Assembly (NCBI GenBank): GCA_951406725.2
Contig: OX597821.1
Location: 67,518,001 to 67,582,000, forward strand
Length of the DNA: 64,000 nt
Origin: Octopus vulgaris
Taxonomy: Eukaryota
Direction: 5' to 3'
Under the pieces are notes generated by a model. The model saw only the letters and a program-made list of their open reading frames with translations. It ran no database searches and was not told where the DNA came from. Positions 1-64,000 of this stretch are shown here, one piece after another. How positions within the stretch are numbered: position 1 is the stretch's first letter; each line of letters begins with the position of its first letter. Position numbers and translations under genes: made by a program.

Positions 1-400
1 TGTGACAGAGACAGCCTATTTATTTTATTTCATTTTATTTTCAAATACTAAATTTCTCATAGACATATGATTCTTTTGAGACTTTCCGTTCCTGGTTCCT
101 GACAAACAAACTAGTCTTTGGAGATAACTTTATTTCCAATAGATATACTATGTCAGTCTTTGAATGAGACAGACGAACTAGTCAACTTAAATGGCGAACT
201 GTTAATTTTTGCGCATGCGCACGTGTATGCTTTTCCCCAAATTTATTTGTTTCTTTATTTGTTTAGTTTTTTGGCCTTTTTGTCTTCTTTTTTCAAAGAG
301 AACATTAAATGGTTGAAAAATAATTAATTTGACAATTTAAATGTTTCTCTTATTTTTGTGATTAGAGGGAAATAGGAAGAATAAAGGAAGTGAAAAGTAA

Positions 401-488
<88 letters not shown>

Positions 489-900
489 TTAGGTAGGTAA
501 ACAGATAGGTTGGTAGATAGGTAGGTAGGTAGGTAGGTAGATAGACTTATAGATAGATTAATTCATTGATTCATTGATAGATACGTTCATACATACATAT
601 ATGTATCAGTACATACAGATATACACTCACACAAGCATACGCACATGCATACGTACATATTGATATGCACACATACAACCATACATACAGATATATATAT
701 ATACATACAGACATACATACATACATACATAGGGGAAATATACATAGGGAAGATATACACTCATACAACCATACACACATGCATACATACTGATATACAC
801 ACATACAACCATACATACAGATATATATGCATACAGACATACATACATAGGGAAAATATACAGATACGCGCATAGGAAAAAGATAGATAGACAGACAGAC

Positions 901-977
<77 letters not shown>
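401..977. repeat. Compound microsatellite block: (GATA)n, (GGTA)n, (CATA)n with an internal local duplication
   Basis: GATA runs at 401-487 and about 900-977; 661-745 and 791-862 are near-identical copies (tgatat.cacacatacaaccatacatacagatat...ggaaatataca). Confidence 0.9.
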
Positions 978-978
<1 letters not shown>

Positions 979-1494
979 GACGTAAAAGAGTCGGCTTTAT
1001 ATATTTTCTTACCTTTATTATGTTTATGAGCGTAGAATATCGATACAAACTAATTGATTTTTAGATATTTCAAAGGCCGCATTTTTTTTTTATCTTCTAT
1101 TTAGATTTGGTTGATGATAATGATAATAAAAACAGTATTTTTTAAATGAAAAAATAATTACTGTAAGTTGTTTGAAACTCGTGGTGATGGAGACGTTTGA
1201 AAATGATATGTGATTTTGTTGTTTAGTCCCTAACGCAGCTGTGAGTGACACTCCATTCGTGACCATCGCGATTTTTCTTATATCTGATACCGTGTATTTA
1301 GTACTACTATTTTTGTCTTTTACATGGTAATGTGTGATATGAAAGAAATGCGACGTACGTCCGTTAAGCCTTACGACTAGTTAGAGGCTCCCCGTTCACG
1401 TGAAATACGGGCAGAGGATAAACTGTTTTGTTCACGTGATGTTACTTTGTTGCTTGTATAGAGATTAGTGTCGACATTGTTGTCAGTAGGGATT

Positions 1495-1580
1495 GCACTC
1501 ACACGTGGCCGAGTGGTTAAGACATTCGCTTCTCAATCATGGAAACACGAATTCGATCCCAATACATAGCATCTTGACAA
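1495..1580 (+). mobile_element. Decayed tRNA-like SINE head
   Basis: A-box-like GTGGCCGAGTGGTTAAG and B-box-like GAATTCGATCCC, followed by a decayed gcatcttgacaa resembling the other SINE cores in the window. Confidence 0.45.
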
Positions 1581-2103
1581 TTTTTTTTTTTTTGTCATTG
1601 CCTCAGGTCAAACTAAGTAAGTCTTGTGTTTGTGACAGAGTACACGAAAACGGTACAGAATTCATCGGAGTACAAGTCGTCGTTGACTTACGACCGATTG
1701 GCGCGCCAGTTCCAGACAGTAATAATAAATAGTCCAGCTGAAATCTAACGGGTTTAATTTCCCAGAAATTAACCCTTCTACGGATGACGTCAGCTAAAAC
1801 ATCAAAGATCCACAGCCAATCACCAGTCTATAATAAATATTTAAATAAGTTTTGCAACTGTTCCTTACCCTACATTGTGTATTTCTTGTACTTGTATTCT
1901 TTGGTACTTTTCTATGAACAAATAATATTGTAGTATAATAAAGAATGTTGTGTGTGACTTTTGCCTGAGAATGGACCTTAAGATTGTAAAATTATAAAAC
2001 AAAGCTATGTAAGCCGACTTACGACTTGCGTGTGTGTTCATGTTTCTGTGCGCGCACGTGCGTGAGCGTGCGTGTGTGTGTGTGTATGTGTGAGTACGTA
2101 CGT

Positions 2104-2268
2104 ATACCTATTTCTTTATTACCCACAAGGGGCTAAACACAGAGGGGACAAACAAGGACAGACATAGGTATTAAGTCGATTACATCGACTCCAGTGCGTA
2201 ACTGGTACTTAATTTATCTACCCCGAAAGGATGAAAGGCAAAGTCGACCTCGGCGGAATTTGAACTCA
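2104..2268 (-). mobile_element. SINE family B (Meta/MESC-like core), 5'-truncated, with 15-bp TSD
   Basis: Reverse strand reads GAGTTCAAATTCCGCCGAGGTCGACTTTGCCTTTCATCCTTTCGGGG...AAGTACCAG and is near-identical to 34293-34518. Direct repeat gtacgtacgtatacc at 2094-2108 and 2296-2310. Confidence 0.85.
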
Positions 2269-2640
2269 CTGCAAAAAAAACATTTTATATATGGTGTACG
2301 TACGTATACCATATATAAAATGTTTTTTTGCAAAATATACTTGATACTATAATTAGATATGAAGAAACATTTTCTTACAATTTATAAATTGGTTTTAAAA
2401 AAATCTTAGAAAAGCAGGATTACACGAACATAGTGGGATGTTTATTTCACGTTGTGTGTAAGCGCTTTCTTTGCTCAATATTACAAACACATATGTTATG
2501 GAGTAATCCATCGGATTAATCCTCGCGTGTTTAAAAAAAAAGAAATGAATAACAAGGGCTTGCACAAAATGCGAAGAAAGAATTGTGTCATTCCGGTTCT
2601 CTAAAATTCTTTTTAAAATTTGATGAATTTCTTCAGAGAG

Positions 2641-3013
2641 ACGTGTGTGTGTGTGTGTGTCGGTGTTTGTGTGTGTATGTGCATGTGTGTATGTTCGTGC
2701 GTGTGTGTCTGTGTGTGTTTGTGTGTGTTTGTGTGTATCAGTGTGTGCGTGTGTCTGTGTGTGTTTGTGTGTGTTTGTGTGTATCAGTGTGTGCGTGTGT
2801 CTGTGTGTGTCAGTTTGTGTGTGTGTTTGTGTGTGTGTGCGTGCGTGTGTGTCTGTGTGTGTTTGTGTGTGCATGTTTGTGTGTGCATGTTTGTGTGTGC
2901 GTGCGTGTGTGTCTGTGTGTGTCTGTGTGTGTTTGTGTGTATCAGTGTGTGTGCGTGTATCTGTGTGTCAGTGTGTGTGTTTGTGTGTGTTTGTGTGTGC
3001 GTGCGTGCGTGTG
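2641..3013. repeat. (GT)n-derived satellite with higher-order units
   Basis: Recurring interruptions gtct, gttt, atca, gtgc in similar order about every 40 bp. Confidence 0.85.
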
Positions 3014-3241
3014 TATAAACACGTACCCAAGATGTGAGAGGGAAATATCTCTCTTATTTTCGCATATATTACATTTATTTATTGTTTACAGTCTCAAACA
3101 ATAGCCTGCAGTCACATTGGGTACCACCTTGTATATTTTATTAACACTTGATAGCACCATGAACGTCAGGGCTTGACACCCCTGACACCTGATATTCATT
3201 TGTGTATCCATACATACTTAAACACACACATATATATTACA

Positions 3242-3281
<40 letters not shown>

Positions 3282-3582
3282 TATATATATATATATGTAT
3301 ATGCATATATATATATATATATATATGATATATATATATATATATATATGCATAAATGCCATTTGAATATGGCTAACCCATAAGGGTGGATGCTACTGTA
3401 GTTTGTAGCCCCAGGAAGATATCTCCTCCAGTTGGCTATAGACACACTATCTGTGTCCTGTCAGTATTTGCGAAGGGGAGTCATCCTCCCCGTCTTCAAC
3501 ACATGATACACACGTACCCGAGTTTCAAGGTGTTTACCTTTCATCGCTCTGAGATTTACCATTGTGATATATATATATATAT

Positions 3583-3790
3583 AAACTTAATCCAAACAAG
3601 AAAGCATAAAAAAACACAACAACGCGAAGACGTGGAACAAATATAGTATTATTGGACGTTCAGGAAAGAAGGAAAGAAGGAGGGTTTAACGTTTCGAGCG
3701 GAGCTCTTCGTCGGAAACATAGGAGAAGGAAAGATCCAGTGAAGGAATGACAGAGGGAAAAAAATCGCCAACGGTACACACGCGGTCACA
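3583..3790 (-). mobile_element. About 200-bp HHR-bearing non-autonomous element (PLE-terminus-like) inside (TA)n
   Basis: Reverse complement aligns along its length to 56930-57135; flanked by (TA)n on both sides; contains the HHR-like motif at 3684-3718. Confidence 0.7.
3684..3718 (-). ncRNA. Minimal hammerhead ribozyme-like motif (core variant CCGACGA)
   Basis: GUUU-CCGACGA-A-GAGC(UCC)GCUC-GAAA-CG-UU-AAAC: helix I GUUU/AAAC, helix II GAGC/GCUC, palindromic ACGU helix III, GUU site; U4 changed to C. Confidence 0.65.
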
Positions 3791-3802
3791 TTTTAAAAGA
3801 CC

Positions 3803-3865
<63 letters not shown>

Positions 3866-3880
3866 GAGGGAGAGGGAGAA

Positions 3881-3953
<73 letters not shown>

Positions 3954-4420
3954 ATAGTCCACACGAAAGTAACAAAGGTATCAATTAGCACCAGTGGTGC
4001 TAGAAATAAGAGTCAAAATAACACAATAGCCACGGAAGCATCATCTTAACGAGAGACAAGGGAGGCAAGCTCCCTGCAGCAACAGACATAGCAAGACGCA
4101 TTTAATTGCTTCTGTATTTTAATGTTCATCAGTGGCTCTCACAGTGCCTAGGGGTAAACTCAGCTCGCCTTGTCAGTTTATAAGATTTTCATTGAAAACT
4201 ATACCGTAGCAAGACATTGGAGCACGATGCTGTTCTTCGACTTACCGGATTCTTATCAAGCCGTCCAACCCATATCATATAGCAATTGGACGTTGAACAA
4301 TGATAATGATGATGAGGAGAAGAAGGAGGATACTGATGTGCGTTTATGTATGTATGTACAGTATGTATGCATGTACGTATGCATGCATTCATGCATGCAC
4401 ATATGCATATATGTATGCGT

Positions 4421-4795
4421 AGGCGCCATGGCCCAGTGGTTAGGGCAGCGGACTCGCGGTCATAGGATCTCGGTTTCGATTCCCAGACCAGGCGTTGTGT
4501 GTGTTTATTGAGCAAAAACACCTAAAAGCTGCACGATCTCCGGCAGGGATGATGGTGATCCCTGCTGTACTCTTTCACCACAACTTTCTCTCACTGTTAC
4601 TTCCTGTTTCTGTTGTACCTGTATTTCAAGGGGCCGGCCTTGTCACTCTCTGTGTCACGCTGAATATCCCCGAGAACTACGTTAAGGTGCACGCGTCTGT
4701 GGAGTGTTCAGCCATTTACACGTTAATTTCACGAGCAGGCTGTTCCGTTGATTCGGATCAACCGGAACCCTTATCGTCGTAACCGACGGAGTGCT
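4421..4795 (+). mobile_element. tRNA-derived SINE, head D + tail X
   Basis: A box TGGCCCAGTGGTTAG, B box GTTTCGATTCCC; head matches 44074-44387(-) and tail matches 23640-23818. Confidence 0.85.
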
Positions 4796-4944
4796 TCCAC
4801 TTCCACATATATGTATGTATGAATTGCTACTAACTTCTCTTTTCGTCTATCACACTACCACACTTCACATTATTGTATTGTTCTCGAAGAGTTTAATTAT
4901 TTATTCGCTTCTATTCACCATTATTACCGATGCTATCATCACCG

Positions 4945-5006
<62 letters not shown>

Positions 5007-5018
5007 TAAGGCGGCGTG

Positions 5019-5347
5019 AAGGCGCATGGCTCAGTGATTAGAGCGTCAAGCTTACGATCGTGAGTTTGTGAGTTCGAATCCTGGACCAGGCTGCTTATTG
5101 TGTTCTTGAGCAAGACACTTTATTTCACGTTGCTCCAGTTAACTCAGCTGTAGAAATGAGTTGCGACGTCACTGATACCAAGCTGTATCGGTCTTTGCCT
5201 TTCCCTTGGGTAACATCAGTGGCGTGGAGAGGGGAGGCCGTTATGCATGGACGACTGCTAGTCTTCCATAAACAAACTTGCCTGGAATTGTGCCTGGGAG
5301 GGTAACTTTCAAGGTGCAATCCCATAGTCAGTCATGACCGAAGGGGT
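5019..5347 (+). mobile_element. tRNA-derived SINE, head C (CORE-like) + tail Z
   Basis: TGGCTCAGTGATTAG / GTTCGAATCC boxes and CORE-like TGTGTTCTTGAGCAAGACACTT...CAGCTGTAGAAATG; reverse-complement match to 5581-5913; TSD-like ctaaggc(g/a)gcg at 5006-5016 and 5353-5363. Confidence 0.85.
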
Positions 5348-5355
5348 CTCAGCTA

Positions 5356-5560
5356 AGGCAGCGAGCTGGCAGAACCGTTAGCACGCCGGGCGAAATGCTC
5401 AGCGTTATTTCTTCAGCCGCTATTCGAATTCTGCCGAGGTCGACTTTACCTTTTACCCTTTTAGGATCGATGAAATAAGTACCAGTCACGTAATGGAGTC
5501 GATATAATGGACTAGCCTCCCTTCCCCCAAAATTTTCAAGGCTTTGTGCCTATAGTAGAA
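5356..5560 (+). mobile_element. SINE family B
   Basis: Head GGCAGCGAGCTGGCAGAACCGTTAGCACGCCGGGCGAAATGC and core GAGGTCGACTTTACCTTTT...ATAAGTACCAG. Confidence 0.8.
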
Positions 5561-5580
5561 ATAATTACTTTTGCTATTAA

Positions 5581-5913
5581 AAAAACCCCTTCGGTCATGA
5601 ATGACCATGGGATTGCACCTAGAAAGTTACCCTCCTAGACACAAGTCCGGGCAAGGTTGTTTATGGAAGACCAGCAGTCGCCCATGCCTACCAGCCTCCC
5701 CTCTCCACGCCACCGATGTTATCCAAGGGAAAGACAAAGGTCGATACAGCTTGGCACCAGTGACGTCGCAACTCATTTCTACAGCTGAGTGAACTGGAGC
5801 AATGTGAAATAAAGTGCCTTGCTCAAGAACACAACACGAAGCCCGGTCCGGGATTCGAGCTCACAACCTCACGATCGTAAGCTCGACGCTCTAACCACTG
5901 AGCCATGCGCCTT
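5581..5913 (-). mobile_element. tRNA-derived SINE, head C + tail Z, with 13-bp TSD
   Basis: Inverted copy of 5019-5347; TSD cttttgctattaa at 5568-5580 and 5914-5926. Confidence 0.88.
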
Positions 5914-6025
5914 CTTTTGCTATTAATACCATTATTATTATCCATAAAAGAACCCAGACCTCTTCTTTTCTTACTAGTTTTGTTCTTATTTTCTTTCTTC
6001 TTATCATAGTCATATTCATACACCT

Positions 6026-6395
6026 ATTAACTCCACCTTTGAGGTATTGCTTTCAGTCGCGTTTGTCTGTTTGTCTGTGGACAAAATATCTCAAGAGCCG
6101 CTGAACGGAATCAGACGAGACATTCAGAATTGTTTGGCTTCGTCACTAGCACGAAATGATTAGATTTTGGGATCGATCCGCTACCGGACAAGGATTCTGG
6201 ATCATCATTCCTTTTTTGTATTCTTTCTTTTTTACTTAATTTATAAGAGCGATTGGGTTCATATTTAGTATTCTCGTTTGAGAGAGTAGTCGAGTTTATT
6301 TCAGATGTACTCATTTTAAAAATCATCTCTGGCTAATCTTTCAGAGGACGTTGGTGTTGCATTGACGAAGGTTTGCGCTCTTTGAGATCTCTTCT
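6026..6395 (+). mobile_element. Decayed Helentron-associated (HINE/DINE-like) element
   Basis: Decayed subterminal IR (aactccacc ... gacgaaggtt), a (GTCT/GTTT) microsatellite near the 5' end, an internal GATTAGATTTTGGGATCGATCC and a 3' gcgctctttgag hairpin remnant. Architecture recalled for HINEs; not searched. Confidence 0.5.
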
Positions 6396-6452
6396 TTGCT
6401 ATTTATTTTAATCTGTTGCTGTTTCACATTTTATTTATCGCTTTTTTCATAA

Positions 6453-6873
6453 CTCTTTTACTCTTTACTCTTTTACTTGTTTCAGTCATTTGACAGCGGC
6501 CATGCTGGAGCACCGCCTTTAGTCGAGCAACTCGACCCCGGGACCTTATTGTTTTGTAAGCCCAGTACTTATTCTATCGGTCTCTTTTGCCGAATCGCTA
6601 ACTAACGAGGACATAAACACACCAGCATCGGTTGTCAAGCAATGCTAGGGGACAAACACAGACACACAAACACACACACGCATATATATATATATATATA
6701 TACATATATACGACGGGCTCCCTTCAGTTTCCGTCTACCAAATCCACTCACAAGGCTTTGGTCGGCCCGAGGCTAGAGTAGAAGACACTTGCCCAAGGTG
6801 CCACGCAGTGGGACTGAACCCGGAACCATGTGGTTGGTATAAAAGCTACTTACCACACAGCCATTCCTGCGCC
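6453..6873 (-). mobile_element. SINE family A, full length (tRNA-like head, internal (TA)n(TG)n, CR1-like tail)
   Basis: Matches 13213-13642, 22674-23088 and 48081-48490; head TGGCTGTGTGGTAAG...GGTTCAGTCCC; tail ends in (TAAAAGAG)n. Confidence 0.9.
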
Positions 6874-6959
6874 TATTGTATTATTACTATTAATTTTTTT
6901 TATCTATTTATCTTTTTTTTAAATAAAAGCCCAGCTTATTTTTCCGGATATTATGGAGA

Positions 6960-7160
6960 ATATGAGTTGCCTGCATCTAGCAGAACAAAATGCTTAACCG
7001 CATTTCGCCTGTCATTACGTTCTCAGTACAAGTTCCTCCGAGGTCGACTTTGCATTTAATCCTTCCGGAGTCGATGAAATAAGTACCAGTTACGCAGTAG
7101 GGTCAAAACAATCAACTACTCACCTCCTCCAAAACGACAGGCCGCGTGCCTATAGAAGGA
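6960..7160 (+). mobile_element. SINE family B, decayed
   Basis: CCGAGGTCGACTTTGCATTTAATCCTTCCGGAGTCGATGAAATAAGTACCAG core, followed by (ATT)n. Confidence 0.7.
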
Positions 7161-7391
7161 ATTATTATTATTATTATTTTTTTTATTTTTCTTCTTTCAA
7201 ATTTGCTTCCATTTCTTGCCGAGCATCTTCCCGACTCCTAGGGCAAAGAAACTCATAGTATACATTGGTAGGCCATTAAACCAAACTCAATAGTTCGTTC
7301 ATTTTTTTTTTTAAGGTTAAATTAAAATACATGGGCAGTAACAGCTCTCACAGCGACAATGCTCTTCTCAATACGTATGATGTACCAGTTA

Positions 7392-7463
<72 letters not shown>

Positions 7464-7470
7464 CGTTACA

Positions 7471-7556
<86 letters not shown>

Positions 7557-7766
7557 GTGGATATGTATATGCATTTAGTGATGTATATTTATGTAAAAAA
7601 ATAACCAATGTTTAGTACATTAAACAAACCCTAAAATGATATAAAGCGAAGTACATGCAAGGATATTCACAAGATCCACACTAGAAAGGCTGAATAATGA
7701 TATATAGATATATATATAGAGAGAGAGAGAAAGAGAGACAGAGAGAGACAGATAGATAGATATCAG

Positions 7767-7936
7767 GGGTGGGTGTGTGGTAAGTAGCTTGCTTAACAAC
7801 CACATGGGTCCGGGTTCAGTCCCACCGCGTGGCACCTTGGGCAGGTATTTTCTAGTATAGCCTCGGGTCAACCAAAGCCTTGTGAGTGGATTTGGTAGAC
7901 GAAACTTAGAGAAGTATGTTGTATATATACATATAT

Positions 7937-7977
<41 letters not shown>

Positions 7978-8012
7978 TGCGTGCCTTTATTTGCCCCCCA
8001 CCATCGCTTGAT
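7767..8012 (+). mobile_element. SINE family A, 5' portion
   Basis: GTGTGGTAAGTAGCTTGC...GGTTCAGTCCC...GTGGATTTGGTAGACG; breaks off shortly after the internal microsatellite. Confidence 0.85.
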
Positions 8013-8060
8013 GGTCAGAGAGAGGTGAATAGACATTTATATAGGTATATACATATATCG

Positions 8061-8114
<54 letters not shown>

Positions 8115-8156
8115 ATACAATCACAATATATATTCATATATATATATAGTATAATA

Positions 8157-8221
<65 letters not shown>

Positions 8222-10449
8222 CTGTATGTATGTATATTTATATGTTTGTATCATGGACTATTGAATATATGCTTGTGAGCGAATATATATACATAAGTGA
8301 GCATACGTGAGTGTATGTGCATTTATCAATGTATGTTTGTGTTGCGTGTTTGCAAAAGATGACGTTTACACAACGACTTTTAATACTACTAAAAGCGAAT
8401 AATATTGAAAATAACTTCCGAACTTTTACGAATATTTACAGTCGTGTAAATTTGATGCCGATCACTACTGCCATAAAAATGATGGTATTCGATATGAAAA
8501 AACTAGTGTCTTTGATCTCAATTATTGATACGTTGTCTTCTAACGAATCATTAATTATTTTTAAATGTTTGCCAGTTTTGTTTTGTTTGTTAGTCGTTGT
8601 TGTAATTGTTGCTTCTCTTGATTTTGTGGTGTCTTTTTTTTATTTTTGTTTATGTATCGTTGCTTTGACTTTTATCTTTTACAAATCCTTAATTCTAAAA
8701 ATCCAACAAAACATCATAGAGAAAAAAAATCGAAATTGCGTGGCTCTCTTTTCCCTTATAAGTTTTACTCATTTCCTTATTACACCCATTCTTTTCTTGT
8801 TGTTTTGCTTATTTTTCGATATCTATCTATCAATTTATGCATCTATCTACCTGTCTATATATTTATGTATTTATATATTCATTCATTTACTTATTCAAAG
8901 GAAACTCTGATAAGTATGTTAGATAGAACGGAAAGCTGAAACAAAAAAGTGTATTCGTCCAGTTTTATGACCACATTTTCAGTTACCTAACAGAGAGATA
9001 GTATTTTATTTTGCTATAAACATATTAATCTCATATTTACTACTATCATTTTTCTTGATTATTCTATTGCTTTTTTGTTAACCAAATGTCTAATCTATTT
9101 TCTTTCTAAATTTTTACAACTGCTTTACGACACTCCTTTCCCAAAATGATTTCAGTCTATGTTGCGTTCATTGCAAAGCCAATGATATCCGATTAAAGAG
9201 ATGTAAAACTAGATTACAGGATTATGTTGTTTTGCCTACCACAAAACCTCAACCAAAAATTAATGCAAAAACACTTACAAGGCACCGTATTAGTGAAATA
9301 GAGTCTCATAAAGTTCTTGTATTCGAAAGTGTCCATATATCAGTGTTATTACACATAACCAGAACAATTTAGGTCGTCTATATTTATTAATTAAGCTGTT
9401 CGCTCCCTGTGGAACTTAAGTCAACGATGATGTTTCTCCCCTTTTCTTGAATCTGGGTTGTAACTCTGTAACTGTTATTCTTGCTTTTCATAAATTCTTT
9501 ACAAATCCTTGCAAATATTTACATACGAGAAGTTGATTTCGAATTCTCATCAATGTTTCTATACCTTTTCTTTCCCTTATGTAAAGGTGAAGACCCTACA
9601 CAAACTTATTTTTACCTCTGCGAAGAGATGGTCCGCATTAGCCTGGTCTCTGTCCTTTAACCTATGCAGCATGTGAAGCCTTATCAGGAGCTTTCTCTCT
9701 GCTGGCACAGGACCATTAAAGCGTAGAAACTACTACCCCGCACCAAGAACTGAATATTGTGATGGCTCTATGCTTATAATATGCTAAATATATTGCGAAA
9801 TACGTGAGATAAGATGGCACTTTGTGCATTTTGTTTAAATGGCTCTCTAAAATTTAAGTTCAAATGCCGTCGAGAGCAATTTTACCTTTCAACTTTTCAC
9901 GACGAATTCACGACTAATTCTATGAAATGCAGATCAACGACAAATTGGTTAAAGCGAAAGTACAAAATCAGTTATGTCACAAACTTGCTGCAGATTTATC
10001 CAACATACTGAATTGTGCGTATTTTTATGCTTTAAAATTTCATGTTTCAAATATTGCTTACTAAATATATATTTTCTTTAAATCTTCAAACTTCACAGGA
10101 ATATCTGACTGTATACTTATGTTGTAAAAATTTATTATAATGCTATATGCGTAAAATTTCCCCTTAAAACATTTGATCAACAACTATTACAAGGGAGATT
10201 GCTCTTAAACATTACGCAGCTTCTAGAGTAAATTTTCTGTAACTATTGTTTACATAATCAAACGGAGTTTTCCCATTCACATACACGAAAGCCCACAGTT
10301 TCCATAGAATAGATACATTAAATATACATGCACTATTATAACATCAGGCATAACATTGTAGTAAATTGTAATAATTTACTATATTTATTATACTATGGAG
10401 AATATTGTATTGTTACACGGGGTTTATAATAGCATATAAAAATAAATAT

Positions 10450-10698
10450 ATGCACCCTTTTAAAGCCTAGCCAGGCTCATGGGCCCGGTTTCCCGGTTTC
10501 AATAGCGTATGTGTTACCCAGCTGGACGGGACTCCAGTCCATCGCAGCGTTACTCATTTTTGCCAGCTGAGGGGACTGGAGGAACGTGAAATGAAGTGTT
10601 TTGCTCAAGAACACAACGCGTCACCCGATCCTGGAATCGAAATCACAATCTTACGATCATGATGCTGATATCCTAACCACTAAACCACGCGCCTCCAC
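10450..10698 (-). mobile_element. tRNA-derived SINE, head C + tail Y
   Basis: Head/core matches 23500-23640; tail CTGCGATGGACTGG...GAAACCGGGAAACCGGGCCC...GGCTAGGCTT matches 44074-44190. Confidence 0.85.
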
Positions 10699-11669
10699 AT
10701 TTTAATAGTATACTGTAGTATCTGTTGTTGTCAAACAATTGTAGTTAATCAGTACAATCACAGCGCATTATAAGATTGGTAAATTTTAATACCTTACTAA
10801 GACTTTAAAGTATATTATAATTCTCTCGTCGATCACTTATTTCAGTACAATTGTAATAGTGTTACAACAGTGGTAATTGGTTAAAATGATCGAATTATCG
10901 ACAACGAGTTCCAAAGATTCGAATAACTGATTTACCATCAAAATTAAAGAGTGACTGACTAAGAGCTTCACAGATATAAAATACCGTTTGCATAATGATC
11001 AGAGAGTGTGAAAGTGTCACGGCGTGAGTCAAGAGTGGACCTCGAAATTGCAGATACGATCTAACCTGAGGCTGAAGTGAAACTCACCTGCCCAAAATGT
11101 CTCAGGGACAGACAGAACTCACAAACTCGCGATTACGAAGCTTATTTGAGAAACAATACTGCCATACTGCCTCTGTATATTATAATAGCGTAGAACATTA
11201 TAGTATTGAGTGTCACTGTAAATTATATGTGCGATTTCCGGTGTTCAATATTAAACACGCATTGCCATACCGATGAGCTGACTTGAGCAAGACTTTATGA
11301 GAAAGACTTTTAGTTGCCCGTAAATGCAAGCCTACCATCCCTACACCAACTGTGTTTTCCTAGGTAGAGGCCGCCGATGTGGACCGATACAACTTAACAC
11401 TAGTGTTGTCATAAGTGTTGCAGTTACAATGCAGAGTAGCGAAAGAGATATTGTAAGACATCCCGTCCGACTCTGACATTTCAGCCAATCCACTGCTTTG
11501 AATTATTTGACTTTTTATCGGACCGAAAGTATGAAAATAACAGCTGACCTAGATGGAATATGAAGTTAGAGCGCAGAGAATCGGTACAGTCTACCCAACT
11601 CTCTCACGAATGCTCATGCGCCGAATGATTAAATAGCAACATTGAAGATTGAATATTATGAATATATGT

Positions 11670-12340
11670 TTTCTCGAGCCTCAAGGCAATGGGCCACTAT
11701 GCTCTTCCATATTTCGTTATCTTTAGCAATAGTTAGAGCATGAAACCAATTTGTGCCAAAACTGTACAGGTTGTCTTTCAAGGCGGACCTTCAGATTTAC
11801 TTTGGCCTATCTTTTGGTTTCTCCCCATGAACTGATAACCTTGTCATTGCCGTTCTTGCTGGGATGTTGTCTTCCATTTGTACACATCCGCAACCAGATG
11901 CAGTCCTCTGCCCTTGATGACAAAACTCGGGCGTGTAACGCTGGTTCTTCGGAGCACCCCTTTGTTTGTGATCTTACCGTTTAGTGCCTGACATTTTGGA
12001 GGGCCTTTATTGAGGTATTTGTGTTGGAAAGTATCAATTAGTTATTCAATTTCGGCAGTGTTCTTTCATATGTCTGTTGTATAGATTGTGGTTGAGATAA
12101 CCATCGACCAGAATGATCTTAATCTGATTTGTGATGTGAGTCTCTTTAATTGCGATATTGATTGAAGTGTGTTGAATTGTCCAGCACCTTTCGCAATGCT
12201 TTATTCTAAGTCGGTTTCATCATTGCCATTTGCTGTATGAACATTACTAAGATATATGAAGCGTTCAACCTCTTCCCCTCGTTTCCCCATTGATTGAGAT
12301 TTTATGTGCTTCACTGAAGGCAACTTCCTGTGTTCTTGTT
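11670..12340 (-). pseudogene. Decayed RTE-clade LINE ORF fragment (RT C-terminal region)
   Basis: Minus-strand translation GEEVERFIYLSNV (V..F.YLGS-like motif) followed by IAKGAGQFNTL...DTFQHKYL, with stops and frameshifts. Confidence 0.55.
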
Positions 12341-52306: not shown

Positions 52307-55300
52307 TAAAGTTATGCATAGATATGAACGCATATATTTTTAAAAATAAATACATAAGTTCTACATATGTATGGAAGTGAATAAATATTCATACAGACAC
52401 ACACACACCAATACACACACACACACACACATACATACTTACACACGTACACACACAGGTATATCAAATCTTAACTTCCTCATAATGTCGATGAGGTCAC
52501 CTTCGTTCGAATATTTCTAGGTCTTTTAGTTAGAGAGGATAGTTGAATGTTTTAGTCCAAATTTTCTCTCGACTTGATGTGTGGCTGTCGTAATTTTTTC
52601 ATAAGTGTTTGCCTAAGTTTAAGCATCTGGACTTAACTCTTCGGATGAGGTTTTTGTTTATGCCATGAGTATTTTTTCAATTGAATACGTTTTATTCTGT
52701 TTAATTTGCTCGTCATTTCTTGGGGAATAGCCCATCACCGGTAATGATACTTATTCAAACGTTGAGATTTTCAAACTTATGAGGGAGAATTACATAAAAA
52801 CTGTTGCTGAATATATGCCTCATTTCAACTGAATCATCGAGTTTCACCGTACTACGATCTCCCGCCAAGAGAACTGTTCTAATTGGGTGTTGTCTTTAAT
52901 TGTATCAATAACAATGGGTGTGGGCTCTTGCATCTATCAGTTCATATGTTTCTTTCTGCCGCCGTCTTTCTTGCTTCAAGTTTTCAGTATGCTTGTGAAT
53001 GTATGAATGTAGGTGAGTATGCAAGCATGATATACGAGGCATGTTTGTCTGTATATGTGCGCAAACATATGCGTTTGTACATACAAACATGTGAGTGTTT
53101 ACCAACGCGGTAATTATTCGCAAAGTCATTGCTGTCTTAAAAATGATAACACACATTGGGTGTTCCATAAGGTAGACGGGCACGACGCTCCGGCGCCAGC
53201 CGTCTATGCATTTGCAATAAAGAGCTATCACAACTAACTATAAAACAGTGTACGAATTGTAAATTGGATGCAAAAGATTAGTTGACAGCACTGCATTTGT
53301 ATATAGAATTTCACAAAGGAAGTGAAATAGCTATGGAGTATTTTGTAATAGAAAAATATAAGCCAAAAATGTAATCGTACATCACATGCAGACATGTATC
53401 CGGACTTAGCCGTTGTATATTTTCTTTTTAATCCAGCGTTGACAGATTTGTCAGTTATATGGACTTTCTAATGATCCTTTGCGACCTACAGCAAAGCGCA
53501 CTAACAACAGGTAATTATCTTGTGAAAAAAGAAAACGCCTCAAAGAATGCAATAGGAAAACAGAAAAAAACCTGATTATATCTCATACTAACTTGCGAAT
53601 TAGATCTGTCAGTTATCTGTTGAAAATGTAGATCCTCTGGAAAAGTAAATAGTTGAAGAAACACATTTTGCTATACAATATACGTTCTTCATCTCTATTT
53701 AATTTTTGCTTAATGATATTCTGCAAATTGAATTAGAATATTAATAGCAAAAACATTTGAGGTCACTCTTGAGCTTTCAGCTAAAGCTGCACAATGACAA
53801 TTGCTTTCATTACTGACTAAATTTGGTAAGAAGAAGATAATTGTCTGAGCTCAATTAATTTCGATAAAATTTGGAAGTGATCAATCACAAATATTGATAT
53901 CGTGTTGTCAATTGCAAGGTTACAAATGAGTTCTCAGAGTATGTATAATTGGGTTTTACGTTCTGAGTTCAAATATCGCCGAGGTCGAATTTACCTTTTT
54001 AGCAATTCAAAATGCTAAGAGAAATGTCACAGATGGTTACACGTTTTGACAGGCATCAAGAAAGCCGAAAGGCGTTAATACTGCAAATATTATTCTTCGA
54101 TGTGTATTGTTTTTAATACGGCATGTGAATGAAGAGACAAAAACTACACCAGCAGGCCTCTCTACGGTTTACATATACATTCTGGAATGTATAACGTGTA
54201 GAGAGATGAAATAATAGGCATTATTAAGTCATAACCTTTTACATTCTGAGATCAAGTTACGTTGAGTTCTCCTTTACTTTTCATCAGTCAACGCTTCATA
54301 AAACAGTTCACCATTCACGTACTGGGTAGCATCAATATAATCGATTATAACCATTTTCAAGAATTCAATATTTCTGGAGTAGAGAAGTTTAATTAATCGG
54401 TTTGAGAAAATATTTAATCTGTTTCTCCATTTGAGATCAAATATATCGTTGAAACTCTACGGTTAAAACTGGAAAAGAGTTCAGATCGTTAAAGCAGTTC
54501 CAGTATTTGATGTAGTATTACACAATTTTAATTTTAACCCAACAATATTTGGATAGCGAACGAAATACTAAAATACTTTGGTTTGGTACTTGACAGGAGT
54601 ATTTCCTGAATAAAACTGAAAAGGAATGCGTTTACTGATGCAAACATAACAACGACAATAGAGATTATAAAGTTTATATAATTCCAGGTTAAATATCAGC
54701 AGAGAATAAGGTTTGATAAACGAGCTTAATTACTCAGTAGAATTGGATATATCAAACCTACTCAAACAATGAAATTAAAAATGTAGAAGAAAGAAAAGTA
54801 TAAAGAAAACGATATTCAGCGTGAAATCGGTAAATCGAATTTGAACAATCTCTGTCTTTTACTGAGGTTGAATTGAGGCCTTTTAGGAAACACTATGGGA
54901 CAATACAAAGAACATCATTTCTGATGCTAAATGAACGAAAAGTCGATGTATTAGAGATATTTCAAAAGCAAAAGAATGATATCCAATTGGAAGATATCCA
55001 GAAGAGCTTTTATTTTTTCTTCGTATCTCACATACATGGATGCCTTAGTCACGAGACAAAATAAGATTCCTAATATTTATTTTATTTCTTTCACATCTAT
55101 CCATAAGGAATTGGCAGTAAGCCTTCCTAAGATTACGAAATATCTAGACGAAATTCCGCCTCTTTGACGGAAACAGCTACTTTCCTCTCTCTTATAAGCG
55201 AGGAAATGGAGAACCCTTTACAGTATTAAGCCAATTATCTGTCACTGTAAGACATATAATCTACAATAATCCATCTTTACAGAATATATTTACTGCTTCA

Positions 55301-55399
55301 TGCAGAAATCAATCGTTACTCTACAGTAAGAAATCGCCGAATATGTGAATAGATTGCACGTTTCAAATTGAAGACACTAGAACTCAGAAGCACCACAAT

Positions 55400-55630
55400 A
55401 ATAGAAACCACTCAGTGACCTCTATGCAATCACGCAGCTAGCTAGAAATAGCTACTTATCCCACTCTCAATTTAATTCCGTCTGTCTTTAAAAACAAATG
55501 AAGGATATACTGGATAATGTGAATCTACAGACCATCACTGAATAGAAAAGAATATGCTATGGTCTGGATCACCATCGAACTATATACCTTGAATTGGGGT
55601 TGATCTTAGATTGAACAACAAAAACAACAA
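55400..55630 (+). mobile_element. Old SINE-like family E remnant (related pieces at about 1215-1400 and 61680-61930, minus)
   Basis: gctagaaatagc... and an (AAC)n-like tail; loose reverse-complement similarity among the three loci. Confidence 0.4.
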
Positions 55631-56886
55631 TTAGTGTCCAGGGATTTCCACTCATCTCAAAGTTCACTGAAGGCAGTATGCACAGGGCGATTAAGTAGAA
55701 TTTTATTTCTTATTCAAGCAAGAGGAAGCATACAACCAAGACTATTTTTAGTTAAAAAAATATATAGCATTGTTACTACAATACGCCGTCTGCATGAAAA
55801 AACAACCGTTAATTTAGTGTTAATATAATGAACACGTTAATCATTGAGCTAATGCAAAATTTCATTAGCTCAACGAATACTAATATTTTATGCATTCCGT
55901 CAAGTTAACTTAGTTAAACATTCACAGTAAAGAATAGACTTCACCGTGTGGGCTGAAGTTGTTAGGAGATAACTACTGAGTACCTACATAATATTTATTT
56001 ACCCAGATGTAGTTCCCTTCCTTCGTATGTGTTAAATACGTTCATTTCCATATATTTTTATATATACTATTTCGTTTTTGGATTTGGTTTGCAAAATTCT
56101 TTATATGGGTTCGTGTGTAAACTTTGGTTCTGATTTTTCTGAATCAGACGTCAACCTAGCTAGACGTCATTTTTCTTGCATCTCGACATTTTTTTTCTTC
56201 TGGTATTTTCTCTTATTTATTCTATATCCTTTCAAAATTTCTCCCAGGTGTTACCCATTACAATTGGTCTTGGCCCAACGTCTCTTAATGTTTGTCTACG
56301 TCCATTGTTTACTCTGTAATTTCACGCTGTTGTTGTTTGTTCGTTCGAAGCCCTACCTCTTCACGATTTTTATATATTTAAAATTTCTGGATGCTGCTGT
56401 TTTATGAAGTTTTCCTGACTTGACGTTGAAAGCTCGAAACAGGGAGTAATAAACAGTCAACAACTAAGAAGGAGTTAGACCTCTTTTAGTATGTTTTCCC
56501 GTACTTGTCTCTACTTATGTGTTTACGTATTTTTCACTCGCTCGTGATGTCCTGTATTTAATGTGTATTTTTTAGTATTTTTGTCCTGCACTGATAAATC
56601 TTGTGTTTACGTGTTTTTCACTCGTTGGTTATATCTTGTAATTAATGTGTATAAATATAGACAAGAGAGGGAGCTGTAAGTCCCTGGTTTTAAGGGTATA
56701 CAGAAAGGTATGGTTGGAGGTTCAACCTTCCGAGTTATTTTACGGTATCCGAGAGGGAGATATGTTAAATAAAATCAGAATTATCTGATCCTCCTGTATT
56801 TTCTTGTACCCGATGGCACGAATATTCAGCAACCCTCATATGTATATGTATAAACACATACACACACACATATATATGTATACATG

Positions 56887-56918
<32 letters not shown>

Positions 56919-56929
56919 TATATATATGT

Positions 56930-57134
56930 GTGTGTGACCACGTGTGTATCGTTGGCGATTTTCTTTATCCGTCTTCTCTTCTTTGGACTTTTCCTTTTTC
57001 TATATTTCTGACGAAGAGCTCCGTTAAACCGAAACGTTAAATCCTCTTTCTTTCTTTCCTTTCCTGAGGGTCCAATAACACTATGCTTGTTTCACGTCCT
57101 CGTGTTGTGTTTTCTCTTTGTTCATCTTTGGATT

Positions 57135-57135
<1 letters not shown>
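56930..57135 (+). mobile_element. About 200-bp HHR-bearing element, homologous to 3583-3790
   Basis: Motif at 57004-57042 AUUU-CUGACGA-A-GAGCUCCGUUAAACC-GAAA-CG-UU-AAAU; flanked by microsatellites. Confidence 0.7.
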
Positions 57136-57177
<42 letters not shown>

Positions 57178-59289
57178 TATAATTATATATATGTATTAAT
57201 TTAGATATTAATAATCGTCTTATCACCTCCACACCAACCCAACGTGTATATGGCTATTGAGTTACTCAGCAGGAACACTTGTGAATATTGCTAGTTCATC
57301 ATATCAACCAGTCAATTGTGTGATTGAGGAAATATCGACTTGCTTAATGATGTTAGGTACGCTGCATCCGCAATCTCTGGAAGAAAATTAACTGCACATG
57401 CCACATGGGCAACAAATATAATGAATGGAGATAAATTTCAACAATTCAATTGACACTACAAATACTTCATTAGCATAGCATTTCATTCCATGAAATGCAT
57501 TGCATTATACGATGTGATTTTACACAGGTTTCTATATTTTGCATGCTAAATTACCTTTCATTTCCTCCGGCAAGGTGAACTGTCGTCAGATAAAAATCGG
57601 TCTCTAAAGCATTCGGTTTCTTGAAGTATCAGGAAGATTTCATCGTATCCCATCCACTGTCAGAGGTAGTGAAAGTAGCAATACAATCAATTAGCCAGAG
57701 TTATTACAGCTCCATAGATGTATGAACGATTATCAGCTGCAGGCTTTCGTGCGTAGATATTTATCAACTAAGGATTATATTAAATTCTCTAAGGCATGTA
57801 ACCTATGAGCTATAATGAAGAAGCAATAATACGAAAACCCATAATAAGGTGGACAAGTTTTAACGAAGGTGGTATTAGTAATACGCTTGAGATGGAAGAG
57901 AAGGGGGCCTTTCACGTTTCGGAAGTTAATCCTTCATCATAAAAAAAAACGAAAAAGTAAAAAAAAAGGTGGAAAGACGGGAAGAAGAATGTGTGGAGGT
58001 TTGACATAGTGAGAGGAGGTGATAAGAGAGAGGAGAAGTGTGAGAGCGAAAAGAGGGAGGGAATAAGAAAGAAATAAGTGGTCGCAGGAGATTGATTGTT
58101 AAGTTGACTGCAGTGCAAAAAATGAGAGAACAAGTTTCGTGTAAGCGTTGAAAATATATGATGAATGGAGAGAAAACATTTATCTCGCCTGTTCTTTAAA
58201 AAAATATCATAACAATGAAAACAGACGTAAAATAAAAGAGATGCAGCGAAAAATGTATTAAGGAGAATAAAGAATTTTTTAAAAAATCATTTATTCTGGT
58301 TGACTTATATAAACGTTATATAACAAAATTTCTCCAATTAACAACTTTTGAACACATAAACAGACGAACGAACTTATGAGCGACCCGTAGTGACTTGTTG
58401 TTGACACCACCATCAAGAAGAAGAAGAAGAAGAAGAAGAAGAAAAGCAGCAAAAACAACAACAACAGCAACAGCAACAGCAACAACAACAACAACAGCAA
58501 AAACGGCAATAACCTCGGTATTAGAAACAACTTGCATCTAATGATATCCGTAGATACAAGTTTCCGCCATCTTAACCATATAAGAACTTCCGTTTTCCTT
58601 TCATCTCTCTCATTTTCTCTCTCTCTCTGTCTCTCTCTGTGTCACTCATACACTCTCAGATTCTCTTTTCCTCTCCCTCCCTCTCTCTCTTTTTCTCTCT
58701 TTTTCTCTGTGTATCTTCCTCACAAAGAGACGCACAGACACACACACATGAGTATATGTATATTCATCTGTTTGTGTGCGTATGTGTGTGTACCATGTTA
58801 TATATATATATATATACAATATGTTATAAATACATGTACATACATCACATTTCTTCTTTTTCTCTCTCTCCTGCTCTCTCTCTCTCCTACTATCTCTCTT
58901 TCTCTCTCTCTCTCTCTCTCTCCTACTTCCTCACATTCTGTTCTTCATCCTATGCTCGCTCCTTCCAGTCTATAAGAACACATAAAGATTATACTCAGAA
59001 AGGAAGAAGTAAAGTAACTTTGACAAATCCGGTAGAGACCCAGCAGGAAACACGCCAAGAAGAGGACCGAGCGGCCTGTGGACGGTAGGAGAGGGGCGGC
59101 GACGAAATATATACATACTTTAAGGACGATATAGCCCCCGAAGAAACATTCAGCTGCTTACCCTTTTCTATGTCTGCCTATATATGCATGTGTATATGTA
59201 TATATGTATCTATATACGTATGTATGTTTCTATTTATCTATCAAACTATTTTCGGACCTTGTGCTTAGAGTAGAAAACAATCTATCTAT

Positions 59290-61040
<1,751 letters not shown>

Positions 61041-61772
61041 GTTTGTCTCTCTGTCAGGCTGTCTGGTTGTCTGTTTATCTGTCTATTTAAATTACTACTG
61101 AAGACATTTTTCCGATATTTCAATAAACATTGCTGATATAAAACAAAGTGATATGGTTGCAGAAGGAGGAGCTTGGAGTAAGGAAGGTGGGGGAAGAAAA
61201 CTCACGAGAGAGAGTAGAGGTGATAGGTAGGTTAAGGTGATGGTAGAGAGAGAGTGAAAGGAGATATGGCCTTAAGAAATATAATGTCCTTGTAAGGCGA
61301 TGAGTTGCAAATGAAAGCATGAATGAACAAAAGAATGAATGAAGGAATGAATCATCCATAAGAATAAGAATTACTCATATAAGGTCTTTGAATCATCAAG
61401 TTGTTTTTAACGACCGATGTACAGTTAGGGTTGCGTGTACATTATTTTCATGATTGCGTGCACGCGAAACTGAATGACTGCGAGCGTGTGTGTGTGTGTG
61501 TAAGTGAGACACTCTATGTGTGTTTGCGTGTGTGTGTATGTATGTGTGTGCGTGTGTAAGTGAAACCTTGTGTGAGTGTGTGTTGTATGTGTGTATGTAT
61601 ATGTGTATGTATGTGTACGTATGGGTGACTGTGCGACCTGAAGATGTCATTTGTTTTTTTTACAGCAACATTGCTGCTTCTGTTGTAGTTTAGCCCAAGG
61701 TAAGACCTAACTGAACTCAACTGTGATCAAAATCAATCCAGCCTGTTCCGTTTGTGCAGAAAACTATATATC

Positions 61773-61835
61773 ATACGACAATATATAATACGACAATGTA
61801 TAATACGACAATATATAATACGACAATATATAATA
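61773..61835. repeat. 15-bp tandem repeat x4 (atacgacaatatata)
   Basis: Read directly; one variant copy. Confidence 0.9.
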
Positions 61836-62214
61836 TGAGGTGCTGTGTTAATTTATCAAGAGAGTAAGATATGATTTGACGATGATTTGGCTGATATTTC
61901 AGCCAGAACTAATATCACATAATAAGGCTTCCACACGAATCTAATATTACTGTAGGCTCGCAAGTCCAGTGTATACATTCGTGATTCTGCGTGTATCAGT
62001 TCGTGAGCCGTTGTGTATATATATATGTACATATATCGTTCAATTCGCCTCAACTGATCAATAGACCAATTGAGGAAAATCATATTTTATTTACCTATAA
62101 TGAGTAGTGGAAACGGCTGTAAGCCAAATTTTGCCCCAATAAAGGAATAATATGTAATGAGTATTATTTTTAACTAGTTTCTTACATACATACATGCATA
62201 AATACATATTGACC

Positions 62215-62768
62215 GGCTGATTCTTACATTACAAGTCCAATCTGTGAGTGAAACTGTAAAAATATGCAAGACTTTACTCAAGTTCCAAATGTGAATTTGT
62301 CTCTGTTAACTAGATCCCAAAGATGGAACATTCTATATATGTTGGAAACCGGTCCCCCCTTGAAGATTTATAATAATTAAAAAATAGAAGAGGCATACAT
62401 CATACATACATACATACATGCATACATGTTATTTTGCTGCTATATTTAAAGATTTCTTGCCAATAGAAAAAGAGCCGGCTTTAGACCTAGATCCAAGGCT
62501 GCTTCATTGGAATTTTAATATCAACATGGTAATTTTGTATGCATGTATACGTGCAGATTTGTATGTTTTGTTTTATGTATTCTCATGCATATAGTTGCAT
62601 AACCAGACATGCTCATATATATTTGATAAACTTCTGAAAAGTTTTACAGATTTTTTACAGTTCCAGTGATGGATTGGATCTGTAGTCTTCGAATTAGCTT
62701 TCTCCTTTCTGGTTTTGAGAAGTCTAATTTCTCAACATTGGTATTTAGGCAGTGTTACATATGTCATT
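62215..62768. pseudogene. Two tail-to-tail RLE-type LINE 3' ends (62215-62390 plus, 62430-62768 minus)
   Basis: Plus: LQVQSVSETVKICKTLLKF*. Minus: [42 protein letters not shown]. Both abut (CATA)n. Confidence 0.65.
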
Positions 62769-62899
62769 GTATGTATGTATGCATGTATGTATGTATGTAT
62801 GTATATATATATGTATGTATGTATGTATGTATGAGAGAGAGAGAGAGAGAATGTGTGTGTAAGACAGAGTCAGTGTACGTATACACTGGTTTCATATTT

Positions 62900-63090
62900 T
62901 GGCACAAGTCCAGTAATTTGGGGGAGGGGCTAAGTCAATTGCATCGACTCCAGTATTCAACTGGTATTTATTTATATCGACCCCCGAGAGGATGAAAAGT
63001 GAAGTCAATTTTGGTGGAATTTGAACTCAGAACGTAAAGACGAGCGAAATGACGCTAAGCTTGCTAACGATTCTGCCAGCTCACCGCCTT
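62900..63090 (-). mobile_element. SINE family B
   Basis: ggaatttgaactcagaacg...ttctgccagctcaccgcc. Confidence 0.8.
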
Positions 63091-63235
63091 TGTGTGCGTA
63101 TATATTAATTTCAATAACTGTGCATGCAATCATGCGTAAGTGTGTGTGTGTTTGGAAGCAGTAATGCGTGTCTATATGTATATGTACACATGTAAATTTG
63201 TATAAGTGTACATATGTCTGACAATTCGTGTGTAC

Positions 63236-63285
<50 letters not shown>

Positions 63286-63319
63286 TCATATGTACTTTTC
63301 ATAAAATTATATATATATA

Positions 63320-63759
63320 CTAGCAGCATAGCCCGGCGTTGCCCGGGTATGTAAGGGCCCCTAGTAGGCAACGACTAATCCCAATCTAGTCCTTTCCCTC
63401 TAGGGAACGAAGGCGCATATGTAGGTTGCAATGTCTTCTCTTCACTCGAATACTTCTGTGTATACGATGTTCCTAGCTGTCCCTTTGGGCGATAAAAAGG
63501 TCGAGTTGTGTCCCCTAGATAGAAAATGTTTTGCATATAAAAAGCTTAGATTCTCGACCCCATGTCGAATTTATCGATTTTCTTCAGAACTGGGGGAACT
63601 TTTCAAAATTTTCGGTGCGTTAGTTTTGAATTATGACATTGGGCTATGTGTGTGTCAAGTTTCATCAGAATCGGTTGAAAGCCGTGGTCAGGGTGAGGGT
63701 ACAACCTGACAGACACACAGACGCACAGACAGACAAACTGCCGTTTATATATAGAGAGA
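63320..63759 (-). mobile_element. Non-autonomous Helitron, second family
   Basis: Minus strand: A|TCTCTCTATATATAAA...CCCGGGCAACGCCGGG...CTAG|T; interior differs from the other two Helitrons. Confidence 0.88.
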
Positions 63760-64000
63760 TATATACATGTTTTTTATAAAATTATATATATACACGTTTT
63801 TATAAAATTATTTTTTGCATTTTCTATCTTGACTTTTTTCCGTATACATATATATATATATATATACACATACATGTGTGTGTGTATTTCAGCGGAGGAG
63901 GCGTATGGAGGAATATGTATATTAAGTATGTAATATATTTTGTGTTTAAGTAGTTTAATCTTAATCCTTTTATCATACTTGTTAATGCCCAAAACGAGGT

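Follow-up and report, generated by a model that had tools for sequence, protein, structure and literature searches.

The window, a 64,000-nucleotide stretch of the Octopus vulgaris genome (contig OX597821.1), holds three hammerhead motifs, each inside a 190–220-nt fragment with (TA)n at its end (Table 1). All three lie where the initial annotation had placed them and have the helix I ends it gave; the strand of the first, which it had left unstated, is minus. Read 5′ to 3′, the motif at 3684 is GUUU / CCGACGA / A / GAGC-UCC-GCUC / GAAACG / UU / AAAC, that at 35778 (plus strand) CUUU / CUGUAGA / A / GAGC-GUAG-GCUC / GAAACG / UA / AAAG, and that at 57004 (plus strand) AUUU / CUGACGA / A / broken helix II / GAAACG / UU / AAAU. 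A descriptor demanding a 4-bp helix I, a core with at most one mismatch and GAAACGUH matched exactly these three sites in the window, against none in each of 100 dinucleotide shuffles. Across the (TA)n-rich genome (2.8 Gb, 227 contigs), a looser core pattern gave 42,428 matches against 76 for a reversed control, which sets the number of related motifs at no less than 42,428. Rfam models miss this minimal form: no hammerhead appeared among the 150 of 261 window matches listed, nor among 112 matches (E up to 10) in three further stretches that included a canonical copy (L248, L061 and L179), the sole matches being microsatellite-driven microRNA models. A repeat search across the window was dominated by simple repeats.

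Table 1 Features of the three hammerhead-bearing fragments, in window coordinates
Feature	Position	Strand	Remarks
Family A1 Penelope-like element: 5′-truncated 3′ end, a piece of the terminal repeat	3587..3803	−	between (TA)n runs; 95.4% to L207 across 217 nt
Minimal type I hammerhead, U4C core	3684..3718	−	helix I 3718–3715 with 3687–3684; helix II 3706–3696
Predicted cut of the U4C hammerhead	between 3688 and 3687	−	
Short inverted copy of the upstream part of a family B terminal repeat	35641..35700	−	head to head with the forward copy; read from sequence
Family B Penelope-like element: 5′-truncated 3′ end, terminated by (TA)n	35715..35907	+	77% to each of the two L158 terminal repeats
Minimal type I hammerhead, A6U core	35778..35813	+	helix I 35778–35781 with 35810–35813; helix II 35790–35801
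Predicted cut of the A6U hammerhead	between 35809 and 35810	+	
Family A2 element (subfamily with canonical core): 5′-truncated, aged 3′ end	56933..57137	+	77–81% to L220 and L207; A2 diagnostic flanks
Decayed minimal hammerhead; core canonical, outer helix I position with a private A	57004..57042	+	
Private lesion breaking helix II	57016..57030	+	one match in the 2.8-Gb genome, the window itself; hammerhead-like fold +5.1 kcal/mol

All three belong to the minimal type I hammerheads and come from terminal repeats of Neptune-type Penelope-like retrotransposons (PLEs). For family B, a longer copy (L094) carries reverse transcriptase (RT) and endonuclease pieces, and a protein search found loci with the motif mostly 1.1–1.5 kb downstream. 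In 4 of 20 long-frame stretches (L157, L158, L160 and L162) the motif stands on both sides of the open reading frame (ORF), 4.4–4.5 kb apart. L157 has one 1,098-amino-acid frame with an RT (Pfam RVT_1, E 8e-8, above the cut-off) and an endonuclease region, flanked on each side by an A6U motif; GIY-YIG hits fell below the cut-off (E 0.002 and 0.011), and the GIY-YIG motif is visible. None of these 20 stretches held a fully intact family B element. For family A, L220 ties the canonical A2 motif to an ORF, L207 (subfamily A1, the 3684 type) has a long 3′ untranslated region (UTR) in common with L220 and an RT piece upstream, and L219 led to subfamily A3. Twenty stop-free RT and endonuclease frames of 883–1,009 amino acids were present in 19 of 20 A3 stretches chosen for long frames, some of them identical over the last 800 residues, and about 100 A3 endonuclease hits had one common score, marking this subfamily as very young. 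Full elements of these families, whose proteins are 68% identical, have one motif per terminal repeat, 4.4–6.2 kb apart, a single ORF with RT followed by a C-terminal GIY-YIG domain, a CX2-5CXXC linker and (TA)n targeting. By described features rather than by a tree, they resemble the Neptune and Nematis PLEs of Craig et al. 2021 (PMC8557442, excerpt) in the C-terminal GIY-YIG domain, CX4CXXC linker, DKG motif, (TA)n targets, and tandem and inverted arrangements. Inverted 5′-truncated copies such as the one at 35641 are a PLE arrangement already described there.

We had also considered a retrozyme or short interspersed element (SINE) identity, which was dropped because ORF-bearing partners were found. 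A non-LTR retrozyme would consist of tandem 150–400-nt non-coding repeats with canonical type I hammerheads; the copies here are dispersed, truncated ends of coding elements, and the tandem units measure 6.2 kb.

Further observations concern the elements themselves. In L227–L231 intact 6.2-kb A3 units stand head to tail, three in one array and two in another, which points to copying of more than one unit length. The A3 3′ UTR (L233 5200–8100; L219 2600–5200) is about 2.9 kb long, mostly (CA)-rich and microsatellite-like, and is carried with the element. L246, an intact-ORF A3 element whose two terminal repeats both have the canonical core, is a natural revertant usable as a control. In L157 (1273–5700) the upstream terminal repeat is of one subfamily (U7/U17) and the downstream one of another (C7/A17); recombination, or insertion next to an older copy, could account for this.

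The initial annotation described a different lesion in each window copy and allowed that CCGACGA or CUGUAGA might be family consensus rather than decay. The broken helix II at 57004 is a true lesion and that copy is decayed, and the window's own solo copies are probably inert; U4C and A6U are inherited by thousands of copies, and CCGACGA and CUGUNGA proved to be the family consensus. With a pattern leaving the core free, CCGACGA (U4C) accounted for 5,866 of 10,042 exact family A matches. Among 18,846 family B matches, CUGUNGA (A6U) made up 15,730 and the canonical core 180. Cores tracked flanks in 30 sampled family A copies (CC with AAAC, CU with AAAU); most of the canonical-core B copies sampled were set in flanks of the A6U type, and a small, old CUGAUGA group stood by itself. 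The fragment at 35715 has the flanks of the B subfamily with A at position 7. Canonical matches number 5,023: CUGANGA, or a U3–A8 swap of it, is present in A2, in A4 and in old subfamilies of B, and is replaced in A1 and A3 (U4C) and in most of B (A6U). Among the first 100 of the 42,428 matches listed, 83 had variant cores by hand count, outnumbering canonical ones.

The youngest intact elements carry U4C: CCGACGA made up 33 of the 35 motifs in A3 intact-ORF stretches. In the young B subfamily, 21 of 23 52-mers were identical. A flank-only tree (66 rows, at most five per subfamily plus outliers) supports a ladder in B and sets young A3 on a long branch. Older relatives with other helix II loops (L276, L279, L271, L182 and further genome matches) mix canonical and U4C cores, so U4C may occur in more than one lineage. 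In contigs from runs labelled organisms C, D and E the A6U core stretch occurs with no other letter, and one organism E contig covers the U4C core with one other letter, downstream of the core. No position 6 variant was listed in this comparison, which is uninformative because known position 7 variants were likewise absent from the listing. The pyrimidine tract before the motif may still mark a 3′ splice site, a reading we considered; position 7 is free to vary, and the contigs had no listed joints.

For the outer pair of helix I, the three-way compensatory covariation proposed initially from G-C, C-G and A-U in the three copies did not survive a wider comparison. A hand count on the first 100 family A matches listed, out of 7,392, gave 82 G-C, 14 G·U, 4 A·C and no A-U; with A-U absent there, the pair at 57004 is a private change on the G·U subfamily. 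The swap between G-C and C-G is real and represents a single event between families A and B. In 13 subfamily representatives 99% of cells were paired, helix II was invariant, only the outer helix I pair (one of nine) changed on both sides, and A3 had a U·U mismatch in helix I. One two-sided change from one event, together with the A3 mismatch, makes the covariation argument weak.

Better evidence of selection than the helix I pairs lies in the A6U family, in variation restricted to positions 7 and 17. We sampled 57 B copies with a detector that tolerated four mismatches and did not select for the hammerhead pattern. Polymorphism was confined to positions 7 (28 U, 12 C, 11 A, 6 G) and 17 (32 A, 25 U), and position 6 was U in 55. 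A free position 7 and a non-G position 17 are the consensus in Fig. S3 of PMC4209133 (excerpt); here, the majority sequences of all 12 subfamilies have U, A or C at position 17 and in no case G. The palindromic, loop-less helix III (ACGU) and an NUH cut triplet are present, and the unpaired base between positions 9 and 10.1 and the G10.1–C11.1 pair are invariant in the 13 subfamily representatives. The extra A after the core, which the initial annotation had seen in all three copies, is indeed there, but is an already published hallmark of PLE minimal hammerheads (PMC4209133, excerpt). Other terminal repeat blocks are also conserved within family B, and the constraint is therefore not unique to the motif.

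In most copies the sequence continues through the motif, and a share of U4C-family copies begin within 13–16 nt after the predicted cut. We surveyed 5′ ends with a (TA)4–gap–anchor pattern, taking distinct loci in the first 100 matches listed per set and scoring A3, A1 and young B by script. Among the matches listed, 33 of 34 A3 loci start at +1 to +13 after the predicted cut (range scored, −17 to +13), and 30 of 31 A1 loci start at +2 to +16, with one at −1 and none further up. Young B (A6U) gave 41 loci among the matches listed: 19 at +1 or later, 5 at −1 and 17 further up (Fisher p 8e-5 and 1e-5). Hand counts among the matches listed gave 33 downstream and 10 upstream for older B subfamilies (one ambiguous locus left out), and 19 downstream and 9 upstream of 28 for the canonical-core control A2, which would be expected to cut best but resembled the A6U families; the canonical core therefore does not give the sharpest edge. 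Because truncated copies have no core, we assigned their family by the downstream anchor; full motifs with CCGA made up 19 of 22 for the A1 anchor and 27 of 29 for the A3 anchor.

A 26-mer just after the cut in young A3 had 790 matches; 22 were without C17, and 21 of those begin there in (TA)n. These 21 copies at the cut compare with 4 and 6 at two control sites of equal TA microhomology (p about 1e-4). A 30-nt upstream control interval held 14 A3 loci; counting reverse-strand loci, A3 had 6 there against 54 across the cut, and the counts for A1 were 54 against 179. Among ORF-bearing stretches with a resolved start, no full-length copy started at the upstream cut.

Our preferred reading, which we hold with slightly better than even confidence, is that the window motifs are leftover PLE 3′ ends and that U4C and A6U are inherited family states still cutting slowly as paired motifs. 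Judged from sequence, at least one of the changed cores likely still self-cuts. Pairing of the ACGU palindromes between the two motifs of a transcript would form helix III, with a cut after position 17, following the dimer model published for PLE motifs (PMC4209133, excerpt), in which small PLE hammerheads cut as dimers (review PMC6765202, excerpt). Cutting would be partial, with U4C cleaving part of the RNA, and the 3′ piece might sometimes be reverse-transcribed into (TA)n, which would give the observed 5′-end pattern. A6U may be slower or of other use; its activity is less sure, since it keeps the constraint without a clear cut signal. Natural precedents exist: U4C in a viroid is reduced in vitro with activity enough in vivo, and A6C in a phage is low but detectable, under 0.1 per min (PMC3088659, excerpt). 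In a mutational scan every single change in the CUGA turn was low in activity (PMC9901934, excerpt).

A bolder reading, to which we give distinctly less credence, is that two lineages independently swapped the canonical hammerhead for slowed U4C and A6U cores and then out-spread canonical forms, because partial cutting would leave enough full-length template. The 5′ ends of copies would then be a fossil record of germ-line cleavage by a core that standard searches reject.

It is rather unlikely, in our estimate, that U4C still cuts and A6U no longer does, the A6U motif persisting for a structural role or as a binding site for protein, perhaps as a rod with a U6–A15.1 pair. The B families have no sharp 5′-end edge, predicted folds of all intact-motif B subfamilies pair U4-G5-U6 with ACG, none of the seven B subfamilies has a majority sequence in which U6 has returned to A, and position 6 changes are strongly damaging (PMC3088659, excerpt). 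The weak edge does not show inactivity, because canonical A2 shows the same one; moreover, it is a catalytic motif, and not a rod fold, that follows the rule seen here, in which just positions 7 and 17 vary and G is absent at 17.

A similarly low probability attaches to the idea that neither variant cuts. The hammerhead would be eroding in both lineages (in A from canonical to U4C and on to U4C with a broken helix I, in B from canonical to A6U), and the edge would come from RT pausing at an overlapping hairpin. Lowest-energy predicted folds do differ from the hammerhead, and the youngest family has the weakest hammerhead fold: in A3 a hammerhead-like fold reaches −1.3 kcal/mol against −8.8 kcal/mol for the lowest-energy hairpin, which is closed by G5–C17 with its base exactly at the predicted cut. 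Given this base and the U·U mismatch in helix I, RT pausing could give the same edge. Naiad PLEs have, besides, spread without canonical hammerheads (PMC8557442, excerpt), and the strongest edge does not come from the canonical control. Yet the A2 hairpin is nearly the same as that of A1 (−7.7 vs −7.2 kcal/mol) with a much weaker edge, the hairpin of the young A6U family is at least equally stable (−10.8 vs −8.8 kcal/mol for A3) with no edge at its base, and the remaining catalytic positions are fixed across 12 subfamilies despite flank divergence. The edge does not follow hairpin energy, a point in favour of cleavage over polymerase pausing but short of proof.

That the motif is under no selection, with neutral changes in a few master elements (which could fix any change) and conservation from recent common descent, fits the single two-sided pair change among nine pairs, but we consider it very improbable: families A and B keep the motif block almost unchanged while their flanks barely align, motif changes along the B ladder are confined to position 7 (about five times) and position 17 (about three), and our samples suggest that core positions change less than flank positions.

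The hammerhead class itself is already known, and the family-wide U4C and A6U cores would be the new part. With the metazoan PLE minimal hammerheads of Cervera and De la Pena 2014 (PMC4209133, excerpt), the octopus motifs have in common the place in the terminal repeats of an RT and GIY-YIG element, the extra base between 9 and 10.1, G10.1–C11.1, a loop-less palindromic helix III, a 3–5-bp helix I and a majority of solo, truncated copies. The nearest row of Fig. S3 there is the Acropora digitifera Neptune motif, which likewise starts with CUGACGAA, ends its helix in GCUC and has a CGUC context at the cut triplet. The Fig. S3 rows compared begin with CUGA or UUGA, none with U4C or A6U, whereas variants here outnumber canonical cores and occur in the youngest elements. 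U4C and a position 6 variant (A6C) are among the natural variants of Perreault et al. 2011 (PMC3088659, excerpt), which are single full-length ribozymes with tertiary contacts, in contrast to the thousands of minimal, dimer-dependent motifs here; A6U is not named in the text searched of that paper. A search of the PMC8557442 supplement for the motifs gave no match, and excerpts of PMC7229834, PMC6962438 and bioRxiv 10.64898/2026.07.22.740005 added nothing on U4C or A6U cores.

Our literature searches found no report of A6U or U4C hammerheads, of these core strings, or of octopus PLE hammerheads. Work by Lunse, Weinberg and Breaker from 2017, reportedly (by its title) on PLE-associated small hammerhead variants, may list such cores, and Arkhipova 2017 may bear on novelty.

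For PLE hammerheads, cleavage in vitro is low, and in vivo evidence was lacking in the literature excerpts consulted. The octopus genome holds a natural series of canonical, U4C, U4C with weakened helix I and A6U motifs; together with the young intact-ORF U4C elements, this makes it directly askable whether transposition needs cutting. The 5′ ends of truncated copies offer a genome-only readout, and searches demanding CUGANGA miss most motifs here, as in the 83 of the first 100 matches listed.

The window has other repeats. Two 330-nt tRNA-like, SINE-type copies (5018–5347 and 5585–5914) face each other, 90% complementary, around a second common repeat. A near-perfect 79-nt hairpin at 42670–42748 scores against microRNA models below their cut-offs and is probably an inverted repeat. 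Another dispersed repeat is present as 400-nt copies at 6462–6874, 22671–23072, 25395–25828 and 48080–48484, with 81–88% identity to the L128 stretch.
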